Source: Escherichia coli (GTDB lineage Bacteria > Pseudomonadota > Gammaproteobacteria > Enterobacterales > Enterobacteriaceae). From it: a stretch of 64,000 bases of DNA. The notes beneath the pieces were generated by a model that did not search any database, had not been told where the DNA came from, and worked only from the letters and a program-made list of their open reading frames with translations. The position numbers were made by a program, and so were the translations under genes. Below, one piece after another: positions 1 through 64,000 of this stretch. Each line of letters begins with the position of its first letter. Within the stretch, counting starts at the first letter, position 1. The DNA is taken from the NCBI RefSeq assembly GCF_003991155.1, contig NZ_CP031293.1. The stretch is one strand, 5' to 3'.

Positions 1-1292
1 AGGTAAATATTAAAGTTCTCCATATCCATCACATTAGCGAACTGATAAGACGCATGAATGGTGTGAATGGTGTACGTCCCTTCATCATCAATCCAGCAGT
101 CGTTATCACAAACTACACCGCTGAATTCATCAATCTTATTGTGCGCGTAGATATAACCCAGCTCGAAACGTTTCCACAGCGCGTTAATCCCGGCAGTGAA
201 ATCTTTCTCATTATTAGCATCTAAATAGGCGGTATTAAGATTAACCACGACGCCATTTTCCGGATCCGTTTTCAGGCCATTCCAGGTCATGCTCATACCA
301 TAGCCGGTACGATCGGACTGATCGACAAAATTACCCTTGCTATCGGTATAACCATAAGCATTATTTACCACGTTCGCTTCCATCGCTGCGGAAACGGTGA
401 ATTCTTCTGTCGGCGACCAGGCAATTACCGGACGCAGATAAGCAACATTTTTCTGCTGCTCCATATCGCGTCCATGATAATTACCGTCATTATATAAAGA
501 TGTTCCGTCTTCAAGTAACGTGTTTAATTCAAAATACCAGTTATCAAGTTGTTTGCTGACGAGGAAATTACCGCCAGCGTTAGAACGCCCGCGGCCCTCT
601 TTCATCATATAGATATAACCGCTGCCATCGTCATAAAGATCGTTCGCAGTATTACCGGAATGTTCAACAAAGGTATCCTGATTCAGCGGGAACATATCGT
701 AGGCTTCAAAACGGCCTACTTTGACCTTCCAGTCGTTTTCTTTGCCAAAGAAGAAAACCGCATCATCGATATTTACTGAACCGTGCATATCCCCCAGCGG
801 TTGTGCGGAGAACCCGGCGAAATAGCCATTATCCAGTTTTCGCATACCATCAAAACCTAACAAAATACGACCATTGAGATTCCACTGTTCATTAGTGGGA
901 TCGCTATTCACATCAGCGTTGGTCATTGCCAGCAGGCCATGATTACTTTCCGCATCCATATTAAATTCTACGTCGCCGTAGATTTTTAAATCGCCATAAC
1001 CTGAGAGCAAAAGATTAGGTGAGGTGGAATTTTTCTTTGCAGATTCCGCCGTTGCCTGTCCATTTACCGGCGTATTGCCCTGGGCAGCCTTAATTTCGCG
1101 GATCTCAGCGGCTTGTTGTGTCTGCAGCTGTTTAACCTGGCTCTCTGCTTTTGCTGCCCGCATTTCTGCCGCTTCCAGGCGTTCTTCCAGCAATGCCATG
1201 CGTTGTTCCAGCGTTAAATGCTGTGTTTTTGCCATTCCGGTACTACATGCCAATAATAAACCGATGGCTAAAGATAATGTCGATTTTTTCAT
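1..1292 (-). CDS. Outer-membrane carbohydrate porin-like protein, 5' part only (runs off window start); signal peptide followed by an N-terminal coiled coil resembling the ScrY extension
   Basis: Minus-strand ATG at 1292..1290 with AGGGA Shine-Dalgarno upstream. Translation read by eye (MKKSTLSLAIGLLLACSTGMAKTQHLTLEQRMALLEERLEAAEMRAAK...) shows no stop before the window edge. Not in the ORF track because there is no in-window stop. Confidence 0.55.
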   Translation of the reverse strand, partial: MKKSTLSLAIGLLLACSTGMAKTQHLTLEQRMALLEERLEAAEMRAAKAESQVKQLQTQQAAEIREIKAAQGNTPVNGQATAESAKKNSTSPNLLLSGYGDLKIYGDVEFNMDAESNHGLLAMTNADVNSDPTNEQWNLNGRILLGFDGMRKLDNGYFAGFSAQPLGDMHGSVNIDDAVFFFGKENDWKVKVGRFEAYDMFPLNQDTFVEHSGNTANDLYDDGSGYIYMMKEGRGRSNAGGNFLVSKQLDNWYFELNTLLEDGTSLYNDGNYHGRDMEQQKNVAYLRPVIAWSPTEEFTVSAAMEANVVNNAYGYTDSKGNFVDQSDRTGYGMSMTWNGLKTDPENGVVVNLNTAYLDANNEKDFTAGINALWKRFELGYIYAHNKIDEFSGVVCDNDCWIDDEGTYTIHTIHASYQFANVMDMENFNIY

Positions 1293-1768
1293 TATTTACG
1301 TTCCCTGAAATAAAAGAGACCCTACGCTTTCCAAAAGGAATACGTATATAGAGAAATATAAGGTGTGCACTTTCGAATTTTTAATCCAACTTCAGCAGGC
1401 CGATGGATAGTATCCTGCTGCATAATATGAGTAAATCCGCTGATTTCCTGGAACGTGAGGAATATAACAATAGTGCCGTTTTTAACCAAATATCGTAAAA
1501 AATATTAGATATAATTCACGCTGACTCATAAGCCACAAATATAAATAACCTTGCTGCAAAACATGTGCGGCAGTTAAACATTCACAACATCATTAAATAA
1601 TGATTTTTTATTCACGGCATTTATTTTTCCCATCAATATGTGCCTTACACTGCAAAATTTATCCTTCACTCTGCCTTATATTGTCACGACTTCACGACAT
1701 ATCCGCGCTCATCACAAAACCGCCCCGCCGTTACAATTAACTATAATATTTTTTCATGGAATCCAATA

Positions 1769-2215
1769 ATGGCAGCACTTACTGCAAGCTGTATTGACCT
1801 GAATATTCAGGGCAATGGCGCTTATTCCGTTCTGAAGCAGTTGGCGACAATGGCGTTACAAAACGGTTTTATCACCGACTCACACCAGTTCCTGCAAACC
1901 CTGCTGCTGCGCGAAAAAATGCACTCCACGGGATTTGGTTCCGGTGTCGCCGTGCCGCACGGTAAAAGCGCCTGCGTTAAACAACCGTTCGTGTTATTCG
2001 CCCGCAAAACGCAGGCCATTGACTGGCAGGCCAGCGATGGCGAAGACGTCAATTGCTGGATCTGCCTCGGCGTGCCACAAAGTGGCGAAGAGGAACAGGT
2101 CAAAATCATCGGCACGCTGTGCCGCAAAATTATCCACCAGGATTTTATCGACCAACTGCGACAGGGCGACGCCGACCAGGTGCTTGCTTTGTTAAATCAA
2201 ACCCTCAGCTCATAA
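1769..2215 (+). CDS. frvA: PTS fructose-like EIIA component
   Basis: 148 aa from the internal ATG at 1769 of track ORF 1640..2215 (MAALTASCIDLN...); length and position match K-12 frvA at the head of frvABXR. Confidence 0.9.
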   Translation: MAALTASCIDLNIQGNGAYSVLKQLATMALQNGFITDSHQFLQTLLLREKMHSTGFGSGVAVPHGKSACVKQPFVLFARKTQAIDWQASDGEDVNCWICLGVPQSGEEEQVKIIGTLCRKIIHQDFIDQLRQGDADQVLALLNQTLSS

Positions 2216-2225
2216 GGACGTGGCG

Positions 2226-3677
2226 ATGGAGTCATCCTTACGTATTGTCGCGATCACCAACTGCCCCGCCGGGATCGCTCACACCTACATGGTGGCGGAA
2301 GCCCTGGAACAGAAAGCCCGTTCTCTCGGTCATACCATTAAAGTTGAAACTCAAGGATCCAACGGCGTCGAAAACCGCTTATCCAGCGAAGAGATTGCCG
2401 CTGCCGATTACGTGATTCTCGCTACCGGGCGTGGCCTGAGCGGTGATGATCGCGCGCGATTTGCCGGGAAAAAGGTTTATGAGATTGCCATCTCCCAGGC
2501 GCTGAAAAATATCGACCAGATTTTCAGTGAATTACCGACAAACTCACAACTTTTTGCCGCAGATAGCGGCGTGAAGCTCGGCAAGCAGGAAGTGCAAAGT
2601 GGCAGCGTAATGAGCCATCTGATGGCGGGTGTTTCTGCGGCGCTGCCGTTTGTCATCGGTGGCGGTATCCTGGTGGCGCTTGCCAACATGCTGGTGCAGT
2701 TCGGTTTGCCGTATACCGATATGTCGAAAGGTGCGCCGTCGTTTACCTGGGTGGTTGAATCCATCGGTTATCTCGGCTTCACCTTTATGATCCCCATCAT
2801 GGGCGCTTATATTGCCTCGTCGATTGCCGATAAACCCGCTTTCGCTCCGGCGTTTCTGGTTTGCTATCTGGCGAATGACAAAGCCCTGCTCGGCACCCAG
2901 TCTGGCGCGGGCTTCCTCGGCGCGGTGGTGCTGGGGCTGGCGATTGGCTATTTCGTCTTCTGGTTCCGTAAAGTGCGCCTTGGCAAAGCATTACAACCGC
3001 TGCTCGGTTCCATGCTGATCCCGTTCGTCACTCTGCTGGTTTTCGGCGTACTGACTTACTACGTTATCGGACCGGTGATGTCCGACCTCATGGGCGGGTT
3101 GCTGCACTTCCTGAACACCATTCCTCCGTCAATGAAGTTTGCGGCAGCGTTTTTGGTCGGTGCGATGCTGGCGTTCGATATGGGCGGCCCTATCAATAAA
3201 ACCGCCTGGTTCTTCTGCTTCTCACTGCTGGAAAAACACATTTACGACTGGTACGCCATCGTCGGCGTTGTCGCGCTGATGCCGCCCGTCGCGGCGGGTC
3301 TTGCGACGTTCATTGCGCCCAAACTGTTTACCCGACAGGAAAAAGAGGCTGCCAGTAGTGCCATTGTGGTCGGTGCCACGGTCGCGACCGAACCGGCTAT
3401 TCCTTACGCTCTGGCGGCACCACTGCCAATGATCACCGCCAATACGCTGGCGGGCGGCATTACCGGCGTGCTGGTGATCGCTTTCGGAATCAAACGACTG
3501 GCACCTGGTTTGGGTATCTTTGACCCGCTGATCGGCCTGATGTCACCGGTAGGTTCGTTTTATCTGGTGCTGGCGATTGGCCTCGCGCTGAACATTTCAT
3601 TCATTATCGTCCTGAAAGGATTATGGTTACGCCGCAAAGCCAAAGCTGCGCAACAGGAGCTTGTCCATGAACATTGA
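2226..3677 (+). CDS. frvB: PTS fructose-like EIIBC component
   Basis: Track ORF 2220..3677 (GTG start); ATG at 2226 gives 483 aa. EIIB domain followed by multi-TM EIIC, immediately after frvA. Confidence 0.9.
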   Translation: MESSLRIVAITNCPAGIAHTYMVAEALEQKARSLGHTIKVETQGSNGVENRLSSEEIAAADYVILATGRGLSGDDRARFAGKKVYEIAISQALKNIDQIFSELPTNSQLFAADSGVKLGKQEVQSGSVMSHLMAGVSAALPFVIGGGILVALANMLVQFGLPYTDMSKGAPSFTWVVESIGYLGFTFMIPIMGAYIASSIADKPAFAPAFLVCYLANDKALLGTQSGAGFLGAVVLGLAIGYFVFWFRKVRLGKALQPLLGSMLIPFVTLLVFGVLTYYVIGPVMSDLMGGLLHFLNTIPPSMKFAAAFLVGAMLAFDMGGPINKTAWFFCFSLLEKHIYDWYAIVGVVALMPPVAAGLATFIAPKLFTRQEKEAASSAIVVGATVATEPAIPYALAAPLPMITANTLAGGITGVLVIAFGIKRLAPGLGIFDPLIGLMSPVGSFYLVLAIGLALNISFIIVLKGLWLRRKAKAAQQELVHEH

Positions 3678-4737
3678 GTTACTGCAACAGTTGTGCGAAG
3701 CCAGCGCCGTCAGCGGCGATGAACAGGAAGTTCGCGACATTCTGATAAACACGCTGGAACCCTGCGTGAATGAGATCACCTTCGATGGTCTGGGCAGCTT
3801 TGTTACCCGTAAGGGGAATAAAGGGCCGAAAGTTGCCGTTGTCGGGCATATGGATGAAGTCGGCTTTATGGTCACCCACATCGACGAGAGCGGTTTTCTG
3901 CGTTTTACCACCATTGGCGGCTGGTGGAATCAGTCGATGCTCAATCACCGGGTAACCATACGCACACACAAGGGAGTGAAAATCCCTGGTGTAATTGGCT
4001 CCGTCGCCCCACATGCGTTAACCGAAAAGCAAAAGCAACAACCGCTGTCATTTGATGAAATGTTCATTGATATTGGCGCGAACAGTCGCGAAGAGGTGGA
4101 AAAACGCGGCGTGGAAATTGGCGATTTTATTAGCCCGGAAGCCAATTTTGCCTGCTGGGGCGAAGATAAAGTGGTCGGCAAGGCGCTGGATAACCGCATC
4201 GGCTGCGCAATGATGGTCGAGCTACTACAGACAGTAAATAACCCCGAAATTACGCTTTATGGCGTTGGCAGTGTGGAAGAAGAAGTTGGGCTACGCGGGG
4301 CACAAACCTCGGCTGAACACATTAAACCGGATGTGGTGATCGTGCTGGATACCGCTGTCGCGGGCGATGTTCCAGGCATTGATAACATTAAATATCCGCT
4401 GAAACTGGGCCAGGGGCCGGGGCTGATGCTGTTTGACAAGCGCTACTTCCCCAACCAGAAACTGGTAGCTGCGTTAAAAAACTGTGCCGCACATAACGAT
4501 TTACCGCTGCAATGTTCCACCATGAAAACCGGAGCGACGGATGGCGGGCGCTACAACGTGATGGGCGGCGGGCGTCCAGTTGTCGCGCTGTGTCTGCCAA
4601 CGCGTTATCTGCACGCCAATAGCGGTATGATTTCAAAAGCCGATTACGATGCTCTGCTCACGTTGATAAGGGATTTTCTGACCACCTTAACCGCGGAGAA
4701 AGTCAACGCGTTTAGCCAGTTCCGTCAGGTGAGCTAA
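3667..4737 (+). CDS. frvX: M42-family aminopeptidase/endoglucanase-like protein
   Basis: Track ORF 3661..4737; overlaps the frvB stop; about 356 aa; third gene of the frv operon. Confidence 0.88.
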   Translation: MNIELLQQLCEASAVSGDEQEVRDILINTLEPCVNEITFDGLGSFVTRKGNKGPKVAVVGHMDEVGFMVTHIDESGFLRFTTIGGWWNQSMLNHRVTIRTHKGVKIPGVIGSVAPHALTEKQKQQPLSFDEMFIDIGANSREEVEKRGVEIGDFISPEANFACWGEDKVVGKALDNRIGCAMMVELLQTVNNPEITLYGVGSVEEEVGLRGAQTSAEHIKPDVVIVLDTAVAGDVPGIDNIKYPLKLGQGPGLMLFDKRYFPNQKLVAALKNCAAHNDLPLQCSTMKTGATDGGRYNVMGGGRPVVALCLPTRYLHANSGMISKADYDALLTLIRDFLTTLTAEKVNAFSQFRQVS

Positions 4738-6485
4738 TGCTAAACGAACGCCAGTTAAAGATTGTCGATCTGCTGGAGCAACAGCCGCGCACGCCTGGCG
4801 AGCTGGCGCAACAGACTGGCGTTTCCGGCAGGACCATCCTGCGTGATATTGACTATCTCAACTTTACCCTCAACGGCAAAGCCCGCATCACTACCAGCGG
4901 CAGCGCGGGCTACCAACTGGAAATTTTTGAGCGTCGCAGCTTTTTTCAGTTGCTGCAAAAGCACGATAACGACGATCGGCTGCTGGCGCTGTTATTACTG
5001 AATACTTTCACTCCCCGTGCGCAACTCGCCTCGACGCTTAATTTGCCAGAAACGTGGGTAGCAGAGCGCCTGCCCCGCCTGAAACAGCGCTATGAACGCG
5101 GTTTTTGTCTCGCTAGTCGCCCTGGTTTGGGCCATTTCATTGATGAGACAGAAGAGAAACGCATTATTTTGCTGGCGAATCTTTTACGCAAAGATCCGTT
5201 TTTAATTCCGCTGTCGGGCGTAACACGAGACAATTTTCAACAATTAACCACCGCCTGCGAAAAGCAACGTCGCTGGCCGCTGATGCAAAGCGACTATCTC
5301 TCAAGCCTGATTCTGGCTATTTACGCGTTGCGTAATCAGCTTACTGACACATGGCCTGAATATCCCGGTGACGAGATAAAACAAATCGTTGAACAAAGCG
5401 GCATGTTTCTTGGTGATAACGCTGTAAGAACCCTGACAGGTTTGATAGAGAAACAGCATCAGCAAGCACAGGTAATTTCTGCCGATAATGTGCAGGGGTT
5501 GCTGCAAAGGGTGCCGGGCATCGCGTCATTGAATATTATTGATACGCAGCTGGTTGAGAATATTACCGGGCATTTATTACGTTGCCTTGCCGCACCAGTA
5601 TGGATTGCTGAGCACCGCCAAAGCAGCATGAATAACCTGAAAGTCGCCTGGCCTGCGGCCTTTGATATGAGTCTGCACTTTATTACGCTACTGCGTGAAC
5701 AGCTCGATATTCCCCTTTTCGACAGCGATCTGATCGGCTTGTATTTTGCCTGTGCGCTGGAGCGGCATCAAAACGAACGCCAGCCGATCATTTTGCTCTC
5801 TGATCAGAACGCGATTGCTACTATTAATCAGCTCGCCATTGAGCGCGATGTCCTGAATTGTCGGGTGATTATTGCCCGCAGCGTAAGCGAACTGGTTGCC
5901 ATTCGCGAAGAGATTGAGCCGTTATTGATCATTAATAACAGCCATTATTTACTGGATGACGCGGTCAATAATTGCATCATCGTAAAAAATATCATTACGG
6001 CTGCCGGTATCGAACAAATAAAACATTTTCTGGCGACGGCATTTATTCGCCAGCAACCGGAGCGTTTTTTCTCTGCCCCCGGAAGTTTTCATTATTCGAA
6101 TGTACGCGGTGAAAGCTGGCAACATATTACCCGGCAAATTTGTGCTCAATTAGTCGCACAACACCATATTACCGTCGATGAAGCGCAACGGATCATCGCC
6201 CGCGAAGGCGAAGGTGAAAACCTGATTGTTAATCGCCTCGCCATCCCACATTGCTGGAGCGAACAGGAGCGACGTTTTCGTGGATTTTTTATTACCCTCG
6301 CCCAATCAGTTGAGGTGAATAACGAAGTCATTAACCATGTTTTGATCGCCTGCGCCGCCGCCGATGCGCGTCATGAGCTAAAAATATTTAGCTATCTTGC
6401 CAGCGTATTGTGTCAGCATCCGGCAGAGGTTATTGCCGGGTTAACAGGATATGAGGCATTTATGGAGTTACTTCACAAGGGGTGA
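4737..6485 (+). CDS. frvR: Transcriptional regulator of the frv operon (HTH plus PTS regulatory domains)
   Basis: 582-aa ORF, start overlaps the frvX stop (ATGA-type overlap); N-terminal HTH-like segment. Confidence 0.88.
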   Translation: MLNERQLKIVDLLEQQPRTPGELAQQTGVSGRTILRDIDYLNFTLNGKARITTSGSAGYQLEIFERRSFFQLLQKHDNDDRLLALLLLNTFTPRAQLASTLNLPETWVAERLPRLKQRYERGFCLASRPGLGHFIDETEEKRIILLANLLRKDPFLIPLSGVTRDNFQQLTTACEKQRRWPLMQSDYLSSLILAIYALRNQLTDTWPEYPGDEIKQIVEQSGMFLGDNAVRTLTGLIEKQHQQAQVISADNVQGLLQRVPGIASLNIIDTQLVENITGHLLRCLAAPVWIAEHRQSSMNNLKVAWPAAFDMSLHFITLLREQLDIPLFDSDLIGLYFACALERHQNERQPIILLSDQNAIATINQLAIERDVLNCRVIIARSVSELVAIREEIEPLLIINNSHYLLDDAVNNCIIVKNIITAAGIEQIKHFLATAFIRQQPERFFSAPGSFHYSNVRGESWQHITRQICAQLVAQHHITVDEAQRIIAREGEGENLIVNRLAIPHCWSEQERRFRGFFITLAQSVEVNNEVINHVLIACAAADARHELKIFSYLASVLCQHPAEVIAGLTGYEAFMELLHKG

Positions 6486-6487
6486 AC

Positions 6488-6513
6488 TGTGTCGGATGCG
6501 CCGCATCCGACAC
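6488..6513. terminator. GC-rich palindromic hairpin between convergent frvR and yiiG (bidirectional terminator or REP-like)
   Basis: tgtgtcggatgcg/ccgcatccgacac perfect inverted repeat directly after the frvR stop. Confidence 0.5.
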
Positions 6514-6534
6514 TGCATTTATCATCAAAAACGT

Positions 6535-7590
6535 TTAACGCAGGCGATTATAATCATCGACCATTTCGTTGTACTCGCGTAATGCTCTCGGGAAAGAGTC
6601 TTCGACCATCCAGCTTGAGTTTGCGTCCTGAAGTTGCTCTTTATCCCAGTCAGAGTACGGGACTTTATCTCTGATGCGGCGAACGTATTTTTTAGCCTCG
6701 AGTTGATACTGGCCTGCCGAATTAATAAACGAGAAATTCATGCCGCCTTTATCCGCTTCTTTGGCCTGCGCCACCAGCGTTTCCAGTTCAGAGACTTTCT
6801 TCATTGCCGCATCAACATCAAACTTCTCTTGCGAAATCAGGTTATTAATTTGTTTCGCTGAAATCATGACTGCCAGAGAGTAGTAGTGGAATGTTTTCCC
6901 TTCTCTTTCTTCAATATTTTTCAATTCCGCAAGCTGACGCTTATCATTAATTTCCTGGATCGCCGCATGATAAGATTCGGCTACAGGTTCAAAGGCTTCC
7001 AGATTTTTTAAGAATGTCTGGTGCAGCGTTTTCCCTTTCGCAAAAGCATCGTCTTTATAATTTTCCTGGGTGTAATATTTATCCATTTCGTTAATGGTAT
7101 TACCCAACGCCACGGCAGCATCGATATAACTCACCGCTACGCCATCAATAGGTTGCAGCGCAGGCGTTAACGCCACAGCACTTTTTACGCCTTTTTCACA
7201 CTCAGCGAGGCTGGATTCACTAATGCCGTAGATGCCATAAACAGTACTCTCTTTACCGGTAGGCCCCTGTTTAAAATCTTTCAGCCAGTCAGCATAACGC
7301 GCCAGACTGCGCTGTACCGGGATCTGTAACTTGTTGTAGCACTTGATATAGACATCCATTTTTTCGTCGAAAACCGCTTGTTCATCGACCACCGGTTGGG
7401 CAGGCGTTTCAGGTTTAACTTCTGCTTTTGCAACGGGAGCTTCAGCAGGTTTCGCTTCAGGAGCTGGTGCGGCAGGTTGACTATTGGCAGGCGGGGGCGT
7501 TTCTGTTTCGGCTTTTTTATCATCACAACCCGTGAGACCGAGGGCCATGATGGCGACTATAATAGCGGAAGATAATAAATTCCTTTTCAT
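6535..7590 (-). CDS. yiiG: Lipoprotein of unknown function (DUF3829-like), Pro/Ala/Glu-rich linker after lipobox
   Basis: 351-aa ORF; signal peptide with LTGC lipobox (MKRNLLSSAIIVAIMALGLTGCDD); length matches K-12 yiiG. Confidence 0.85.
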   Translation of the reverse strand: MKRNLLSSAIIVAIMALGLTGCDDKKAETETPPPANSQPAAPAPEAKPAEAPVAKAEVKPETPAQPVVDEQAVFDEKMDVYIKCYNKLQIPVQRSLARYADWLKDFKQGPTGKESTVYGIYGISESSLAECEKGVKSAVALTPALQPIDGVAVSYIDAAVALGNTINEMDKYYTQENYKDDAFAKGKTLHQTFLKNLEAFEPVAESYHAAIQEINDKRQLAELKNIEEREGKTFHYYSLAVMISAKQINNLISQEKFDVDAAMKKVSELETLVAQAKEADKGGMNFSFINSAGQYQLEAKKYVRRIRDKVPYSDWDKEQLQDANSSWMVEDSFPRALREYNEMVDDYNRLR

Positions 7591-7784
7591 TTAATTGCCT
7601 TATAAATATTTAGATAAGAGAGATAATATTTTAAATGAAAAAATGATCCGTCACTATACACATTTTGCTTATAAACAAACCGAAATCATTCACACTCCGA
7701 ATAATTCCTGCGACTTAAAATATAAATCGCAGGAAGCGATTTTAATTACCCGCTCTACCACTGGCGCAGGATATAAACTCTCAC

Positions 7785-10091
7785 CTACATTCCATAACGT
7801 TCAGAAATAGCAGCATGCTTCTCTTCATTCGCCCCGGCTTCTTTGGCAAGACGCCACCAGCACAACGGATGTTCCCAGTCAGCGGTCAATTCGTGCAAGG
7901 TCTTATCGATATCACCTTTAGAAACTGAACGCGGCGCGCTGATAACAAAGTAGAACGCGGGCAGCGGCTGTGCATCTTCTCCCTGCTGGCTGTCCGTTAA
8001 CGTATAGTCCTCGTTACTGTTGCTCCAGTAGTACCAGTTTCGTTCACGGAGCGCCTCACGGAAGGCATTAAACTGTTCTTCACCAGGCATGACACCTTCG
8101 CAGAACCAGGACTCGCCGTACTCAGTCGGGATAATGGTTTGCAGGCAGGCATAAAGTGGCGTGAAATTCTTCCGTTCTTCCTCATCCTCTGGTTGGGTGT
8201 TCAATATTTCCGCATCGAATACCACAACTTCATCAACATGTTGCGGATAATCGGTCCGGTAAGTTGGCTCAATGATCCTTGCTGTTACCGGCCCAATACG
8301 TTGAGCATAGTAATAGCGGTATTCATAATTTTCCCGGAAGCGAATGTTTAGCAGTCCCCATTTTTCGTCGATAAAACCTTCACCTTCCGTAAGTTCGATT
8401 TCCAGTTCAGCTGCAATAGCACGAACCAATTCCCATTGTTGCAGGATGCTGGCGGTCGCCATGATATCCCACTGGATATTACGAATATCTTCTTCACGGC
8501 TAATCATCAGTTGCTGCAATTGTTGTAAATAATCCAGCTGTCGATCCCAGGCTTCCTGTTTTTGTGCTGCCCAGGAGCACATGCGATAAACGCCGATCCA
8601 CTCACGCCCTTTTTCGTTTTGCAGCAACTGGTGCCCAATCGACTCGAGTTCACTCCAGTCTTCCTGTTGGTTGATCACTCGCGCACGGAACCACAAGGCC
8701 ATATGTAGCAGCCCCGCCTGTTCATACTGCTTCGCCAGGTGCTCAATGGTTTGCAGATCGTCACGGTGGAGCAATAAATCCAACAGATCGAAGCAAAGAC
8801 CATTATCTTCCTGGATGTGGCTTTCGACGTAGCGTTGCAGAAGTTCAATCGACTCATCAATCGCATTACAGGCGTTTAACGCATTGACCAGTTTGCCCAG
8901 CAATTCCGCATCATCTGGCGCGTTCAGGTAAGCGCGGCGGAATGTTTCGACGTCTTTTTCTGGATCTGGCTGCGTTTCTTCATCGCTATTTTCAGGTATT
9001 TCTACAACCGGACGAGCAAGCAACTCTGCTTCTTTGGCGGCGATTTTTTCACTCAGTTCGAGAAACTCACGATCAACCCCCAGTAACACGCGTAATTTTG
9101 GCATGTGTCGCTGGGCCAGTTTCATCGCTATTTTGGCAACCCAGACGGATTCACGCTCCAGCGCCAGGGTAATTTGCAGTTTCGCCAGATCAACCACTTT
9201 GCGGTGCGCTCCGGCCTGCGAGCGGTGCTCCAGTATTTTTTGGATGATGCGCGCCAGTTGCCAGTTGTTTCTTTGTGGATGACGGGGAAGTAACACAGTA
9301 ATGATTTTCAGCCATGACCCCCATGAATGGGGAGTCAGATCTGACCAACGCGGTAATTCCTCCCAGACTTCTTCGTCCTGCCCGCATAACGCCATGATGT
9401 ACAGTTTTTTGAGGTGATTACTAATGCGGTCGCGGCCCCAGTAATCATTGGCTTCTGTCAGCTCATCAATCAGTATGCGTGCTTCATCATAACGCTGAAG
9501 TTCAATCAGAATATCGGCACGAGTATAAAGTAATGCATCAATATCATCTTCCCCGGCTGCTTTAACTGCGTCGATTTGTCGATCCAGATAAGCCAGTGCC
9601 TCCTCTATTCTTTTGGAATCTATCAGTGCACTGGCATATTCAGTGGACAAACACTGAAAACAGCTCCAGGTCGGATCAATCCGCGCGATGGTTTCTTCAC
9701 ATACCGCCATACGTTCATTCGCCCAGCCAGGTGCATCAATATTTTCGTAGCAGGCGGATAAATCCTGGGTAACGCAGATAGATTGTGGGCAATCTTTTGT
9801 CTCTTCCCGGTGCGCTTTTTCAAACAGCGCTACCACGTCTGGCAGCACCTTTTCACCTTCTTCATAGTTAGTCAGGCGATGACGCATTTCCCAGTGACCA
9901 ATAAATATTTCCAGCCACGGATTTTTTGCCACCTGGGTAAGTGCTTTTACTTCAGGTAACAGCGAATCGCACTTTTCCATTTGCAGGTGCATAACGCCTT
10001 CCGAATAATCATCGATAAGTTGCGGAATATACTCCTGCCCGGCATCGCGTAACTCCTTAGTATATTTGTGATACCACTCCCATATATCCAT
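7785..10091 (-). CDS. 768-aa alpha-helical, acidic, Trp-rich protein of unknown function; downstream partner of the HtpG paralog
   Basis: Long ORF with E. coli-like composition; its ATG (10091..10089) lies 1 nt after the upstream gene's TAA (10095..10093), indicating translational coupling. No motif recognised by eye. Confidence 0.75.
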   Translation of the reverse strand: MDIWEWYHKYTKELRDAGQEYIPQLIDDYSEGVMHLQMEKCDSLLPEVKALTQVAKNPWLEIFIGHWEMRHRLTNYEEGEKVLPDVVALFEKAHREETKDCPQSICVTQDLSACYENIDAPGWANERMAVCEETIARIDPTWSCFQCLSTEYASALIDSKRIEEALAYLDRQIDAVKAAGEDDIDALLYTRADILIELQRYDEARILIDELTEANDYWGRDRISNHLKKLYIMALCGQDEEVWEELPRWSDLTPHSWGSWLKIITVLLPRHPQRNNWQLARIIQKILEHRSQAGAHRKVVDLAKLQITLALERESVWVAKIAMKLAQRHMPKLRVLLGVDREFLELSEKIAAKEAELLARPVVEIPENSDEETQPDPEKDVETFRRAYLNAPDDAELLGKLVNALNACNAIDESIELLQRYVESHIQEDNGLCFDLLDLLLHRDDLQTIEHLAKQYEQAGLLHMALWFRARVINQQEDWSELESIGHQLLQNEKGREWIGVYRMCSWAAQKQEAWDRQLDYLQQLQQLMISREEDIRNIQWDIMATASILQQWELVRAIAAELEIELTEGEGFIDEKWGLLNIRFRENYEYRYYYAQRIGPVTARIIEPTYRTDYPQHVDEVVVFDAEILNTQPEDEEERKNFTPLYACLQTIIPTEYGESWFCEGVMPGEEQFNAFREALRERNWYYWSNSNEDYTLTDSQQGEDAQPLPAFYFVISAPRSVSKGDIDKTLHELTADWEHPLCWWRLAKEAGANEEKHAAISERYGM

Positions 10092-10092
10092 T

Positions 10093-11928
10093 TTATTTTC
10101 CTTGATTAATTAAGACAGGAATAACCTGAGTAAAATCTTCCAGTGCCTGGTGTAAATCCCAATGCTGTTCTTTATTACCGCTGGAGCACAAAATCACTTT
10201 CAGCGATTTTAATAAGCGTAATGCCGCTGCGGGCTGTTGCTGGTGTTGTAATGCCGTCACCAGTTGCATGATGCAAGGGTTATTAAGGTTGATGTATAAA
10301 CTTGAGGTTTTCGTTTTTTGGATTTGTGAAGTAAATTGCCGCGCCAGCATTAACGCTGCGGTGCTGATGCGTTTATCTGCGTCATCCTGTTCGAGAATTT
10401 GTTTTAATTCTGCTTCGCGGTCTGGCGTAACCACTAACGGTAAAACGGCGGGTTCGAAGCGGGAGATAATTAATTGCTCGCCATCGCAGAGATGCTCTTC
10501 CAGATAAGCTACCTGCTCTTCGGGTAATTCCGCCAGGCTGAACAACTGCTCATTACCTGTTTGCGTACCGACTTCGACAATCCGGCAGTGATATAACAGC
10601 GCCCAGCGACGTAAAAATGGCACGACGGCATAGCGATCGCCACGGGCAACGGGCCGTTGCAGAATGTGGAACAACATCTCTTCAAAACCGCCGTCGCGGC
10701 TTAACAGAATATGAATGCTGTTATTAACGCGTAAATCCTTCGCCAGCAACGCCCCTTTTGACGTTGGCACCTGCAAGCGATCTTTGAGCAAATCAAACAG
10801 ACGGTCATCACATAATGCCGCACCGAGCAACGCTTCGTTGTGGCGCATTAATACACGCCGCCAGATTTCTGGCTGATTTTGTGCGAGATCGGACAAACCA
10901 GAAATCAGCGCCTCTTTTAACGCCTCCTGCACCGCAACCCAGGTTTCGTCCCGCTGGAGATCTTCCCGGCTCGCCGTAGGCGTTAGTTTCGATGACTCAA
11001 TCACGCCGCCAATAAATCCGGCCCAGGGAGGTAACAACTCACGCGCTTCATCATCCAGTAACATACCGCGCAAAAACAGCGACAGGTTGCGGTTATCGCT
11101 GGTGCCGTAGGTTGCGCCATCCTGAATCCATAAAATCCCAACCGCGTCGCTCATCCCCACGGGCACCACCGGAATGGTGCAAATCGGTTCGAAGGAGGAT
11201 TCAAACTGGGCGGCAAAGGCGAGATTTTTACGCTGTACCAGCGCGCGGTGCATGGTTACGCCTTCGGGGGCAACTTCACGCCACGGTGGTTGAAGTTTAT
11301 TTACCGGCTCGCTGGCATCGCCGACATAGACCGGTTCGTGCAGCAATATACAGTAGCGGGAAAGAACGCGGTTCAGCAAATTGTTACTCGCCAGATGGCT
11401 GTACTCTTCTTTGAGCGTCAGAATCACCTGCGTACCCGTTTCCGAGGACTGATGCGGCGTAACGGTATATTTTTGCCCGTCGGTAGAGTGGTATTTCCAG
11501 CTCTGATCCGGCGTTTGCCAGGATGTGGTCAACACCGTGACCTCTTTCGCCAACACAAAGGCCGACAAAAAACCGAGGCCGAACATACCAATTAAACCGG
11601 TGTTGTCATCCTGCTGGCGCAACATTCGGGTATAACCCACGCCTACTGTCGCCAGGAAGCCGTGAATTTCACTTTCTGTCAGTCCAGCGCCAGTATCGCT
11701 AATAGTGATAGTGGACTTCGCCACGTCTGCCACCACACGAATCGCGTTATCCTTTGGCGCATCGGGCTGCTCAATCCTGCGGCGAACGATCGCATCATGG
11801 CCGTTCTGCACCAGCTCGCGCACGGCAACCACGGGAGTGGAGTAAAGATGCTTACTGAGCACCTCAATTAAGCCGTTTAAATTAACTTCTGTAGAATATG
11901 AACTACCAGGTAACTGTAATGTACTCAT
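10093..11928 (-). CDS. HtpG/Hsp90-paralog GHKL (Bergerat-fold) ATPase, 611 aa
   Basis: N-terminal motifs read directly: ELVQNGHDA (N-box, 11791..11817), ISDTGAGL (G1 box), LIGMFGLGFLSAF (G2 box), colinear with the HtpG N-domain (ELISNASDA / ISDNGVGM / LIGQFGVGFYSAF). Confidence 0.8.
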   Translation of the reverse strand: MSTLQLPGSSYSTEVNLNGLIEVLSKHLYSTPVVAVRELVQNGHDAIVRRRIEQPDAPKDNAIRVVADVAKSTITISDTGAGLTESEIHGFLATVGVGYTRMLRQQDDNTGLIGMFGLGFLSAFVLAKEVTVLTTSWQTPDQSWKYHSTDGQKYTVTPHQSSETGTQVILTLKEEYSHLASNNLLNRVLSRYCILLHEPVYVGDASEPVNKLQPPWREVAPEGVTMHRALVQRKNLAFAAQFESSFEPICTIPVVPVGMSDAVGILWIQDGATYGTSDNRNLSLFLRGMLLDDEARELLPPWAGFIGGVIESSKLTPTASREDLQRDETWVAVQEALKEALISGLSDLAQNQPEIWRRVLMRHNEALLGAALCDDRLFDLLKDRLQVPTSKGALLAKDLRVNNSIHILLSRDGGFEEMLFHILQRPVARGDRYAVVPFLRRWALLYHCRIVEVGTQTGNEQLFSLAELPEEQVAYLEEHLCDGEQLIISRFEPAVLPLVVTPDREAELKQILEQDDADKRISTAALMLARQFTSQIQKTKTSSLYINLNNPCIMQLVTALQHQQQPAAALRLLKSLKVILCSSGNKEQHWDLHQALEDFTQVIPVLINQGK

Positions 11929-12237
11929 TTTTCAATACTCATAATCCATCACCTACTATTGAAAATACATCGCTGTTTTTACAACCGGTGCAAGGTTTGT
12001 TATTTCATTCACTCATCGGAAACATTTATTTATTGACGCGATGATTAAAACAAAATGTCTTATATAAATAATGATTAATTCTTAAAGGATTAATGCGACT
12101 GGAGTATATCGATATAACCCGGAGTTAACGAGATAATTTCTTGTGGTGAAATTATTATTTGAATGCTGAATAATATATTGAGGATTATTTAATAGAAAAA
12201 TAAAACCGCAATCCAGAATCAGAATTGCGGTATTTCT

Positions 12238-13074
12238 TTAATTATGAATCAATCGCTGCGGATGAGTATAAACCGTTGCCCGACCCGGTTTACAAAAACC
12301 TACCAGTGTCAGATTACAGCGTTCAGCCACTTCTACAGCAAGTGTGGTCGCGGCAGATACCGCAAACAAAATCTCTACGCCACACATCGCTGACTTTTGC
12401 ACCATTTCATAACTGGCACGGCTGGAAACCAGCACCGCACCTTGCTGCCAGCTTTCCCCTTCTTGTGACCGGCGGCCTAACAGTTTGTCCAGCGCCACAT
12501 GGCGACCCACGTCTTCATGCCCGCCGACCAGTTCGCCAGATGGCAACATCCATGCAGCGGCGTGAGTACAACCAGTCAGTTGCCCCACTGGCTGGAAATC
12601 ATTGAGATGACGTAATGCATCATCCAGTTTGTTGAGATCAAACGTCTGGGTGAATGGCAGCGGCTGCACCGGTTTACCGATGTCATTAAGTTGCTCCACG
12701 CCGCATACGCCACAGCCCGTACGCCCCGCCAGCGCCCGGCGACGTTCCTTCAACCCCATAAAGCGGCGGCTGGAAAGCTCAATTTGAACTTCAAGACCAT
12801 TACAGGAAGGAACGACATCCATGCCAAAGATATCGCGCGGACTTTCGATTATCCCCTCGGAAAGCGAAAAACCGAGCGCAAAGTACTCAAGGTCTTTGGG
12901 CGACGCCATCATCACCACATGCGAAATGCCGTTGTAGACCAGCGCAACGGGAACCTCTTCCGCCACCTCATCTAACCGTGGGTGTTGTAAATCATCACGC
13001 CGCCATAACTCAATTTGACGAACACCTGTGATATTTGTCACATTTTCGATTTCTTTTTGCTGTGTTTTTTTCAC
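12238..13074 (-). CDS. fdhD: Formate dehydrogenase sulfurtransferase/accessory protein
   Basis: 278-aa ORF divergent from fdoG; conserved GCGVCG cysteine motif; position as in the fdo locus. Confidence 0.9.
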
Positions 13075-13267
13075 TTTCTCTTAACCAGATAAGAACACAC
13101 ACACCAACATTATGGTATTCTGTTACAAACCCTTCCTGGATGGAGGGAAATTGAGCCAATTCTGGACCTTTGCGGCCCCTTCCGCAAAGAAAAATAACTC
13201 CCACTCCCTGCACACGCAGCAAGCGAATGTAAATGGGACGTGACAATGTCGAAACAAGGAGCAATCC

Positions 13268-16200
13268 ATGCAGGTCAGCAGAAGGCAGTTCTTTAAGATC
13301 TGCGCTGGCGGTATGGCAGGCACCACGGCAGCGGCACTGGGTTTTGCACCCAGCGTAGCACTCGCGGAAACCCGGCAGTATAAACTGCTGCGCACCCGCG
13401 AAACCCGTAATACCTGCACCTATTGTTCCGTAGGCTGTGGGCTGTTGATGTACAGCCTCGGTGACGGAGCAAAAAACGCCAAAGCATCTATCTTCCATAT
13501 CGAAGGCGATCCGGATCACCCGGTCAACCGCGGTGCACTTTGTCCGAAAGGCGCTGGCCTGGTGGATTTCATCCACTCCGAAAGCCGCCTGAAGTTTCCG
13601 GAATACCGTGCGCCAGGTTCTGATAAATGGCAACAAATCAGTTGGGAAGAGGCGTTTGATCGCATCGCCAAACTGATGAAAGAAGACCGCGATGCGAACT
13701 ACATTGCGCAAAACGCCGAAGGCGTGACTGTTAACCGCTGGCTCTCCACCGGGATGCTGTGTGCTTCCGCGTCGAGTAACGAAACCGGCTATTTAACGCA
13801 AAAATTCTCCCGCGCGCTGGGGATGCTCGCGGTCGACAACCAGGCGCGTGTCTGACACGGACCAACGGTAGCAAGTCTTGCTCCAACATTTGGTCGCGGT
13901 GCGATGACCAACCACTGGGTCGACATCAAGAACGCCAACCTCGTCGTGGTGATGGGCGGTAACGCCGCTGAAGCTCACCCGGTCGGGTTCCGCTGGGCGA
14001 TGGAAGCCAAAATTCACAACGGCGCGAAGCTGATTGTGATCGATCCTCGCTTTACACGTACGGCGGCGGTGGCTGACTACTATGCCCCTATTCGTTCCGG
14101 TACTGACATTGCTTTCCTGTCAGGCGTATTGCTGTACCTGCTGAACAATGAAAAATTCAACCGCGAATACACCGAAGCCTATACCAACGCCAGCCTGATC
14201 GTGCGTGAGGATTACGGCTTTGAAGATGGCCTGTTCACCGGCTACGACGCGGAAAAACGCAAGTACGATAAATCCAGCTGGACCTACGAGCTGGACGAAA
14301 ACGGCTTCGCCAAACGCGATACCACGCTGCAACATCCGCGCTGCGTGTGGAACTTGCTGAAACAGCACGTTTCCCGTTATACGCCAGATGTGGTTGAAAA
14401 CATCTGCGGTACGCCAAAAGACGCGTTCCTGAAAGTCTGCGAATACATCGCCGAAACCAGTGCTCACGATAAAACTGCCTCGTTCCTTTACGCGCTCGGC
14501 TGGACGCAACACTCCATTGGTGCGCAAAACATTCGTACGATGGCGATGATCCAGCTGCTGCTCGGCAACATGGGGATGGCAGGCGGCGGCGTTAACGCCC
14601 TGCGCGGTCACTCCAATATTCAGGGGCTGACCGACCTGGGGCTACTGTCGCAGAGTCTGCCAGGTTACATGACGTTGCCAAGCGAGAAGCAGACCGATCT
14701 GCAAACTTACCTCGCTGCCAACACGCCAAAACCACTGCTGGAAGGCCAGGTCAACTACTGGGGCAACTACCCGAAATTCTTCGTCTCTATGATGAAGGCC
14801 TTCTTTGGTGATAAAGCGACGGCGGAAAATAGCTGGGGCTTTGACTGGTTGCCGAAGTGGGATAAAGGCTACGACGTCCTGCAATACTTCGAGATGATGA
14901 AAGAGGGCAAGGTCAATGGCTATATCTGCCAGGGCTTTAACCCTGTTGCCTCATTCCCGAACAAAAACAAAGTGATCGGCTGTCTGTCGAAGCTGAAATT
15001 CCTCGTGACTATCGACCCGCTGAACACTGAAACCTCTAACTTCTGGCAGAACCACGGTGAGCTGAACGAAGTTGACTCGTCGAAGATCCAGACCGAAGTG
15101 TTCCGTCTGCCATCGACCTGCTTTGCGGAAGAGAACGGTTCAATCGTCAACTCTGGTCGCTGGTTGCAGTGGCACTGGAAAGGTGCGGACGCCCCGGGGA
15201 TTGCGCTGACTGACGGCGAGATCCTCTCCGGTATCTTCCTGCGCTTGCGCAAGATGTATGCCGAACAGGGTGGCGCGAACCCGGACCAGGTGCTGAACAT
15301 GACCTGGAACTACGCCATTCCGCATGAGCCATCTTCAGAAGAAGTGGCGATGGAGAGCAACGGCAAAGCGCTGGCCGATATTACCGACCCGGCAACCGGT
15401 GCGGTTATCGTCAAGAAAGGCCAACAACTTAGCTCGTTCGCCCAACTGCGCGATGACGGTACAACCTCCTGTGGCTGCTGGATTTTCGCCGGTAGCTGGA
15501 CGCCGGAAGGCAACCAGATGGCGCGTCGTGATAACGCCGATCCGTCTGGCCTCGGTAACACGCTGGGCTGGGCATGGGCATGGCCGCTTAACCGCCGCAT
15601 TCTGTATAACCGCGCCTCCGCAGATCCGCAGGGTAACCCATGGGATCCGAAGCGTCAGTTGCTGAAATGGGACGGCACTAAGTGGACCGGCTGGGATATT
15701 CCGGATTACAGCGCAGCGCCTCCGGGCAGCGGCGTAGGGCCGTTTATCATGCAGCAGGAAGGCATGGGACGTCTGTTTGCCCTCGATAAGATGGCGGAAG
15801 GTCCGTTCCCGGAACACTACGAGCCGTTTGAAACGCCGCTGGGAACTAACCCGCTGCATCCAAACGTTATCTCGAACCCGGCTGCGCGAATCTTTAAAGA
15901 CGACGCCGAAGCATTGGGTAAAGCCGATAAGTTCCCGTATGTCGGAACCACCTATCGTCTGACCGAGCACTTCCACTACTGGACCAAACACGCGCTGTTG
16001 AACGCGATTTTGCAACCAGAGCAGTTTGTGGAAATCGGGGAGTCGCTGGCGAATAAACTTGGCATTGCCCAGGGCGATACTGTGAAAGTCTCCTCCAACC
16101 GTGGCTATATCAAAGCCAAAGCGGTAGTGACCAAACGTATTCGCACGCTGAAAGCAAACGGCAAAGATATCGATACCATCGGTATTCCGATTCACTGGGG

Positions 16201-16318
16201 CTATGAAGGTGTTGCGAAAAAAGGCTTTATTGCCAATACGTTGACGCCATTCGTCGGTGATGCGAACACGCAGACGCCGGAGTTTAAGTCCTTCCTTGTG
16301 AATGTGGAAAAGGTGTAA
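13268..16318 (+). CDS. fdoG: Formate dehydrogenase-O major subunit (selenoprotein; in-frame UGA = Sec at 13853..13855)
   Basis: Track ORFs 13268..13855 and 13904..16318 are in the same frame, separated only by TGA. Twin-arginine signal MQVSRRQFFK. Total 1016 codons, as expected for FdoG. Confidence 0.92.
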
Positions 16319-16330
16319 CGGAGACGACAT

Positions 16331-17233
16331 ATGGCTTATCAATCGCAAGATATCATTCGTCGTTCCGCGACTAACGGTCTGACCCCCGCGCCTCAGGCGC
16401 GGGACTTCCAGGAAGAAGTGGCGAAACTCATCGACGTCACCACCTGTATCGGCTGTAAAGCCTGTCAGGTGGCGTGTTCAGAGTGGAACGACATTCGCGA
16501 TACCGTCGGCAATAACATTGGGGTGTACGACAACCCCAATGATTTAAGTGCCAAATCGTGGACGGTGATGCGATTCTCGGAAGTGGAGCAGAACGACAAA
16601 CTGGAATGGCTGATCCGCAAAGACGGCTGTATGCACTGTTCCGATCCAGGCTGCCTGAAAGCGTGCCCGGCGGAAGGGGCAATTATTCAGTATGCCAACG
16701 GTATCGTCGACTTCCAGTCCGAGCAGTGCATCGGCTGCGGTTATTGCATTGCGGGCTGTCCGTTCGACATTCCGCGCCTCAACCCGGAAGACAACCGCGT
16801 CTACAAATGTACGTTGTGCGTTGACCGCGTGGTGGTTGGGCAAGAACCGGCCTGCGTGAAGACCTGCCCAACGGGCGCGATTCACTTCGGTACGAAAGAG
16901 TCGATGAAAACGCTGGCGAGCGAGCGCGTGGCGGAGCTGAAAACCCGTGGTTACGACAATGCGGGTTTGTACGACCCGGCAGGCGTCGGTGGTACACATG
17001 TTATGTACGTGCTGCACCATGCTGACAAGCCAAATCTGTATCATGGCTTGCCGGAGAACCCGGAAATCAGCGAAACCGTGAAATTCTGGAAAGGCATCTG
17101 GAAACCGCTCGCAGCTGTTGGCTTTGCGGCTACCTTCGCAGCCAGTATCTTCCACTACGTGGGTGTCGGTCCGAACCGTGCGGATGAGGAAGAGAATAAT
17201 CTGCACGAAGAGAAAGACGAGGAGCGCAAATGA
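16331..17233 (+). CDS. fdoH: Formate dehydrogenase-O iron-sulfur subunit
   Basis: 300 aa with multiple CxxCxxCxxxCP ferredoxin motifs and a C-terminal TM segment. Confidence 0.92.
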
Positions 17234-17865
17234 AACGACGTGACACCATCGTGCGCTACACCGCGCCGGAACGTATCAACCACTGGATCACCGCCTTCTG
17301 CTTCATCCTGGCGGCGGTGAGCGGGCTGGGCTTTTTGTTCCCGTCCTTCAACTGGTTGATGCAAATCATGGGCACACCGCAGCTGGCGCGCATTCTGCAC
17401 CCGTTTGTCGGCGTGGTTATGTTTGCCTCGTTCATCATCATGTTTTTCCGTTACTGGCATCACAACCTAATCAATCGGGATGATATCTTTTGGGCGAAGA
17501 ATATTCGTAAGATCGTCGTCAACGAGGAAGTAGGTGACACCGGGCGTTATAACTTCGGTCAGAAATGCGTTTTCTGGGCGGCGATTATTTTCCTGGTTCT
17601 GCTGCTGGTGAGCGGCGTGATTATCTGGCGTCCTTATTTTGCGCCTGCTTTCTCAATCCCGGTGATCCGATTCGCGTTAATGCTGCATTCATTTGCCGCA
17701 GTGGCGTTAATTGTGGTTATCATGGTGCATATCTACGCCGCCCTTTGGGTAAAAGGCACGATTACCGCCATGGTGGAAGGATGGGTGACCAGCGCCTGGG
17801 CGAAGAAACATCACCCGCGCTGGTACCGTGAGGTCCGCAAGACAACGGAAAAGAAAGCTGAATGA
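17230..17865 (+). CDS. fdoI: Formate dehydrogenase-O cytochrome b556 subunit
   Basis: 211 aa, four TM helices, start overlaps the fdoH stop. Confidence 0.92.
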
Positions 17866-18791
17866 GTATTCGCATAATCCCGCAAGATGAGCTGGGTTCG
17901 AGCGAGAAACGTACGGCGGATATGATTCCGCCGTTATTGTTCCCTCGGCTCAAGAATTTATACAACCGCCGCGCCGAGCGTCTGCGCGAGCTGGCAGAAA
18001 ATAATCCGCTGGGTGATTACCTGCGCTTTGCTGCGCTTATCGCCCACGCCCAGGAAGTGGTGCTGTACGACCATCCGCTGGAGATGGATCTGACCACGCG
18101 CATTAAAGAAGCCAGCGCACAAGGCAAGCCCCCGCTGGATATTCACGTTCTGCCGCGTGATAAGCACTGGCAAAAGCTGCTGATGGCGCTGATTGCTGAG
18201 CTGAAACCTGAAATGAGCGGCCCGGCGCTGGCAGTGATTGAGAATCTGGAGAAGGCATCGACTCAGGAGCTGGAAGATATGGCCAGCGCACTGTTTGCCT
18301 CTGATTTCTCGTCCGTCAGCAGCGATAAAGCGCCGTTTATCTGGGCTGCGCTGTCGCTCTACTGGGCGCAGATGGCTAATCTGATCCCCGGCAAAGCCCG
18401 CGCTGAATACGGCGAACAACGTCAATATTGCCCGGTATGTGGCTCTATGCCGGTGTCCAGCATGGTGCAAATTGGCACCACTCAGGGGCTGCGTTACCTG
18501 CACTGCAACCTGTGTGAAACCGAATGGCACGTAGTGCGCGTAAAATGCAGCAACTGTGAACAGAGCGGCAAACTGCATTACTGGTCGCTGGATGACGAAC
18601 AGGCCGCGATTAAAGCCGAAAGCTGCGATGACTGCGGCACTTACCTGAAGATTCTTTATCAGGAAAAAGAACCGAAAGTTGAAGCCGTGGCAGATGACCT
18701 CGCCTCTCTGGTACTGGACGCGCGAATGGAGCAAGAAGGCTATGCCCGTAGTTCCATCAACCCGTTCCTGTTCCCGGGTGAAGGGGAGTAA
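17862..18791 (+). CDS. fdhE: Formate dehydrogenase formation protein
   Basis: 309 aa with CxxC pairs ([28 protein letters not shown]); overlaps the fdoI stop. Confidence 0.92.
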
Positions 18792-18827
18792 TCTCTGACG
18801 TTTTCCGGGTGGCGCAGGTCGCCCGGA

Positions 18828-19208
18828 TTACAGCTCATAGGGTGTGACGACACCTGCTATTCCCGCAAAATCTCTCGTATTTCGCGTTACCAGTTCAAAG
18901 CCATAAATCTGTGCTGTTGCCAGAATAATGGCATCTGGAAGTTTCATTCTATACTCCTGCCTTAAAGCAACGCTTCGTTCCGCGATATCCTGCGAAATCC
19001 CAATAACGTTAAACGCACTCATTGCAATCCGTGTGCGATGTTCTTGATCATATTTTTTTGCGCCAACCAGCACCTCCATCCATGTGACCAGACTAATCGC
19101 ATTCTGTAGGGGCCATGCCTCCAGAGCCTGTTTTGCCTCAATTCGTCCGCTGAACAAATCGATAAGGATATTGGTATCAAAAAGCGCAGTTCTTTTTGCC
19201 ATTACCAT
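18828..19208 (-). CDS. vapC: PIN-domain ribonuclease toxin, VapC-like
   Basis: 126 aa; N-terminal DTNILID acidic motif typical of PIN/VapC; start overlaps the stop of the upstream RHH gene (ATGGTAA). Confidence 0.75.
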
Positions 19209-19444
19209 TCCTCACGCAGCTTACGCTGATATTCGACACCATCTTCCTCACACCCTTGCCAGATACCAAAAGCACTGGATATTGTCGTTTTCGATTGATT
19301 TTCCAGATATTGATCTACAGCTTCTCGTAATAGCTCTGCGCGAGGAAGATTGCGCTGCACTTTGAGATCATCAAGTCGCTTAATCACCTCATCGGATAAA
19401 TCGAGTAAAATTCTGCCCATATCCATACCTGCCATAGCGCTCAT
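19202..19444 (-). CDS. Ribbon-helix-helix (CopG-like) antitoxin, VapB-like; YiiF-like
   Basis: Start chosen at the ATG preceded by GGAGG ([24 protein letters not shown]...); track ORF extends to 19498. N-terminal beta-strand and helices typical of RHH; stop overlaps vapC start. Confidence 0.65.
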
Positions 19445-19663
19445 ATATACCTCCAGTATATCATTTTTGAATGCATGGTGAGCAAAATACTCTTGCAAAA
19501 CCTTTAAAGAAAGCGCATTTACGCATCATTTTTTATTTTTGCGAGGCGTTTTCCAGATATGATGTAACAGTTGCAGTTATTATAAGTTCAAGTAAAACAA
19601 CCTTGTATTAATACCAGAATAAGGGCATCTGGTTTTTTATATTCAAGAATAAAAAATTTTTTG

Positions 19664-19882
19664 TCATTCCTTATGCTCCTTACACTGATCATCGACACCC
19701 ACTGTCTCCCCCTTTTGCCTGCCTCCCTTTGCTTTACGCACCGGGAATTGCTGACGTTCCAGATATTGCTCTACCGCTTCGCGTAAAATTGCAGATCGTG
19801 AAACCTTACGCCAGCCCCTAAGCTTGTTCAGCCGTTTAATTGCCTCTTCTGATAAATGAAGAAAAACCGTATTCATCGCCAT
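19664..19882 (-). CDS. yiiE: Ribbon-helix-helix (CopG-like) DNA-binding protein, 72 aa
   Basis: MAMNTVFLHLSEEAIKRLNKLRGW...; track ORF starts at TTG 19888, the ATG at 19882 gives the 72-aa length recalled for K-12 yiiE. Confidence 0.75.
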   Translation of the reverse strand: MAMNTVFLHLSEEAIKRLNKLRGWRKVSRSAILREAVEQYLERQQFPVRKAKGGRQKGETVGVDDQCKEHKE

Positions 19883-20310
19883 TACCAATACCTTATATAT
19901 GACTCATTAATGTATGTGCGAAAATTACGCCGAAAAATCATTTAAAAAAAGCGGATTTTTGCATGCTGTTTTGTTTTTGCGAGACGTTTTCCAGAAATAA
20001 TAAGAACGTTGCAGTTGTTTCATTTGTTAATCAAAAATGGTTTAGTTATCGCCCAGGATGAGATATGGGTGCTATAAATATATTATATTCAGGGATATTT
20101 ATTTTTTGATTGGGTCTTCATTTGCATAATCTGAATGGTGTACCCGAAAAATGTCAGCATCCTAACAGCACCAGGATTTAAGGTGAAATTAATCATCCAT
20201 CACAGACCGGTCTTTACTTGCTCGTCGTTATAATTTTGTTGGTAACAGTTTGGGAAACAAGGAATTCCTTCCGGAACACCCCCGGTATCATCCGATAGCA
20301 TTGACGTCAA

Positions 20311-20336
20311 TCATCGGCGCGACGATGAGTTTTTTT
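20311..20336 (+). terminator. Candidate intrinsic terminator (hairpin plus T-run) on the plus strand in the AT-rich intergenic region
   Basis: tcatcg-gcgcga-cgatga stem-loop followed by gttttttt; no annotated plus-strand gene upstream. Confidence 0.3.
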
Positions 20337-20555
20337 AATCGCATCATAGGGTGGCAACGGTCAGCACGATACGGGTCATAGCAAAACTCCTGCACAGGCG
20401 GCCACTATGCCGCTTTCACAGGAGTTCTGAATGCTAGTGCTTTCTGTATGGCATCGCCATGCCCCTCGCGGCTAAGCGCCTGCACACATCTCTCTTTGAA
20501 TGTCATTTTTGCAATGCATTGTCCGAATTCTGATAATCCTAATGAGTTTTACCCG

Positions 20556-31924: not shown

Positions 31925-33961
31925 ATGGATACGCCACGCCCACAGCTATTAGATTTTCAATTTCATCAGAATAACGACAGTTTTACTCTACGTTTTCAAG
32001 ACCGCCTTATTTTAATCCATAGCAAAGATAATCCTTGCTTATCGATTGGCTCAGGTATAGCGGATATCGATATGTTCCGCGGTAATTTCAGCATTAAAGA
32101 TAAATTGCAGGAGAAAATTGCGCTTACCGACGCCATCGTCAGCCAGTCACCGGATGGCTGGTTAATCCATTTCAGCCGTGGTTCTGACATTAGCGCCACG
32201 CTGCGTATCTCTGCCGACGATCAGGGCCGTTTATTGCTGGAACTACAAAACGACAACCTTAACCACAACCGTATCTGGCTGCGCCTTGCCGCTCAACCAG
32301 AGGACCATATCTACGGCTGCGGTGAACAATTCTCCTACTTTGATCTGCGCGGCAAACCGTTCCCGCTATGGACCAGTGAACAAGGCGTTGGTCGCAACAA
32401 GCAAACCTATGTCACCTGGCAGGCCGACTGCAAAGAGAACGCGGGCGGCGACTATTACTGGACTTTCTTCCCGCAGCCTACGTTTGTCAGCACGCAGAAG
32501 TATTACTGCCATGTTGATAACAGTTGCTACATGAACTTCGACTTTAGCGCCCCGGAATACCATGAACTGGCGCTGTGGGAAGACAAAGCAACGCTGCGTT
32601 TTGAATGTGCTGATACATACATCTCCCTGCTGGAAAAATTAACTGCCCTGCTGGGACGCCAGCCAGAACTGCCCGACTGGATTTATGACGGGGTAACGCT
32701 CGGCATTCAGGGCGGGACTGAAGTGTGCCAGAAGAAACTGGACACCATGCGTAACGCGGGCGTGAAGGTCAACGGCATCTGGGCGCAGGACTGGTCCGGG
32801 ATCCGTATGACCTCGTTTGGTAAACGTGTGATGTGGAACTGGAAGTGGAACAGCGAAAACTATCCGCAACTGGATTCGCGTATTAAACAGTGGAACAAAG
32901 AAGGCGTGCAGTTCCTCGCCTACATCAACCCGTATGTTGCCAGCGATAAGGACCTCTGCGCCGAGGCGGCTTCACACGGCTATCTGGCAAAAGATGCCTC
33001 TGGCGGTGACTATCTGGTGGAGTTTGGTGAGTTTTATGGCGGCGTTGTCGATTTGACCAATCCTGAAGCCTATTCCTGGTTCAAAGAAGTCATCAAGAAA
33101 AACATGATCGAATTGGGCTGCGGCGGCTGGATGGCAGATTTTGGCGAATACTTGCCGACCGATACGTATCTGCACAACGGCGTCAGTGCCGAAATAATGC
33201 ATAACGCCTGGCCTGCGCTGTGGGCGAAATGTAACTACGAAGCCCTTGAAGAAACGGGCAAGCTCGGCGAGATCCTCTTCTTTATGCGCGCCGGTTCTAC
33301 CGGTAGCCAGAAATACTCCACCATGATGTGGGCGGGCGACCAGAACGTTGACTGGAGTCTGGACGATGGCCTGGCGTCTGTCGTCCCGGCGGCGCTGTCG
33401 CTGGCAATGACCGGACATGGCCTGCATCACAGTGATATTGGCGGTTACACCACCCTGTTTGAGATGAAGCGCAGCAAAGAGCTGCTGCTGCGCTGGTGCG
33501 ATTTCAGCGCCTTCACGCCGATGATGCGCACCCACGAAGGCAACCGTCCTGGCGACAACTGGCAGTTTGACGGCGACGCGGAAACTATCGCCCATTTTGC
33601 CCGTATGACCACAGTCTTCACCACGCTGAAACCTTACCTGAAAGAGGCCGTCGCGCTGAATGCGAAGTCCGGCCTGCCGGTTATGCGCCCGCTGTTCCTG
33701 CATTACGAAGACGACGCGCAGACCTACACCCTGAAATATCAGTACCTGTTAGGCCGCGACATTCTGGTCGCTCCGGTGCATGAAGAAGGCCGTAGCGACT
33801 GGACGCTCTATCTGCCGGAGGATAACTGGGTCCATGCCTGGACGGGTGAAGCGTTCCGGGGCGGGGAAGTTACCGTTAATGCGCCCATCGGTAAACCGCC
33901 GGTCTTTTATCGCGCCGATAGCGAATGGGCGGCACTGTTCGCGTCGTTAAAAAGCATCTAA
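31925..33961 (+). CDS. yihQ: Sulfoquinovosidase (GH31 alpha-glucosidase family)
   Basis: 678-aa ORF, GH31-like. Confidence 0.88.
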   Translation: MDTPRPQLLDFQFHQNNDSFTLRFQDRLILIHSKDNPCLSIGSGIADIDMFRGNFSIKDKLQEKIALTDAIVSQSPDGWLIHFSRGSDISATLRISADDQGRLLLELQNDNLNHNRIWLRLAAQPEDHIYGCGEQFSYFDLRGKPFPLWTSEQGVGRNKQTYVTWQADCKENAGGDYYWTFFPQPTFVSTQKYYCHVDNSCYMNFDFSAPEYHELALWEDKATLRFECADTYISLLEKLTALLGRQPELPDWIYDGVTLGIQGGTEVCQKKLDTMRNAGVKVNGIWAQDWSGIRMTSFGKRVMWNWKWNSENYPQLDSRIKQWNKEGVQFLAYINPYVASDKDLCAEAASHGYLAKDASGGDYLVEFGEFYGGVVDLTNPEAYSWFKEVIKKNMIELGCGGWMADFGEYLPTDTYLHNGVSAEIMHNAWPALWAKCNYEALEETGKLGEILFFMRAGSTGSQKYSTMMWAGDQNVDWSLDDGLASVVPAALSLAMTGHGLHHSDIGGYTTLFEMKRSKELLLRWCDFSAFTPMMRTHEGNRPGDNWQFDGDAETIAHFARMTTVFTTLKPYLKEAVALNAKSGLPVMRPLFLHYEDDAQTYTLKYQYLLGRDILVAPVHEEGRSDWTLYLPEDNWVHAWTGEAFRGGEVTVNAPIGKPPVFYRADSEWAALFASLKSI

Positions 33962-34006
33962 TCACATCCGCCCGTGGGGAAACTCACGGGCAAAGGGAGA
34001 ACAACG

Positions 34007-35392
34007 ATGAGTCACATCACAACGGAAGATCCAGCAACTTTACGCCTGCCCTTTAAAGAGAAACTCTCTTACGGTATTGGCGACCTGGCCTCTAACATCC
34101 TGCTGGATATTGGTACGCTTTATCTTTTGAAGTTTTATACCGACGTTCTGGGGCTGCCTGGCACCTATGGCGGCATTATCTTTTTGATTTCAAAATTCTT
34201 TACCGCCTTTACCGATATGGGTACCGGCATTATGTTGGATTCCCGACGCAAGATCGGTCCAAAAGGTAAGTTCCGTCCTTTTATTCTGTATGCGTCATTC
34301 CCAGTCACCTTACTGGCGATCGCCAACTTTGTCGGCACACCGTTTGATGTCACCGGTAAAACGGTGATGGCCACCATCCTGTTTATGCTTTACGGACTGT
34401 TTTTCAGCATGATGAACTGTTCCTACGGCGCAATGGTGCCTGCCATCACCAAAAACCCCAACGAGCGCGCATCGTTGGCGGCATGGCGTCAGGGCGGCGC
34501 TACGCTGGGCCTGCTGCTGTGTACGGTGGGATTCGTGCCGGTTATGAATCTTATCGAGGGTAATCAGCAACTTGGCTATATCTTCGCCGCCACGCTGTTT
34601 TCACTGTTCGGCCTGCTGTTTATGTGGATCTGCTATTCGGGCGTGAAAGAGCGTTATGTCGAAACCCAACCTACCAATCCGGCGCAAAAGCCTGGCTTGT
34701 TGCAATCTTTCCGTGCGATTGCCGGTAACCGCCCGCTGTTCATTCTGTGCATTGCCAACCTCTGCACTTTAGGGGCATTTAACGTCAAGCTCGCCATTCA
34801 GGTCTATTACACCCAGTACGTGCTCAACGATCCCATCCTGTTGTCATATATGGGATTTTTCAGCATGGGCTGTATTTTCATCGGCGTGTTCCTGATGCCC
34901 GGCGCAGTCAGACGTTTTGGTAAGAAGAAGGTCTATATCGGCGGCCTGCTGATTTGGGTGCTTGGCGATCTGCTCAACTATTTCTTTGGCGGCGGTTCGG
35001 TCAGCTTCGTGGCGTTCTCCTGCCTGGCATTCTTCGGCTCAGCGTTTGTTAACAGCCTGAACTGGGCGCTGGTTTCCGACACCGTCGAGTACGGCGAGTG
35101 GCGCACCGGTGTGCGTTCGGAAGGTACGGTCTACACCGGTTTCACCTTCTTTCGCAAAGTATCTCAGGCGCTGGCAGGTTTCTTCCCAGGCTGGATGCTG
35201 ACGCAAATCGGCTATGTGCCAAACGTCGCCCAGGCTGACCACACTATCGAAGGGTTGCGCCAACTGATCTTCATCTACCCAAGCGCACTGGCAGTAGTCA
35301 CCATCGTGGCAATGGGTTGCTTCTACAGTCTGAACGAGAAGATGTACGTCCGCATTGTTGAAGAGATAGAAGCCCGTAAACGCACGGCGTAA
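34007..35392 (+). CDS. yihP: GPH-family sugar:cation symporter
   Basis: Multi-TM, paralogous to yihO; start at internal ATG (MSHITTEDPATLRL); track ORF starts at 33974. Confidence 0.85.
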   Translation: MSHITTEDPATLRLPFKEKLSYGIGDLASNILLDIGTLYLLKFYTDVLGLPGTYGGIIFLISKFFTAFTDMGTGIMLDSRRKIGPKGKFRPFILYASFPVTLLAIANFVGTPFDVTGKTVMATILFMLYGLFFSMMNCSYGAMVPAITKNPNERASLAAWRQGGATLGLLLCTVGFVPVMNLIEGNQQLGYIFAATLFSLFGLLFMWICYSGVKERYVETQPTNPAQKPGLLQSFRAIAGNRPLFILCIANLCTLGAFNVKLAIQVYYTQYVLNDPILLSYMGFFSMGCIFIGVFLMPGAVRRFGKKKVYIGGLLIWVLGDLLNYFFGGGSVSFVAFSCLAFFGSAFVNSLNWALVSDTVEYGEWRTGVRSEGTVYTGFTFFRKVSQALAGFFPGWMLTQIGYVPNVAQADHTIEGLRQLIFIYPSALAVVTIVAMGCFYSLNEKMYVRIVEEIEARKRTA

Positions 35393-35434
35393 TTATAATA
35401 AACAACGCCCTGCGGGGCGTTATAAGGAGTGATT

Positions 35435-36838
35435 ATGTCTGACCATAATCCACTGACATTAAGACTGAATCTGCGGGAAAAAATCGCCTATGGTATGGGC
35501 GACGTCGGTTCGAATTTAATGCTCTGCATCGGTACTCTGTATCTCCTCAAATTTTATACCGATGAATTAGGGATGCCTGCTTACTATGGCGGGATTATCT
35601 TTCTGGTGGCGAAGTTTTTTACCGCATTTACCGATATGCTCACCGGATTTTTACTCGACTCGCGGAAAAATATTGGGCCTAAAGGCAAATTTCGTCCCTT
35701 TATTTTATATGCAGCGGTTCCGGCGGCGTTAATTGCAACGCTCCAGTTTATCGCCACCACCTTTAGTTTGCCGGTTAAAACGACGATTGCCACCGCACTG
35801 TTTATGATGTTTGGACTTTCATACAGTCTGATGAACTGCTCGTATGGTGCGATGATCCCGGCCATTACCAAAAACCCCAATGAGCGCGCGCAGCTCGCGG
35901 CTTACCGCCAGGGTGGTGCAACCATAGGGCTATTGATTTGTACCGTGGCGTTTATTCCGTTGCAGTCGCTTTTTTCTGACTCAACCGTCGGTTATGCCTG
36001 TGCGGCACTGATGTTCTCCATTGGCGGCTTTATTTTTATGATGCTGTGCTACAGAGGCGTCAAAGAGCATTATGTGGACACGACGCCAACCGGACATAAG
36101 GCCAGTATTCTCAAATCATTTTGCGCGATATTTCATAATCCACCTTTGCTGGTATTGTGCATTGCTAACCTGTGTACTCTGGCGGCATTTAATATCAAAC
36201 TGGCGATTCAGGTCTATTACACCCAGTATGTGCTAAATGATATTAATTTATTGTCGTGGATGGGATTCTTCAGTATGGGATGCATCCTCGTCGGCGTATT
36301 ACTGGTGCCATTAACTGTAAAATATTTTGGTAAAAAACAGGTTTATTTAGCTGGCATGGTGCTGTGGGCGGTTGGTGATATCCTGAATTATTTCTGGGGA
36401 AGTAACTCTTTCACTTTCGTCATGTTCTCTTGTGTCGCCTTTTTTGGCACGGCCTTTGTAAACAGCCTGAACTGGGCACTGGTGCCAGATACCGTAGATT
36501 ACGGTGAATGGAAAACCGGTATTCGTGCCGAAGGTTCTGTTTATACCGGTTATACCTTCTTTCGTAAAATTTCTGCCGCACTTGCTGGCTTCTTGCCAGG
36601 CATTATGCTGACGCAAATAGGTTATGTTCCCAACATCGCGCAAAGTGATGCGACATTACAGGGTTTGCGTCAGCTCATTTTTATCTGGCCTTGTGCACTG
36701 GCAATTATTGCTGCATTGACGATGGGATTCTTTTACACACTCAATGAAAAACGGTTTGCACTGATTATTGAGGAAATTAACCAACGCAAAAATAAAGAAA
36801 TTGAGACAGAAGAAAAAACGGCTTCCGTAACGTTATAA
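35435..36838 (+). CDS. yihO: GPH-family transporter, sulfoquinovose importer paralog
   Basis: 467 aa, strong similarity to yihP along its whole length. Confidence 0.85.
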   Translation: MSDHNPLTLRLNLREKIAYGMGDVGSNLMLCIGTLYLLKFYTDELGMPAYYGGIIFLVAKFFTAFTDMLTGFLLDSRKNIGPKGKFRPFILYAAVPAALIATLQFIATTFSLPVKTTIATALFMMFGLSYSLMNCSYGAMIPAITKNPNERAQLAAYRQGGATIGLLICTVAFIPLQSLFSDSTVGYACAALMFSIGGFIFMMLCYRGVKEHYVDTTPTGHKASILKSFCAIFHNPPLLVLCIANLCTLAAFNIKLAIQVYYTQYVLNDINLLSWMGFFSMGCILVGVLLVPLTVKYFGKKQVYLAGMVLWAVGDILNYFWGSNSFTFVMFSCVAFFGTAFVNSLNWALVPDTVDYGEWKTGIRAEGSVYTGYTFFRKISAALAGFLPGIMLTQIGYVPNIAQSDATLQGLRQLIFIWPCALAIIAALTMGFFYTLNEKRFALIIEEINQRKNKEIETEEKTASVTL

Positions 36839-36904
36839 ATGTCAATAGCCGCTATTTCCATCCTGGTGGGTGGCGGCCTCCCTACGCTTAAAAATGGACT
36901 TATT

Positions 36905-37597
36905 ATGAAAAAGATTAATGCAATAATTCTATTATCCTCTCTGACCTCTGCCTCGGTATTTGCTGGCGCATACGTCGAAAACAGGGAGGCATATAATCTC
37001 GCCTCCGATCAGGGCGAGGTTATGCTACGTGTGGGTTATAACTTCGATATGGGCGCGGGTATTATGTTAACCAATACCTACACCTTTCAGCGAGAAGATG
37101 AACTCAAACATGGATATAACGAAATCGAAGGTTGGTATCCGTTATTCAAACCAACCGATAAATTAACCATCCAGCCCGGTGGCTTAATTAATGATAAGAG
37201 TATCGGTTCGGGTGGTGCTGTTTATCTGGATGTTAACTACAAATTTACTCCATGGTTTAACCTGACGGTACGTAATCGTTTTAACCATAATAACTATAGC
37301 TCAACCGATTTGAACGGTGATCTGGATAATAATGACAGCTACGAGATTGGCAACTACTGGAACTTTATTATTACCGATAAGTTCTCATATACCTTTGAAC
37401 CGCATTATTTTTATAACATTAATGATTTCAATAGCAGCAATGGTACGAAGCATCACTGGGAAATCACTAACACCTTCCGTTATCGCATTAATGAACACTG
37501 GCTCCCTTATTTCGAATTACGCTGGTTAGATCGTAATGTCGAACCGTACCACCGCGAGCAAAACCAGATTCGTATCGGGACGAAGTATTTCTTCTGA
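36905..37597 (+). CDS. ompL: Outer-membrane porin L
   Basis: 230 aa from internal ATG (MKKINAIILLSSLTSASVFA signal peptide); beta-barrel composition, terminal F. Confidence 0.85.
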   Translation: MKKINAIILLSSLTSASVFAGAYVENREAYNLASDQGEVMLRVGYNFDMGAGIMLTNTYTFQREDELKHGYNEIEGWYPLFKPTDKLTIQPGGLINDKSIGSGGAVYLDVNYKFTPWFNLTVRNRFNHNNYSSTDLNGDLDNNDSYEIGNYWNFIITDKFSYTFEPHYFYNINDFNSSNGTKHHWEITNTFRYRINEHWLPYFELRWLDRNVEPYHREQNQIRIGTKYFF

Positions 37598-37605
37598 TGT
37601 AAAAC

Positions 37606-37690
37606 TGCCGGATGAGGCGAAAACGCCTTATCCGGCCTACGGTTGATACGGTTTTCGTTGGCCGGATTAAGCCACATCCGGCCATTAATT
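37606..37690. repeat. REP/BIME palindromic elements
   Basis: gccggatgaggcg...cgccttatccggcctac and ggccggattaagccacatccggcc REP-type palindromes between ompL and yihN. Confidence 0.75.
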
Positions 37691-38954
37691 AAGCTTCAGC
37701 CGCCAGCATCTCTTTCTTACGTTGGCTAATACGCTTAACCAGCATTACGGAAACCACCGCACCACAGAATGCGAAGCAGGCCATAATGCCAAACACGATT
37801 TTGTAGCCAATAATCCCCGGATTTAAATCCAGAATGTAGCCATACAGACTGAAGCAGAACATCGCCGGGGCGTAACCAATAAAGCTACCCAACGCCATCG
37901 CCGCGCCTGTTTTATTTTCAGCAATTTTTGCTTCGCCGATAGGTGCAAAAAATACGGCTCGCTGTGTAAAGACTATCGCGCCAAAGCCCAGCGTACATGC
38001 CATCCCTAAATAGACCGGCATACTTTCGTGCGGCAGCATAATCAACAGTACGAGCGCAGCGGTACTGATGATAAAGGTGTAGCATAGATATTTACTCGGC
38101 GATTTCAGGATCTTATCTGAAATCATGCCACCAATCGGTCCACCAATCATTTTCAGACAGTATTGGTTAATGATGCCGTAAGCCCCCACCAGCGCAACGG
38201 GCAATAGATAGATGTTTTTCAGGAATGGAATGAAGAATGTCAGGCCACAGTAAACCGCGTAAACGAAGAAGACGTTAAAAGCGATAAGCCAGATGGTTTT
38301 GTCTCTCAGCACCGAGGTCATACTGGTGTTTTGCGATGCTCCGTCTTCTTTTTTCACCTCAACGGACGGTGCCTCTTCTTTGTCATTCAGGACAAAGAAA
38401 ATAATAATGCCTACGGCAATCACAATAAGGGAATAGAACCAGATGCCTGCTTTAAAACCCAATAAGCCACTGCCAAACCAGGTAAATACTGCCAACGCAG
38501 AAAATGCCACCACGGTATCGACAATGCCACGCCCTGTTTCGAAGAAGCCAAACAACCGACCTTGTTGTTCGCTATTGCCCAATCGACTTACCGACTTGAG
38601 CAAGACCGGCCAGTTCATCATGTCGCAAGTAACGCCAAATAGCGCCCAGACAAAGAGGATGCCCCAATACCCCGGCATTGTCGTCAAATAAACACCCAGT
38701 AATCCTGTCGCAATGAGTGAGAATGACATGGTGTATCTGCGCGGTAGTTTATCGGCAAAATAAATAGACAGAAAAAAACCCACTGTCGTGACAAATGAGT
38801 TTACCGACATAGCATTACCAATTTGACCATTGGTCAAATGGAAATATTCCTGCATCGGGATATAAAACGCATCTTTCAGCGACGGTAATTTATAAATTGT
38901 ACCGCCACACAATGTTAATAGACTAAATAACGCCCATTTCTTTTTCGTGAGCAT
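37689..38954 (-). CDS. yihN: MFS transporter
   Basis: 421 aa, 12-TM profile. Confidence 0.85.
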   Translation of the reverse strand: MLTKKKWALFSLLTLCGGTIYKLPSLKDAFYIPMQEYFHLTNGQIGNAMSVNSFVTTVGFFLSIYFADKLPRRYTMSFSLIATGLLGVYLTTMPGYWGILFVWALFGVTCDMMNWPVLLKSVSRLGNSEQQGRLFGFFETGRGIVDTVVAFSALAVFTWFGSGLLGFKAGIWFYSLIVIAVGIIIFFVLNDKEEAPSVEVKKEDGASQNTSMTSVLRDKTIWLIAFNVFFVYAVYCGLTFFIPFLKNIYLLPVALVGAYGIINQYCLKMIGGPIGGMISDKILKSPSKYLCYTFIISTAALVLLIMLPHESMPVYLGMACTLGFGAIVFTQRAVFFAPIGEAKIAENKTGAAMALGSFIGYAPAMFCFSLYGYILDLNPGIIGYKIVFGIMACFAFCGAVVSVMLVKRISQRKKEMLAAEA

Positions 38955-39055
38955 AACATCCCCTAAGCGATTTTTAAAATCACTGTTTTAAAGGCAATAA
39001 GATACCGACCATTCATATGGAATGGTTTTATTAACTGCGTATGAGTTAAAACTTA

Positions 39056-40036
39056 TTAGTGGTTCAGAAGATGGTTTGCCTCTTGTTTGATTTGTTGTAG
39101 TACGTTACGCACATGATTTATCTGATTAATTGCATCTTCTTTTTCTTTACGTAACCGCGCATCCAGTAAATGATTTTCTGGCAATGGTGTTTCACTCATC
39201 TGGCGATAAGGGATCCACGGATTATCATCTTCGTCTTCAAAGCGGAACGCCGGCGCATAGTAATCAACCTCTTCTTCCAGGCCATATGCCGTCACCTGCG
39301 GCTCATCATCACCCAGGCATATAAGGTGCGTTAATAACGCTTTGAACGGCATATCACCCTGACCTGAAATACAGGCTTTATGACCCAGGCCACCCGGTTC
39401 TTTAACGATCAAGGCATCTTTGATATGGACCTGGGTAATATGCGGTGCCATCGTTTTTAAAGCGTCGATGGGATGCTCATTTGCATTGATCATGTTCGCA
39501 AAATCAAACAGTAAGGAAAGAGATTCCATCTCACTTTCTTTGACCAGCGACACCAGCTCATGACTTTTTAAATCTTCATGCTGCTCGATCGTAAAAGTCA
39601 GGCCGCTGTCCTGATACGTTTCCCGTACATAGGCAATGTCGTTAGCGATAATCGATAATACATCGCGCAAATTACCTTCATAACGCGGATAAAAACGTAC
39701 GGAGGATGCCCCAGTTTTCAACGCGATGGCGACGGCTTCGTCAATAGATTTTTTATCTGAGGCGCTGGTTTCAATATGAATATCAAGGTTCAGACGGCGG
39801 GCTTTATCCCCAAAGGCAGAGAGTTCTTTATCGTCCATATTACCAAGAGAAAAACGCTCTCCATCCAGAACATGGATTTTGACGCCACGTAGATTATTTT
39901 CACTTGCGATATCAAGTAAATCAGCAGGCAACACTCTTTCCAGTCGCATATTTAAATGAAAGGCATAAGCATGTAAATAAAGAGGAAGAGTGTCGACACG
40001 TTGTAGAATCTTTCTTGCGTTATTTATTGTCACCAT
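39056..40036 (-). CDS. yihM: Sugar-phosphate isomerase/epimerase (TIM-barrel) family protein
   Basis: 326-aa ORF between yihN and yihL. Confidence 0.82.
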   Translation of the reverse strand: MVTINNARKILQRVDTLPLYLHAYAFHLNMRLERVLPADLLDIASENNLRGVKIHVLDGERFSLGNMDDKELSAFGDKARRLNLDIHIETSASDKKSIDEAVAIALKTGASSVRFYPRYEGNLRDVLSIIANDIAYVRETYQDSGLTFTIEQHEDLKSHELVSLVKESEMESLSLLFDFANMINANEHPIDALKTMAPHITQVHIKDALIVKEPGGLGHKACISGQGDMPFKALLTHLICLGDDEPQVTAYGLEEEVDYYAPAFRFEDEDDNPWIPYRQMSETPLPENHLLDARLRKEKEDAINQINHVRNVLQQIKQEANHLLNH

Positions 40037-40043
40037 AAAACAC

Positions 40044-40754
40044 CTACAGATTAATGATGAGGTCTACGGCCTCAAATCGCCAATATTCAATATCTATCTG
40101 GACAATATTGCCCTGCTGGTCGGCGCGATGCTTTTCAATTAAGATCGCTGGCATACCCGCAGAACCGCCAAGATACTTGCTGATATCGCCCGGCATTCTG
40201 ACGGGTTTGAAAATCAATTTTTTTACTACCGTCTCTTTTTGGTAGCACTTTTCCCAGACTGCAGAAAATGAGTGGTTTTCAAGTTGTTCAATAAAACCCG
40301 GGGCAACTTCAGGATTAATATATGTTTCGTGATAGAAAACTTTATGTCCTTCCAGCGCCCCCCAGCCGGTGATGCGATAGAGTTCAGTTGATGGTGTCAC
40401 TGCAATCAGTGGCGCGAGCGTCTCGGGAATATCGCTGGTACGGTTTTTCTCGGTAAACCCCCAGGAAGGCTCTCGTCCTTGCTCAATTGCGGCCCGCTGA
40501 AAGCTCGCTGACAGCTCCGGACTGTAATTAAATCGCGGCTGGGTCACGAACCACCCCTTACGATCCTTACGGAAGATTTTGGATTCTGCCTCGAGGTTCA
40601 ACAACGCCTGGCGCAGCGTCATACGTTTAATGCCCAGCAGTTCTCCCAGCTCTCTTTCTGAAGGGAGTTTTCCACCCGGCGTGGTGATGCCATCTTTCAA
40701 CCACCGATCCAGTTTCTCTTTTGCATTTTCTACGGTGGATTGATTCTCCGCCAT
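40044..40754 (-). CDS. yihL: GntR-family transcriptional regulator
   Basis: 236 aa; N-terminal wHTH (RELGELLGIKRMTLRQALLNLE) plus UTRA-like C-terminus. Confidence 0.85.
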   Translation of the reverse strand: MAENQSTVENAKEKLDRWLKDGITTPGGKLPSERELGELLGIKRMTLRQALLNLEAESKIFRKDRKGWFVTQPRFNYSPELSASFQRAAIEQGREPSWGFTEKNRTSDIPETLAPLIAVTPSTELYRITGWGALEGHKVFYHETYINPEVAPGFIEQLENHSFSAVWEKCYQKETVVKKLIFKPVRMPGDISKYLGGSAGMPAILIEKHRADQQGNIVQIDIEYWRFEAVDLIINL

Positions 40755-40932
40755 TGTTTAATCCTTTTGGTTTAAACCAGATGAAGCATCTTACGCTTAC
40801 GCCAAAAAAGAAAGCAATTAACGGTGTATGACTTTGCAGATAATTGTGACAAAGCTCTCTATTGACGTAATCACAGACTTATAAGGGAGATACTCGCATT
40901 GGTGTGCGCTCACGACAGGTAAAAAAAAACCT

Positions 40933-40944
40933 GCCAGCGATGGC
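40933..40944. repeat. Target-site duplication (left copy) of IS4, gccagcgatggc
   Basis: Identical 12-mer directly flanks both IS4 ends (also at 42371..42382). Confidence 0.85.
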
Positions 40945-42370
40945 TAATGCCAGTCAGTTAAGCAACTGACTGGCTCTTTTTCGGGGCTGTGGGGTATTTC
41001 CAGGGCCTCTCCTTTACCACTCTCGGGAAGGCCCTTTCCCTTCTTGTCGGTAATTTCACAAGTTGTCCCATACTTGCAAGATCGCGCATCAGCTCCGGTA
41101 TACGTCCCGGTGAAGCGCCCTGCAATGTCATCAGCATTCTCATCACCATTCCGCATGATTCTGAGAAACTCAGTTGATTCGGCCAGTAACCTTTCAGATG
41201 TTCCGCCATTTTAATCATCTGATATCTCACCAGATTATAAGCCAGTAAGACACCCCACAGCTCTTGCTCCACAAGCTCCGGTTTTTTACTTCTCAGCGTC
41301 AGCCTGCTCAGTTGCATCGTCTGTTTTATCTCCCTGTATCCCAGTTCGATTTCCCAGCGATGACTGTACAGATCCGCCATTTCTCCTCCGGGGAAGCGCA
41401 TGGCGTCCGTCATCGACGTCAGCAGATGGCAGACTTTTCCTTTGCGCGTCACGGTCAGCAGGCGGGCTGTCACTTCATTTCCCAGTCCCGGCCACTTTTT
41501 TCGTGCCTGCGGGCTGGTTTTCAGCTTCACCAGATGATCGCCTTTACCCAGTTTTCTGATCTCTTCATATTGCGCTCCCTTTCTGAGAGGTATCATCCAG
41601 TGGCGGTGTTCTCCCGCCAGGCTCCAGGCATTTAACAGTCCCAGTGAGTAATAACCTTTATCCATTAACGTCAGAGTGTTATCGCCGGTTTGTTCTATAA
41701 GTTGCTCAGCAAGCTCATTTTCGCTGTTCTTCATCGTGCCGAAGGCTGCAGCCGTCAGCAGATGGCTGGTCAGTTCCATCTGGCAGACCATTTTGACCTG
41801 CGGGTAGAGCGCCGGGTTCCCGGCATGTGTCTGGCGGGGGAAGGCTGCATCGTTCTCTGGTGTATCCGGTGTGCGCCAGAACACACCATCGATGGCCAGC
41901 AAGGTCAGGCCGCACCAGTGCGGATGCGGCGTGGCGTTATGCCAGAGCTGCGCTGTTTTCGTGAACACGCGGCGGACAGCCTCACTTCCCAGGCGCTGGC
42001 GGGCCTGAATAACGGCACTGGGGGCAACGAAGGGGCGATTGCCCGGCAGCATGATGTCCAGGCGATTCACAATCTGGTGAAGAGGTTCTTTACGCTCAAG
42101 CGCCATGCCAACAATACACCAGACCATCATTTCGAGGGGAAGACGGCGCTTGCGTAGCGTTACAGTACCTGATTCGGCAAGGCAACGAGAGATGAGTTCG
42201 GGGTCGAGGTAATCCCCCAGAGAAGTCAGTGGGTTACGCAGAGAATCGTAACGGGATACCAGATCAAGAGCCTGTCCAATGTGCATAAAAAAATCCGGAA
42301 ACAAGTGAGCGTTTCCGGATTCTTACACAGCCACTGGATCGGTCAACTGATCCTTAACTGATCGGCATTA
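40945..42370 (-). mobile_element. IS4 insertion sequence, complete (1426 bp) with 18-bp imperfect terminal inverted repeats
   Basis: Ends TAATGCCAGTCAGTTAAG (left) and TAATGCCGATCAGTTAAG (right, reverse complement); single transposase ORF; 12-bp direct repeats flanking. Confidence 0.9.
40958..42286 (-). CDS. insG: IS4 transposase (DDE)
   Basis: 442 aa from internal ATG of track ORF 40958..42304; IS4 transposase sequence recognised. Confidence 0.88.
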
Positions 42371-42382
42371 GCCAGCGATGGC
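42371..42382. repeat. Target-site duplication (right copy) of IS4
   Basis: gccagcgatggc repeated at the other IS4 end. Confidence 0.85.
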
Positions 42383-42408
42383 AGGTTTTTTATAACTAAA
42401 AAACGAAA

Positions 42409-44232
42409 TTAATCGTCTTTCGGTGCGCGGTTGGCGCGACGACGATCGTTTTCCGTCAGGTGACGTTTACGAATACGGATAGAGGTCGGAGTCACTTCTA
42501 CCAGTTCGTCATCATCGATGAACTCCAGAGCTTGTTCCAGAGTCATGCGGATAGGCGGAACCAGAACAACGGCTTCGTCAGTACCGGAAGCACGCATGTT
42601 GGTCAGTTTCTTACCGGTCAGGCAGTTTACAGTCAGGTCGTTAGAGCGGCTGTGAATGCCGATAATCTGACCTTCGTAAACTTCTGCACCGTGACCGAGG
42701 AACAGCTTACCGCGGTCCTGCAGACCGAACAGCGCGAACGCTACCGCTTTACCCTGACCGTTAGAGATCAGTACGCCGTTCTGACGCTGACCCACTTCAC
42801 CCGGACGTACGTCGTCGTAGTGGCTGAAGGTGGAGTACAGCAGACCAGTACCGGAAGTCATGGTCATGAACTCAGAACGGAAGCCAATCAGACCACGGCT
42901 TGGGATCACGTAGTCGAGACGTACGCGGCCTTTACCGTCTGGATTCATGTTTTTCAGGTCGCCTTTACGTTCGCCCAGCGCCTGCATCACAGAACCCTGA
43001 TGCTGTTCTTCAACGTCCAGCGTCACGTTTTCATACGGCTCTTGTTTACGACCGTCGATTTCACGGAAGATTACTTTCGGACGGGATACCGCCAGTTCGA
43101 AACCTTCACGACGCATGTTTTCAATAAGAACAGACAGGTGCAGTTCGCCACGACCAGAAACGCGGAACGCATCGGCGTCTTCGGTTTCTTCTACGCGCAG
43201 CGCAACGTTGTGTACCAGTTCTTTGTTCAGACGATCCAGGATCTGACGAGACGTTACGAACTTACCTTCTTTACCGCAGAACGGCGAGGTGTTAACGCAG
43301 AAGAACATAGAAACGGTCGGCTCATCAACGGAGAGTGCCGGCAGCGCTTCAACGTTTTGCGTGTCGCAAACGGTGTCAGAAATGTTCAGTTCGCCCAGGC
43401 CCGTGATCGCCACGATATCGCCAGCTTCCGCCAGATCGGTTTCAATACGTTCCAGACCGAGGTGGCCCAGCACTTTACCGACTTTCGCGTTACGGGTTTT
43501 GCCTTCGCTATCGATGATAGTGACCTGCTGGTTCGGCTTCACTTTACCGCGCTTGATGCGGCCAATGCCGATAACGCCAACATAGCTGTTGTAATCGAGC
43601 TGAGAAATCTGCATCTGGAACGGACCGTCAAGGTCAACGTCCGGCGCAGGAACGTGGTCAACAATCGCCTGATACAGCGGGGTCATGTCTTCCGCCATAT
43701 CTTCGTGGTCCAGACCCGCGATACCGTTCAGCGCAGAAGCGTAAACGATCGGGAAGTCCAGCTGCTCGTCGGTCGCGTCGAGGTTAACGAACAGATCGAA
43801 TACCTGATCCACAACCCAATCAGGACGCGCGCCAGGGCGGTCAACTTTGTTGATAACAACAATCGGCTTCAGGCCGTAAGCAAACGCTTTTTTGGTTACG
43901 AAGCGCGTTTGCGGCATCGGGCCGTCAAATGCGTCAACCACCAGCAGCACTGAGTCTACCATGGACATTACACGTTCAACTTCACCACCGAAGTCGGCGT
44001 GCCCCGGGGTATCAACGATGTTGATACGGTAATCATTCCATTTGATAGCGGTGTTTTTCGCGAGGATGGTAATCCCACGCTCTTTCTCCAAATCGTTGGA
44101 GTCCATCACGCGCTCTTGGGTTTCGGCACGAGAGTCGAACGTACCGGATTGTTGGAGCAGCTTGTCTACCAGGGTGGTTTTACCATGGTCTACGTGCGCG
44201 ATGATGGCGATATTACGCAATTTTTCGATCAC
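42409..44232 (-). CDS. typA: Ribosome-associated translational GTPase BipA/TypA
   Basis: 607 aa; G1 [21 protein letters not shown] motifs; EF-G-like architecture. Confidence 0.93.
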
Positions 44233-44383
44233 AACTTTGCCTCAGGCATTAGAAATAGCGCGTTATTGTACACGGATTAATCGCACTACAAAACAGGATC
44301 ACAAACATCCTCCGCAAACAAGTATTGCAGAGTCCCTTTGTGATCGCTTTCACGGAGCATAAAAAGGGTTATCCAAAGGTCAT

Positions 44384-44470
44384 TGCACCAACATGGTGCT
44401 TAATGTTTCCATTGAAGCACTATATTGGTGCAACATTCACATCATGGTGCAGCCCTTTTGCACGATGTTA
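44384..44470 (+). promoter_or_regulatory. NtrC (NRI) enhancer sites upstream of glnA
   Basis: Repeated TGCACCA-N3-TGGTGCA-type half-site pairs: tgcaccaacatggtgct, gcactatattggtgca, plus two further partial sites. Confidence 0.8.
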
Positions 44471-44504
44471 AGCATGATAACGCCTTTTAGGGGCAATTTA
44501 AAAG

Positions 44505-44521
44505 TTGGCACAGATTTCGCT
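44505..44521 (+). promoter_or_regulatory. Sigma-54 promoter glnAp2
   Basis: TTGGCACAGATTTCGCT matches the TGGCAC-N5-TTGC(A/T) -24/-12 consensus about 85 bp upstream of the glnA ATG. Confidence 0.85.
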
Positions 44522-44604
44522 TTATCTTTTTTACGGCGACACGGCCAAAATAATTGCAGATTTCGTTACCACGACGACCATGACCAATCCAGGAGAGTTA
44601 AAGT

Positions 44605-46014
44605 ATGTCCGCTGAACACGTACTGACGATGCTGAACGAGCACGAAGTGAAGTTTGTTGATTTGCGCTTCACCGATACCAAAGGTAAAGAACAGCACGTC
44701 ACTATCCCTGCTCATCAGGTGAATGCTGAATTCTTCGAAGAAGGCAAAATGTTTGACGGCTCCTCGATTGGCGGCTGGAAAGGCATTAACGAATCCGACA
44801 TGGTGCTGATGCCAGACGCATCCACCGCAGTGATTGACCCGTTCTTCGCGGATTCTACCCTGATTATCCGTTGCGACATCCTTGAACCTGGCACCCTGCA
44901 AGGCTATGACCGTGACCCGCGCTCTATTGCGAAGCGCGCCGAAGATTACCTGCGTTCCACTGGCATTGCCGACACCGTACTGTTCGGGCCAGAACCTGAA
45001 TTCTTCCTGTTCGATGACATCCGTTTCGGATCATCTATCTCCGGTTCCCACGTTGCTATCGACGATATCGAAGGCGCATGGAACTCCTCCACCCAATACG
45101 AAGGTGGTAACAAAGGTCACCGTCCGGCAGTGAAAGGCGGTTACTTCCCGGTTCCGCCGGTAGACTCTGCTCAGGATATTCGTTCTGAAATGTGTCTGGT
45201 GATGGAACAGATGGGTCTGGTGGTTGAAGCCCATCACCACGAAGTAGCGACTGCTGGTCAGAACGAAGTGGCTACCCGCTTCAATACCATGACCAAAAAA
45301 GCTGACGAAATTCAGATCTACAAATATGTTGTGCACAACGTAGCGCACCGCTTCGGTAAAACTGCGACCTTTATGCCAAAACCGATGTTCGGTGATAACG
45401 GCTCCGGTATGCACTGCCACATGTCGCTGTCTAAAAACGGCGTTAACCTGTTTGCTGGCGACAAATACGCAGGTCTGTCTGAACAGGCGCTGTACTACAT
45501 TGGCGGCGTAATCAAACACGCGAAAGCGATTAATGCCCTGGCAAACCCGACCACCAACTCTTACAAGCGTCTGGTCCCGGGCTACGAAGCACCGGTAATG
45601 CTGGCTTACTCTGCGCGTAACCGTTCTGCGTCTATCCGTATTCCGGTGGTTTCTTCTCCGAAAGCACGTCGTATCGAAGTACGTTTCCCGGACCCGGCGG
45701 CTAACCCGTACCTGTGCTTTGCTGCCCTGCTGATGGCCGGTCTTGACGGTATCAAGAACAAGATCCATCCGGGCGAAGCGATGGACAAAAACCTGTATGA
45801 CCTGCCGCCGGAAGAAGCGAAAGAGATCCCACAGGTTGCTGGTTCTCTGGAAGAAGCACTGAACGAACTGGATCTGGACCGCGAGTTCCTGAAAGCCGGT
45901 GGCGTGTTCACTGATGAAGCGATCGATGCGTACATCGCTCTGCGTCGCGAAGAAGATGACCGTGTGCGTATGACTCCGCATCCGGTAGAGTTTGAGCTGT
46001 ACTACAGCGTCTAA
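44605..46014 (+). CDS. glnA: Glutamine synthetase
   Basis: 469 aa, [28 protein letters not shown]...; adenylylation-site region present. Confidence 0.95.
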
Positions 46015-46072
46015 TAGTTGAAGTTGTACTACCCGGCGCAACAACGCCGGGATTTAGTTGCCGTGGAAACTT

Positions 46073-46100
46073 TCAGCCCATCTCTGCATGGGCTTTTTTC
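46073..46100 (+). terminator. Intrinsic terminator after glnA
   Basis: agcccatctctgcatgggct hairpin followed by tttttct. Confidence 0.7.
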
Positions 46101-46144
46101 TCCGTCAATTCTCTGATGCTTCGCGCTTTTTATCCGTAAAAAGC

Positions 46145-46166
46145 TATAATGCACTAAAATGGTGCA
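46145..46166 (+). promoter_or_regulatory. glnL promoter with overlapping NtrC operator
   Basis: tataat -10 element followed by gcactaaaatggtgca NtrC-type palindrome just upstream of glnL. Confidence 0.7.
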
Positions 46167-46187
46167 ACCTGTTCAGGAGACTGCTTT

Positions 46188-47237
46188 ATGGCAACAGGCA
46201 CGCAGCCCGATGCTGGGCAGATCCTCAACTCGCTGATTAACAGTATTTTGTTAATTGATGACAATCTGGCGATCCATTACGCCAACCCCGCCGCGCAACA
46301 ACTGCTCGCCCAAAGCTCCCGCAAATTGTTTGGTACGCCGTTACCGGAACTGTTGAGCTACTTCTCATTAAATATCGAGCTGATGCAAGAAAGTCTGGAG
46401 GCGGGGCAAGGTTTTACCGATAACGAAGTGACGCTGGTCATCGACGGGCGCTCGCATATCCTTTCTGTGACGGCCCAGCGTATGCCGGACGGCATGATCC
46501 TGCTGGAGATGGCTCCGATGGATAACCAGCGCCGCTTAAGTCAGGAACAGCTACAGCACGCCCAGCAGGTTGCTGCCCGTGATTTAGTGCGCGGCCTGGC
46601 ACATGAGATTAAAAATCCGCTTGGCGGTTTACGTGGCGCGGCGCAGCTGCTCAGCAAAGCGTTACCTGACCCATCACTACTCGAATATACCAAAGTGATT
46701 ATCGAACAGGCGGACCGGCTGCGAAATCTGGTCGACCGTCTGTTGGGGCCGCAGCTGCCCGGTACGCGCGTTACCGAAAGTATTCACAAAGTGGCTGAAC
46801 GCGTGGTAACGCTGGTGTCGATGGAACTGCCGGACAACGTGCGGTTGATTCGTGATTACGATCCCAGCCTGCCGGAACTGGCGCACGACCCGGATCAAAT
46901 TGAACAGGTCTTGCTGAATATTGTGCGCAATGCGCTACAGGCGCTGGGGCCGGAAGGCGGTGAAATCATTCTGCGTACCCGCACCGCGTTTCAACTGACC
47001 TTACACGGCGAGCGCTACCGGCTGGCGGCGCGGATTGATGTGGAAGATAACGGGCCGGGCATTCCGCCTCATTTGCAGGATACGCTGTTTTACCCGATGG
47101 TCAGCGGCCGCGAAGGTGGCACCGGGCTTGGCTTATCCATCGCTCGTAATTTGATTGATCAGCATTCAGGCAAAATTGAATTTACCAGTTGGCCAGGGCA
47201 TACCGAGTTCTCGGTTTACCTGCCTATCAGGAAATAA
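46188..47237 (+). CDS. glnL: Nitrogen regulation sensor histidine kinase NtrB (NRII)
   Basis: 349 aa; H-box [11 protein letters not shown]; HATPase_c G-boxes (DNGPGI, GTGLGL). Confidence 0.93.
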
Positions 47238-47248
47238 AGGTGACGTTT

Positions 47249-48658
47249 ATGCAACGAGGGATAGTCTGGGTAGTCGATGACGATAGTTCCATCCGTTGGG
47301 TGCTTGAACGTGCGCTCGCTGGGGCAGGTTTAACCTGTACGACGTTTGAGAACGGCGCAGAAGTGCTGGAGGCGCTGGCGAGCAAAACGCCGGATGTGCT
47401 GCTTTCAGATATCCGTATGCCGGGAATGGACGGGCTGGCGCTGCTCAAGCAGATTAAACAGCGCCATCCAATGCTTCCGGTCATCATTATGACCGCACAT
47501 TCCGATCTTGATGCTGCCGTCAGCGCCTATCAACAAGGGGCGTTTGATTATCTGCCCAAACCGTTTGATATCGACGAAGCCGTGGCGCTGGTTGAGCGCG
47601 CCATCAGTCATTACCAGGAACAGCAGCAGCCGCGTAATGTTCAGCTTAACGGCCCAACGACCGATATCATCGGCGAAGCGCCAGCCATGCAGGACGTGTT
47701 CCGTATTATCGGTCGGCTTTCGCGTTCTTCTATTAGCGTGCTGATTAACGGCGAATCCGGCACCGGTAAAGAACTGGTCGCTCATGCCCTGCATCGCCAC
47801 AGTCCGCGAGCCAAAGCGCCGTTTATCGCGCTGAATATGGCAGCTATCCCAAAAGATTTGATCGAATCAGAACTGTTTGGTCACGAGAAAGGCGCGTTTA
47901 CCGGCGCGAATACCATTCGTCAGGGGCGTTTTGAACAGGCTGATGGCGGTACATTATTCCTCGATGAAATTGGCGATATGCCGCTGGATGTGCAGACGCG
48001 TTTGCTGCGCGTGCTGGCAGACGGTCAGTTTTACCGCGTTGGCGGCTATGCGCCGGTGAAAGTGGATGTGCGGATTATCGCTGCCACTCACCAGAATCTT
48101 GAACAGCGGGTGCAGGAAGGTAAGTTCCGTGAGGATCTGTTCCACCGCCTGAACGTTATCCGCGTTCATCTGCCGCCACTGCGTGAGCGTCGGGAAGATA
48201 TTCCCCGTCTGGCACGCCATTTTTTACAGGTTGCCGCGCGAGAGCTGGGCGTAGAAGCGAAGTTGCTGCATCCGGAAACCGAAGCCGCGCTGACGCGTCT
48301 GGCGTGGCCAGGCAACGTGCGCCAGCTGGAAAACACCTGTCGCTGGCTAACGGTGATGGCCGCCGGGCAGGAAGTGTTGATTCAGGATTTGCCCGGTGAA
48401 CTGTTTGAATCAACGGTTGCGGAGAGTACTTCGCAAATGCAACCGGACAGTTGGGCGACACTTTTAGCGCAGTGGGCAGATCGGGCGCTACGTTCCGGTC
48501 ATCAAAATCTGCTTTCCGAAGCGCAGCCTGAGCTGGAGCGGACGTTACTGACGACCGCGTTGCGACATACGCAGGGGCATAAACAGGAAGCAGCGCGGCT
48601 ACTTGGCTGGGGCCGTAACACCCTGACGCGTAAGTTAAAAGAGCTGGGAATGGAGTGA
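47249..48658 (+). CDS. glnG: Nitrogen regulation response regulator NtrC (NRI), sigma-54 activator
   Basis: 469 aa from ATG 47249; receiver domain (VVDDD), AAA+ sigma-54 interaction domain ([14 protein letters not shown]), C-terminal HTH. Confidence 0.93.
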
Positions 48659-48769
48659 TTCACGGCTTGTGTGTAAAGATTGATTATTGAGCGCAAATTG
48701 CTGGTATTTTGCGCTTTACTGTTCCGATAAGTTCAGTATGATCTTGCCCGGAAAACGGGGAGAGTCATT

Positions 48770-48880
48770 ATGCTGGAATCAATAATTAATCTGGTATCGA
48801 GTGGCGCAGTTGACAGCCACACACCACAAACTGCCGTTGCTGCCGTGCTGTGTGCCGCGATGATTGGGCTGTTTAGTTGA
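48770..48880 (+). CDS. yshB: Small protein YshB (36 aa)
   Basis: ATG with GGGGAGAG Shine-Dalgarno upstream; encodes MLESIINLVSSGAVDSHTPQTAVAAVLCAAMIGLFS. Below the track's length cutoff. Confidence 0.6.
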   Translation: MLESIINLVSSGAVDSHTPQTAVAAVLCAAMIGLFS

Positions 48881-48912
48881 GTTTCAGATTGCTGATGAAG
48901 TGCTCTTTGTTC

Positions 48913-49010
48913 ATGCCGGATGCGGCGTGAACGCCTTATCCGGCCTGCAAAAGCAATATTTTCAACAGGTTTTGTAGGCCTGATAAGCGTAGCGCATCAG
49001 GCAATCTTGT
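48913..49010. repeat. REP/BIME palindromic elements
   Basis: gccggatgcggcgtgaacgccttatccggcc and aggcctgataagcgtagcgcatcaggc between glnG/yshB and hemN. Confidence 0.75.
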
Positions 49011-49069
49011 TCTCAGCACATTGATGGCGCTTTCGTTTTCTACTTTGTAAACGAAGCGCCATTCACTAT

Positions 49070-50443
49070 TTAAATCACCCGTGAGAACTGCTGCATCCGC
49101 GCTTTCTGGCGCAGATAGGTATCAAAGCACATGCAAATGTTGCGGATCAGCAAGCGACCTTTCGCCGTCACTTGAATCCCCTTCTCATCCACATCCACCA
49201 GCCCATCTTTTGCTAACGGGGCGAGCAGCTTGAGATCTTCCGCAAAGTAATCAGCGAAGTGCAAATCCCACTGTTGCTCAATGGGAGCGTAATCCAGACG
49301 GAAGTTGCAGATGAGCGACTTAATCACATCGCGGCGAATACAGTCATCACGCGTTAGCGCAATACCACGCCACAGCGCATTGCCTTGTTCATCCACTTGC
49401 TGATAGTACTGCTTCAACTCTTTCTGGTTCTGCGCGTAGCAGTCGCCAATCATGCTGATGGCGGAAACGCCCATCCCCAGCAAATCGGTATCGCCCTGAG
49501 TGGTATAGCCCTGGAAGTTACGATGCAACACGCCTTCGCGCTGGGCCACTGCCAGCTCGTCATCAGGGCGAGCAAAGTGATCCATACCGATAAACTGATA
49601 GCCCGATTGTGTCAGGAAGGCGATGGTTTCCTGCAAGATATCGAGTTTTTGTTGCGGACTCGGCAAGTCAGCATCTTTGATTTTGCGTTGGGCGGCAAAA
49701 ATAGTTGGCAGATGCGCGTAGTTAAAGACGCTCAGACGATCGGGGTTCAGCTCCGCCACACGTTTCAGGGTAAAGGCAAAACTTTCCGGCGTCTGTTTCG
49801 GCAGACCGTAAATCAGGTCGATGTTGGTGGAGGTAAAGCCAATCTCACGCGCATGGTTAAGCAGTGCAAAGATGAACTCTTCATCCTGCTCGCGGTTAAC
49901 CAGACGTTGCACTTCTTTGTTGAAGTCCTGCACGCCCATGCTCAGGCGATTAAAGCCCTCGGCGCGTAAATGATCGAGTACATCCAGTTCGATTTCGCGC
50001 GGATCGACTTCGATCGAAATCTCCGCATCGGCATTGAACTGGAAGTTTTCGCGCAGCAGCTTCATCAGACGGCTGATTTGCGCTTTGTTCAGATACGTCG
50101 GCGTACCACCGCCCCAGTGCAGCTGGCTCACCTTGCGCCCGGCAAAAAGCGGTGCACGATGGACGATTTCTTGCTCCAGCGCGTCCAGATACTGATCGGC
50201 CTTGTGCTGCTGGCGAGTAACTATCTTATTGCAACCGCAGAAGTAACAAAGCTTATGGCAGAACGGAATATGTACGTAGAGAGATAATGGACGCTCAGGA
50301 TAGCGCGCCACGGCTTGTAAAAACGCCTGTTCGCCGAAGTCTTCTGAAAACTCCAGCGCGGTCGGGTACGAGGTGTATCGTGGCCCGGAATAGTTATATT
50401 TCTGGATCAGGGCCAGATCCCAGTCGATTTGCTGTACAGACAT
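49070..50443 (-). CDS. hemN: Oxygen-independent coproporphyrinogen III oxidase (radical SAM)
   Basis: 457 aa from internal ATG; CxxxCxxC radical-SAM motif (CHKLCYFCGC). Confidence 0.93.
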   Translation of the reverse strand: MSVQQIDWDLALIQKYNYSGPRYTSYPTALEFSEDFGEQAFLQAVARYPERPLSLYVHIPFCHKLCYFCGCNKIVTRQQHKADQYLDALEQEIVHRAPLFAGRKVSQLHWGGGTPTYLNKAQISRLMKLLRENFQFNADAEISIEVDPREIELDVLDHLRAEGFNRLSMGVQDFNKEVQRLVNREQDEEFIFALLNHAREIGFTSTNIDLIYGLPKQTPESFAFTLKRVAELNPDRLSVFNYAHLPTIFAAQRKIKDADLPSPQQKLDILQETIAFLTQSGYQFIGMDHFARPDDELAVAQREGVLHRNFQGYTTQGDTDLLGMGVSAISMIGDCYAQNQKELKQYYQQVDEQGNALWRGIALTRDDCIRRDVIKSLICNFRLDYAPIEQQWDLHFADYFAEDLKLLAPLAKDGLVDVDEKGIQVTAKGRLLIRNICMCFDTYLRQKARMQQFSRVI

Positions 50444-50631
50444 GCTCACTCCTTCCGATGGCGTCTCTGGCGGCTACGGCGTACCGGCGGATGCCCGTTT
50501 CGGGTCATCAGCCGGTTGCGCAGCCACTTTTGTCGCCGCGACAACCGCTGTAGTTTAACGAATAACCACACCAGATAACATATAACCGGAAGGGTTATCA
50601 GCAGAACGGGAAGGCCCACGGCGGCAATCCG

Positions 50632-51141
50632 TTAGTTGCCCCGCAGCAGACGCATCATGTCTTCTTGCTTCTCGTCTTCTTCCTCTTCTTCGTCATCGTC
50701 ATAAGAGAGGCCGAGTTTCTGCATCAACTCATCAATACGATCCAGTTTAGCATCCACCCAGGATTGCTCTTCGGCGCTCAGGGTTTCGCCTGCTTCCAGA
50801 CGTTCCAGCAGCGCATCCAGACGCTCATCCGTTTCCAGTAATTCCAACTCCGCCTGCGGTGAAAGCATAGGTTTCTCACTCTTCGGTTTGTGCTGTTTGG
50901 TGACTTTTTCAGTCACGCCCAATGGAATAGGGGTTTTACTGCCAATACGTGGATCTTTTGGTGCGTTCTGGCCTTTGCTGCCTGACGAGGTGTTACCGCC
51001 CGCTGCGCGGCTGCCCGGCGCATGACCACGACGTTTTTTCTGACGCTTACGGTCACGAGCTTCCTGATCCAGCTCCTCGCGTGTTTTTCGACGCGCTTTT
51101 GCATGACCTTTGCTGCGTGAGTTTGAAGATGATGGTTTCAT
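50632..51141 (-). CDS. yihI: Der GTPase-activating protein
   Basis: 169 aa from internal ATG ([12 protein letters not shown]...), highly basic N-terminus and acidic C-terminus; track ORF extends into csrC. Confidence 0.85.
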
Positions 51142-51211
51142 AATGGTTCGTCTTTTAGCCGTTTTATTCAGTATAGATTTGCGGCGGAATCTAACAGAAA
51201 GCAAGCAAAGA

Positions 51212-51462
51212 AAAAAGGCGACAGATTACTCTGTCGCCTTTTTTCCTGACTCATAACCCTTAACGGGTCTTACAATCCTTGCAGGCCGCCAACACACCCT
51301 GTTTTTCCATTAGCCGGAACAATCCGTGTTGATTCCATTTCCGTTTAATTACGTCTCCGGACGTTTGTCTTCCTGACAATCCTCTGTCTTCGCCTCCTGG
51401 CGCTCCTGACCCTCATCCTGAGTCATTGTTCCTGTTAGCGTCCTCGCTCTATGGGTGCTACT
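51212..51462 (-). ncRNA. csrC: CsrC small RNA (CsrA-sequestering)
   Basis: Minus strand reads ATAGAGCGAGGACGC... with many AGGA/GGA motifs, ending in hairpin ggcgacagagtaatctgtcgcc plus T-run; lies between engB and yihI as in K-12. Confidence 0.85.
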
Positions 51463-51722
51463 TTACGCCTTTGCTTTAAACAAACAATCAACCGCCATCA
51501 GTATTTGCACATTTTCAGAGTTTTATATAAAAGCAATTAACTGATTTATATAGCTTATTTGACATGCATCGCAGAATTTTCTCTGCTATTTCGCATAAAG
51601 ACTATCGGCAATGTCTCACAAAGCGTATGGCTTTTACTTACAACGCTCACGCCGAAAAATCCGCCTTTTATTATGGTTCAGGTATAATCGCCGCAAAGCT
51701 TTGACTGACGGAGACGACCGCT

Positions 51723-52355
51723 TTGACTAATTTGAATTATCAACAGACGCATTTTGTGATGAGTGCGCCTGATATTCGCCACCTACCTTCCGATACCGGA
51801 ATTGAAGTGGCTTTTGCAGGCCGTTCCAACGCAGGTAAATCCAGCGCGCTGAACACGCTGACTAACCAGAAAAGCCTGGCGCGGACCTCAAAAACCCCAG
51901 GGCGCACCCAGCTTATCAACCTGTTTGAAGTGGCTGACGGCAAGCGTCTGGTTGACTTGCCTGGGTACGGTTATGCGGAAGTCCCGGAAGAGATGAAGCG
52001 CAAATGGCAGCGCGCGCTCGGCGAGTACCTCGAAAAACGTCAGAGCCTGCAAGGTCTGGTGGTGCTAATGGATATTCGCCATCCGCTGAAAGATTTGGAT
52101 CAGCAGATGATTGAGTGGGCGGTAGACAGCAATATCGCCGTGCTGGTGCTGCTGACCAAAGCGGACAAACTGGCAAGCGGCGCACGTAAAGCGCAATTGA
52201 ATATGGTGCGTGAAGCGGTGCTGGCGTTTAACGGTGATGTGCAGGTTGAAACCTTCTCTTCACTGAAGAAACAAGGCGTGGACAAGCTGCGGCAGAAACT
52301 GGATACCTGGTTTAGCGAGATGCAGCCTGTAGAAGAAACGCAGGACGGCGAATAA
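51723..52355 (+). CDS. engB: Ribosome biogenesis GTPase EngB/YsxC
   Basis: 210 aa; [10 protein letters not shown]1 motif; apparent TTG start. Confidence 0.9.
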
Positions 52356-52373
52356 TTTTCTTGCCTTAATGCT

Positions 52374-52456
52374 TGTGCCGGATGTGGCGTATCCGGCCAG
52401 TAAATTCAATAGATTACACTTCTACCGTTGGCCTGATAAACATGGCGCATCAGGCA
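52374..52456. repeat. REP/BIME palindromic elements
   Basis: gccggatgtggcgtatccggcc and tggcctgataaacatggcgcatcaggc. Confidence 0.75.
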
Positions 52457-52480
52457 TTACGGATCTTTTCTTTCGCCCAA

Positions 52481-52589
52481 TAAAAAACGCCCCAGTCATT
52501 ACTGACTGGGGCGGCTAAAATATTCAGCCAAATCCGATTACGTGAAGTAAAAGGTCTGAAAGATAGAACATCTTACCTCTGTACCCTAC
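52481..52589 (-). ncRNA. spf: Spot 42 small RNA
   Basis: Minus strand reads GTAGGGTACAGAGGTAAGATGTTCTATCTTTCAGACC...CCCCAGTCAGTAATGACTGGGGCGTTTTTTA; 109 nt, downstream of polA. Confidence 0.9.
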
Positions 52590-52736
52590 GCGACTAACTT
52601 TACTCTTTTTTGTTCAGTTCAGAAAGCATTTTTTGTAATTTTTTTTCAGTTGTTGCATAGGAATTTCTAATAGCCATCACAAAACGTGACAGCTTATGTT
52701 GCTTACTTACGAAAAAAGGGCATGTTCAGGCGAATC

Positions 52737-64000: not shown

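Follow-up and report, generated by a model that had tools for sequence, protein, structure and literature searches.

At one edge of the window, a 64,000-nucleotide stretch of Escherichia coli DNA (assembly GCF_003991155.1, contig NZ_CP031293.1), a minus-strand porin gene lies divergently beside frvA. Its position raises the questions of which porin family it belongs to, and whether it is a partner of the cryptic frv PTS or a neighbour by descent.

The porin gene and its protein

To identify the gene, we translated window positions 1-1292 on the minus strand. The translation gave 430 codons without a stop, beginning with MKKSTLSLAIGLLLACSTGMAK and followed by LEQRMALLEERLEAAEMRAAKAESQVKQLQTQQ, and the remaining two minus-strand frames contain many stops over the same interval. 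The ORF start and heptad-like segment described in an earlier note on this DNA therefore survive computed translation, as does its remark that the gene is truncated. The window edge leaves the 5' 93% of the gene inside, and a genome that matches 17,300 bases of the window with 0 mismatches completes it with 34 more codons to a protein of 464 aa with the C-terminal end RVRFKYFF. The full protein is WP_000749944.1, named "carbohydrate porin" in RefSeq; the gene is thus already known, being annotated there, with public family and domain architecture. A 2016 paper on O157:H7 (PMC4809568) names the serotype's chromosomal rafY homologue "rafY2", which we take to be the same gene, as the window porin is 97.8% identical in O157:H7 genomes.

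Comparison with Pfam revealed a match to Porin_8 (RafY, PF16966), with E = 2e-143 for the truncated and 3e-154 for the full porin, confirming the porin-like, beta-rich body that had been proposed. The match scored 513.9 bits, where the cutoff is 25, and residues 104-464 span profile positions 1-372 of 372. The porin shares 78-79% amino acid identity over 97-100% of its length with plasmid RafY, the reference being the porin that follows genes for a LacI regulator, an alpha-galactosidase, an MFS permease and a GH32 enzyme (rafR-rafA-rafB-rafD) on IncF plasmids. LamB (PF02264) gave no match at E <= 1 for the porin and none at E <= 0.1 for 30 relatives, and no specific NCBIfam model matched. The family profile retrieved no ScrY or LamB chain from the PDB at E <= 10. 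PDB sequence searches with the porin and with the profile returned chance or coiled-coil matches only, indicating that sequence comparison identifies no relative of solved structure. A low-confidence AF2 model has 16 strands, and its nearest structures are 16-stranded trimeric porins. The window porin is a member of the RafY family and not of the LamB/ScrY family, so that the likeness to ScrY drawn in the earlier note holds for the N-terminal module and does not extend to the barrel.

The predicted signal peptide consists of a basic n-region, a hydrophobic core and small residues at -3/-1, with predicted cleavage after G-M-A, and A21 is invariant among 30 homologues. The motif LLAC was also considered as a lipoprotein signal and rejected. 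Cys16 is replaced by V, A or T in relatives, making a lipobox unlikely, and relatives retain both A21 and the A-x-A-type cleavage region. These features point to residues 1-21 as the signal peptide.

The sucrose porin ScrY carries an N-terminal coiled-coil extension. In the window porin, one heptad register places L28, M32, L35, L39, A42, A46, A49, V53 and L56 at a/d. This register is hydrophobic at 9 of 12 a/d positions over residues 28-56, compared with at most 5 of 12-13 in the other registers, and E29, R31, E36, R38, L39, E43, R45, A46, A49 and E50 are invariant in 30 homologues. Sugarporin_N (PF11471) scored 15.3-15.5 bits in the window porin, below its cutoff of 25.7; it matched 30 of 30 relatives at E <= 0.1 (best 3.9e-7), several of them with a precomputed PF11471 annotation. 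The AF2 model forms a helix at residues 28-70. The single register, the PF11471 matches and this helix uphold the proposed N-terminal coiled coil. The module is kept in enterobacterial RafY relatives and missing from Vibrio and Aeromonas relatives, and the Nissle allele has exactly 7 residues, one heptad, fewer in this segment. If the same module has indeed been attached to LamB-type as well as RafY-type barrels, which are unrelated, it might serve a general purpose in the periplasm. The linker between coiled coil and barrel has poorly conserved alignment columns, with pLDDT < 50 at residues 59-97.

Table 1. Features at the porin end of the window (residue numbers refer to the porin)
Feature	Position	Strand	Basis
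RafY-family porin gene ("rafY2"), codons 1-430 of 464	1..1292	minus	open frame, identical genome, Pfam Porin_8
Beta-barrel domain, residues 104-430 (extends to 464 outside the window)	1..983	minus	
Low-complexity linker, coiled coil to barrel, residues ~61-103	984..1112	minus	alignment, pLDDT
Periplasmic N-terminal coiled-coil module, Sugarporin_N-like, residues ~28-60	1113..1211	minus	heptads, conservation, AF2
Predicted Sec signal peptide MKKSTLSLAIGLLLACSTGMA, residues 1-21	1230..1292	minus	sequence features
Divergent intergenic region porin-frvA, 476 nt	1293..1768	.	annotation of identical genome
Porin ribosome-binding region CAGGGAAC within conserved block CTTTATTTCAAGGAA	1300..1307	minus	orthologue conservation
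Predicted porin promoter	1407..1435	minus	comparative alignment
CRP-like site TGTTA-N6-TCACG	1454..1469	minus	orthologue conservation
frvA-proximal segment, sole intergenic part common to K-12	1634..1768	plus	blastn
frvA, first gene of frvABXR, neighbour outside the porin unit	1769..2215	plus	identical-genome annotation, K-12 alignment

Upstream region and predicted promoter

Analysis of the intergenic region with Rfam at E <= 1 detected no RNA family. A generic promoter and terminator scan was uninformative, with 3 promoter-like sites against 4.9 expected, and its sigma-70 search did not pick the proposed porin promoter; this was found through comparative alignment. It consists of the -35 hexamer TTTACT (1430-1435) and the -10 hexamer TACTAT (1407-1412) with a spacer of 17 nt. 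Hexamers and spacing are shared upstream of the orthologues in Citrobacter, Kluyvera, Pseudocitrobacter, Enterobacter ENT03, RIT691 and Superficieibacter, and the ribosome-binding block is conserved among orthologues of about 8 genera. Transcription would start near 1400, giving a putative 5' UTR of ~107 nt.

The centre of the CRP-like site lies ~61.5 nt before the predicted transcription start, which corresponds to Class I geometry. Across genera, the orthologues carry it as TGTTAyyTysCTCACG at a fixed distance to the -35 hexamer, and frv-less B2 strains keep it unchanged. The site has two mismatches to the consensus, and chance matches of equal quality occur about once per 2.5 kb, so that the case for it rests on conservation. 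The porin promoter is probably under cAMP-CRP control through this Class-I-type site. In a blastn comparison, the K-12 intergenic region could be aligned to the window solely from position 1634 onward, with 82% identity when the frvA start is included and ~73% over non-coding sequence. This frvA-proximal segment presumably holds the frv promoter. The porin promoter block is separate from it and is kept whatever the upstream neighbour.

The rhaM-frvA junction and its history

In K-12, rhaM adjoins frvA at a distance of 300 bp with no porin between them, in agreement with the neighbour named in the earlier note, and the porin gene is missing from the K-12 genome, so it is not an ordinary conserved K-12 gene. 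The suspicion of a strain-variable junction was also correct. Among 5426 complete E. coli genomes, porin and frv occur together in ~25%, frv alone in 52%, the porin alone in 22% and neither in 1%. In counts, frvAB is present in 4191 genomes and the porin with an intact 464-codon frame in 2557; the porin adjoins frvA in 1378, the K-12-type junction (frv without porin) is found in 2814, and ~1180 carry the porin without the frv operon, including Nissle 1917 and Ecol_AZ146. Porin-only strains such as Nissle 1917, taken here as B2, have the order rhaM-porin-truncated yiiG-fdhD and no frv. In some genomes, the porin gene is disrupted by an IS.

The two haplotypes do not differ by a simple indel, since ~1775 nt in the porin haplotype stand against 164 unrelated nt in K-12, and no IS or direct-repeat scar was seen at the junction between them. 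The frvA-proximal 135-190 nt beside the junction are only 73-82% identical between the haplotypes, suggesting that both are old. In the identical E. coli genome, no rafR, rafA, rafB or rafD occurs closer than 15 kb to the porin, and linkage of the E. coli porin to rafA or rafB was not found.

A scan of genome contigs recovered at least 56 family loci, which represent a sample. In Citrobacter, Kluyvera, Pseudocitrobacter and Klebsiella, the orthologues are convergent to rhaM, with inserted genes in the gap in Pseudocitrobacter and K. grimontii. In Klebsiella, rafR-rafA-rafB lie directly upstream of the porin; raf linkage is also present in Enterobacter ENT03, and more distant family members, among the matches listed, have a permease and a GH32 gene upstream. 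The raf-less orphan arrangement has likewise been stable in Citrobacter, Kluyvera and Pseudocitrobacter. Where orthologous loci include frv, azlCD and a regulator gene (of the HTH/cupin type in Kluyvera and RIT691) usually lie between it and the porin, and no frv was found near the Citrobacter and Klebsiella orthologues. The dN/dS of the porin is 0.05-0.06 between E. coli alleles (dS ~0.18-0.21) and 0.04-0.06 against other genera, and the sole indel seen is the deletion of exactly one heptad. The porin is under purifying selection.

The synteny points to the porin as an old resident of the rhaM end in the Escherichia-Citrobacter-Kluyvera-Klebsiella group, which in Klebsiella closes a chromosomal rafR-rafA-rafB-porin cluster. 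The ancestral E. coli order was probably rhaM / porin / frvABXR / yiiG, with later loss of the porin in K-12-type strains and of frv in B2 strains; such losses would make the adjacency to frvA historical rather than functional.

The divergent arrangement across 476 nt, shared by about a quarter of E. coli genomes and by Enterobacter sp. ENT03, together with a distance of at most 3 kb between porin and frvRXBA in Kluyvera genomosp. 1 and RIT691, makes it tempting to regard the porin as the dedicated channel of the cryptic frv PTS, one divergent unit co-regulated by FrvR. This pairing, raised in the earlier note, is extremely unlikely in view of the four presence/absence combinations, with 2814 frv-only and ~1180 porin-only genomes; conserved co-occurrence with adjacency was found neither among the 5426 E. 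coli genomes nor among the orthologue loci. The intervening azlCD and regulator genes, the frv-less loci of Citrobacter and Klebsiella, and a porin promoter block that does not overlap the frvA-proximal segment also argue against it, and a fructose-like monosaccharide PTS would not obviously need a channel of oligosaccharide size. Adjacency to rhaM, kept in Escherichia, Citrobacter, Kluyvera and Klebsiella and, with insertions, in Pseudocitrobacter, would fit an accessory porin of the rhamnose regulon that admits rhamnose-containing oligosaccharides. We consider this very improbable, because the two genes converge on a common hairpin terminator and so cannot be co-transcribed, and other genes separate them in Pseudocitrobacter and K. 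grimontii. Moreover, K-12-type strains use rhamnose without the porin, and family members elsewhere, among the matches listed, reside in raf or GH32 clusters, not in rha clusters.

The missing rafRAB in E. coli, present upstream of the Klebsiella orthologue, and the loss of the porin from about half of the genomes, with IS disruption in some, could also mark a non-functional relic, the terminal gene left over from a chromosomal raf operon that has otherwise been lost, silent and drifting toward loss itself. Such decay is quite improbable for a gene with an intact frame in 2557 genomes, the low dN/dS and single heptad-sized indel given above, a promoter, CRP-like block and ribosome-binding site kept across genera, and an orphan arrangement that is stable in three other genera. 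Very probably, the feature in the window is a chromosomal orphan rafY-type glycoporin gene with its own promoter, and its adjacency to frvA is historical.

Proposed function and comparison with known systems

RafY-family glycoporins are characterised by a wide channel for raffinose, sucrose and maltodextrins. PMC4827864 and PMC4809568 cite the role of RafY as a glycoporin. The expression, localisation and substrates of the window porin are extrapolated from plasmid RafY and Klebsiella GlyP, as our search turned up no experimental work on the chromosomal gene of E. coli. The orphan glycoporin would be transcribed from its own conserved promoter, probably in a cAMP-CRP-dependent manner, and exported by its predicted Sec signal peptide. 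Residues ~100-464 would fold into an outer-membrane barrel, probably of 16 strands, with a C-terminal Phe beta-signal. The protein most likely assembles into trimers, in which the three N-terminal helices (~28-60) would form a parallel periplasmic coiled coil. By homology to RafY (79%), it may act as a wide diffusion channel through which di- and oligosaccharides cross the outer membrane at low concentration, with raffinose-family sugars, sucrose and maltodextrins as candidate substrates.

The tempting link to the frv PTS thus appears to be wrong, a correction of modest practical value. K-12 is a poor reference for the rhaM-frvA locus, since an additional, presumably wide-channel porin is found in roughly half of the sequenced E. 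coli, among them BL21, O157:H7, Nissle 1917 and B2 clinical strains. In these strains, the porin may matter for outer-membrane permeability, carbohydrate competition in the gut, and sensitivity to phages and colicins.

Comparison of the window porin with plasmid RafY (pRSD2, IncF; PF16966, TCDB 1.B.15) indicated that they belong to the same family, with 79% identity over the full 464 aa and the same layout of signal peptide, coiled coil, linker and barrel; both have the conserved Cys pair (C395/C399) and end in RFKYFF. In contrast to rafY, the window copy is encoded on the chromosome, with rhaM and frvA as its neighbours and no linked rafR/A/B/D, and has an unrelated upstream region except for the ribosome-binding site. 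The likeness to ScrY (PF02264 + PF11471) consists in the N-terminal, Sugarporin_N-type periplasmic heptad extension, and both are outer-membrane sugar channels tied to oligosaccharide or sucrose catabolism. The 16-stranded trimeric porins DcaP (Acinetobacter baumannii, PDB 6eus), OprP and VhChiP have only 10-12% identity to the window porin, and their likeness to it comes from the low-confidence model; their substrates differ (dicarboxylates, phosphate and chitosugars).

The RafY-family porin GlyP of Klebsiella pneumoniae is, like the window porin, a chromosomal member of the family in enterobacteria. GlyP is the last gene in a glyR-permease-hydrolase-porin operon under LacI-type repression, whereas the E. 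coli gene is a single gene under a predicted promoter of its own. GlyP was found to serve as an alternative nutrient porin with conditional fitness effects (bioRxiv 10.64898/2026.03.29.715108). It affects fitness in cells that have lost the major porins, so the E. coli porin may matter likewise. A rather doubtful extension is that RafY2 is a conditionally useful wide "backup" porin whose roughly 50:50 presence and absence is kept by opposing selection; scavenging of nutrients and oligosaccharides in the gut would favour keeping it, and entry of antibiotics, colicins or phages would favour its loss. This backup role would parallel that of GlyP in porin-deficient Klebsiella pneumoniae.

Reading frame and family of the porin gene

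Computed translation of window positions 1–1292 on the minus strand yielded 430 stop-free codons, with the frame leaving the window at its edge, in agreement with the by-eye translation of the earlier note; the remaining two frames contain many stops. The protein begins with MKKSTLSLAIGLLLACSTGMAK, followed by TQHLTLEQRMALLEERLEAAEMRAAKAESQVKQLQTQQ. E. coli 2016C-3878 (NZ_CP029747), which shows 0 mismatches to the window across 17,300 bases, carries the full gene of 1395 nt encoding 464 aa (WP_000749944.1, annotated "carbohydrate porin"), with rhaM convergent on one side and frvA divergent on the other. The gene is already known, being annotated in thousands of genomes and belonging to a characterised family. 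Residues 104–464 match Pfam Porin_8 ("porin-like glycoporin RafY") over the entire profile (E = 3e-154, 514 bits, with the cutoff of 25 bits). The Pfam search found no match to the LamB/ScrY family (PF02264) in the porin or in 30 relatives, and PDB sequence searches with the porin and with the family profile found no porin chain.

The porin is 78–79% identical to an IncF-plasmid porin encoded 3' of genes for a LacI regulator, an alpha-galactosidase, an MFS permease and a GH32 hydrolase. This porin of conjugative IncF plasmids, the classical raffinose-operon RafY, is the closest characterised relative of the window porin. Two publications present RafY as a glycoporin whose substrates are raffinose and other oligosaccharides (PMC4827864; PMC4809568). 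O157:H7 lacks rafRABD but has a chromosomal rafY homologue annotated rafY2 (PMC4809568); the porin gene in O157:H7 genomes is 97.8% identical to the window copy, and we take rafY2 to be the same gene. Once derepressed, the Klebsiella RafY-family porin GlyP acts as an alternative nutrient porin (recent preprint, bioRxiv 10.64898/2026.03.29.715108), and lactulose reportedly induces a Salmonella homologue; both reports support the general functional picture by analogy and are not evidence on the window porin itself.

Haplotypes at the rhaM-frvA junction

Comparison with K-12 MG1655, in which rhaM is followed by 300 bp and then frvA, with no porin, confirmed the suspicion that this junction is strain-variable. 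Among 5426 complete E. coli genomes, with a feature counted when at least 80% covered, the porin gene was present in 2557, frvAB in 4191, the adjacent porin and frvA in 1378 and the K-12-type rhaM-frvA junction in 2814, frequencies that describe a database biased to clinical isolates. The counts are self-consistent (1378 + 2814 = 4192, with frvAB at 4191) and imply that about 25% of the genomes carry both porin and frv, 52% frv alone, 22% the porin alone and 1% neither of them. Porin-only strains such as Nissle 1917 and Ecol_AZ146 show the order rhaM, porin, truncated yiiG, fdhD. Their homology to the window spans positions 1–1751, indicating that the frv operon was deleted from just 5' of the frvA ATG into yiiG, with the porin promoter region left intact. 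In B2-type genomes (loci L068 and L069, 4228–4803), frvABXR and the 5' part of yiiG are deleted, with the breakpoint about 18 nt 5' of the frvA ATG, and a DUF3829 pseudogene remains. Strain HS30-1 has lost both porin and frv through an IS1-mediated event.

The K-12 haplotype has 164 nt without counterpart where the porin haplotype has about 1775 nt. The non-coding, frvA-proximal 135–190 nt (window 1580–1768) are only 73–82% identical between the two haplotypes, against 96–97% for the rha and frv coding sequences on either side. A clean deletion in K-12 was rejected in view of the unmatched nucleotides and the diverged frvA-proximal sequence. These identities suggest either an old split between the haplotypes or unusually fast evolution of the frv promoter region.

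Among the matches listed, orthologues (70–85% identical) lie convergent to rhaM in several Citrobacter species (including C. rodentium), Kluyvera, Pseudocitrobacter and Klebsiella, usually with an HTH_3/cupin regulator gene and azlCD upstream. Klebsiella sp. B345 and K. oxytoca carry rafR-rafA-rafB between the regulator gene and the porin. In Kluyvera genomosp. 1 and in strain RIT691, frvRXBA is on the far side of azlCD from the porin; Enterobacter sp. ENT03 has frvA and the porin in divergent orientation, with rafRAB after the porin. More distant relatives (54–60% identical) are preceded by a LacY-like permease and a GH32 hydrolase, and a Buttiauxella relative by an ABC transporter with GH13 and GH130 genes. 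The proposed pairing of the porin with the cryptic frv PTS is contradicted by both this synteny and the E. coli presence/absence data. What is stable is the link of the porin to the rhaM end of the region and to oligosaccharide-utilisation genes. For the direct porin-frvA adjacency in E. coli, the best explanation is that azlCD and the regulator gene, which lay in between, were lost.

Other features were observed at or near the locus. Two genes, encoding a TPR-containing protein and a GHKL/Hsp90-like ATPase, separate yiiG and fdhD, immediate neighbours in K-12, and count as the second strain-variable insertion of the window. They are possibly a defence-type pair; PADLOC gave only weak N-terminal TmtA/REase-like matches for the ATPase. 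Outside the window, in the locus of the window-identical genome (L001), the REP/BIME array of the rhaA-rhaD spacer (13432–13709) has fewer repeat copies than K-12, a difference of about 180 nt, and the cpxA-yiiM interval holds an IS621 (IS110-family) transposase gene (3560–4540).

Upstream region and selection

The porin upstream regions are otherwise divergent across genera, yet contain several common elements. The CRP-like site, at about -61.5, would correspond to a Class I arrangement, with a predicted 5' UTR of about 107 nt. By chance, an equally good CRP-like match is expected about once per 2.5 kb, and the argument for this site therefore rests on cross-genus conservation. The frvA-proximal sequence in common with K-12 (window 1634–1768) lies clear of the CRP-like/promoter-like block, and no Rfam family matched in the porin-frvA intergenic region.

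Features of the porin locus and protein
Feature	Coordinates	Strand	Remark
Signal peptide	porin residues 1–21		typical Sec signal
Coiled coil	porin residues 28–56		single heptad register
Porin-frvA intergenic region	window 1293–1768		476 nt; frvA start at 1769
RBS block CTTTATTTCAAGGAA	window 1300–1307		common to orthologue upstream regions
-10-like TAnTnT	window 1407–1412		spacer 16–17 nt from -35-like
-35-like TTTACn	window 1430–1435		18 nt downstream of CRP-like block
CRP-like block TGTTAyyTysCTCACG (TGTTA-N6-TCACG)	window 1454–1469		CRP consensus matched 8/10
TPR-containing protein gene	window 7785–10091	minus	768 aa
GHKL/Hsp90-like ATPase gene	window 10093–11928	minus	611 aa

The dN/dS of the porin is 0.05–0.06 between E. 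coli alleles (dS 0.18–0.21), 0.04–0.06 versus Citrobacter rodentium, Kluyvera and Klebsiella, and 0.14 versus plasmid rafY. The gene is under strong purifying selection, which opposes the view that it is a decaying relic. On the least ordinary reading, which we consider unlikely, the presence or absence of this extra wide-channel porin would be a polymorphism under conditional selection, with effects on permeability and gut fitness as in Klebsiella.

Barrel and N-terminal module

An AlphaFold2 model from 30 sequences contained a helix at residues 28–70 and 16 long strands at pLDDT of about 70–87. The strand count, which agrees with the TCDB prediction, is tentative because the model is weak overall (pLDDT 59.6, pTM 0.60). 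The C-terminus is ...RFKYFF, which we take to be a typical outer-membrane beta-signal. A Cys-x3-Cys pair (C395/C399, VCDNDCW; window 98–112), nearly invariant among RafY-family members, maps to a loop that the model predicts with low confidence (residues 391–400, pLDDT below 50) and is probably a loop disulfide. A lipoprotein reading was rejected because Cys16 is not conserved.

The a/d positions of the coiled coil are occupied by L28, M32, L35, L39, A42, A46, A49, V53 and L56, and the charged residues E29, R31, E36, R38, E43, R45 and E50 are invariant across 30 homologues, the most divergent at 64% identity. Pfam Sugarporin_N, which represents the periplasmic extension of ScrY type, scored only 15.3 bits in the window porin (cutoff 25.7) and was matched by 30/30 relatives at E values of at most 0.1 (best 3.9e-7). 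The Nissle 1917 allele (L069 2501–3874; 457 aa, otherwise intact) lacks exactly seven residues of the coiled coil, one heptad at about R31–E37 (window about 1182–1202), with the register kept. The module is optional within Porin_8: it is present in Proteus and Moellerella members, and the signal peptide leads directly to the barrel in those of Vibrio, Aeromonas, Gilliamella/Orbaceae and some Enterobacter and Cedecea. Of the earlier description, the porin with an N-terminal coiled coil of ScrY type stands; the barrel is RafY-type by Pfam and not LamB/ScrY-type. RafY-family members without and with the extension parallel LamB, which has no extension, and ScrY, which has one.

Follow-up and report, generated by a model that had tools for sequence, protein, structure and literature searches.

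An Hsp90-like ATPase gene and a partner gene predicted to encode a TPR protein form an ancient, widespread operon beside fdhD in Escherichia coli

We analysed a 64,000-nucleotide stretch of Escherichia coli DNA (contig NZ_CP031293.1, hereafter the window) and found that the genes for a 611-residue Hsp90-like ATPase (the paralog) and a 768-residue partner protein form a genuine, intact two-gene operon that is ancient and widespread. Judged by its sequence, the paralog is an Hsp90-family ATPase of an old bacterial lineage separate from the housekeeping HtpG (Hsp90A), and the partner is predicted to be a 90-kDa two-lobed TPR solenoid with a C-terminal alpha/beta domain unique to its family. The pair is inherited together, chromosomally and vertically. 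Our best reading, on which our confidence is evenly divided, is that of a self-contained two-protein machine consisting of an Hsp90 paralog and a dedicated TPR co-chaperone or adaptor. The idea of a stress module, raised by an earlier sequence-only reading of this DNA, is favoured in a more specific form.

Results

The two minus-strand genes lie intact between fdhD and yiiG (Table 1), in a window 100% identical to E. coli 2016C-3878. Both open reading frames, and the single nucleotide between the paralog stop and the partner start, are exactly as first described: the junction reads ...AAT CAA GGA AAA TAA a ATG GAT ATA..., and a Shine-Dalgarno sequence for the partner (AGGA) sits within the 3' end of the paralog gene. 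The partner had also been proposed to be obligate and translationally coupled; the linkage reported below bears out the former, and the latter is probable. The upstream region is indeed AT-rich (GC 0.36 over 11750-12249, against ~0.50-0.55 in the flanks). In the operon leader, the best matches of the promoter scan to the sigma-70 and sigma-32 consensus were 8/12 and 9/14, neither of them convincing, and neither an oxidative-stress promoter nor an oxidative-stress regulator was identified. A strong Shine-Dalgarno AGGTGA (11949-11954) precedes a 5-codon uORF, ATG AGT ATT GAA AAA TGA (11925-11942), which ends in a stop codon overlapping the start codon annotated for the 611-aa gene (ATGA). The ST131, E. 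fergusonii, E. marmotae-type and E. whittamii alleles share this element unchanged; in K. aerogenes, the ATG equivalent to the uORF start opens a full-length 617-aa paralog ORF. The terminator-like hairpin 3' of the partner gene marks the end of the transcription unit.

Table 1. Positions in the window of the operon, its control elements and its boundaries.
Feature	Position	Strand	Basis
611-aa Hsp90-family paralog ATPase gene	10093..11928	(-)	ORF call; RefSeq WP_000105770.1, 'ATP-binding protein'
768-aa partner gene	7785..10091	(-)	ORF call; RefSeq WP_000355937.1, 'hypothetical protein'
Cysteine cluster of partner, C101-x4-C106 ... C114 ... C144-x2-C147	9651..9791	(-)	
Canonical TPR array of partner (predicted), residues ~377-562	8406..8963	(-)	profile matches and model
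C-terminal alpha/beta domain of partner (predicted), residues ~579-768, family-specific	7788..8357	(-)	
AT-rich leader/promoter region of operon, beginning right after fdhD stop	11929..12237	(-)	composition, 36% GC
Shine-Dalgarno and uORF ahead of paralog gene	11925..11954	(-)	read from sequence
Terminator hairpin of fdhD itself, inside operon leader	12205-12231		terminator scan
Terminator-like hairpin with T-rich tail, 3' of partner gene	7724..7742	(-)	terminator scan
8-bp direct repeat TTTAATTA, copy 1, yiiG-side boundary of presence/absence polymorphism	7741..7748	(+)	
8-bp direct repeat TTTAATTA, copy 2, overlapping fdhD stop codon	12236..12243	(+)	

The claim that the paralog is an intact Hsp90-like GHKL ATPase was upheld by alignment with K-12 HtpG, in which the Bergerat motifs (R37-E38-L-V-Q-N42-G-H-D45; I-S-D78-T-G80-A-G82; G114-M-F-G117-L-G119-F) match column for column. 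The Hsp90 middle-domain catalytic loop (S-R321-E-D-L-Q325), absent from the motifs listed earlier, is also present, and E38, N42, D78, G80/G82, G114/G117/G119, R321 and Q325 are conserved relative to K-12 HtpG and across phyla. Residues ~10-360 comprise a Bergerat ATP-binding domain at the N-terminus, followed by the first part of the Hsp90 middle domain. The NCBIfam matches, both below the curated cut-offs, were to PRK14083 'HSP90 family protein' (1e-85) and HtpG PRK05218 (4e-58; 197 vs 371 bits), and the Pfam matches were to HATPase_c_3 and HSP90. TRAP1 and HtpG were the top matches in a PDB sequence search (5e-30, residues 10-359), and residues 355-611 showed no detectable similarity to the C-terminal half of HtpG or to any PDB chain. 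The C-terminal half (~360-611) is family-specific. Neither the Hsp90 dimerisation region, in the last ~250 residues, nor a conserved MEEVD-like peptide, at the C-terminus, was detected, and both results count against a chaperone machine: the former makes any dimer of the paralog hypothetical, and since the peptide is missing, TPR docking as known from eukaryotes does not apply.

The paralog thus resembles HtpG and TRAP1 in its catalytic Glu, Mg-binding Asn, adenine-binding Asp, glycine-rich lid, S-R-E-x-L-Q catalytic loop and length (611 vs 624 aa), but the similarity is low and alignable over residues 10-359 only (E 5e-30). Relative to HtpG, it is shorter at variable loops, its C-terminal ~250 residues have no detectable counterpart, and it is encoded with a partner, whereas HtpG is not. 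E. coli also has a normal htpG, which coexists with the paralog. Hsp90 groups B and C are ancient paralogs of HtpG that some bacteria possess in addition to group A, with variable regions shorter than those of group A (Chen et al. 2006, PMC1525184; Press et al. 2013, PMC3708813). The window paralog likewise carries deletions in several loops when compared with HtpG; its assignment to group B or C is only a tentative lead. No conserved partner gene is mentioned in the passages searched in PMC1525184 and PMC3708813, and Press et al. explicitly set hsp90B/C aside (PMC3708813).

The partner is acidic and Trp-rich, as had been noted (pI 4.7; 142 D+E vs 81 K+R; 27 W, 3.5%), and contains 14 Cys. Its AlphaFold2 model (mean pLDDT 92.4) has helices at residues 3-359, a linker at 360-376, further helices at 377-562 and an alpha/beta region at 579-768. 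Pfam gave TPR matches, all weak, and the protein matched no NCBIfam, PADLOC or PHROG family. Over the whole chain, the family profile matched TPR proteins of engineered and consensus design (3.7e-39 to 2.7e-20) and, more weakly, the TPRs of OGT, SRP72 and Cdc23; the best-matched stretches all lie inside residues 376-545, and the modelled helices are paired across the TPR array. The alpha/beta domain carries a conserved acidic loop (PEDEEER) and near-invariant R598, Q617, D626, Y696 and H759. At E<=1e-30 the family comprises 604 clusters (50% identity), and the best 150 of these are nearly all full-length (~730-800 aa).

The cysteine cluster, already remarked on from the sequence, turned out to be conserved beyond chance: C101, C106, C144 and C147 are found in 47/47 homologues, C114 in 44/47 and C131 in 28/47, and H66, D110, D119, E133 and E151, in or close to the cluster, are invariant as well. 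This pattern makes it a candidate metal-binding or redox site.

Starting from the partner, every locus with upstream room among the genomes and contigs has the paralog directly 5' of it and co-directional, with Thorsellia as the one exception. Starting from the family-specific C-terminal region of the paralog, the partner lies downstream in 77/77 testable metagenomic loci, a count that leaves out three with too short a downstream sequence; the gap is ~2.7 kb in one of the 77. This linkage spans Proteobacteria, Acidobacteria, Chloroflexi and Actinobacteria. In gene-call tables, the two genes overlap or are 8-36 nt apart in most loci (129 nt in one), and in a comparison of 31 genera or lineages no further gene is conserved alongside them. 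Identity across phyla is 50-63% for the paralog and 30-41% for the partner. With dN/dS values of 0.025-0.047 and 0.09-0.12, respectively (dS 0.12-0.57), and no internal stops, both genes are under strong purifying selection. The neighbours are metabolic or housekeeping genes in eight taxa (P. aeruginosa, Xanthomonas, Cronobacter, Escherichia, K. aerogenes, a Rhodocyclaceae MAG and two further lineages). hok/gef toxin genes were seen near the pair in Cronobacter. No copy of the pair was found in real phages, and 3 of 72,556 plasmid records match it, none of them an ordinary small plasmid.

The pair occurs in 254 of 5,426 complete E. coli genomes (4.7%), as deeply divergent alleles. It had rightly been called strain-variable: K-12-type genomes lack it, and there fdhD and yiiG are direct neighbours with 152 bp between them. 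Its description as "inserted" was not supported and is probably wrong. fdhD adjoins the pair in E. fergusonii, E. marmotae-type, E. whittamii, Superficieibacter, Klebsiella aerogenes and Salmonella Infantis SARB27, the locus position being fixed across genera, and the K-12-type empty site keeps, directly 3' of fdhD, the post-partner hairpin that adjoins the terminator-like one (CCTGCGAC...GTCGCAGG, ~7700-7730). Since the pair lies beside fdhD in other Escherichia and other genera, most E. coli, including K-12, have probably lost it. An ancestral enterobacterial locus, since deleted in most E. coli, is the simpler history on these comparisons. We read the pair as an old resident of the fdhD-proximal position in Enterobacteriaceae, not as a mobile insertion. 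When the two flanks in the window were aligned with the K-12-type empty site, the TTTAATTA repeats emerged, which delimit a segment of 4,495 bp; an 8-bp match in AT-rich DNA could have arisen by chance.

In P. aeruginosa, the same gene pair appears to be PA1068 ('hsp90 family') and PA1069 (hypothetical), matching the PAO1 map around PA1067-PA1079. Identity to the window proteins is 57-58% for the paralog and 40-41% for the partner. Its flanks are a LysR-type regulator gene on one side and an ABC-transporter operon (braG-braC, for branched-chain amino acids) on the other, with the flagellar genes flgBCD beyond. The partner cluster that includes P. aeruginosa holds 2,871 member sequences, suggesting that the pair, rare in E. 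coli, is core in P. aeruginosa. As supposed, the pair is uncharacterised: our literature search found no study of the paralog-partner pairing, and the P. aeruginosa pair was found in omics tables only. Proteome studies of P. aeruginosa detect the PA1069 protein (PMC4053335, PMC5541441); it has been called apparently operonic with an Hsp90 gene, and its abundance reportedly responds to high Ca2+ and biofilm growth (PMC4053335). An unrelated stress-pathway bait pulled down PA1069 in this species (PMC13411936). PA1069 mRNA is ~4-fold lower at 46 C (PMC4957987), which, with the lack of a sigma-32-like promoter in the leader, indicates that this is not a classical heat-shock operon and counts against a chaperone machine.

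Discussion

In the two-protein machine that we propose, the tight gene spacing would imply roughly stoichiometric production and a physical complex, in which the partner would be a co-chaperone or adaptor dedicated to the paralog. Through its TPR surfaces and its C-terminal domain, the partner may recruit or hold a restricted client set or modulate the ATPase cycle; client remodelling or release would be powered by the paralog's hydrolysis of ATP (E38, R321). The putative Cys4 site could be a structural zinc site or a redox/metal switch gating the activity of the machine. An Hsp90-family ATPase tied to a TPR protein recalls eukaryotic Hsp90 and its TPR co-chaperones (Hop/Sti1, PP5, FKBP51/52, CHIP, Tom70, SPAG1), but the window paralog has no MEEVD-type C-terminal peptide, the partner far exceeds any clamp-type TPR domain in size and has unrelated extra domains, and the link is a genomic one (an operon). 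Two further points weigh against our reading: loss from ~95% of E. coli implies that the pair is dispensable there, and the adjacency of the genes is equally compatible with the partner being a client.

The latter possibility, which we regard as unlikely though the strongest of the alternatives, is that the partner, instead of helping the paralog, is its dedicated client or output, the paralog using ATP to switch the conformation of the 90-kDa TPR scaffold, which would then assemble or release other proteins as a signalling or assembly switch, much as in an Hsp90-kinase or Hsp90-NLR relationship. Strict co-inheritance and close operon spacing agree with this, as does the partner being the larger, faster-evolving protein and bearing all family-specific surfaces; the PA1069 pull-down with an unrelated bait also fits a scaffold (PMC13411936). 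However, the compact, well-packed predicted solenoid (pLDDT 92) is unlike a metastable client, and no conserved output gene lies downstream nearby.

Less probable again is a redox- or metal-gated stress system, in which oxidation (as in Hsp33) or metal stress would release zinc from the Cys4 site, and the TPR partner would become a holdase passing substrates to the ATP-dependent paralog. The invariant cysteines and their invariant H, D and E neighbours are consistent with such a switch, and so is the response of PA1069 abundance to high Ca2+ and biofilm growth (PMC4053335). The partner would share with Hsp33 a Cys4 centre and a genetic tie to a chaperone, but it differs in fold, size and motif spacing (C-x4-C...C-x2-C), its zinc binding and redox sensitivity are putative, a purely structural zinc site would account for the cysteine invariance equally well, and the leader revealed no oxidative-stress regulator or promoter.

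The sequence-only suggestion of an anti-phage or conflict system, with infection detected by the GHKL ATPase and the partner in the role of sensor or effector, is very improbable. In its favour, GHKL ATPases are known in defence systems, the N-terminal ~110-120 residues of the paralog weakly match PADLOC TmtA (Tiamat) models (E 5.7e-6), the pair is patchy and divergent in E. coli, and hok/gef genes lie close by in Cronobacter, but the TmtA matches cover no more than the generic ATP-binding fold within models of 1,300-1,800 residues, the partner has no PADLOC match, domain searches found no effector fold in the pair (nuclease, protease, NADase, pore, toxin or other), and the Hsp90-specific middle-domain loop sets the paralog apart from Tiamat and MORC-like GHKL ATPases, with which it has the ATP-binding fold in common. 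Metabolic or housekeeping neighbours in the eight taxa, a fixed position across genera, absence from phages and near-absence from plasmids, and probable core status in P. aeruginosa (suggested by the 2,871-member cluster) all oppose it, and dN/dS of 0.03-0.12 with 50-63% cross-phylum identity is unlike fast-evolving immune genes. The locus is set among neither defence genes nor mobile elements and is not a defence island.

For the chaperone-machine reading, the significance lies in the partner. Press et al. state that bacterial Hsp90 has no obligate co-chaperone identified to date (PMC3708813); the pair described here may provide the first helper dedicated to a bacterial Hsp90.

A predicted Hsp90-family ATPase distinct from HtpG

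Both reading frames of the pair lie exactly where the sequence-only reading had placed them: a gene for a 611-aa ATPase (hereafter the paralog), followed by a gene for a 768-aa protein (the partner), between fdhD and yiiG. The GHKL/Bergerat motifs that it had assigned to the paralog hold on proper alignment with K-12 HtpG. In an alignment of the window protein, K-12 HtpG and 16 orthologues from other phyla, the motifs E38/N42, D78-T-G80-A-G82 and G114-M-F-G117-L-G119 were invariant in all 18 sequences, with E38/N42 aligning with HtpG E34/N38. The Hsp90 middle-domain catalytic loop was likewise aligned and invariant (T-A-S-R321-E-D-L-Q325), its S-R321-E-D-L-Q325 portion matching the catalytic Arg/Gln loop of HtpG (N-V-S-R-E-I-L-Q) and of human Hsp90 (R400/Q404). 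The residues that Chen et al. (PMC1525184) give as necessary to bind and hydrolyse ATP correspond to these aligned elements. Pfam returned HATPase_c_3 (3e-9) and HSP90 (1e-7, residues 274-353), and the closest solved structures by sequence were TRAP1 and HtpG (5e-30, residues 10-359). Judged by these N-terminal and catalytic middle features, the paralog is a true member of the Hsp90 family and more than a mere GHKL protein.

While the paralog shares the Bergerat and catalytic middle features of HtpG, it scored below the HtpG cut-off (NCBIfam NF003555: 4e-58, 197 bits where 371 are required), as it did for the PRK14083 'HSP90 family protein' model (1e-85, 288 bits against 455). Because both curated thresholds were missed, we place it in a distinct subfamily and do not regard it as an HtpG orthologue. 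Several of its loops are shorter than those of HtpG in the alignment; shorter variable regions are on record for HtpG paralog group C, and these loops are consistent with them.

Within the family alignment, the last ~250 residues of the paralog are strongly conserved. The observations on an Hsp90-type C-terminal dimerisation domain in this part are mixed: a sequence search with residues 355-611 found no similar PDB chain, and hhalign did not relate it to the HtpG C-terminal half (probability 0.2%); the PRK14083 model alignment extends into this half, to residue 571. A MEEVD-like tail was absent from the 18 family members, whose C-termini are variable and not acidic (...VLINQGK, ...RLLGQ, ...QLLAR). 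Residues 127-558 also match PHROG family phrog_32952, of unknown function (1.4e-19).

A TPR partner with an invariant cysteine cluster

Sequence-library searches with the partner returned weak TPR matches only. An AlphaFold2 model made from 47 homologues (mean pLDDT 92.4) opens with a helical-repeat lobe (residues 3-359), from which a short linker leads to another lobe of helices (377-562); an alpha/beta domain (579-768) follows. Its fold is an alpha-solenoid, for which Foldseek brings up TPR scaffolds. Compared with consensus TPR proteins, the family profile gave matches down to 3.7e-39; the best stretches fall within residues 376-545, which identifies the second lobe as a canonical TPR array. 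A specific co-chaperone likeness of the TPR lobes was considered and set aside, the profile matches and those of the whole model in Foldseek being to generic scaffolds (IFT-A, Ski3, Ctr9, APC/C, OGT; TM-scores of 0.3 or less) and therefore uninformative. Among the AFDB50 matches listed for the alpha/beta domain, 50 of 50 were the same family, whole or as fragments, which makes this domain a family-specific module without an enzymatic signature.

The cysteine cluster that had been noticed near the N-terminus is real: all 47 sequences share C101, C106, C144 and C147, and 44/47 have C114; the invariant residues H66, D110, D119, E133 and E151 lie within or close to the same stretch. From this conservation, the cluster is a candidate metal or redox site. 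The partner is also acidic and Trp-rich as described (pI 4.7; Trp 3.5%). At E<=1e-30, an exhaustive profile search recovered 604 clusters (50% identity); the 150 best listed were, with few exceptions, full-length proteins of about 730-800 aa.

The two genes are linked across phyla

Scanning one genome per species with the partner gave 201 matching stretches, of which 80 were kept. These loci came from Escherichia, Superficieibacter, Phytobacter, Kosakonia, Budvicia, Thorsellia, Xanthomonas, Stenotrophomonas, Lysobacter, P. aeruginosa, Psychrobacter, Wohlfahrtiimonas, Azovibrio, Azoarcus, Duganella, Variovorax, an alphaproteobacterial MAG, Holophaga (Acidobacteria), a Chloroflexi MAG and Streptomyces. 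Wherever upstream sequence was available, the paralog gene lay immediately 5' on the same strand, Thorsellia being the one exception. The reciprocal test, in which the family-specific C-terminal region of the paralog was searched against metagenomes, found the partner downstream in 77/77 examinable loci, three loci with too little downstream sequence having been left out. The pair spans Proteobacteria, Acidobacteria, Chloroflexi, Actinobacteria and Myxococcota. Cross-phylum identity is 50-63% for the paralog, which is far more conserved than the partner (30-41%). When every flanking ORF from 31 genera or lineages was clustered, no third conserved gene emerged.

Two loci depart from the compact arrangement. 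On one metagenome contig (L171, ~4015-6740), counted among the 77, the two genes stand ~2.7 kb apart, which points to a gene or element inserted between them. The Thorsellia anophelis locus (L076, 4755-7061) holds the sole partner homologue found without an adjacent paralog: neither of the ORFs upstream of it (520 and 148 aa) is detectably related to the paralog, tblastn at the locus gave no match, and a direct BLASTP of the 520-aa ORF returned nothing.

Operon layout and translation start

Stop and start codons of the two genes are separated by a single nucleotide, as had been read from the sequence (AAT CAA GGA AAA TAA a ATG GAT), and an AGGA Shine-Dalgarno motif sits within the 3' end of the paralog gene. 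The AT-rich upstream region was likewise borne out, with a GC content of 0.36 over the 309 bp before the paralog gene against ~0.5 in the flanks. Since the pair has this upstream region of its own and is bounded by hairpins, it looks like an independent two-gene operon. A promoter scan upstream of the paralog gene found no sigma-32 match and no strong sigma-70 match.

Features of the fdhD-yiiG interval in the window
Feature	Position	Strand	Remark	Source
Terminator-like hairpin	7724-7742		3' of the partner gene	Terminator scan
8-bp direct repeat TTTAATTA	7741-7748 and 12236-12243		At both borders, 4,495 bp apart; single copy in K-12-type genomes	
Partner gene, 768 aa	7785..10091	-	RefSeq 'hypothetical protein' WP_000355937.1	ORF scan
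Paralog gene, 611 aa	10093..11928	-	RefSeq 'ATP-binding protein' WP_000105770.1	ORF scan
Strong Shine-Dalgarno AGGTGA and 5-codon uORF (MSIEK-stop)	11925-11954	-	Upstream of the paralog gene	
fdhD terminator hairpin	12205-12231		Opens the AT-rich region upstream of the paralog gene	Terminator scan

The annotated 611-aa start has no Shine-Dalgarno motif of its own. AGGTGA lies 6 nt ahead of the uORF, whose TGA overlaps the annotated paralog ATG (ATGA). The ST131, E. fergusonii, E. marmotae-type and E. whittamii alleles share this layout without change. The ATG that corresponds to the uORF start begins, in K. aerogenes, a full-length 617-aa paralog ORF. The Escherichia gene thus seems to have gained a frameshift, and its translation may proceed by termination-reinitiation after the uORF.

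The window is identical (100%) to E. coli 2016C-3878 (NZ_CP029747.1). Coordinates converted from the RefSeq annotation of that genome place genes for a VapC-family toxin and a CopG-family regulator (type II toxin-antitoxin) at window ~18828-19444 (-), just past fdhE.

History of the pair at the fdhD locus

The pair is present in 254 of 5,426 complete E. coli genomes, always chromosomal and in single copy. By identity to the window, 77 of these are at least 99% identical, four fall at 95-99% and 173 at 90-95%, most of the last group carrying a ~91.5% allele that includes O25b:H4-ST131 strains. The module is therefore strain-variable, as the sequence-only reading had claimed, K-12-type genomes showing a 152-bp fdhD-yiiG gap. 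That reading had also taken the pair to be inserted, which we do not favour because the same fdhD position is occupied in other genera. An fdhD-adjacent pair was found in E. marmotae-type, E. fergusonii, E. whittamii and other Escherichia, as well as in Superficieibacter, Klebsiella aerogenes and Salmonella Infantis SARB27, so that the fdhD-side position is fixed in four enterobacterial genera. The empty K-12-type site retains the post-partner hairpin, joined to the fdhD stop codon at TTTAATTA. The repeats at the two borders fit a microhomology-mediated deletion of the intervening segment, although a chance occurrence is possible in AT-rich DNA. This is most simply read as an operon ancestral in enterobacteria and since lost from most E. 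coli. Insertion of a mobile element was rejected, no integrase, transposase, tRNA or inverted repeats having been seen at the borders, where there is just the direct repeat. A functional tie to formate dehydrogenase or FdhD was also rejected: adjacency to fdhD is confined to Enterobacteriaceae, and other neighbours are found elsewhere.

Selection was assessed by comparing the window allele with the ST131, E. marmotae-type and E. fergusonii alleles (dS 0.12-0.57). The dN/dS ratio was 0.025-0.047 for the paralog and 0.09-0.12 for the partner, and no internal stops were present. These values indicate that both genes are kept by purifying selection and exclude a pseudogene or relic, the ORFs being intact. 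Between E. fergusonii and the window, nucleotide identity is 96.9% for the paralog and 88.9% for the partner, an unevenness that suggests recombination within the locus. In the ST131 locus (L100), the partner (window 7785-10091) differs by ~10% of amino acids and the paralog by ~2%. Its yiiG (window 6535-7590) shows ~84% nucleotide identity both to the window and to K-12-type yiiG, the latter two being 97.7% alike. From these alignments, the fdhD-yiiG locus looks like one that holds old, recombining haplotypes.

The Salmonella pair lies on AFYI01000005.1, a 156-kb chromosomal contig of Salmonella Infantis SARB27 that is misfiled in a phage collection. The paralog there is 91% identical at the amino-acid level, and the pair sits between the fdoG-fdhD region and azlD/azlC. 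In the annotation of this contig, several neighbours are mapped to LT2 locus tags and the pair is given none; it may be missing from LT2, and hence strain-variable in Salmonella too.

The P. aeruginosa counterpart

In P. aeruginosa, a LysR-type regulator gene borders the pair on one side and an operon for an ABC transporter on the other; genes of the flagellar rod lie farther out. We take these neighbours to be the braG-braC transporter genes and flgBCD, which would fit the PAO1 map around PA1067-PA1079. The pair itself appears to correspond to PA1068-PA1069. The partner cluster that includes P. aeruginosa has 2,871 members, and from its size the pair is apparently core in this species.

A literature search on either gene found no functional study. 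A 2014 paper noted that the hypothetical PA1069 'appears operonic' with an Hsp90 gene, and at high Ca2+ the efhP mutants had less PA1069 or none that could be detected (PMC4053335). The protein has been found in proteomes of surface-attached cells (PMC5541441) and came down in a BatR pull-down (PMC13411936), and its mRNA was ~4-fold lower at 46 C (PMC4957987); otherwise PA1069 appears in omics tables only, one of which places it among AmrZ-bound, AmrZ-regulated genes. This fall at 46 C, together with the lack of a sigma-32 match upstream in the window, led us to reject a classical heat-shock operon.

A possible Hsp90 co-chaperone system and its alternatives

Taken together, the sequence comparisons establish a predicted ATPase-competent paralog and an obligately linked partner with TPR, Cys4 and alpha/beta parts, encoded in a tight operon under purifying selection. 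Given their genomic linkage, the two proteins would form a complex. The partner would then be a dedicated co-chaperone or adaptor, choosing clients or tuning the ATPase cycle, and its Cys4 site would serve a structural or regulatory role. The TPR domain of the partner recalls the eukaryotic Hsp90-TPR system; unlike the eukaryotic chaperone, however, the paralog lacks the acidic MEEVD C-terminal docking peptide, so the arrangement resembles that system without being a member of it. Without such a tail, docking probably takes place via the divergent C-terminal half of the paralog. We tentatively propose, as a possibility that we would put at somewhat below an even chance, that the pair is the first obligate bacterial Hsp90 co-chaperone system, in which an old paralog acts only when complexed with a dedicated TPR protein docked at its C-terminal half.

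Two main rivals to this proposal were considered. The partner could itself be the client, or an output scaffold, of the paralog. Alternatively, the pair could be a redox- or metal-gated holdase-foldase system, with the cysteine cluster as its candidate sensor site. In the redox-switch chaperone Hsp33, a Cys4 zinc centre is released on oxidation; the partner too has four invariant cysteines, but the spacing of the motif differs.

An anti-phage or conflict function, raised in the sequence-only reading, appears very improbable. A GHKL ATPase with an unknown partner and a patchy distribution is, by itself, no indication of a defence system. PADLOC-DB v2 gave weak N-terminal matches for the paralog (TmtA, 5.7e-6 to 1.4e-3; REase_II, a type II restriction enzyme, 4e-3) and zero for the partner. 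The TmtA models span 1,300-1,800 residues, and the match is at the level of the fold and confined to the N-terminal part. No effector domain (nuclease, NADase, protease, pore etc.) was found by any sequence or structure method used. Precomputed Pfam annotation of the neighbours in eight taxa returned transporters, regulators and metabolic enzymes and no defence genes. At the protein level, none of the 50,697 records of the GenBank phage collection yielded a genuine phage copy, the matches being generic htpG-like fragments and the misfiled Salmonella contig, and only 3/72,556 plasmid records matched (an 847-kb P. aeruginosa replicon, an 11.85-Mb Nonomuraea record and a 29-kb Xanthomonas record). 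Moreover, the pair evolves slowly, keeps its position and is apparently core in P. aeruginosa, the opposite of how defence systems behave. With TmtA resemblance at fold level only, an unannotated PHROG family and no real copy in the phage collection, we rejected the defence assignment.

Bacterial Hsp90 is usually described as free of co-chaperones, and the old paralog lineages (hsp90B/C) have been passed over in functional work; Press et al. (PMC3708813) report that an obligate co-chaperone of bacterial Hsp90 has yet to be identified, and leave the hsp90B/C paralogs aside. Here, an old Hsp90 paralog lineage is tied, across phyla and in every testable locus other than that of Thorsellia, to a single large TPR protein that has an invariant cysteine site and a C-terminal domain of its own. 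The pair is uncharacterised, and its chief value lies in offering a bacterial Hsp90 co-chaperone candidate that can be tested, of moderate specialist interest. It offers a cloneable two-gene system in tractable hosts (E. coli ST131 and relatives, and P. aeruginosa PA1068/PA1069) and opens the questions of bacterial Hsp90 co-chaperones, of the role of non-HtpG Hsp90 and of how TPR proteins engage Hsp90 without a MEEVD tail. As pathogens carry it (P. aeruginosa, Stenotrophomonas maltophilia, Xanthomonas and ST131), a role in stress tolerance or biofilms would have applied interest. Were the co-chaperone reading true, an Hsp90-TPR partnership would have arisen independently in bacteria or would predate the eukaryotic one, and a specialised route of proteostasis, possibly under redox or metal control, would operate in P. 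aeruginosa, Xanthomonas, Stenotrophomonas and E. coli ST131.

Follow-up and report, generated by a model that had tools for sequence, protein, structure and literature searches.

A selenocysteine UGA codon and its SECIS element in fdoG, the formate dehydrogenase-O alpha subunit gene of Escherichia coli

Background

The three E. coli genes for selenopolypeptides are fdnG, fdoG and fdhF (PMC4009273), a listing which agrees with the statement in a first-pass annotation of the DNA analysed here that FdoG is a selenoprotein. In the bacterial SECIS hairpin, a bulged U17 and the loop bases G23 and U24, at a fixed distance from the UGA, are the determinants for SelB (review, PMC8659212). The SECIS of fdhF (Rfam family SECIS_2, RF01988) is the experimentally dissected paradigm. 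The paralogue fdnG lies in another locus, yddG-fdnGHI, which lacks fdhD and fdhE, and is 74.9% (nt) and 76.9% (aa) identical to fdoG. Here we describe an E. coli locus in which TGA 13853..13855 is almost certainly the Sec196 codon of fdoG, encoding the catalytic subunit of respiratory formate dehydrogenase-O, and in which the mRNA from 13850 to 13908 folds, with the same near-certainty, as a bacterial SECIS.

Results and discussion

The fdo locus and the reading frame of fdoG

The window, i.e. the whole 64,000-nt stretch of DNA that was analysed, was 100% identical to several RefSeq E. coli chromosomes. As listed in Table 1, a divergent fdhD was followed by fdoG-fdoH-fdoI-fdhE, the organisation of the fdo locus. 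The FdoG here was 99.8% (aa) and 97.8% (nt) identical to that of K-12, as against 76.9% (aa) for K-12 FdnG, and the gamma subunit encoded by fdoI scored higher with the FDH-O model NF007924 (453.3 bits) than with the FDH-N gamma model NF007558 (243.6 bits). By its identity with K-12 FdoG and the gene order, the coding sequence is thus fdoG on sequence comparison, as it had been called in the first-pass annotation. FdoG contained the Pfam domains of its family (PF04879, Fe4S4; PF00384, Molybdopterin; PF01568, Molydop_binding), and its closest solved structure was FdnG (1KQF_A, 1902 bits, with X at Sec in the query). Its N-terminus was predicted to be a twin-arginine signal, an assignment based on the established export of FdnG and FdoG.

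The frame from ATG 13268 to TAA 16316..16318 comprised 1017 codons, with stops at codons 196 (TGA) and 1017 only. The nucleotides around codon 196 were gtc tga cac gga cca and the peptide context was VDNQARV-U-HGPTVASL, so reading of the frame and its translation confirmed two earlier claims, a single frame broken only by this TGA and the context QARV-U-HGP. On the profile TIGR01553 (formate dehydrogenase alpha equivalog), the upstream fragment covered positions 1–194 (271.4 bits) and the downstream fragment, which alone scored 1278.7 bits (cutoff 814.2), positions 196–1009, the TGA being the sole missing position (195). The Pfam Molybdopterin domain was interrupted by the same TGA. We take codon 196 to be the position of the Mo ligand in this enzyme family, and Sec196 to be catalytic. 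Neither Sec machinery genes nor tRNA genes of any kind were found in the 64-kb window; selC (tRNA-Sec) was present in 5424 of 5426 E. coli genomes.

Table 1. Features of the fdo locus and of the fdoG selenocysteine site (positions in the window)
Feature	Position	Strand	Description	Basis
fdhD	12238..13074	-	accessory sulfurtransferase; fdo locus marker; divergently transcribed	TIGR00129, 339.2 bits
fdoG CDS	13268..16318	+	formate dehydrogenase-O alpha subunit, 1016 aa including Sec196	single frame through UGA
Twin-arginine (Tat) signal peptide region (predicted), MQVSRRQFFKICAGGMAGTTAAALGFAPSVALA	13268..13366	+		SRRQFFK motif in translation
Exact fdoG/K-12 fdnG identity block	13850..13920	+	71 nt; footprint of frozen Enterobacterales synonymous sites	longest exact run
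SECIS element	13850..13908	+	Rfam SECIS_3 (RF01989)	84.3 bits, E 2e-19
UGA, codon 196	13853..13855	+	recoded as selenocysteine	same codon number and context in K-12 fdoG and fdnG
Lower helix, 5' strand	13855..13865	+	A3..A13, last base of UGA included	MFE structure
Apical SelB-binding hairpin (predicted)	13867..13884	+	G15-C32, counting from U of UGA	-4.5 kcal/mol
Lower helix, 3' strand	13890..13900	+	U38..U48	MFE structure
fdoH	16331..17233	+	FDH-O beta, Fe-S subunit	TIGR01582, 478.7 bits; named fdoH in RefSeq
fdoI	17230..17865	+	FDH-O cytochrome b556 subunit	NF007924, 453.3 bits
fdhE	17862..18791	+	formate dehydrogenase accessory protein	NF002925, 603.5 bits

A SECIS element at the UGA

The Rfam model SECIS_3 matched the + strand only and over its full length (1–59/59), at 84.3 bits against a gathering threshold of 63, with the UGA of codon 196 at model positions 4–6; with SECIS_2, the fdhF type, the site scored 28.1 bits against a gathering threshold of 70 and so falls outside that family. 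A SECIS immediately 3' of the UGA had been expected from the first-pass annotation and was found there, while the 3' limit of 13905 given for it proved too short, the element ending at 13908 by the Rfam match and at ~13918 by synonymous conservation. An antisense function (ORF 13793..14017 on the minus strand, or a minus-strand element) was also considered and had no support, no minus-strand Rfam match being obtained.

In the predicted fold (numbering from the U of the UGA), the apical helix consisted of the pairs G15-C32, G16-C31, A18-U30, G19-C29, C20-G28, A21-U27 and A22-U26, with U17 (13869) bulged and a loop of G23, U24 and C25 (13875..13877). It began 11 nt past the UGA, the same distance as in fdhF. 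All 10 pairs of the lower stem were canonical in the E. coli register (-14.6 kcal/mol). In the register of the SECIS_3 consensus, which is one base off this best fit, 7 of 9 pairs formed on the E. coli sequence (-7.2 kcal/mol), A-G and A-C being mismatched; the consensus pairing was rejected for E. coli, since a one-base shift restored full pairing. Among 66 variants from other species (see below), 44 fitted the Rfam register better and 22 the other.

Folding stability was a poor guide. The stretch 13856..13900, in which a SelB-binding hairpin with a GU-containing loop had been proposed, was indeed predicted to fold into a hairpin (-13.8 kcal/mol, z -1.70). The MFE of 51–53-nt stretches was no better than that of shuffled sequences (z -0.67 for 13853..13905, and -0.76), and the 18-nt apical hairpin gave z -2.06. 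As a positive control, the experimentally validated fdhF SECIS gave z +0.10 over 51 nt and -0.67 for its minimal hairpin. Because the validated element itself did not beat its shuffles, MFE stability was rejected as a discriminating test: the stable hairpin on which the first-pass annotation had let its reading depend is present, but a hairpin of z -0.67 to -1.70 says little when fdhF scores +0.10. Thermodynamic stability is thus unusable as a test for bacterial SECIS elements; what does discriminate is the score with the covariance model, the precise spacing together with the determinant bases, and synonymous-site covariation.

A frozen block common to fdoG and fdnG

The longest exact run between fdoG and K-12 fdnG was 71 nt, the next being 36 nt, and it was centred on the SECIS element. 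In 29 enterobacterial fdoG/fdnG loci, third-position entropy averaged 0.098 bits over codons +1..+18 and 1.203 bits in the flanks (Mann-Whitney p = 7e-11), and synonymous sites were nearly frozen from 13850 to ~13918. The E. coli 60-mer recurred exactly in 23 of these 29 loci, and in 26 of 120 loci collected by a pattern search in other species. The ~69-nt block takes in the codon that precedes the UGA, both the lower helix and the internal loop, and ~18 nt past the 3' end of the predicted helix.

Recurrent gene conversion between the paralogues, instead of selection on the RNA, might account for the 71-nt identity; this bears on why the block is frozen and not on the identity of the site. Within 10 enterobacterial genomes the paralogous 60-mers were 97–100% identical and their flanks 69–88%, and the longest exact run falls at the block, both of which would favour conversion. 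Yet the same 60-mer was present in both paralogues across Escherichia, Providencia, Photorhabdus, Yersinia and Serratia, in E. coli, Superficieibacter and E. cloacae alike the run extended from -3 to +68, and the rare differences were not common to the two paralogues of one genome (0 in L039 and 2 in L040; 1 in L083 and 0 in L084). This is the pattern predicted by ancestral retention under purifying selection and not by species-specific homogenisation, so that gene conversion, to which we leave a small chance, is improbable as the chief reason why fdoG and fdnG are identical here.

In enterobacterial fdoG and fdnG, conservation of the element thus extends past the limits of the minimal hairpin bound by SelB. 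We suggest, tentatively and with more doubt than confidence, that in the Enterobacterales selection reaches far beyond the 17-nt minimal SelB hairpin, over the ~69-nt block 13850..~13918, in both paralogues and across genera, with a lower-helix register unlike that of Pseudomonas- or Burkholderia-type sequences. If so, the extended element would do more than position SelB, and in a sequence-specific way: it might tune RF2 competition at the UGA, contact the ribosome or be co-adapted to the enterobacterial SelB.

Covariation at synonymous sites

The pattern search mentioned above yielded 120 loci with 66 distinct homologous 60-mers. For codons -5..+6 the pattern fixed the first and second positions and left the third free. 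Over the 66 distinct 60-mers the upper helix was paired in 100% of cells, with compensatory changes at two pairs: 18-30 from the U of the UGA (also numbered 21-33) was GC in 54, AU in 9 and GU in 3, and 21-27 (also numbered 24-30) was AU in 47, CG in 15 and GC in 4. Both sit at third-codon, synonymous positions (Val(+5)/Ala(+9) and Ala(+6)/Leu(+8), respectively). The covariation score was 0.188 versus 0.123 for shuffles, none of 500 of which reached 0.188, and slid registers gave at most 0.081. U17, G23 and U24, the last a synonymous site, were invariant in 66/66 variants, and the invariance of sequence in this region, U17 included, is partly ascertainment because the pattern fixes codon positions 1 and 2. 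The lower helix was paired in 83.5–87% of cells among the 66 variants, and its register was lineage-specific.

These data bear on the view that the hairpin is a by-product of a conserved protein and that the UGA is read independently of a SECIS, e.g. by a near-cognate tRNA for Trp or Cys. Amino-acid conservation over codons +1..+18 was high, which alone would hold much of the nucleotide sequence constant, and the MFE was unexceptional against shuffles. Constraint was found at the synonymous third positions, however: the third bases of ACG(+4) and AGU(+7) were unchanged in 112 distinct sequences, those of Val(+5)-Ala(+9) and Ala(+6)-Leu(+8) covaried as given above with zero unpaired cells, and third-position entropy fell from 1.20 bits outside the element to 0.10 within it. 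With a covariance-model score 21 bits over the gathering threshold in addition, a by-product hairpin is extremely improbable. Together, synonymous-site covariation and entropy footprints mark out the SECIS element cleanly.

Reading of the UGA

The 121-nt stretch 13820..13940 was matched at >=90% identity in 5425/5426 complete E. coli genomes, among which the TGA codon itself was read directly in the fetched records only. Many E. coli matches were 122 nt long instead of 121 nt; a frameshift was rejected as their cause, the extra base being an alignment-end artefact and direct alignment giving a substitution at 13822 only. In the other species the TGA stood in the same protein context at 120/120 loci, a figure to be read with the fact that the search pattern demanded TGA.

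That the TGA is a true stop (a nonsense mutation, a pseudogene, or the boundary between a 195-aa fragment and a separately initiated 804-aa protein), as the mechanical ORF call that divides the region there and the usable ATG 13904 downstream would allow, has practically no chance against the retention of the region across E. coli genomes and of the TGA in fdnG and at the loci of other species, a TIGR01553 alignment continuous across it, one Pfam domain split by it, a strong SECIS match directly downstream, amino-acid conservation of the codons from the TGA to ATG 13904, and a single CDS in the RefSeq records inspected.

The selenocysteine codon and SECIS of fdoG are real, ordinary and already described; the first-pass annotation had called them expected biology, and the established picture of selenocysteine recoding stands unchanged. 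By analogy with fdhF and fdnG, SelB, the elongation factor specific for Sec, loaded with GTP and Sec-tRNA(Sec), would bind the apical hairpin 13867..13884 through the bulged U17 and the loop bases G23 and U24, 11 nt past the UGA. Once a ribosome arrives at the UGA, this tethered ternary complex would compete with RF2 by bringing Sec-tRNA(Sec), with anticodon UCA, to the A site. Translation would then run on through the hairpin, which also codes for residues 197 to ~214, and yield the complete selenoprotein of 1016 aa. The lower helix, formed by 13855..13865 and 13890..13900, probably lengthens the hairpin as far as the stop codon. Nothing contradictory to the Sec196 and SECIS reading was met in the analysis.

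Consequences for annotation

In a mechanical ORF list, fdoG was broken into two ORFs of one frame, 13268..13855 with 195 aa and 13904..16318 with 804 aa, the second counted from its first ATG. Each of the five inspected RefSeq records gave a single CDS of 3051 nt (fdoG) or 3048 nt (fdnG), with the coordinates of fdoG the same as here. The warning that automated callers would split the gene thus held for naive ORF finders and not for these five records. Among them, PGAP-annotated records labelled fdoG as "fdnG / formate dehydrogenase-N subunit alpha". The main value of the site is one of annotation: a naive caller gives products of 195 and 804 aa and misses the 1016-aa selenoprotein with its catalytic Sec196, whereas curated pipelines already cope with the fdoG UGA, the PGAP naming as fdnG aside.

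Comparison with known elements

The alignment with fdnG and fdhF that had been proposed as a check showed an identical element in fdnG and, in fdhF, the same determinants at the same distances from the UGA. In K-12 fdoG (b3894) the SECIS 60-mer and the SECIS_3 score (84.3 bits) were identical to those here, and one base differed within 13800..13950, at 13822, outside the element. Relative to the K-12 fdo locus, the strain analysed here had in addition a two-gene insertion at yiiG/fdhD, and vapC/copG downstream of fdhE. In K-12 fdnG (b1474) the 71 exactly identical nucleotides covered GUC-UGA and the whole SECIS, with the same SECIS_3 score, the same codon number, 196, and the same peptide context.

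The fdhF element belongs to another Rfam family, K-12 fdhF scoring 87.1 bits with SECIS_2, the sister of SECIS_3. There too CAC GG comes after the UGA, in the peptide ARV-U-HGP, and the apical hairpin, like that of fdoG, starts at G15, has a bulged U17 and presents G23, U24 and C25 in its loop. The loop of fdhF is a 4-nt GGUC closed by A21-U26, whereas in fdoG one more pair, A22-U26, reduces the loop to a GUC triloop, and the lower stem sequences of the two differ. The fdhF enzyme is cytoplasmic and has 715 aa with Sec140, compared with 1016 aa and Sec196 for fdoG.

Reading frame and gene identity

A TGA in the context gtc tga cac gg was read directly from the sequence of fdoG. Translation of the frame gave 1017 codons ending in TAA, with codon 196 as the sole internal stop (VDNQARV*HGPTVASL), and a mechanical ORF list carried this frame as two pieces of 195 and 804 aa. 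The first-pass annotation of one frame broken by TGA alone was thus confirmed exactly. The two fragments covered positions 1–194 and 196–1009 of the TIGR01553 profile, indicating that the TGA was the single absent profile position; it also split the Pfam Molybdopterin domain in two.

Several RefSeq E. coli chromosomes matched a 3.4-kb query spanning the site at 100% identity, and the query had a match in 5425 of the 5426 complete genomes of the species. The ORF shared 97.8% nucleotide and 99.8% amino acid identity with K-12 fdoG but only 74.9% and 76.9% with its paralogue fdnG. The gene layout was that of the K-12 fdo locus and differed from that of yddG-fdnGHI. The nearest solved structure was E. 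coli FdnG (1KQF).

Automated callers had been expected to split the gene. This held for naive ORF finders only, since all five RefSeq records inspected kept a single CDS across the TGA (3051 nt for fdoG or 3048 nt for fdnG). In one identical record (L001), the annotated gene at 3269..6319 corresponded to the whole fdoG frame (13268..16318 of the window). The PGAP-annotated E. coli records listed named it "fdnG / formate dehydrogenase-N subunit alpha", though its neighbours were fdoH and fdoI (with fdhE and fdhD); the label was apparently taken over from that of the TIGR01553 model. Separately, one E. coli assembly carries the chromosomal yddG-fdnGHI region on a 504-kb record (L126, NZ_JBYVFY010000003.1) that bears the label plasmid pckj3_1_3. 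The label is probably wrong and the record a chromosomal contig, though it may be a chromid; this record explains some of the seven "plasmid" places in the E. coli population search.

Features of the fdoG region (base numbering counts U of UGA as 1; codons are counted from UGA)
Feature	Window position	Details
yiiG	6535..7590	DUF3829
Two-gene insertion	7785..11928 (-)	between yiiG and fdhD
fdhD	12238..13074	divergent from fdoG; TIGR00129
FdoG-1 5' UTR thermometer match	13099..13297 (+)	RF02778, sub-threshold
fdoG frame	13268..16318	ORF pieces 13268..13855 and 13904..16318
gtc tga cac gg	13850..13860	TGA at 13853..13855
SECIS_3	13850..13908 (+)	RF01989, full length
Lower helix (predicted fold)		A3..A13 with U38..U48
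Lower-helix segments with two registers	13858..13865 with 13890..13898	columns 7-16 / 41-51 of the 60-mer alignment (A1)
Apical hairpin (predicted fold)	13867..13884	G15-C32, G16-C31, bulged U17, A18-U30, G19-C29, C20-G28, A21-U27, A22-U26
Longest exact run with K-12 fdnG	13850..13920	71 nt
Synonymous freeze	13850..~13918	onset codon -1 (13850), fading by codon +22 (13919)
Freeze beyond the lower helix	13901..13918 (+)	codons +16..+21
fdoH		neighbour of fdoG; TIGR01582
fdoI		neighbour of fdoG; NF007924
fdhE		neighbour of fdoG; NF002925
VapC/CopG pair	18828..19208 (-) and adjacent ORF	downstream of fdhE

SECIS element

The site matched SECIS_3 at 84.3 bits (gathering 63, E 2e-19, Rfam release 15), and the fdhF-type SECIS_2 at only 28.1 bits against a gathering threshold of 70. 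Among the positive controls, SECIS_3 scored 84.3 bits on both K-12 fdoG and fdnG, and SECIS_2 scored 87.1 bits on K-12 fdhF. The predicted apical hairpin started 11 nt downstream of the UGA and carried a G23-U24-C25 loop closed by A22-U26. U17, G23 and U24 occupied positions identical to those in fdhF; these are traits of the minimal 17-nt SECIS and SelB contact nucleotides (PMC8659212). The score, the spacing and these bases supported the proposed hairpin directly 3' of the UGA, and the suggested comparison with fdnG and fdhF agreed.

RNA folding, also suggested, predicted a hairpin (-13.8 kcal/mol) downstream of the UGA, so that the first-pass reading survived its own refutation criterion, albeit in a test of low power. 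Against dinucleotide shuffles, MFE z-scores for fdoG were -0.67 (53 nt), -0.76 (51 nt), -1.70 (the 45 nt first proposed) and -2.06 (18-nt apical hairpin), and those for the experimentally validated fdhF SECIS were +0.10 and -0.67. Thermodynamics alone gave no support for the fdoG hairpin beyond chance. Hairpin stability is not diagnostic of bacterial SECIS, a mildly non-obvious result.

Covariation across species

A GTDB set with one genome per species was scanned with a pattern from the peptide NQARV-U-HGPTVA, leaving every third codon position free. At least 120 loci matched; the matches listed included Enterobacterales, Pseudomonas, Burkholderiales, Xanthomonadales, Rhizobiales, Anaeromyxobacter and others, and held 66 distinct 60-mers with no indels. 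Among these 66 listed variants, every cell of the upper helix (100%) held a standard pair. Pair 18-30 was GC in 54, AU in 9 and GU in 3, and pair 21-27 was AU in 47, CG in 15 and GC in 4. These pairs couple the third bases of Val+5/Ala+9 and Ala+6/Leu+8, respectively, so the protein cannot be the source of the covariation. Among the matches listed, the covariation score was 0.188 against 0.123 in column shuffles (0/500 as high) and at most 0.081 in slid registers, and paired cells reached 90.3% against at most 56.5% in slid registers. G23 and U24 were unchanged in all 66 listed variants, as was U17, but its base was dictated by the search pattern. In 112 distinct sequences among the matches listed, neither the synonymous third position of Thr+4 (G16) nor that of codon +7 (U24) varied.

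The lower helix was looser (83.5–87% paired among the 66 listed variants) and had two lineage-dependent registers. The Rfam consensus suited 44 variants and a one-base shift suited 22, including the sequence in the window. C9/C42-type sequences (most Pseudomonas, Burkholderia-like) followed the consensus register and A9/U42-type sequences (E. coli and relatives) the other. In the window, the shifted register formed 10/10 pairs (-14.6 kcal/mol) and the Rfam register 7/9 (-7.2 kcal/mol). That the E. coli lower stem suits a register other than the Rfam consensus is again mildly non-obvious.

Synonymous freeze in Enterobacterales

The exact run shared with K-12 fdnG compared with a runner-up of 36 nt. 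Under a naive independence model, the probability that all 21 degenerate same-amino-acid codons of this block match was ~1e-5. In 10 enterobacterial genomes with both paralogues, the 60-mers were 97–100% identical and the flanks 69–88%. Third-position entropy was averaged across 29 enterobacterial loci of both paralogues (Escherichia to Morganella, Providencia, Photorhabdus, Xenorhabdus, Yersinia, Serratia and Hafnia); it came to 0.098 bits in codons +1..+18, against 1.203 bits beyond the element (Mann-Whitney p = 7e-11). Gene conversion between fdoG and fdnG is an improbable origin of the block, because identical sequence recurs from genus to genus and the few single differences seen in one paralogue are absent from the other paralogue in that genome. 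These comparisons are taken to indicate an ancestral element kept by purifying selection.

The freeze of ~69 nt exceeds the minimal element, also a mildly non-obvious result. It stayed near-complete (H3 0–0.36 bits) for ~18 nt past the point where the predicted lower helix ends on its 3' side, which the predicted structure leaves unexplained; the matching upstream codons -2..-9 were variable, indicating that this part was not due to an extended stem.

Neighbouring features

The two-gene insertion was absent from K-12, where yiiG directly follows fdhD. It encoded a 611-aa GHKL/HSP90-like ATPase (Pfam HATPase_c_3 1.6e-9, HSP90 3e-8; weak PADLOC TmtA match, 5.9e-6) and a 768-aa protein with TPR, named "ATP-binding protein" and "hypothetical protein" in RefSeq, and could represent a module of accessory or defence-like type. 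A VapC toxin (PIN domain, Pfam 4.5e-19) and a CopG-family antitoxin lay where K-12 carries yiiF/yiiE. The thermometer match (32 bits, gathering 50, E 5.8e-5) aligned well mainly at the ribosome-binding site and first fdoG codons; its upstream helices fitted poorly.

Recoding and comparison with K-12

The inserted Sec196 is presumably the molybdenum ligand of the active site, judging from the family and the FdnG structure. No tRNA genes were found within the 64-kb window; of the 5426 E. coli genomes, 5424 contained a match to the K-12 selC (tRNA-Sec) sequence. Following the E. coli paradigm, SelB with GTP and Sec-tRNA(Sec) would bind the apical hairpin via U17 and G23/U24, and would thereby be in place to hand over Sec-tRNA(Sec) at the UGA, which lies 11 nt upstream and where it would compete with RF2 (PMC4513850 gives the kinetic framework). 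The hairpin would then be unwound and translated by the ribosome, as it also codes residues 197 to ~214. Overall, the first-pass reading of a selenocysteine recoding site with its SECIS was supported. The TGA and SECIS are the textbook fdoG Sec codon and the catalogued element; the site is identical to that of K-12 and thus already known.

Follow-up and report, generated by a model that had tools for sequence, protein, structure and literature searches.

An Intact vapBC Operon Predicted Beside fdhE in Escherichia coli, and YiiF of K-12 as an Orphan VapB

Positions 18828-19444 of a 64,000-nt stretch of Escherichia coli DNA (assembly GCF_003991155.1, contig NZ_CP031293.1; this whole stretch is called the window) very probably hold, on the minus strand, an intact, chromosomal, and vertically inherited type II vapBC operon, orthologous to the Klebsiella pneumoniae VapBC system of PDB entries 7BY2 and 7BY3. 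The probability of this reading, which has been drawn from sequence comparison, can be put at roughly 0.8. As a toxin-antitoxin system, vapBC is already known, since the toxin is named in RefSeq and the Klebsiella orthologue has been crystallised. The new content is modest, and consists of the reading of the K-12 protein YiiF as an orphan VapB, together with a series of decay alleles of the locus.

Organization of the Gene Pair

The first gene of the operon, vapB (19202..19444, minus strand), encodes an 80-aa antitoxin with an N-terminal ribbon-helix-helix (RHH) followed by a C-terminal tail that ends in REEW. It is the orthologue of K-12 yiiF, as identified from Pfam RHH_1, the PDB entries 2K5J and 7BY2_A, and RefSeq WP_001275523.1. 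The second gene, vapC (18828..19202, minus strand), encodes a PIN-domain toxin of 124 aa with TPYEL as its C-terminal end, and has been identified from the ORF list, Pfam, the PDB match, and RefSeq WP_001129490.1. An in-frame ATG at 19208 provides an alternative start (MVMAK...), which adds the residues MV and extends the product to 126 aa.

Both genes meet at a stop/start overlap, TAATG (19200..19204, minus strand), read from the sequence as a translational-coupling junction. The minus strand across this junction is GAGGAATGGTAATGGCAAAA (the same stretch is also given as GAGGAATGGTAATGGCA), where the vapB stop codon TAA (19204-19202) and the vapC ATG at 19202 have one base in common, and where the TAA falls inside the ATG-GTA-ATG of the alternative start. 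A GAGG sequence is located 7 nt upstream of the ATG at 19202. In the Citrobacter, Klebsiella, and Salmonella diarizonae loci, the VapB match ends at 3998 and the vapC match begins at 4001, which is consistent with the same TAATG junction, and vapB immediately precedes vapC in 80 related loci (the best 80 of 483 relatives). The first-pass annotation had placed a PIN ORF with a DTNILID motif and an RHH ORF in this region, joined through the string gaATGGTAAtgg, and its ORF positions, motif, and string all proved correct on re-reading the sequence.

The pair is flanked by fdhE (17862..18791, plus strand), a convergent gene that represents the conserved synteny anchor of the locus, according to the ORF list, the annotation, and the cross-genus loci. 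The genes fdoH, fdoI, and fdhE are all on the plus strand of the window, and fdhE ends at 18791. On the upstream side of vapB lies yiiE (19664..19882, minus strand; ORF list and RefSeq yiiE), which encodes a 72-aa RHH paralogue of VapB devoid of the VapB-type C-terminal tail. This gene is specific to Escherichia at this locus and is present in Escherichia albertii, while elsewhere the sole YiiE-like match is vapB itself; yiiE is context, and stands outside the toxin-antitoxin pair. Over 9.75 kb, the window is 100% identical to E. coli 2016C-3878, whose annotation shows, with the same boundaries, a VapC family toxin (WP_001129490.1) and a CopG family transcriptional regulator (WP_001275523.1). 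The RefSeq title of the identical toxin is "type II toxin-antitoxin system VapC family toxin".

Protein Families and Catalytic Residues

VapC matches the Pfam PIN family (PF01850) with an E value of 5.1e-19, where residues 9-118 of the 126-aa ORF align with positions 2-118 of the 120-position model. Among PDB chains, its closest match is chain B of 7BY2/7BY3, "Ribonuclease VapC" (E 9e-63, ~80% identity over 122 residues). VapB matches Pfam RHH_1 with its residues 15-48 (E 7.6e-6), and its PDB matches are 2K5J, "uncharacterized protein yiiF" (E 1.6e-39), and, over the full length, 7BY2_A (E 1.1e-36). With such matches, the two ORFs are no product of chance. The two chains of 7BY2 are 100% identical to the products of the fdhE-adjacent genes of K. 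pneumoniae ATCC 13883 (locus L010), from which it follows that the crystallised complex is the positional orthologue of the window pair. The coupling of a VapC-type PIN toxin to a YiiF-type RHH antitoxin, as it had been put forward in the first-pass annotation, therefore finds support in the PIN and RHH_1 domains, in the 7BY2 matches, and in the TAATG overlap.

The lack of the catalytic acidic residues of the PIN domain had been named in the first-pass annotation as grounds for refuting the toxin reading, but all four of them are present, and the reading is not refuted on this point. The quartet D9, E43, D90, and D111 aligns with D7, E42, D98, and E119 of the Shigella VapC protein (3TND), and its conservation among 81 VapC homologues is nearly complete (D9 and E43 in 81/81, D90 and D111 in 80/81). 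In addition, vapC is under purifying selection, with dN/dS values of 0.17 (versus E. albertii) and 0.08 (versus Citrobacter).

Specialised assignments of VapC have been rejected. The NCBIfam equivalog models NF047863 and NF010285, which are tRNA(fMet)-specific, gave 29.0 bits (cut-off 140) and 19.8 bits (cut-off 143), respectively, and the generic TA_toxin_VapC model NF047959 gave 28.9 bits (cut-off 80). With the equivalog scores so far below their cut-offs, tRNA(fMet) was discarded as a candidate target, and the target of the Shigella and Salmonella VapC proteins is not transferable to the VapC of the window. A phage-defence system was also discarded, since the PADLOC models had no match for VapC, VapB, YiiE, or ORF617.

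Relation to Characterized Systems

Both structural and functional work has been done on K. pneumoniae VapBC, according to its citation in PMC11117207 (Kang et al., J Med Chem 2020, PMID 33146528), and the crystallised 7BY2 complex stems from this study. The window pair resembles it as an orthologue, with the same RHH-PIN architecture, the same catalytic residues, the same site next to fdhE, and ~80% identity in both proteins. They differ in host species and in the linker of VapB, which is 2 residues shorter in E. coli. Furthermore, the E. coli pair is a minority allele (56/5426 genomes), while the reference strain of K. pneumoniae carries the locus.

The plasmid and chromosomal VapBC systems of Shigella and Salmonella have an antitoxin of the AbrB/SpoVT type, and in this they differ from the window pair, whose VapB is an RHH protein. 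Shigella MvpAT (3TND) and Salmonella LT2 VapBC nevertheless resemble the window pair in the PIN fold, in the same four acidic residues, and in the position of the antitoxin gene, which comes first in a type II operon; the relationship is only a distant one (E ~3e-3). In FitAB of Neisseria gonorrhoeae, an RHH antitoxin likewise accompanies a PIN toxin, and an inverted repeat within the promoter is the binding site of the RHH dimer. FitAB may thus serve, by analogy only, as an architectural template for an operator proposal in the window.

The manner in which the E. coli pair would function can be predicted from its family. First, vapB would be translated, with the translation of vapC coupled to it via the TAATG overlap. 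A VapB dimer, formed via the N-terminal ribbon-helix-helix, would repress the operon, likely from a palindrome that overlies the ribosome-binding site. The active site of VapC would be covered by the acidic tail at the C terminus of VapB. When VapB is depleted, VapC would become active as a Mg2+/Mn2+-dependent PIN endoribonuclease that uses D9, E43, D90, and D111, and the free toxin would cleave cellular RNA, leading to translation arrest. The toxicity, the RNase activity, the operator binding, and the proteolytic control of the E. coli pair are accordingly all predicted properties.

Upstream Elements

Two conserved elements upstream of vapB were revealed by cross-genus alignment. The first, TGATATACTGGAGGTATATATG (19442..19463, minus strand), contains the inverted repeat ATATAC-N5-GTATAT, which represents the best candidate for a VapB operator. 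The arms of this palindrome (ATATAC at 19461-19456 and GTATAT at 19450-19445) span the GGAGG ribosome-binding site and abut the ATG of vapB. The same element can also be read as an extended -10 (TGnTATACT). Within it, TGATAT is unchanged in 18/18 aligned upstream regions, while its surroundings vary, and TGATATAC appears in 14/15 upstream regions of other genera, the exception being a Citrobacter (R56) with TGATATGC.

The second element, the block TCTGGAAAACGCCTCGCAAAA (19537..19557, minus strand), lies ~95 nt ahead of the vapB start codon. Within it, TGG and TCGCA are conserved, with fixed spacing, and a paralogous copy is found upstream of yiiE, in a region where 19301-19581 matches 19757-20019 at 66.5%. 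The spacing and conservation of the TGG-N10-GCA block fit a sigma-54 promoter; no literature supporting this reading was found, and the sole yiiE promoter record found is an RpoS SELEX site. In a sigma-70 consensus scan of the minus strand upstream of vapB, no site passed. Regarding regulatory RNAs, neither a known sRNA nor a structured RNA was matched in the vapB leader or in the spacer (Rfam, E <= 1), and the RNA fold over the vapB upstream region has a z-score of -0.39, which is not significant.

Retention of vapBC at the fdhE-fabY Spacer

The first-pass annotation had left it undecided whether the strain had retained or gained the toxin. The comparison with relatives settles this in favor of retention, on the basis of synteny, vapB divergence, and the remnants of vapC found in other E. 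coli. A scan of one genome per species yielded 483 relatives, and among the best 80 loci, which were checked, 45 are enterobacterial (L004-L047, L066). All 45 present vapB-vapC directly followed by the convergent fdhE-fdoI, and in most of them fabY lies on the opposite side. The genera sharing the vapB-vapC-fdhE order include Citrobacter, Klebsiella, Enterobacter, Kluyvera, Lelliottia, Yokenella, Franconibacter, Kosakonia, and Pluralibacter, among others, and the order is also found in Salmonella diarizonae. In E. albertii, the arrangement is fabY...yiiE-vapB-vapC-fdhE, and its VapC is 96% identical to that of the window.

Divergence leads to the same conclusion. The vapBC DNA of the window differs from that of E. 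albertii at 25/733 positions (96.6% identity), a level that agrees with that of the flanking fdo genes (93.5% overall). For vapB, dS amounts to 0.02 versus E. albertii and to 0.28-0.30 versus the yiiF genes of K-12 and ST131, but reaches saturation (at least 1.8) versus Citrobacter, Salmonella, and Klebsiella. These values, low within Escherichia and saturated to other genera, indicate that the window allele is native to Escherichia, and a recent transfer from another genus was rejected on their account. An intact vapBC represents the ancestral form of the fdhE-fabY spacer, both in the Enterobacteriaceae and in the genus Escherichia.

A place beside fdhE that is so stable over 45 species might also be expected if the PIN protein were not a toxin, but a housekeeping RNA-processing protein tied to fdhE and formate dehydrogenase-O. 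This proposal is extremely unlikely. The gene vapC is convergent to fdhE, so the two are not co-transcribed; the pair shows the canonical two-gene architecture of a toxin-antitoxin system, with an RHH partner; and vapC is dispensable in ~99% of E. coli, where fdoGHI-fdhE has nevertheless remained intact. The stable position is better explained by the vertical inheritance of a vapBC operon.

Loss of vapC across E. coli

A census of 5426 complete E. coli genomes, in which the counts are approximate, has revealed an intact vapC in only 56/5426, and 49 of these 56 genomes are 100% identical over 617 bp. The K-12 type, which includes MG1655, accounts for 3434/5426 genomes (~63%), and the ST131 type for 1034/5426 (~19%). 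In another ~650/5426 (~12%), the NGF1 type, an independent deletion has taken vapB as well, and only a 3' relic of vapC is left.

In the ST131 type, nt 1-91 of vapC remain, with a 1-nt deletion that causes a frameshift; ~nt 92-310 are gone, a further 15-nt deletion follows, and the stop codon is kept. The K-12 type shares the ST131-type deletion junction and the 15-nt deletion, and in addition has nt 12-66 replaced by an inverted REP pair (REP/BIME), a spacer that matches at least 40 places in most genomes. The first-pass annotation had stated that K-12 carries yiiE and yiiF at this site without a PIN partner, and the comparison of loci bears this out: in K-12-type genomes, MG1655 included, yiiF and yiiE are found here, and no gene is annotated between fdhE and yiiF. 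A separate deletion of ~650 bp characterizes the NGF1/ATCC 11775 type, which extends from the vapB upstream block, with its junction inside TCTGGAAAACGCCTCGCAAAA, to nt 316 of vapC, and which therefore lacks vapB too; the remaining 59-nt 3' relic of vapC is 100% identical to the intact allele. Such relics demonstrate that the gene was present earlier in E. coli that now lack it, and the two distinct deletions (the K-12/ST131 junction and that of the NGF1 type) that vapC has been lost at least twice independently. Altogether, the loss of vapC extends to ~99% of the E. coli sequenced.

The module has also been damaged from the antitoxin side. Two E. albertii assemblies carry vapB with the nonsense change R23* (CGA to TGA) next to an intact vapC ORF, with 4 and 7 similar places as possible further cases. 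This combination suggests that native toxicity may be low, or that the translation of vapC may depend on its coupling to vapB. Similarly, from the loss of vapC in ~99% of E. coli, it can be argued that E. coli can do without this toxin, which at its native expression level is perhaps only weakly toxic.

Taken further, these observations could mean that the pair, although intact in sequence, is inert or nearly so, with a VapC that is non-toxic or unexpressed under native conditions, and that the ~1% of E. coli still holding it simply await deletion. The repeated losses, the E. albertii R23* assemblies with their similar places, and the lack of a match in the PADLOC defence models would all fit such a relic. 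Even so, it is improbable in view of the dN/dS of vapC (0.08-0.17), of the four catalytic residues kept in 80-81 of 81 homologues, and of the identical VapC protein (WP_001129490.1) in E. coli strains that differ in their neighboring cargo. Moreover, the persistence of vapBC at the same chromosomal site in 45 Enterobacteriaceae species points to long-term purifying selection on an active protein.

YiiF of K-12 as an Orphan VapB

The YiiF protein of K-12 and Shigella (2K5J) is encoded by the same gene at the same position as the VapB of the window, and in K-12 its last 21 residues match those of VapB exactly, but it is devoid of a toxin partner, with only vapC relics and the REP/BIME element downstream. 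The two proteins differ at 15/80 residues (81% identity over 80). When these 15 differences were polarised with three other genera, 11 were derived on the orphan branch and 0 on the toxin-linked branch (p = 0.001). The changes on the orphan branch (S2N, M4L, D18N, R23Q, K28E, E37D, E48I, T54A, I55R, S56T, and A58V) affect positions that are otherwise conserved in toxin-linked VapB proteins, and those at 54-58 belong to the TTISSA linker. The dN/dS between VapB and YiiF is 0.35, versus 0.02-0.07 in the toxin-linked vapB comparisons with estimable dS. The changes are unevenly distributed, with 0 nonsynonymous changes in the last 21 codons of the K-12 gene versus 15 in codons 1-59. Upstream, the orphan K-12 and ST131 alleles read TGATATTGGCGAGATATTTATG at the site of TGATATACTGGAGGTATATATG, where the second half of the left arm, the ribosome-binding site, and the right arm are degraded. 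As judged from these comparisons, K-12 YiiF is an orphan VapB that has undergone faster amino-acid change than toxin-linked VapB, and whose palindrome and ribosome-binding site are degraded.

Relaxed constraint alone is insufficient to account for this haplotype. The divergent vapB/yiiF block (~19112-19510) shows 82-88% identity between haplotypes, while its flanks show at least 97%. Between the window and ST131, synonymous differences appear at 13/52 sites in vapB versus 3/212 in fdhE (p = 6e-8), and the dS of the yiiF haplotype is 0.28 versus 0.01-0.11 for fdhE. A synonymous divergence so far above that of fdhE implies that the yiiF haplotype is either old or introgressed.

The yiiF ORF is intact in >4000 genomes, which, together with the essentially frozen 21-residue tail predicted to bind the toxin and with the older haplotype, raises the possibility, still a doubtful one, that orphan YiiF is more than a decaying leftover and has been preserved because it serves in a new or residual capacity, for instance in transcriptional regulation or in the cross-neutralisation of another PIN toxin. 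One survey (PMC9308461) counts YiiF among the transcription factors whose function is unknown. In the literature searched, nothing relevant was found that links yiiF with VapC or with the term antitoxin, or fdhE with VapC. A role of YiiF as an anti-addiction factor against a plasmid-borne VapC was considered and rejected, as a tblastn search of 72,556 plasmids revealed no close enterobacterial plasmid VapC.

The orphan reading gives a concrete origin to the uncharacterised K-12 gene yiiF, and to PDB 2K5J, as the probable antitoxin of a VapBC system that has lost its toxin at least twice in E. coli. The intact, toxin-less, and antitoxin-truncated alleles of this single chromosomal locus are usable for the study of how toxin-antitoxin modules decay. 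The E. albertii R23* alleles represent the reciprocal state of the orphan antitoxin, and suggest that this VapC is tolerated without a full-length antitoxin; the locus would then form a natural series in which the module is dismantled from either side.

Adjacent Island and Mobility

The first-pass annotation had also suggested that the toxin may stabilise the adjacent island, a proposal that the data do not sustain, because vapBC and the island each occur without the other. The ORF604 segment (20300-22700), at >=80% coverage, is present in 1061/5426 genomes versus 56/5426 for vapC. Among vapC+ strains, SC477 has a HigB/HTH pair in place of the ORF604 segment, while 06-00048 has ORF604, and both encode the identical VapC protein (WP_001129490.1) despite their different neighboring cargo. 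In other genera, vapBC occupies the same site without any such island cargo.

Part of the locus could nonetheless be taken as the mark of a mobile addiction module, in which the toxin or the whole pair would have been gained recently by horizontal transfer and would now stabilise the strain-specific island. Different strains carry alternative cargo in the fdhE-fabY spacer, which is a hotspot; the near-uniformity of the intact allele (49/56 genomes identical over 617 bp) could reflect a recent arrival, and the excess divergence of the vapB/yiiF block over its flanks (13/52 vs 3/212) indicates that recombination has acted at the locus. Recent gain is nevertheless very unlikely, given the synteny across the family and in E. 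albertii, the divergence of vapBC from E. albertii in line with that of the flanking fdo genes, the saturated vapB dS to other genera, the vapC relics in vapC-less E. coli, and the independent occurrence of the island and vapC.

The plasmid search agrees with a vertically inherited operon. In the tblastn search against the 72,556 plasmids, no close copy was found on an enterobacterial plasmid; of the two close matches, one is a record of chromosome size (5.4 Mb) and the other a Citrobacter record of 425 kb, and the remaining matches are at most 50% identical and belong to Rhizobium, Burkholderia, and similar genera. With its position fixed in 45 species and its occurrence independent of the cargo, vapBC does not behave as a mobile or plasmid addiction module. 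As a separate observation on the cargo itself, the neighboring 604-aa ORF, labelled as hypothetical/transposase, shows a SopB-like phosphoinositide-phosphatase fold.

A predicted phosphatase in a cargo hotspot

The spacer between fdhE and fabY is a cargo hotspot, as revealed by the comparison of loci L003 (ST131 type), L084, L085 (E. albertii) and L092 with the window. The ST131-type cargo lies between yiiF (the name of the vapB orthologue in K-12) and yiiE, and consists of genes for a DUF6708 protein and a hypothetical protein. NGF1, an E. coli type with a separate deletion that includes vapB, and E. albertii hold a NadS-family or HTH pair along with an alpha/beta hydrolase, the vapC-positive E. 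coli strain SC477 holds a HigB/HTH toxin-antitoxin pair, and the window holds a SopB-like ORF.

This ORF is located on the minus strand of the yiiE-fabY interval and encodes 604 aa (20556-22370), or 617 aa if a GTG start is used (to 22409). RefSeq presents it as a 'transposase' plus a pseudo 'hypothetical protein', and no sequence match was found in Pfam, NCBIfam, PADLOC or PDB. The family is small (52 matches in 1.8 billion representative proteins) and holds an invariant C-x4-D-R core, with a consensus (CKSAKDR) that corresponds to a CX5R P-loop. The best structural match of its AlphaFold model (pLDDT 84.9, pTM 0.86) is SopB from Salmonella (8JZL, E 7e-7), followed by SidP and SidF from Legionella, while the best matches in AFDB are SopB- and INPP4/SAC-type phosphatases. 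According to the core/P-loop motif and these model matches, the ORF appears to encode a SopB/IpgD-like phosphoinositide phosphatase that has escaped annotation, as predicted from the modeled fold. Of 5426 E. coli genomes, 1061 carry this ORF, which also occurs in Shigella, and a 35-aa relic of it remains in K-12.

Probable duplication and conserved sequences upstream of vapB

The gene yiiE (window 19664-19882) encodes a 72-aa RHH paralogue of VapB devoid of the VapB C-terminal tail. The region upstream of vapB is duplicated at yiiE (19757-20019), with 66.5% nucleotide identity over ~280 bp. At the fdhE-fabY locus, both E. coli and E. albertii carry yiiE and the other genera checked lack it, a distribution which suggests that yiiE arose by partial tandem duplication of vapB.

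A block conserved across genera, TCTGGAAAaCGcCTCGCAAAA (window 19537-19557, minus strand), is located ~95 nt upstream of vapB. Its TGG and TCGCA elements are conserved at a fixed spacing, with a variable middle, and a paralogous copy appears upstream of yiiE, in the stretch 19936-20019. The GG-N10-GC geometry of the block resembles that of a sigma-54 promoter, which makes it a candidate for this role; the version from C. koseri exhibits GT in place of GC, and no support for the sigma-54 reading was found in the literature.

Decay and divergence of vapB and vapC

In the K-12-type locus (L002), the fdhE-yiiF spacer contains a BIME-like inverted REP pair, GCCGGATGCGGCGTGAACGCCTTATCCGGCCTAC ... 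GTAGGCCTGATAAGCGCAGCGCATCAGGC (L002:3130-3300). Since this pair sits within the vapC relic, in place of vapC nucleotides 12-66, the sequence indicates that a REP element was inserted into a dead toxin gene.

The yiiF/vapB block of the window (19112-19510) shows only 82-88% identity to the K-12-type and ST131-type loci, while its flanks reach at least 97% on both sides, and its fdhE-side edge is the vapC deletion junction. The synonymous divergence between the window and the yiiF haplotype (0.28) exceeds both that of fdhE (0.01-0.11) and that between the vapB genes of the window and E. albertii (0.02). These sequence comparisons suggest that the yiiF haplotype is ancient or introgressed.

In E. 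albertii GCA_021397505.1 (L085) and GCA_008579805.1 (L087), the R23 codon of vapB has changed from CGA to the nonsense codon TGA (positions 3825-3827 in both loci). The change was seen in these two inspected loci, for which a look-up gives 4 and 7 more places with mostly shared neighbours; vapB is intact in other E. albertii (L086 and L088). Downstream of the nonsense alleles, vapC conserves an unbroken 124-aa ORF with intact catalytic residues, so that, unexpectedly, the toxin gene is intact without a full-length antitoxin.

Follow-up and report, generated by a model that had tools for sequence, protein, structure and literature searches.

Probable CRP-S sites upstream of yiiE and of a vapB-vapC toxin-antitoxin operon in Escherichia coli

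The two conserved elements located upstream of yiiE and of a vapB-vapC operon, in a 64-kb stretch of Escherichia coli DNA (the whole analysed stretch is called the window), are probably CRP-S sites. A CRP-S site is a non-canonical 22-bp cAMP-CRP site that activates only together with the competence co-activator Sxy (TfoX), and each of the two copies would lie upstream of a weak sigma-70 promoter. The sequences suggest that yiiE and vapB-vapC, which are genes of the toxin-antitoxin type, belong to the E. coli competence regulon.

The features of the locus are listed in Table 1. The local sequence (18800-20560) is 100% identical to that of E. coli strain 2016C-3878. The vapC product matches chain B of PDB entry 7BY2, 'Ribonuclease VapC' (E 9e-63), while the VapB-like protein matches the CopG-family chain of 7BY2/7BY3 (E 1e-36). 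These two entries contain a CopG-family regulator together with 'Ribonuclease VapC', and 2K5J is the NMR structure of YiiF itself. The operon has the organization of a type II vapBC system, in that the RHH gene is directly followed by an overlapping PIN toxin gene and both products lie above the Pfam cut-offs. The overlap is formed by the ATG of vapC and the stop codon of vapB (TAATG, 19200-19204). YiiE and the VapB-like protein are paralogs, both of the RHH_1/CopG type, with 44% identity, and the DNA-reading β-strands of the two RHH proteins are RILLDL versus TVFLHL.

Table 1. Features of the locus in the window, and CRP-S-type sites at MG1655 promoters
Feature	Position	Strand	Evidence or remark
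fdhE	17862-18791	+	
vapC, PIN-domain toxin gene	18828-19202	-	Pfam PIN E 4.6e-19; RefSeq annotation
vapB/yiiF-like RHH antitoxin gene, 80 aa	19202-19444	-	Pfam RHH_1 above cut-off; PDB 2K5J, 7BY2 chain A
Two tandem duplication units	~19202-19663 and 19664-20110	-	
Palindrome GATATAC-TGGAG-GTATATA	19444-19462	-	Over Shine-Dalgarno and ATG of vapB; block conserved in all vapB orthologs
Predicted -10 TATTTT, vapB/yiiF-like promoter	19484-19489	-	Conserved TAnnnT; start predicted near 19476-19479
Putative CRP-S site (22-mer), vapB/yiiF-like promoter	19537-19558	-	Sense strand atcTGGAAaacgccTCGCAaaa; exact motif, conserved across genera
Putative vapC relic, between yiiE stop codon and yiiF-copy promoter	19580-19644	-	Aligns to vapC region (18 residues)
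yiiE, orphan RHH paralog, 72 aa	19664-19882	-	Pfam RHH_1 E 1.2e-11
Predicted -10 TAATTT, yiiE promoter	19922-19927	-	Conserved TAnnnT; start predicted near 19913-19915
Putative CRP-S site (22-mer), yiiE promoter	19975-19996	-	Sense strand ttcTGGAAaacgtcTCGCAaaa; exact motif, 20/22 identical to other copy
617-aa ORF	20556-22409	-	
sxy promoter, MG1655			Site ATTTGCGAGGCTCTTTCCGAAA
ppdD promoter, MG1655			Site ATTTGCGAGGCGTTACGAAGAA
comEA (ybaV) promoter, MG1655			Site TTTTGCGAGGCGGCTTCAGGA
comM (yifB) promoter, MG1655			Site TTTTGCGAGCATCATTCCACCG, exact motif
yiiE promoter, MG1655			Site TTTTGCGAGGCGTTTTCCAGAA
yiiF promoter, MG1655			Site TTTTGCGAGGCGTTTTCCAGAT

A preliminary description of this DNA had reported a repeated element of about 45 bp at equivalent distances upstream of both RHH genes, and had attributed it to paralogous promoter regions that arose by tandem duplication. 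The element is indeed present, and the repeat is wider than was claimed. On the + strand, copy 1 (tttttgcgaggcg...gttgcagtt, 19536-19578) and copy 2 (tttttgcgagacg...gttgcagtt, 19974-20016) are identical at 35 of 43 positions by hand count. The similarity extends without gaps over 104 nt (74%; 19478-19581 against 19916-20019, at a spacing of 438), and the whole unit, comprising the upstream region and the gene, aligns collinearly. The distances to the two genes are not only equivalent but exact, since 111 nt separate the T of TGGAA from the ATG in each case (19555 to 19444; 19993 to 19882). The same description had raised the concern that the similarity might be confined to AT-rich, low-complexity sequence. 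The local alignment of the upstream regions scores 59.5, as compared to 11.9 ± 1.8, with a maximum of 19.5, in 300 shuffles; the similarity is therefore not an AT-rich chance match. Identity is highest in a 22-bp core (20/22); it falls to 50-68% in the remaining non-coding segments and to 56-64% in the coding parts. This excess of the core over the flanks, and over the 44% identity of the proteins, fits selection on the site, although gene conversion could be an alternative cause of the likeness between the two copies.

In both copies, the core contains the half-sites TGGAA-N6-TCGCA on the gene sense strand, which read TGCGA-N6-TTCCA on the + strand (TGCGAGGCGTTTTCCA, 19540-19555, and TGCGAGACGTTTTCCA, 19978-19993). 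Sondberg et al. 2019 (PMC6728893), quoting Sinha et al. 2009, give the CRP-S motif of E. coli as 5'-T4G5C6G7A8-6N-T15T16C17C18A19-3'. This motif specifies just 10 bases. Across the 64 kb of the window, it has two exact matches, one in each element, where 0.22 would be expected; in MG1655 (NC_000913.3), two matches fall within 4 kb, upstream of yiiE (4,079,178-193) and yiiF (4,079,616-631), with 0.03 expected. E. coli CRP-S sites are asymmetric, the sxy site having its TGCGA half proximal and its TTCCG half distal (PMC6728893), and enterobacterial CRP-S half-sites that lack C6 always carry G6 and never T6 (Cameron & Redfield 2006, PMC1635313). In the window sites, the proximal half TCGCA (reverse complement TGCGA) has C6 and the distal half TGGAA has G6. 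Both copies are oriented like the site of the sxy promoter, with the TGCGA-type half nearer to the gene and the degenerate half farther away.

Direct comparison with the sites of competence promoters in MG1655 extends this match beyond the motif. The mutationally validated site of the sxy promoter, read directly, is TTTCGGAAAGAGCCTCGCAAAT, while the copies at the present locus read ATCTGGAAAGCGCCTCGCAAAT in E. coli LR-51 and ATCCGGAAAGCGTCTCGCAAAA in E. whittamii. The string TTTGCGAGG is common to the ppdD, sxy, comEA, yiiE and yiiF sites. The comM site, TTTGCGAGC, likewise fits TGCGA-N6-TTCCA exactly, and the ppdD, comEA and comM sites share TTTGCGAG(G/C). By sequence, the elements thus clearly fall among the sites of genes that are treated in the literature as CRP-S regulated.

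The preliminary description had proposed a different role for the element, as an operator through which the RHH proteins YiiE and VapB/YiiF regulate their own genes. Autorepression is usual among the RHH antitoxins of type II toxin-antitoxin systems, and the element is equally far from the two RHH genes. We nevertheless abandon this proposal as improbable, as the core is asymmetric, carries the exact CRP-S motif and is also found before non-RHH operons and competence promoters. It contains no inverted or direct repeat that could seat RHH dimers. Rather than being confined to cognate genes, the core precedes HigB2-like/NadS operons as well, including one at a Salmonella locus where an RHH gene is absent from that position, and near-identical sequences are the CRP-S sites at the unlinked competence genes sxy, ppdD and comM, and at the comEA promoter. 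Near identity of the two cores would not be expected of such operators, given that the β-strand residues of YiiE and YiiF differ. The core also lies ~60-80 nt upstream of the predicted -10 element and not over the promoter. On the other hand, the palindrome over the ribosome-binding site and the ATG of vapB (ATATAC-N5-GTATAT) is conserved and is a better candidate for a VapB or VapBC operator than the core. The predicted transcription start would place this palindrome in the short 5' leader of vapB.

The predicted arrangement downstream of the core would fit an activator-dependent promoter. In 41 of 42 copies, a TAnnnT hexamer (TATTTT, TAATTT, TATGTT, TAAATT, TAGATT, TAAGCT and others) follows the T of TGGAA at a distance of 65-66 nt, and it is present across three non-homologous leader types, those of vapB/yiiF, yiiE and the HigB2-like gene. 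When the conserved TAnnnT is taken as the -10 element and the start is placed from it, the predicted centre of the site lies at about -70.5 to -72.5; in MG1655, the corresponding starts would fall at about 4,079,256 (yiiE) and 4,079,694 (yiiF). For CRP-S promoters, a class I arrangement is reported or expected, with the site at -62, -73 or -100. The -35 region is poor, as is expected for an activator-dependent promoter, and a scan for consensus sigma-70 promoters returned none on the gene strand. By hand, we found no -10 element at a workable distance for a sigma-70 promoter inside the core on either strand.

The core could also be read as a sigma-54 (-24/-12) promoter of the form TGG-N10-GC, which is likewise bipartite and asymmetric with a variable spacer, and the spacing from GG to GC is exact. 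However, with a weight matrix derived from 50 sites bound in ChIP, the core scores 1.7-5.3 bits, a level attained by about 1 in 400 random 17-mers, as compared to 7.9-21 bits (median 16) for the bound sites. Moreover, neither ChIP-seq nor genomic SELEX gave a sigma-54 peak at yiiE/yiiF in K-12, and no gene for an enhancer-binding protein is found nearby. We rejected the sigma-54 promoter on its weight-matrix score and the missing K-12 peaks despite the fitting spacing, and regard it as extremely unlikely. The motifs of the marbox proteins, Cra, PurR, IHF, DnaA, canonical CRP, ArgR and IclR/AllR, compared by hand, gave nothing convincing.

Conservation of the element across species points in the same direction as the motif. 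A scan of the genome collection with an RHH alignment yielded 36 loci. The core is found ~110 nt before the vapB/yiiE start codon in Citrobacter, Salmonella diarizonae, Klebsiella, Kluyvera and Trabulsiella, and likewise in Lelliottia, Franconibacter, Pseudocitrobacter and E. whittamii. Whether the similarity would persist in orthologous loci had been left as a check by the preliminary description; the element is kept in ~30 other enterobacterial species and in ~5,400 E. coli genomes. Across ~30 species, TGGAA and TCGCA, the A-rich flanks and the spacing are almost invariant, while the bases in between vary (CGG, TGC, GTG, CAC, CAT and others). In the 42 scored copies, the two pentamers are always 6 bp apart and the spacer varies, as in CRP-type sites. 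Invariant pentamers around a variable spacer are the apparent footprint of a CRP-type bipartite site. There are weaker copies as well: in Cedecea and Kosakonia, the half-sites match at only 4/5 positions.

The core is not restricted to RHH genes. In E. coli LR-51, SCPM-O-B-8794, Pseudocitrobacter and K. spallanzanii, it precedes an operon for a 103-aa toxin and an HTH antitoxin; the toxin belongs to the HigB-2 family by its PDB match, and the antitoxin matches NadS (NCBIfam). It also stands before the HigB2-like/NadS operon of a Salmonella Senftenberg locus that is without an RHH gene at that position, where the copy is degenerate (TGGAT/TCGCA) and has no TAnnnT at the usual offset. E. coli genomes carry the element nowhere but at this locus, in at most 4 places each. 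A dispersed repeat or the end of a mobile element was rejected on this ground, the plasmid matches being chromosome-like records or chance. A scan of viral contigs with the degenerate pattern gave matches at chance level only.

The conserved block might alternatively be maintained as an RNA element or as a small ORF, in the 5' leader or antisense to it. An antisense frame encoding F-C-E-x-L/F-S-R is present in all copies, with some changes that look synonymous, and small ORFs on the + strand span both copies. This frame has no conserved start codon, however; its stop positions and lengths vary, and several copies are without ATG, GTG or TTG before the motif. Variation falls on four adjacent bases rather than on every third one. 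At the RNA level, RNAalifold predicted no conserved pair among 18 leaders, and Rfam gave no match. We therefore give very little credence to an RNA element or small ORF.

The history of the locus differs from that proposed in the preliminary description, in which an RHH cassette was duplicated and one of its copies was later coupled to vapC. The two units, 438-459 bp long, are arranged head-to-tail and are homologous in both their non-coding and coding parts. Downstream of yiiE, we detected a relic of vapC, with a local alignment score of 20 as compared to 9.4 ± 1.3 for shuffles, 0 of 300 of which reach 20; within it, a 19-mer is identical to 18920-18938 at 18 of 19 positions. In other genera, a single vapB-vapC lies behind the site. 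The relic and the single vapB-vapC of other genera together imply that the whole vapBC module was duplicated, which reverses the proposed order of events. The sequences indicate that a unit of CRP-S promoter, vapB and vapC was duplicated in tandem, and that the upstream copy lost vapC and became yiiE, which is thus a vapB paralog left as an orphan. The vapC that was left is itself destroyed in K-12, where, by our own reading, a REP-like element takes the place of its middle.

The exchange of cassettes at this locus raises the question of whether the 22-mer serves mainly as a recombination site or hotspot for insertion, swap and deletion of toxin-antitoxin cassettes, with no transcriptional role. 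Between loci of different cassette content, homology switches at the 22-mer: the HigB2 copy of LR-51 and the yiiE copy of E. whittamii are 91% identical to the left and 44% to the right, and the yiiE copy of LR-51 shows the reverse. The deletion of yiiF-vapC in E. whittamii and in B2-type E. coli likewise has its junction inside the site. However, no recombinase gene is present, and the site lacks the dyad core typical of tyrosine or serine recombinase sites; its confinement in E. coli to the single locus also argues against such a function. The breakpoints are accounted for by ordinary homologous or microhomology recombination acting on directly repeated copies of a regulatory site under selection. 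A recombination site would leave the near-identity to CRP-S sites at unlinked competence promoters unexplained. A purely recombinational role thus seems improbable, and the cassette junctions are most simply read as exchanges between such direct repeats.

A broader reading, which we put forward only tentatively, is that the fabY-fdhE intergenic locus of Enterobacteriaceae is a conserved 'socket' driven by Sxy and CRP-S, beside an SOS-controlled hydrolase promoter, into which vapBC, HigB2-like/NadS and orphan RHH cassettes have repeatedly been plugged, multiplied and lost. The 22-bp site would then be both the shared activator site and the recombining repeat, and it may serve both of the divergent promoters.

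If the elements act as CRP-S sites, yiiE and vapB(yiiF)-vapC would remain unexpressed until Sxy is produced and the cAMP level is high. CRP bound near -71, a class I position, would then recruit RNA polymerase via the α C-terminal domain to the weak sigma-70 promoter downstream (TAnnnT as the -10 element, poor -35 region). Both transcription units would be turned on together with the DNA-uptake genes, and the HigB2-like/NadS operon of other strains would be switched on likewise. Autoregulation by the RHH proteins, if any, would more likely proceed via the palindrome over the ribosome-binding site.

Published observations are compatible with promoters of this kind. yiiE is bound by H-NS and induced 2.5-fold by SlyA overproduction (PMC5797941), a weak SELEX peak of the RpoS holoenzyme lies between yiiD and yiiE (PMC5493296), and yiiF is active in 'transcription termination' (bicyclomycin) data sets (PMC9308461). 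CRP-S genes are silent in the laboratory (PMC3330819), and the SlyA/H-NS, RpoS SELEX and bicyclomycin reports fit promoters that are similarly laboratory-silent. In the literature covered, no link of yiiE or yiiF to Sxy was found, although the Sxy-regulon tables of Sinha et al. 2009 may already list these genes. The supplements of three start-site studies contained nothing on yiiE or yiiF.

The assignment bears on yiiE and yiiF in the first place, two uncharacterised 'y-gene' regulators of K-12, for which a conserved and perfect CRP-S site gives a testable expression condition, namely Sxy plus cAMP-CRP. The YiiE and YiiF proteins of K-12 are orphan antitoxins, leftovers of a duplicated vapBC. 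A natural error of annotation is corrected as well, that of taking a conserved repeat before an antitoxin gene for its operator. The short list of toxin-antitoxin systems wired to competence would gain vapBC and, elsewhere, HigB2-like/NadS, which bears on why such systems are co-induced with DNA uptake. If the 'socket' is real, toxin-antitoxin modules would belong to the competence regulon of enterobacteria as regular members kept by selection, like toxTA in Haemophilus.

Among known systems, the closest parallel to the elements is the CRP-S site of sxy (tfoX) (Jaskolska & Gerdes 2015; PMC6728893). Like the window copies, it is asymmetric, (C/T)GGAA-N6-TCGCA, with the TGCGA-type half gene-proximal, and the flank GCCTCGCAAA(T/A) is common to sxy and this locus. 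By hand count, the sxy site is identical at 19/22 bases to the HigB2 copy of LR-51 and at 17-18/22 to the window copies. Immediately upstream, the sulA-sxy region has an SOS (LexA) box that belongs to a divergent gene, and so does the present locus in other genera. The two differ in the distal half, which is the consensus TGGAA here and CGGAA at sxy, and in the genes downstream, which are of toxin-antitoxin type here and the regulator itself at sxy. Mutagenesis established the dependence on Sxy for the sxy promoter, while for yiiE and vapB/yiiF this dependence is inferred. The ppdD, comEA and comM sites (PMC1635313; Sinha et al. 2009) resemble the window copies in the shared string (ppdD and comEA) or the exact motif (comM), and all of these sites, including those of the window, lie 105-140 nt before the start codon. 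However, these three genes encode DNA-uptake or processing functions, and the half-site orientation at comM is different.

The proteins and the operator candidate have their own counterparts. Structural counterparts of the VapB-like protein and VapC are the chains of the VapBC structures 7BY2/7BY3 and of YiiF (2K5J); these structures cover the proteins and are silent on the upstream CRP-S element. Operators of FitAB-type RHH-PIN systems contain an inverted repeat on which two RHH dimers are bound. The palindrome at the vapB ribosome-binding site fits this type, whereas the duplicated core, ~90 nt further upstream, has no such symmetry.

Control of toxin-antitoxin operons by CRP and Sxy has precedents in chpSB, higBA, hokD and the P1 promoter of hicAB in E. 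coli, and in toxTA (HI0660/HI0659) of H. influenzae (PMC11951105). In all of these, toxin-antitoxin genes lie behind a competence-type CRP-S promoter, as proposed here. They represent other families at other loci, whereas the present locus carries vapBC (RHH and PIN) and an orphan RHH gene and, elsewhere, HigB2-like/NadS.

The vapC toxin gene, which follows the vapB-like ribbon-helix-helix (RHH) gene yiiF, is missing in some E. coli and in E. whittamii. In the K-12-type strain JCL301 (comparison locus L002, 2493-2821), vapC is gone from downstream of yiiF; all that is left of it is about 50 nt of 5' sequence and about 60 nt of 3' sequence, with what we read as a REP/BIME-like element between them. 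YiiE, the product of the tandem RHH paralog, and YiiF are therefore both orphan antitoxins in K-12. In E. whittamii (L036, 2828-2870) and in B2-type E. coli, such as E. coli Nissle 1917, yiiF-vapC is absent, and the breakpoint of the deletion falls within the CRP-S site, the predicted CRP and Sxy site, at CTGGAAAACGCCTCGC/GCAATACGAG, which is joined to the 3' end of vapC. The window itself carries a relic of a second vapC downstream of yiiE. On the plus strand, the relic's 19-mer doubles as a CCAGA/TCTGG hairpin with a T-run after it.

Features in the window and comparison loci with the divergent hydrolase/LexA-box layout
Feature	Position	Strand	Remarks
Second-vapC relic	19580-19644	-	between yiiE stop codon and promoter of the yiiF copy; compare 18920-18938
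Third, weaker core look-alike, ggacaatgcattgcaaaaat	20505-20524	-	80% identical over 20 nt
617-aa ORF	20556-22409	-	CKSAKDR motif, CX5R phosphatase-like
Hydrolase/LexA-box layout	L004 2302-2406
Hydrolase/LexA-box layout	L039 5330-5440
Hydrolase/LexA-box layout	L160 1420-1530

The third look-alike reads CGGAC-N6-TTGCA, as compared to TGGAA-N6-TCGCA in the core, and is located just downstream of the 617-aa ORF. Decay of a former site or chance may account for it. The sequence encoding QYLENQSK in the vapB-like gene, ATATCTGGAAAATCAATCGAAAA (19288-19310), is 74-78% like the CRP-S core, ATATCTGGAAAACGCCTCGCAAA, over 23 nt when compared with 19538-19560 and 19976-19998, a resemblance that we treat as chance.

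The 617-aa ORF occupies the place where other strains have the hydrolase and HigB2-like/NadS toxin-antitoxin genes. It gave no significant sequence match in Pfam, NCBIfam or PDB; in RefSeq, the 3' half is annotated as 'transposase' and the remainder as a partial pseudogene. Only its first ~39 codons are kept in K-12.

E. coli- or Citrobacter-type yiiF loci were also found on contigs labelled Bacillus coahuilensis, uncultured Robinsoniella and Chryseobacterium sp. (L018, L020 and L025), probably reflecting assembly contamination. Several PLSDB 'plasmid' records with this locus are chromosome-sized or chromosome-like.

Other genera and other E. coli strains have, about 56 nt upstream from the CRP-S site, a divergent gene for an alpha/beta-hydrolase with a LexA box, CTGTATGGATATACAG. 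Given a hydrolase promoter predicted by hand (TTTTCA-17-TATAAA), the same CRP-S site would lie near -70 for this divergent promoter as well. The layout mirrors the sulA-sxy region of MG1655 (L163, ~3945-4010), in which the order is sulA with its LexA box, CRP-S and sxy.

Follow-up and report, generated by a model that had tools for sequence, protein, structure and literature searches.

A terminator-like hairpin between yiiE and fabY of Escherichia coli as the probable scar of a deletion joining two small antisense reading frames

Intrinsic terminators, small RNAs of described families and gene remnants are each recognised by hallmarks of their own. For an intrinsic terminator these are a stem clearly stabler than background, a U-rich tract directly 3' of that stem, a position at the 3' end of a co-oriented gene or RNA, and retention of the stem among relatives; for a small RNA in Rfam, a covariance-model match near the gathering score; and for a gene remnant, homology to open reading frames (ORFs) that are intact at the same locus elsewhere, disabling lesions, and variation that appears neutral. 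Genuine terminators found in the DNA analysed here (those of Spot 42, CsrC and rrn) have hairpin energies of -14 to -22 kcal/mol. The stem-loop that forms the subject of this report displays the second of the four terminator hallmarks (a single G, then T7) and lacks the other three; the region around it matches no covariance model near its gathering score; and it bears all three marks of a remnant, the lesions comprising a stop codon, a frameshift, a 1-nt deletion and the loss of ~420 bp. It is likely, in our assessment, that the hairpin and its T-run are a by-product of gene decay (a 'deletion scar') and not an evolved terminator.

The window (the whole stretch of DNA that was analysed, a 64-kb segment of E. 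coli chromosome) includes a variable spot between yiiE and fabY. The genes fdoH, fdoI and fdhE are on its plus strand and the vapC/RHH pair, yiiE, a 604/617-aa ORF, fabY and dtd on its minus strand; the hairpin site is within the 667-bp gap separating yiiE from the 604-aa ORF (Table 1). A preliminary description of this DNA had reported an orphan plus-strand hairpin and T-run in an AT-rich spacer, with no plus-strand gene upstream, and had suggested, on support that it called weak, either that it terminates the transcript of a small RNA or small peptide or that it is a relic. The letters are indeed present at that place and on that strand, no plus-strand gene lies upstream, and all of the real surrounding genes are on the minus strand. 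The spacer is AT-rich in its first half (GC of 0.35 over 19950-20249), but not around the hairpin (0.44-0.49). Many sequenced E. coli strains match the window at 100% identity over 19900-20560. None of the retrieved or listed records that contain the junction described below carries any annotation over it, and the RefSeq record of MG1655 has no feature between fabY and yiiE (no sRNA and no small protein). The interval as a whole exhibits three main architectures, with alleles that differ by ~20%; despite that divergence, most strains of each architecture have WP_001295676.1 annotated as their YiiE, and the interval also contains several small deletions between 7-nt direct repeats and, in strain J3, an IS1 insertion. 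An origin in a mobile element or phage was considered and rejected on the grounds that there are no true plasmid or phage matches: the four 'plasmid' matches are chromosome-sized E. coli records (1.0-4.9 Mb), three of which carry the deletion-type allele.

Table 1. Features of the yiiE-fabY interval, in window coordinates unless prefixed L007.
Feature	Position	Strand	Details
yiiE	19664-19888	minus	
Promoter-like match	20058-20086	plus	ATGAGA-17-TATTAT, 9/12; inside/over the small ORF
14-codon ORF MGAINILYSGIFIF	20065-20109	plus	AGGA 6 nt upstream; unconserved as coding
Non-coding block	20110-20204		common to 5,374/5,426 E. coli genomes at 78-100% identity
GACCGGTC	20205-20212		remainder of hairpin GACCGGT-13 nt-ACCGGTC found in other alleles
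92-aa ORF, 3' remnant	20221-20324	minus	residues ~59-92; in-frame stop, frameshift, stop codon lost
Hairpin TCATCGGCGCGACGATGA	20311-20328	plus	TCATCG-GCGCGA-CGATGA
Deletion breakpoint	20325-20329		within 3' arm; relative to EcN/ECamp083-type allele
T7 run	20330-20336	plus	preceded by G at 20329
73-aa ORF, 5' remnant	20330-20379	minus	ATG at 20379-20377
Strong hairpin	20382-20429	minus	3' side ending UUUUG; -28.4 kcal/mol, z -5.1, 0/200 shuffles as good
nadS 3'-end remnant	20468-20497	minus	~30 nt, from alignment; nadS is an antitoxin-like HTH gene
604/617-aa ORF	20556-22409	minus	604 aa from ATG start, 617 aa from GTG start
Intact 92-aa ORF	L007:2673-2951		
Intact 73-aa ORF	L007:3003-3224		

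The stem consists of 6 bp (three of them G-C) and encloses a loop of 6 nt. Its folding energy is -7.0 kcal/mol alone and -7.8 kcal/mol with flanks, and the z-score against dinucleotide shuffles is -0.88, with 30 of 200 shuffles folding equally well or better; the free-energy calculation that the preliminary description had proposed as a check thus yields marginal stability. A scan for the terminator pattern across 18500-22000 (3.5 kb) produced two sites, where 3.1 +/- 2.0 are expected from shuffles. When each run of at least six Ts in the 64-kb window was taken with its best adjacent hairpin, the one adjacent to this run ranked 28th in energy among the 94 such runs on both strands. A search of the whole window against Rfam at the gathering threshold returned nothing relevant, and at E <= 10 there was no match within 19800-20700 with an E value below 2, the best being CRISPR-DR32 (19 bits against a gathering score of 48; E = 2.2).

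The source of these letters can be read from other strains. In EcN and ECamp083, the homologous interval is ~400 bp longer and contains a pair of small minus-strand ORFs: one encodes 92 aa (WP_001296612/WP_001315112) and the other, which lies upstream of it, 73 aa (WP_001550354). PGAP terms both hypothetical proteins, and both are preceded by a nadS/higB-like pair. The window aligns to that allele at the outer ends of the ORF pair only: in tblastn, residues 59-90 of the 92-aa ORF match 20230-20324 on the minus strand (RRADD*RQCYRMIPG / GGVPEGIPCFPNCYQQNY) and residues 5-17 of the 73-aa ORF match 20330-20368 (RAERRHHMARLKK versus RADRCHPMMRLKK), and a 1-nt deletion after codon 3 of the latter leaves a reading frame of 11 codons, MTRIVLTVATL*. 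The last ~35 codons of the 92-aa ORF are joined in this way to the first ~17 codons of the 73-aa ORF, with ~420 bp missing. Because homology to the one stops at 20324 and homology to the other begins at 20330, the breakpoint lies within 20325-20329, an interval to which its resolution is limited by the ~20% difference between long and short alleles; a short CG-rich similarity (ACGGC) is found at both breakpoints and is not decisive.

Neither of the two ORFs gives anything significant in Pfam, NCBIfam, PHROGs or PADLOC. The 92-aa ORF is represented by 15 protein clusters, all E. coli-like, and the 73-aa ORF by 30, of which three lower-identity loci were inspected and found to be the same DNA with homopolymer frameshifts. 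Both proteins are confined to Escherichia and their reality as proteins is unproven, which leaves the deletion argument unaffected. The homopolymer that is homologous to the T-run of the window (L003:3170-3180 and L007:3172-3180) is itself variable in length: in ECamp083 it is A7 and the 73-aa ORF, with a hydrophobic segment, is annotated; in EcN it is A8, the frame shifts to a Cys/Arg-rich product of 70 aa, and the ORF is unannotated. Several database 'homologues' at 60-70% identity correspond to the same DNA with homopolymer frameshifts.

Each part of the reported element can be assigned to one side of this junction or to the junction itself. Codons R59-A-D-D of the 92-aa ORF, read in antisense, make up the 5' arm, the loop and the first 2 nt of the 3' arm; the last 4 nt of that arm lie on the deletion junction; and the T7 run corresponds, in antisense, to AAA AAA (Lys16-Lys17) of the 73-aa ORF together with the first base of its Leu15 codon, a position at which the intact gene has A7 or A8. 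The corresponding 18-mer of the intact 92-aa ORF (TCATCTGCGCGACGGCGA) does not form the reported hairpin, which argues that the 'terminator' is an accident of the fusion. The suggestion of a relic in the preliminary description is therefore essentially right, and can be stated more precisely, as the scar that a ~420-bp deletion left where it fused two small minus-strand ORFs.

Among 5,426 complete E. coli genomes, the junction is found in 2,101 (280 of which share at least 99% identity with the window across the 81 nt of 20285-20365), and the undeleted segment with intact 92-aa and 73-aa ORFs in 1,271. Most of the remaining genomes, K-12 included, have a larger deletion that spares only the counterpart of 20064-20257, and in the K-12-type allele this block directly adjoins codons 1-39 of the 604-aa gene. 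The hairpin is altogether absent from ~37% of the genomes, and 23% have coding sequence in its place. In CP52E, EM06-18-14 and ETEC-2265 the junction lies beside an intact nadS, and in other strains (the window included) it lies beside a nadS tail of ~30 nt and the 604-aa gene; since it is found in both contexts, it must be older than its present neighbours. At the counterpart of that tail, nadS is intact in CP52E, ETEC-2265, EcN and ECamp083. A near-verbatim copy of the E. coli junction allele also occurs in a 445-bp contig, with a coverage of 0.76, from an assembly of Micromonospora craterilacus (NZ_POTY01000570.1; L011), and is almost certainly contamination.

Nine junction alleles were compared, and yield five natural variants of the hairpin (TCATCGGCGCGACGATGA, ..GGCTCGACGGTGA, ..GGCGCGACGGTGA, ..AGCGCGACGATGA and ..AGCGCGACGGTGA), with energies of -7.0, -6.4, -6.4, -3.5 and -2.9 kcal/mol; the allele of the window is the most stable of them. 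One variant (G>A) destroys the closing G-C pair and another (A<>G) exchanges A-U for G-U, and no compensatory change in the stem was found among the nine alleles. Variable sites make up 3 of 18 positions in the hairpin (17%) versus 30 of 204 in its flanks (15%). Conservation, which had also been put forward as a check, thus speaks against a maintained structure: the hairpin varies as fast as its surroundings, without compensation, and its energy drops as low as -2.9 kcal/mol. All 12 junction-type sequences have the T7 run unchanged, and likewise the next 16 bases.

A far more terminator-like hairpin than the reported one is present on the opposite strand at 20382-20429. It is kept in all alleles, contains the Shine-Dalgarno sequence of the 73-aa ORF (CAGGAG, 20392-20387), and is probably the terminator of the nadS operon, now located downstream of the 604-aa gene. 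Another stem-loop, GACCGGT-13 nt-ACCGGTC, is found just 3' of the 92-aa ORF in other alleles, and in K-12 folds at -20.3 kcal/mol when read from the minus strand and at -13.6 kcal/mol when read from the plus strand; it is missing from the window allele, where a 20-bp deletion has occurred between two direct repeats of ACCGGTC. With -28.4 and -20.3 kcal/mol, the stable hairpins of this locus are biased towards the minus strand, which is consistent with an ancestral transcription unit on that strand.

The preliminary description had also pointed to a 14-codon ORF upstream of the hairpin, and this ORF is present; its K-12 counterpart spans 4,079,106 to 4,079,056 on the minus strand. In CP52E its ATG is replaced by ATA and its Shine-Dalgarno sequence is lost; in SCPM-O-B-8794 codon 9 is changed from TCA to TGA; the Shine-Dalgarno sequence reads AAGA in EC1 and SCPM and is kept as AGGA in most strains; and among alleles the 3' end is altered by an indel of 19 bp flanked by TTTATTT repeats, or by indels of 3-4 bp. 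A real small protein from this ORF was accordingly rejected (loss of the start, a nonsense codon and indels elsewhere; no such gene in K-12 RefSeq). The promoter-like match at the same place is the only one on the plus strand upstream of the hairpin, and promoter-like sites in the region (7, against 8.4 +/- 3.3 expected) show no enrichment. Next to the ORF lies the non-coding block, the 22-mer core of which is found, among 100,044 species representatives, in E. coli only, save for one Micromonospora contig (445 bp, low coverage). On the two strands, RNAalifold-type folding of 12 distinct alleles yielded 1 and 0 compensatory pairs; a structured RNA in this block was rejected, with essentially no covariation and only the obvious stem-loop predicted consistently.

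Published transcript ends are available for K-12. The curated Term-seq 3' ends of that strain (Adams et al. 2021, PMC7815308) include no entry at 4,078,9xx-4,079,1xx, a result that bears on the upstream block only, K-12 being without the hairpin. The nearest relevant signals are the fdhE terminator at 4,080,258 (-) and a strong Rho-dependent region (score 13.3) antisense to yiiF at 4,079,994 (-) (PMC7815308). The second of these corresponds approximately to the plus strand of the window near 19250-19500, and its position antisense to yiiF implies that read-through from fdhE enters on the window plus strand and is halted by Rho. The O157:H7 Sakai strain carries the junction allele, with the hairpin at 4,877,579-4,877,604 of NC_002695.2; the plus strand of the window corresponds there to the minus strand of the record.

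Two observations sit less comfortably with a scar. The T7 run does not vary among the 12 junction-type sequences, and seven uninterrupted Us make a good terminator tail; in addition, the window allele combines the stablest variant of the hairpin with the loss of the stem-loop upstream, so that a plus-strand transcript, if there is any, would arrive at it. The same tail, starting 1 nt after the stem-loop, is an argument for a working intrinsic terminator of a short plus-strand transcript (an sRNA, or the mRNA of the 14-codon ORF) that would start divergently from yiiE or at the promoter-like match at 20058-20086, and that match adds to it, as does the ORF, of which nearly every E. coli has some form and which carries AGGA 6 nt before its start. 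Set against these points are a hairpin that is marginal in the window (z -0.88) and degrades uncompensated to -2.9 kcal/mol in natural alleles; an ORF that has decayed, with its start lost in CP52E, a stop gained in SCPM and frame-changing indels; promoter-like sites that are unenriched and include no significant promoter; the absence of an Rfam family and of covariation; a homologous block in K-12 for which the curated Term-seq tables give no 3' end and in which neither an sRNA nor a small protein is annotated; and a population in which so many genomes lack the hairpin (~37%) or have coding sequence instead (23%). The proposal that the hairpin terminates a small RNA or small-peptide transcript is not borne out by these results, and we regard a working terminator of that kind as very unlikely. 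A U7 tail behind a 6-bp stem is within the range able to give partial termination, and the deletion might have created an accidental but real weak terminator, tolerated or mildly favoured and not an evolved unit, that damps stray plus-strand (antisense) transcription before it reaches the 3' end of the 604-aa gene. The loss of the upstream stem-loop in the window allele would be in keeping with this, as would the fact that fdhE read-through in K-12 needs Rho inside yiiF, which points to some plus-strand transcription nearby; however, the stem bears no sign of selection, Rho and the fdhE terminator act ~1 kb upstream, and the opposite-strand yiiE and vapBC genes lie in between, so that this too is decidedly unlikely.

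The element might instead matter on the minus strand, either as part of the 3' UTR of the transcript of the 604-aa gene or nadS, or through a chimeric small ORF generated by the fusion. The Shine-Dalgarno sequence and ATG of the 73-aa ORF are kept (20392-20377); the alignment shows a frame that is open across the junction in EM06, ETEC-2265, CP52E and SCPM, giving a chimeric ORF of ~30 codons in alleles without the 1-nt deletion; and the ancestral unit was on this strand. However, the hairpin of -28.4 kcal/mol and its U-run, which are upstream on the minus strand, sequester the Shine-Dalgarno sequence, the ORF of the window is cut to 11 codons, and the homopolymer precedes rather than follows the reported hairpin when read in this direction, and a minus-strand role appears extremely improbable. 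Some termination of plus-strand transcripts at the hairpin, incidental or real, is on the whole unlikely. It is highly improbable that two antisense coding pieces have yielded a terminator de novo, which, with the older upstream stem-loop gone from the window allele through the 20-bp deletion, would form the 3' end of a plus-strand RNA of ~240 nt from near 20093; if they had, the locus would constitute a small natural case of terminator birth and of 3'-end relocation in a young, E. coli-specific transcript.

The deletion scar, the reading that we prefer, would have arisen as follows. The ancestral minus-strand order from fabY to yiiE would have been the higB-like gene, nadS, the 73-aa ORF, the 92-aa ORF, the stem-loop and yiiE. 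A deletion of ~420 bp would then have taken away three-quarters of the 73-aa ORF from its 3' side and two-thirds of the 92-aa ORF from its 5' side. On the plus strand, the 5' arm and loop would come from the antisense of the 92-aa ...RRADD... segment, the complementary 3' arm from the junction, and the T7 run from the antisense of the Lys-Lys pair of the 73-aa ORF. After the deletion the remnants would have drifted neutrally, acquiring a stop codon and frameshifts and losing further small segments between short direct repeats, and any plus-strand transcript that arrives at the hairpin might be weakly and incidentally terminated. The homology, the breakpoint, the lesions, the folding energy, the population counts and the pattern of polymorphism are matters of direct observation; the direction of the event (a deletion, not an insertion) and the lack of function of the hairpin are inferred.

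Several features of the neighbouring genes deserve a brief description in their own right. The 604-aa ORF (20556-22409), which is uninterrupted in the window, has no match in Pfam, NCBIfam, PHROG, PADLOC or PDB sequences; its exact sequence is found on 469 contigs, where it is always named 'hypothetical' or 'transposase'. The gene is split in two in O157 Sakai (ECs_4812/4813), and only 39 of its codons are kept in K-12. It contains the sequence GCKSAKDRT. The motif CKSAKDR is the P-loop given for mammalian inositol polyphosphate 4-phosphatases, and SopB/IpgD have NCKSGKDR (PMC3091653); the CKSAKDR of the 604-aa ORF is one residue from the latter. The product may be an uncharacterised phosphoinositide-phosphatase-like protein. 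Upstream of the vapB/yiiF-like ribbon-helix-helix (RHH) gene and of yiiE lie two paralogous regions of ~135 nt (19447-19582 and 19888-20020; alignment score 86, against a shuffle maximum of 29), which suggests that an RHH gene was duplicated in tandem together with its promoter/operator. The possibility that the relic is a decayed third yiiE/yiiF paralogue was considered and rejected: the gene body has no similarity by blastn or tblastx, and only the ~135-nt upstream regions are paralogous. In the window strain a vapC toxin gene overlaps the RHH gene (18828-19498, minus strand); at that position K-12 carries yiiF alone and, after fdhE, a gap of 330 bp, so that the YiiF of K-12 may be an orphan VapB-type antitoxin. 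A literature search with yiiE/yiiF and the ECs4812-4814 locus tags gave nothing useful.

The locus offers a caution for the annotation of bacterial genomes, namely that an orphan hairpin followed by a T-run can arise when a deletion joins antisense coding fragments (here of Arg/Asp and Lys-Lys codons), and that a comparison of strains exposes such scars at once. It also documents the yiiE-fabY interval as a decaying, E. coli-specific variable spot.

When placed beside the known systems that it most resembles, the element shares with the E. coli intrinsic terminators of Spot 42, CsrC and rrn a stem-loop followed within 1 nt by an uninterrupted U7, and differs from them as follows: its stem has 6 bp with three G-C pairs and an energy of -7 to -8 rather than -14 to -22 kcal/mol, it has no transcription unit upstream on the same strand, its stem is unconserved among alleles, and its origin is a deletion junction. 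With Hfq-type sRNAs and type I toxin-like small ORFs it has in common a short hydrophobic ORF, an intergenic site and a downstream hairpin with a U tail; here, in contrast, there is no Rfam match and no covariation, the ORF is unconserved as coding sequence, ~200 nt of decayed antisense coding sequence intervene between ORF and hairpin, and K-12 has no annotated counterpart. It also resembles the pseudogene decay and deletion scars of variable intergenic spots on the E. coli chromosome, with which it shares homology to ORFs that are intact elsewhere, stops and frameshifts, small deletions between direct repeats (20 bp at ACCGGTC and 19 bp at TTTATTT) and polymorphism on a par with that of its flanks; from ordinary scars of this kind nothing notable sets it apart except the terminator-like look of its junction, on the antisense strand.

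Follow-up and report, generated by a model that had tools for sequence, protein, structure and literature searches.

In the window, which is the whole stretch of 64,000 nucleotides of Escherichia coli DNA that was analysed, an insertion sequence lies between typA and yihL and splits the hairpin that once followed typA. The locus raises two questions: why the element sits at exactly this point, and what becomes of transcription leaving typA in the direction of yihL, yihM and yihN. We consider it very probable that this is an ordinary, intact IS4 in its preferred target, which is predicted to replace the terminator it has split and to have a small effect on expression. The features of the region are listed in Table 1.

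Table 1 Features of the typA-yihL region, with positions counted from the first nucleotide of the window
Feature	Position	Strand	Description	Source
yihL	40044-40754	-	GntR-family regulator; first gene downstream	ORF list, RefSeq
Former typA terminator, left arm	40921-40932		A9 (40921-40929) and outer 3 bp of the stem, cct (40930-32)	
Target-site duplication, left copy	40933-40944		Inner 4 bp of each stem arm and the 4-nt loop	
IS4	40945-42370	-	1426 bp, intact; transposase direction same as typA and yihL	
Terminal inverted repeat, transposase-distal end	40945-40962		taatgccagtcagttaag	Direct comparison of ends
Perfect 11-bp hairpin, terminator-like	40949-40974	+	Overlaps the terminal repeat; followed by TCTTTTTC	Terminator scan, inverted repeat
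IS4 transposase gene	40958-42286	-	ATG at 42286; 442 aa, stop included	ORF list
14-bp hairpin and U7	42289-42324	-	Just before the transposase AUG; faces transcription from typA	
Candidate transposase promoter	42319-42346	-	TTGACC-16 nt-AAGAAT, 9/12 matches	Consensus scan
Terminal inverted repeat, transposase-proximal end	42353-42370		cttaactgatcggcatta	Direct comparison of ends
Target-site duplication, right copy	42371-42382		Exact repeat of the left copy	
Former typA terminator, right arm	42383-42391		Outer stem agg (42383-85) and T6 (42386-91)	
typA (bipA)	42409-44232	-	Intact	ORF list, RefSeq annotation of the identical locus

The first-pass annotation had described a 1426-bp IS4 flanked by a 12-bp duplication, and both were confirmed to the base. 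The length agrees with the ~1.4 kb of IS4, and only 5 base differences separate the element from the annotated IS4 of MG1655 (99.6 % identity). Copies that are 100 % identical occur in many complete E. coli genomes; by sequence search, IS4 is present in 2686 of the 5426 complete genomes, with roughly 5300 chromosomal copies in all, and RefSeq records with the identical junction annotate it as an IS4-like element. The terminal inverted repeats are 18 bp long and match at 16 of 18 positions. The element carries the single DDE-transposase ORF expected of IS4, as the Pfam record of the exact 442-aa protein lists the domains Nterm_IS4 and DDE_Tnp_1. The same protein, residue for residue, is found in 6926 blocks of the assembly collection, from thousands of assemblies, and the insG gene of MG1655 is likewise annotated with 442 aa. 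Both ends and the transposase ORF are intact in the window copy. The target duplication is exact over 12 bp, within the 11-14 bp (about one helical turn) of IS4, and is 12-14 bp long at ten other sites. Thus, by every membership test that a sequence can address, the element belongs to the IS4 family, IS4 subgroup. The transposase start is inconsistent among records: the RefSeq pipeline uses a TTG at 42304 (448 aa) in place of the ATG, and this TTG falls within the loop of the 5' hairpin.

The closest known case is the IS4 of K-12 (ISfinder IS4 family, IS4 subgroup; insG), which shares the 1426 bp, the 16/18 repeats, the 442 aa and a 12-bp duplication. However, MG1655 has a single copy, between yjgZ and nanX, and that site has AAA-N20-TTT arms with only a weak hairpin.

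The duplicated sequence is gccagcgatggc. The two copies are identical on alignment, and the identity breaks off at the very next base in both directions. When IS4 and one repeat were deleted, the remaining sequence was aaaaaaaaacctgccagcgatggcaggtttttt, which consists of A9, a 7-bp GC stem (cctgcca and tggcagg) around the 4-nt loop gcga, and T6; read in the typA sense, it is A6, the 7-bp stem, the 4-nt loop and U9. The first-pass annotation was therefore right in placing IS4 precisely within the typA terminator hairpin, with the stem split, upstream of yihL-yihM-yihN. The A-run begins ~17-18 nt past the typA stop codon. The predicted folding energy is -18.5 kcal/mol (z -5.8) in the typA sense and -19.1 kcal/mol (z -5.4) on the other strand, and none of 200 shuffled sequences folded as well. 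A GC-rich stem-loop followed by a U-run just past a stop codon has the sequence features of an intrinsic (Rho-independent) terminator. An Rfam search over the whole window found no family within the typA-yihL spacer or within IS4. No coding sequence was interrupted, since IS4 entered the spacer between typA and yihL at a distance of 38 nt from the typA stop and of 190 nt from the yihL start. The left terminator arm now lies on the yihL side of IS4, and the T6 of the right arm is, in the typA sense, the A-run that precedes the hairpin.

The comparison with IS4-free genomes proposed in the first-pass annotation also bears this reconstruction out. A 412-nt empty-site sequence matches 4351 of the 5426 genomes over at least 80 % of its length, and in one genome (NZ_CP033884, strain 50579417) it matches at 100 % identity. 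The two observations that the first-pass annotation had named as refuting, empty sites that form no hairpin and flanking 12-mers that differ, were thus not made. The filled junctions were found in 52 (left) and 54 (right) genomes. It could be supposed that the element or its duplication is an artefact of assembly or of our reading of the sequence; nothing in favour of this was found, and identical junctions in these 52-54 independently sequenced complete genomes, together with the empty site in the 4351, make this scarcely conceivable.

The split hairpin had been called a bidirectional terminator. The shape justifies the name, as the empty site has A9 and T6 arms and presents a hairpin with a U-run on both strands, each of which folds. 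The gene arrangement does not: the minus-strand order is typA, IS4 transposase, yihL, yihM and yihN, all co-directional, and termination is thus needed in one direction only. Convergent genes flank the typA hairpin only in B2 strains such as E2348/69. Bidirectional intrinsic terminators made of an A-tract, a hairpin and a U-tract were reportedly mapped genome-wide by SEnd-seq (Ju et al. 2019). The rebuilt typA terminator resembles them in being symmetric and in folding equally well on both strands, but differs in that the window genes provide no convergent transcription to stop.

Variation around the empty site was also observed. The 4-nt loop has two alleles, each the reverse complement of the other, which amounts to a small inversion with the hairpin stem as its boundary. 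In the typA sense, the loop is GCGA in K-12, strain 582 and E2348/69, and UCGC in the window, IAI39 and 2016C-3878; MG1655 thus has the same typA hairpin with its loop inverted. The terminator is also the edge of a variable segment, and in ~1000 genomes the match to the empty site is confined to the part that starts with the A-run. E2348/69 lacks the yihL side, and there the gene of a DeoR-family regulator converges on typA at the same hairpin. In UPEC-774U (UPEC-774U/190308) an STM4011-4014-like island of radical-SAM and hydrolase genes adjoins typA, and the hairpin is absent. An IS4-mediated deletion was considered as an explanation for the absence of the yihL region from B2 strains and was rejected, because the B2 hairpin is intact and the point where homology stops is the A-run rather than the loop. 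A third exact copy of gccagcgatggc lies at 2030-2041 of the window, inside a PTS EIIA-like ORF (1640-2215, plus strand), without A/T arms and without a hairpin. We judged it to be a chance match, though only ~0.008 such matches are expected per 64 kb.

The typA terminator has been entered by IS4 more than once. The window orientation, with the transposase gene co-directional with typA, accounts for the 52-54 genomes mentioned above; strain 2016C-3878 is an example. When a synthetic junction with reversed IS4 was used as query, the opposite orientation was found in 15 further genomes, including IAI39 and CE10, which brings the filled typA site to 67-69 genomes. The reversed IS4 of IAI39 sits at the same nucleotide and has the same duplication. 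Strain 582 has the window orientation, but both of its repeats are gccatcgctggc and the insertion thus happened in the other loop allele. With both orientations and two loop alleles represented, the terminator has been hit at least three independent times. The first-pass annotation overlooked that such a hairpin is the normal target of IS4 and is repeatedly hit, and the precision of the insertion is no coincidence. Since terminators with A/T arms are predictable landing sites for IS4, shared IS4 positions at them are poor markers of common descent.

The target preference was examined with 11 distinct E. coli IS4 sites, mostly from one multi-copy genome (ten contexts) and the rest from other genomes. 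Seven of the 11 consist of an A-run, a GC hairpin and a T-run, with folding energies from -16.7 to -20.7 kcal/mol (adhE/tdk, yceK-side/opgH, raiA/bamD, eno/TPM, rpoD/mug, degS/mdh and yihL/typA). All seven are intergenic, most are at the 3' ends of genes, and in each of the seven the 12-14-bp duplication is centred on the loop. The remaining four (two in coding sequences, bcsG and a DUF4049 gene; ravA/kup; and the K-12 site) have no good hairpin, yet they have A-rich and T-rich arms ~20 bp apart. The K-12 site is AAA-N20-TTT exactly, and the window site, AAA-a-cctgccagcgatggcagg-t-TTT, fits the same formula. In the IS-free window only 0.07 % of positions satisfy comparable criteria (binomial P ~2e-20 for 7/11), and only two loci are canonical, the typA terminator being one of these. 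The other canonical site, with an A-run, a strong hairpin (-25 kcal/mol) and a T-run, is at 49762-49809 (aaaaaaggcgacag…ctgtcgcctttttt); under the target rule IS4 could insert there, and in the window the site is unoccupied.

A scan for IS4 terminal repeats in one genome per species gave at least 74 unique outward flanks from ~20 genomes of other genera. These belong to elements with IS4-type termini, a set defined by these ends; the relatives among the matches listed include Pseudoalteromonas, Shewanella, Vibrio, Pseudomonas, Methylophaga, Comamonas, Vogesella, Andreprevotia and others. In the 74 flanks, A makes up 77-91 % at positions -19 to -15, followed by a G+C-rich block at -14 to -8, an A/T centre and G/C at -3 to -1. 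The loci of Pseudomonas sp. ok272 were excluded from these statistics, since their short elements lie in a REP-like unit that is itself repeated, so that the sites do not count as independent. More than 50 copies of a mini-element of ~145 bp occur in this genome, with an IS4-type terminal repeat at both ends (pairs of TAATGCCRRTCAGTTAAG, 127 bp apart on opposite strands). All copies lie within a REP-like repeat, with sequence ending in gtaggagcgaggcttgccc before the element and a flank of the …gggcaagcct type after it. The mini-element has the look of a MITE that arose from an IS4 relative with REP sequences as its target.

An insertion of IS4 in the terminator of the pheST attenuator was reportedly described by Mayaux et al. 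(Gene 1984), together with the consensus AAA-N20-TTT, and the target pattern found here agrees with that consensus. A hairpin is lacking at four of the 11 E. coli sites, so the secondary structure of the DNA cannot by itself determine the choice. Sites without a hairpin are used when the arms are present, and the two arms are therefore probably read by a symmetric transposase complex; terminators would then simply be the commonest sequences that fit this arm requirement. IS4-type transposases thus choose sites with an A-run and a T-run on either side of ~18-20 bp, in most cases a G+C-rich palindrome, and the two strands are cut 12-14 bp apart, symmetrically about the dyad. Among E. coli sequences, those that most often have this form are intrinsic terminators with an upstream A-tract, which puts IS4 in the hairpin loop. 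In mutation-accumulation lines, IS4 insertions are biased to non-coding DNA (4/8, P=0.02; PMC5009759). A paper on Shigella IS elements contains no statement on IS target choice, and a paper with both IS4 and 'attenuator' was set aside as irrelevant, its subject being an insertion in ompF.

Placement in terminators might also come about by selection after random insertion, if genic insertions are lost and intergenic ones are tolerated. Intergenic insertions are generally better tolerated, and the position of all seven hairpin sites between genes fits this idea. However, three independent events with the same nucleotide position and the same 12-bp duplication are not what random insertion between genes would produce, nor would it centre the duplications on the loop in 7/7 hairpin sites. 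In addition, the copies within coding sequences (bcsG and the DUF4049 gene) have A-rich and T-rich arms at the same spacing, and the 74 flanks have a position-specific A-run at a fixed distance from the element end. We therefore regard selection after random insertion as very unlikely, and target choice by the element as the preferred reading of its position.

The second question concerns transcription. On the typA side, the terminator remnant (the A-run, cctgcca-ucgc-uggc and then IS4) has a folding energy of -5.4 kcal/mol (z 0.09) and has lost the U-run. As it folds no better than shuffled sequences, the native typA terminator is gone. Each side keeps only a 4-bp mini-hairpin, with the U-run now 1.4 kb away. 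The suggestion in the first-pass annotation that typA termination may be altered fits this loss of the native hairpin. The accompanying suggestion of read-through into yihL is not what the sequence leads one to expect, since a strong hairpin with U7 lies 47-82 nt inside the typA-facing end of IS4 (-18.8 kcal/mol, z -6.3, 0/200 shuffles). The terminator scan did not call this hairpin on the minus strand; we think that it was missed because the maximal stem absorbs five of the seven U's.

The hairpin at the opposite end of IS4 is terminator-like with respect to transcription entering from the yihL side (-18.7 kcal/mol, z -3.6). On the strand of the incoming transcription it is followed by UCUUUUUC, and the transposase stop codon (40958-40960) lies within it. 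In the IAI39 orientation this hairpin would face typA. A hairpin with a T-run also occurs in the same two end positions of relatives from Shewanella, Vibrio, Pseudoalteromonas, Comamonas and Andreprevotia, with different sequences, and the arrangement of hairpin, T-run and ATG at the transposase end occurs in the Shewanella, Vibrio and Pseudoalteromonas relatives. As the form is kept with different sequences across genera, the comparison suggests that the end structures are functional.

The first-pass annotation had further proposed that IS4 may supply outward promoter activity. Neither a consensus promoter scan nor a reading of the final 150 nt of IS4 on the minus strand gave an outward promoter at the yihL end. 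The idea was not adopted, though a consensus scan may miss such a promoter. The only promoter-like site in the region is the TTGACC-16-AAGAAT candidate for the transposase gene, and the evidence for it is weak, as one site was found where 1.2 are expected. Its -10 hexamer overlaps the 5' hairpin arm, so a transcript started there could not form the 14-bp hairpin. As the transposase stop is 13 nt from the element end, transposase transcripts must reach the border, where the terminal hairpin, a 4-bp mini-hairpin contributed by the repeat, and U9 lie in their path.

These observations bear on whether the insertion is an adaptive regulatory mutation, in which removal of the terminator or supply of a promoter raises or uncouples the expression of yihL and yihM-yihN, or alters the stability of typA mRNA, and has been selected. 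In its favour, the typA side has lost the native terminator, the transposase gene is directed toward yihL with transcripts that must reach the border, and insertion at the typA site recurs and is kept in 67-69 genomes. However, the recurrence is explained by the target preference, since the same genomes carry IS4 in other terminators. The occurrence of both orientations argues against a direction-specific promoter effect, and the consensus scan found no outward promoter-like site. A strong hairpin with U7 stands between typA and the remainder of IS4. The low activity of IS4, which accounted for 8 of 758 new insertions (PMC5009759), also speaks against adaptation. We consider the adaptive explanation improbable.

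The preferred reading remains that of an ordinary IS4 whose own hairpin stands in for the one it split. Folding of the sequence predicts that typA transcripts would end at the hairpin and U7, ~80 nt inside IS4. This structure would take the place of the lost terminator and keep typA read-through out of the transposase gene and yihL. Apart from weak read-through from the transposase gene, no transcription would be likely to pass from IS4 toward yihL, and the expression of typA and yihLMN is predicted to change little overall. A small effect would fit the persistence of the insertion in whole lineages. A near-neutral swap of terminators is thus the best prediction for the locus, and changed yihLMN expression is a minority possibility. 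An annotation of 'terminator lost' may overstate the effect, as IS4 is predicted to bring replacement terminators with it.

A more general form of this idea can be put forward tentatively, and we hold it to be somewhat less likely to be right than wrong: elements of the IS4 subgroup may be 'terminator-swapping' elements, which home to intrinsic terminators and carry inward-facing terminators at both ends. If this is true, a lost transcript boundary would be rebuilt within ~30-80 nt in either orientation. Insertion would then be almost neutral, which would explain recurrent and long-lived occupancy of sites such as the typA terminator.

Several known systems are similar to what is seen here. 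The pheST attenuator case is alike in that IS4 lies inside a terminator with A-run, stem-loop and T-run. It differs in being a regulatory attenuator on a plasmid with a selected phenotype, whereas the window has the end-of-gene terminator of typA in natural isolates. Protection of IS10 and IS50 against transcription from outside was reportedly described by Davis, Simons and Kleckner (1985) and by Krebs and Reznikoff (1986). That effect is mainly translational. IS4 is alike in having an end structure over or before the transposase start that would be formed only by read-through transcripts; in contrast to IS10 and IS50, its predicted hairpin with U7 looks like a true terminator, and a second one would guard the other end. 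IS1397, ISKpn1, IS621 and ISRm22 (IS4 family) insert into extragenic palindromes (PMC1525189). Like IS4, they select short palindromic intergenic DNA and recur at equivalent positions; however, their targets are REP/BIME, whereas IS4 targets unique terminator-like hairpins, mainly through the A/T arms. The Pseudomonas sp. ok272 mini-elements with IS4-type ends lie in REP-like repeats and resemble the palindrome-homing elements in this respect.

A literature search found no report that links IS4 with typA/bipA or yihL. The element, its duplication and its preference for A-run, hairpin and T-run are long established, and dozens of genomes in RefSeq already have an annotated IS4 between typA and yihL. 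The finding holds but is an ordinary one, and nothing at the window locus departs from established IS4 biology. It matters little for the typA-yihL locus itself; the predicted replacement of terminators by IS4-type elements is the one idea with some freshness.

Elsewhere in the window, Rfam matches were obtained for the ES222 sRNA just upstream of typA (44314-44421, minus strand), for CsrC (51199-51452, minus strand) and Spot 42 (52481-52599, minus strand), and for a SECIS element (13850-13908, plus strand). A further match at 61686-64000 (minus strand) covers 5S rRNA and the 3' part of 23S rRNA, which runs off the window end.
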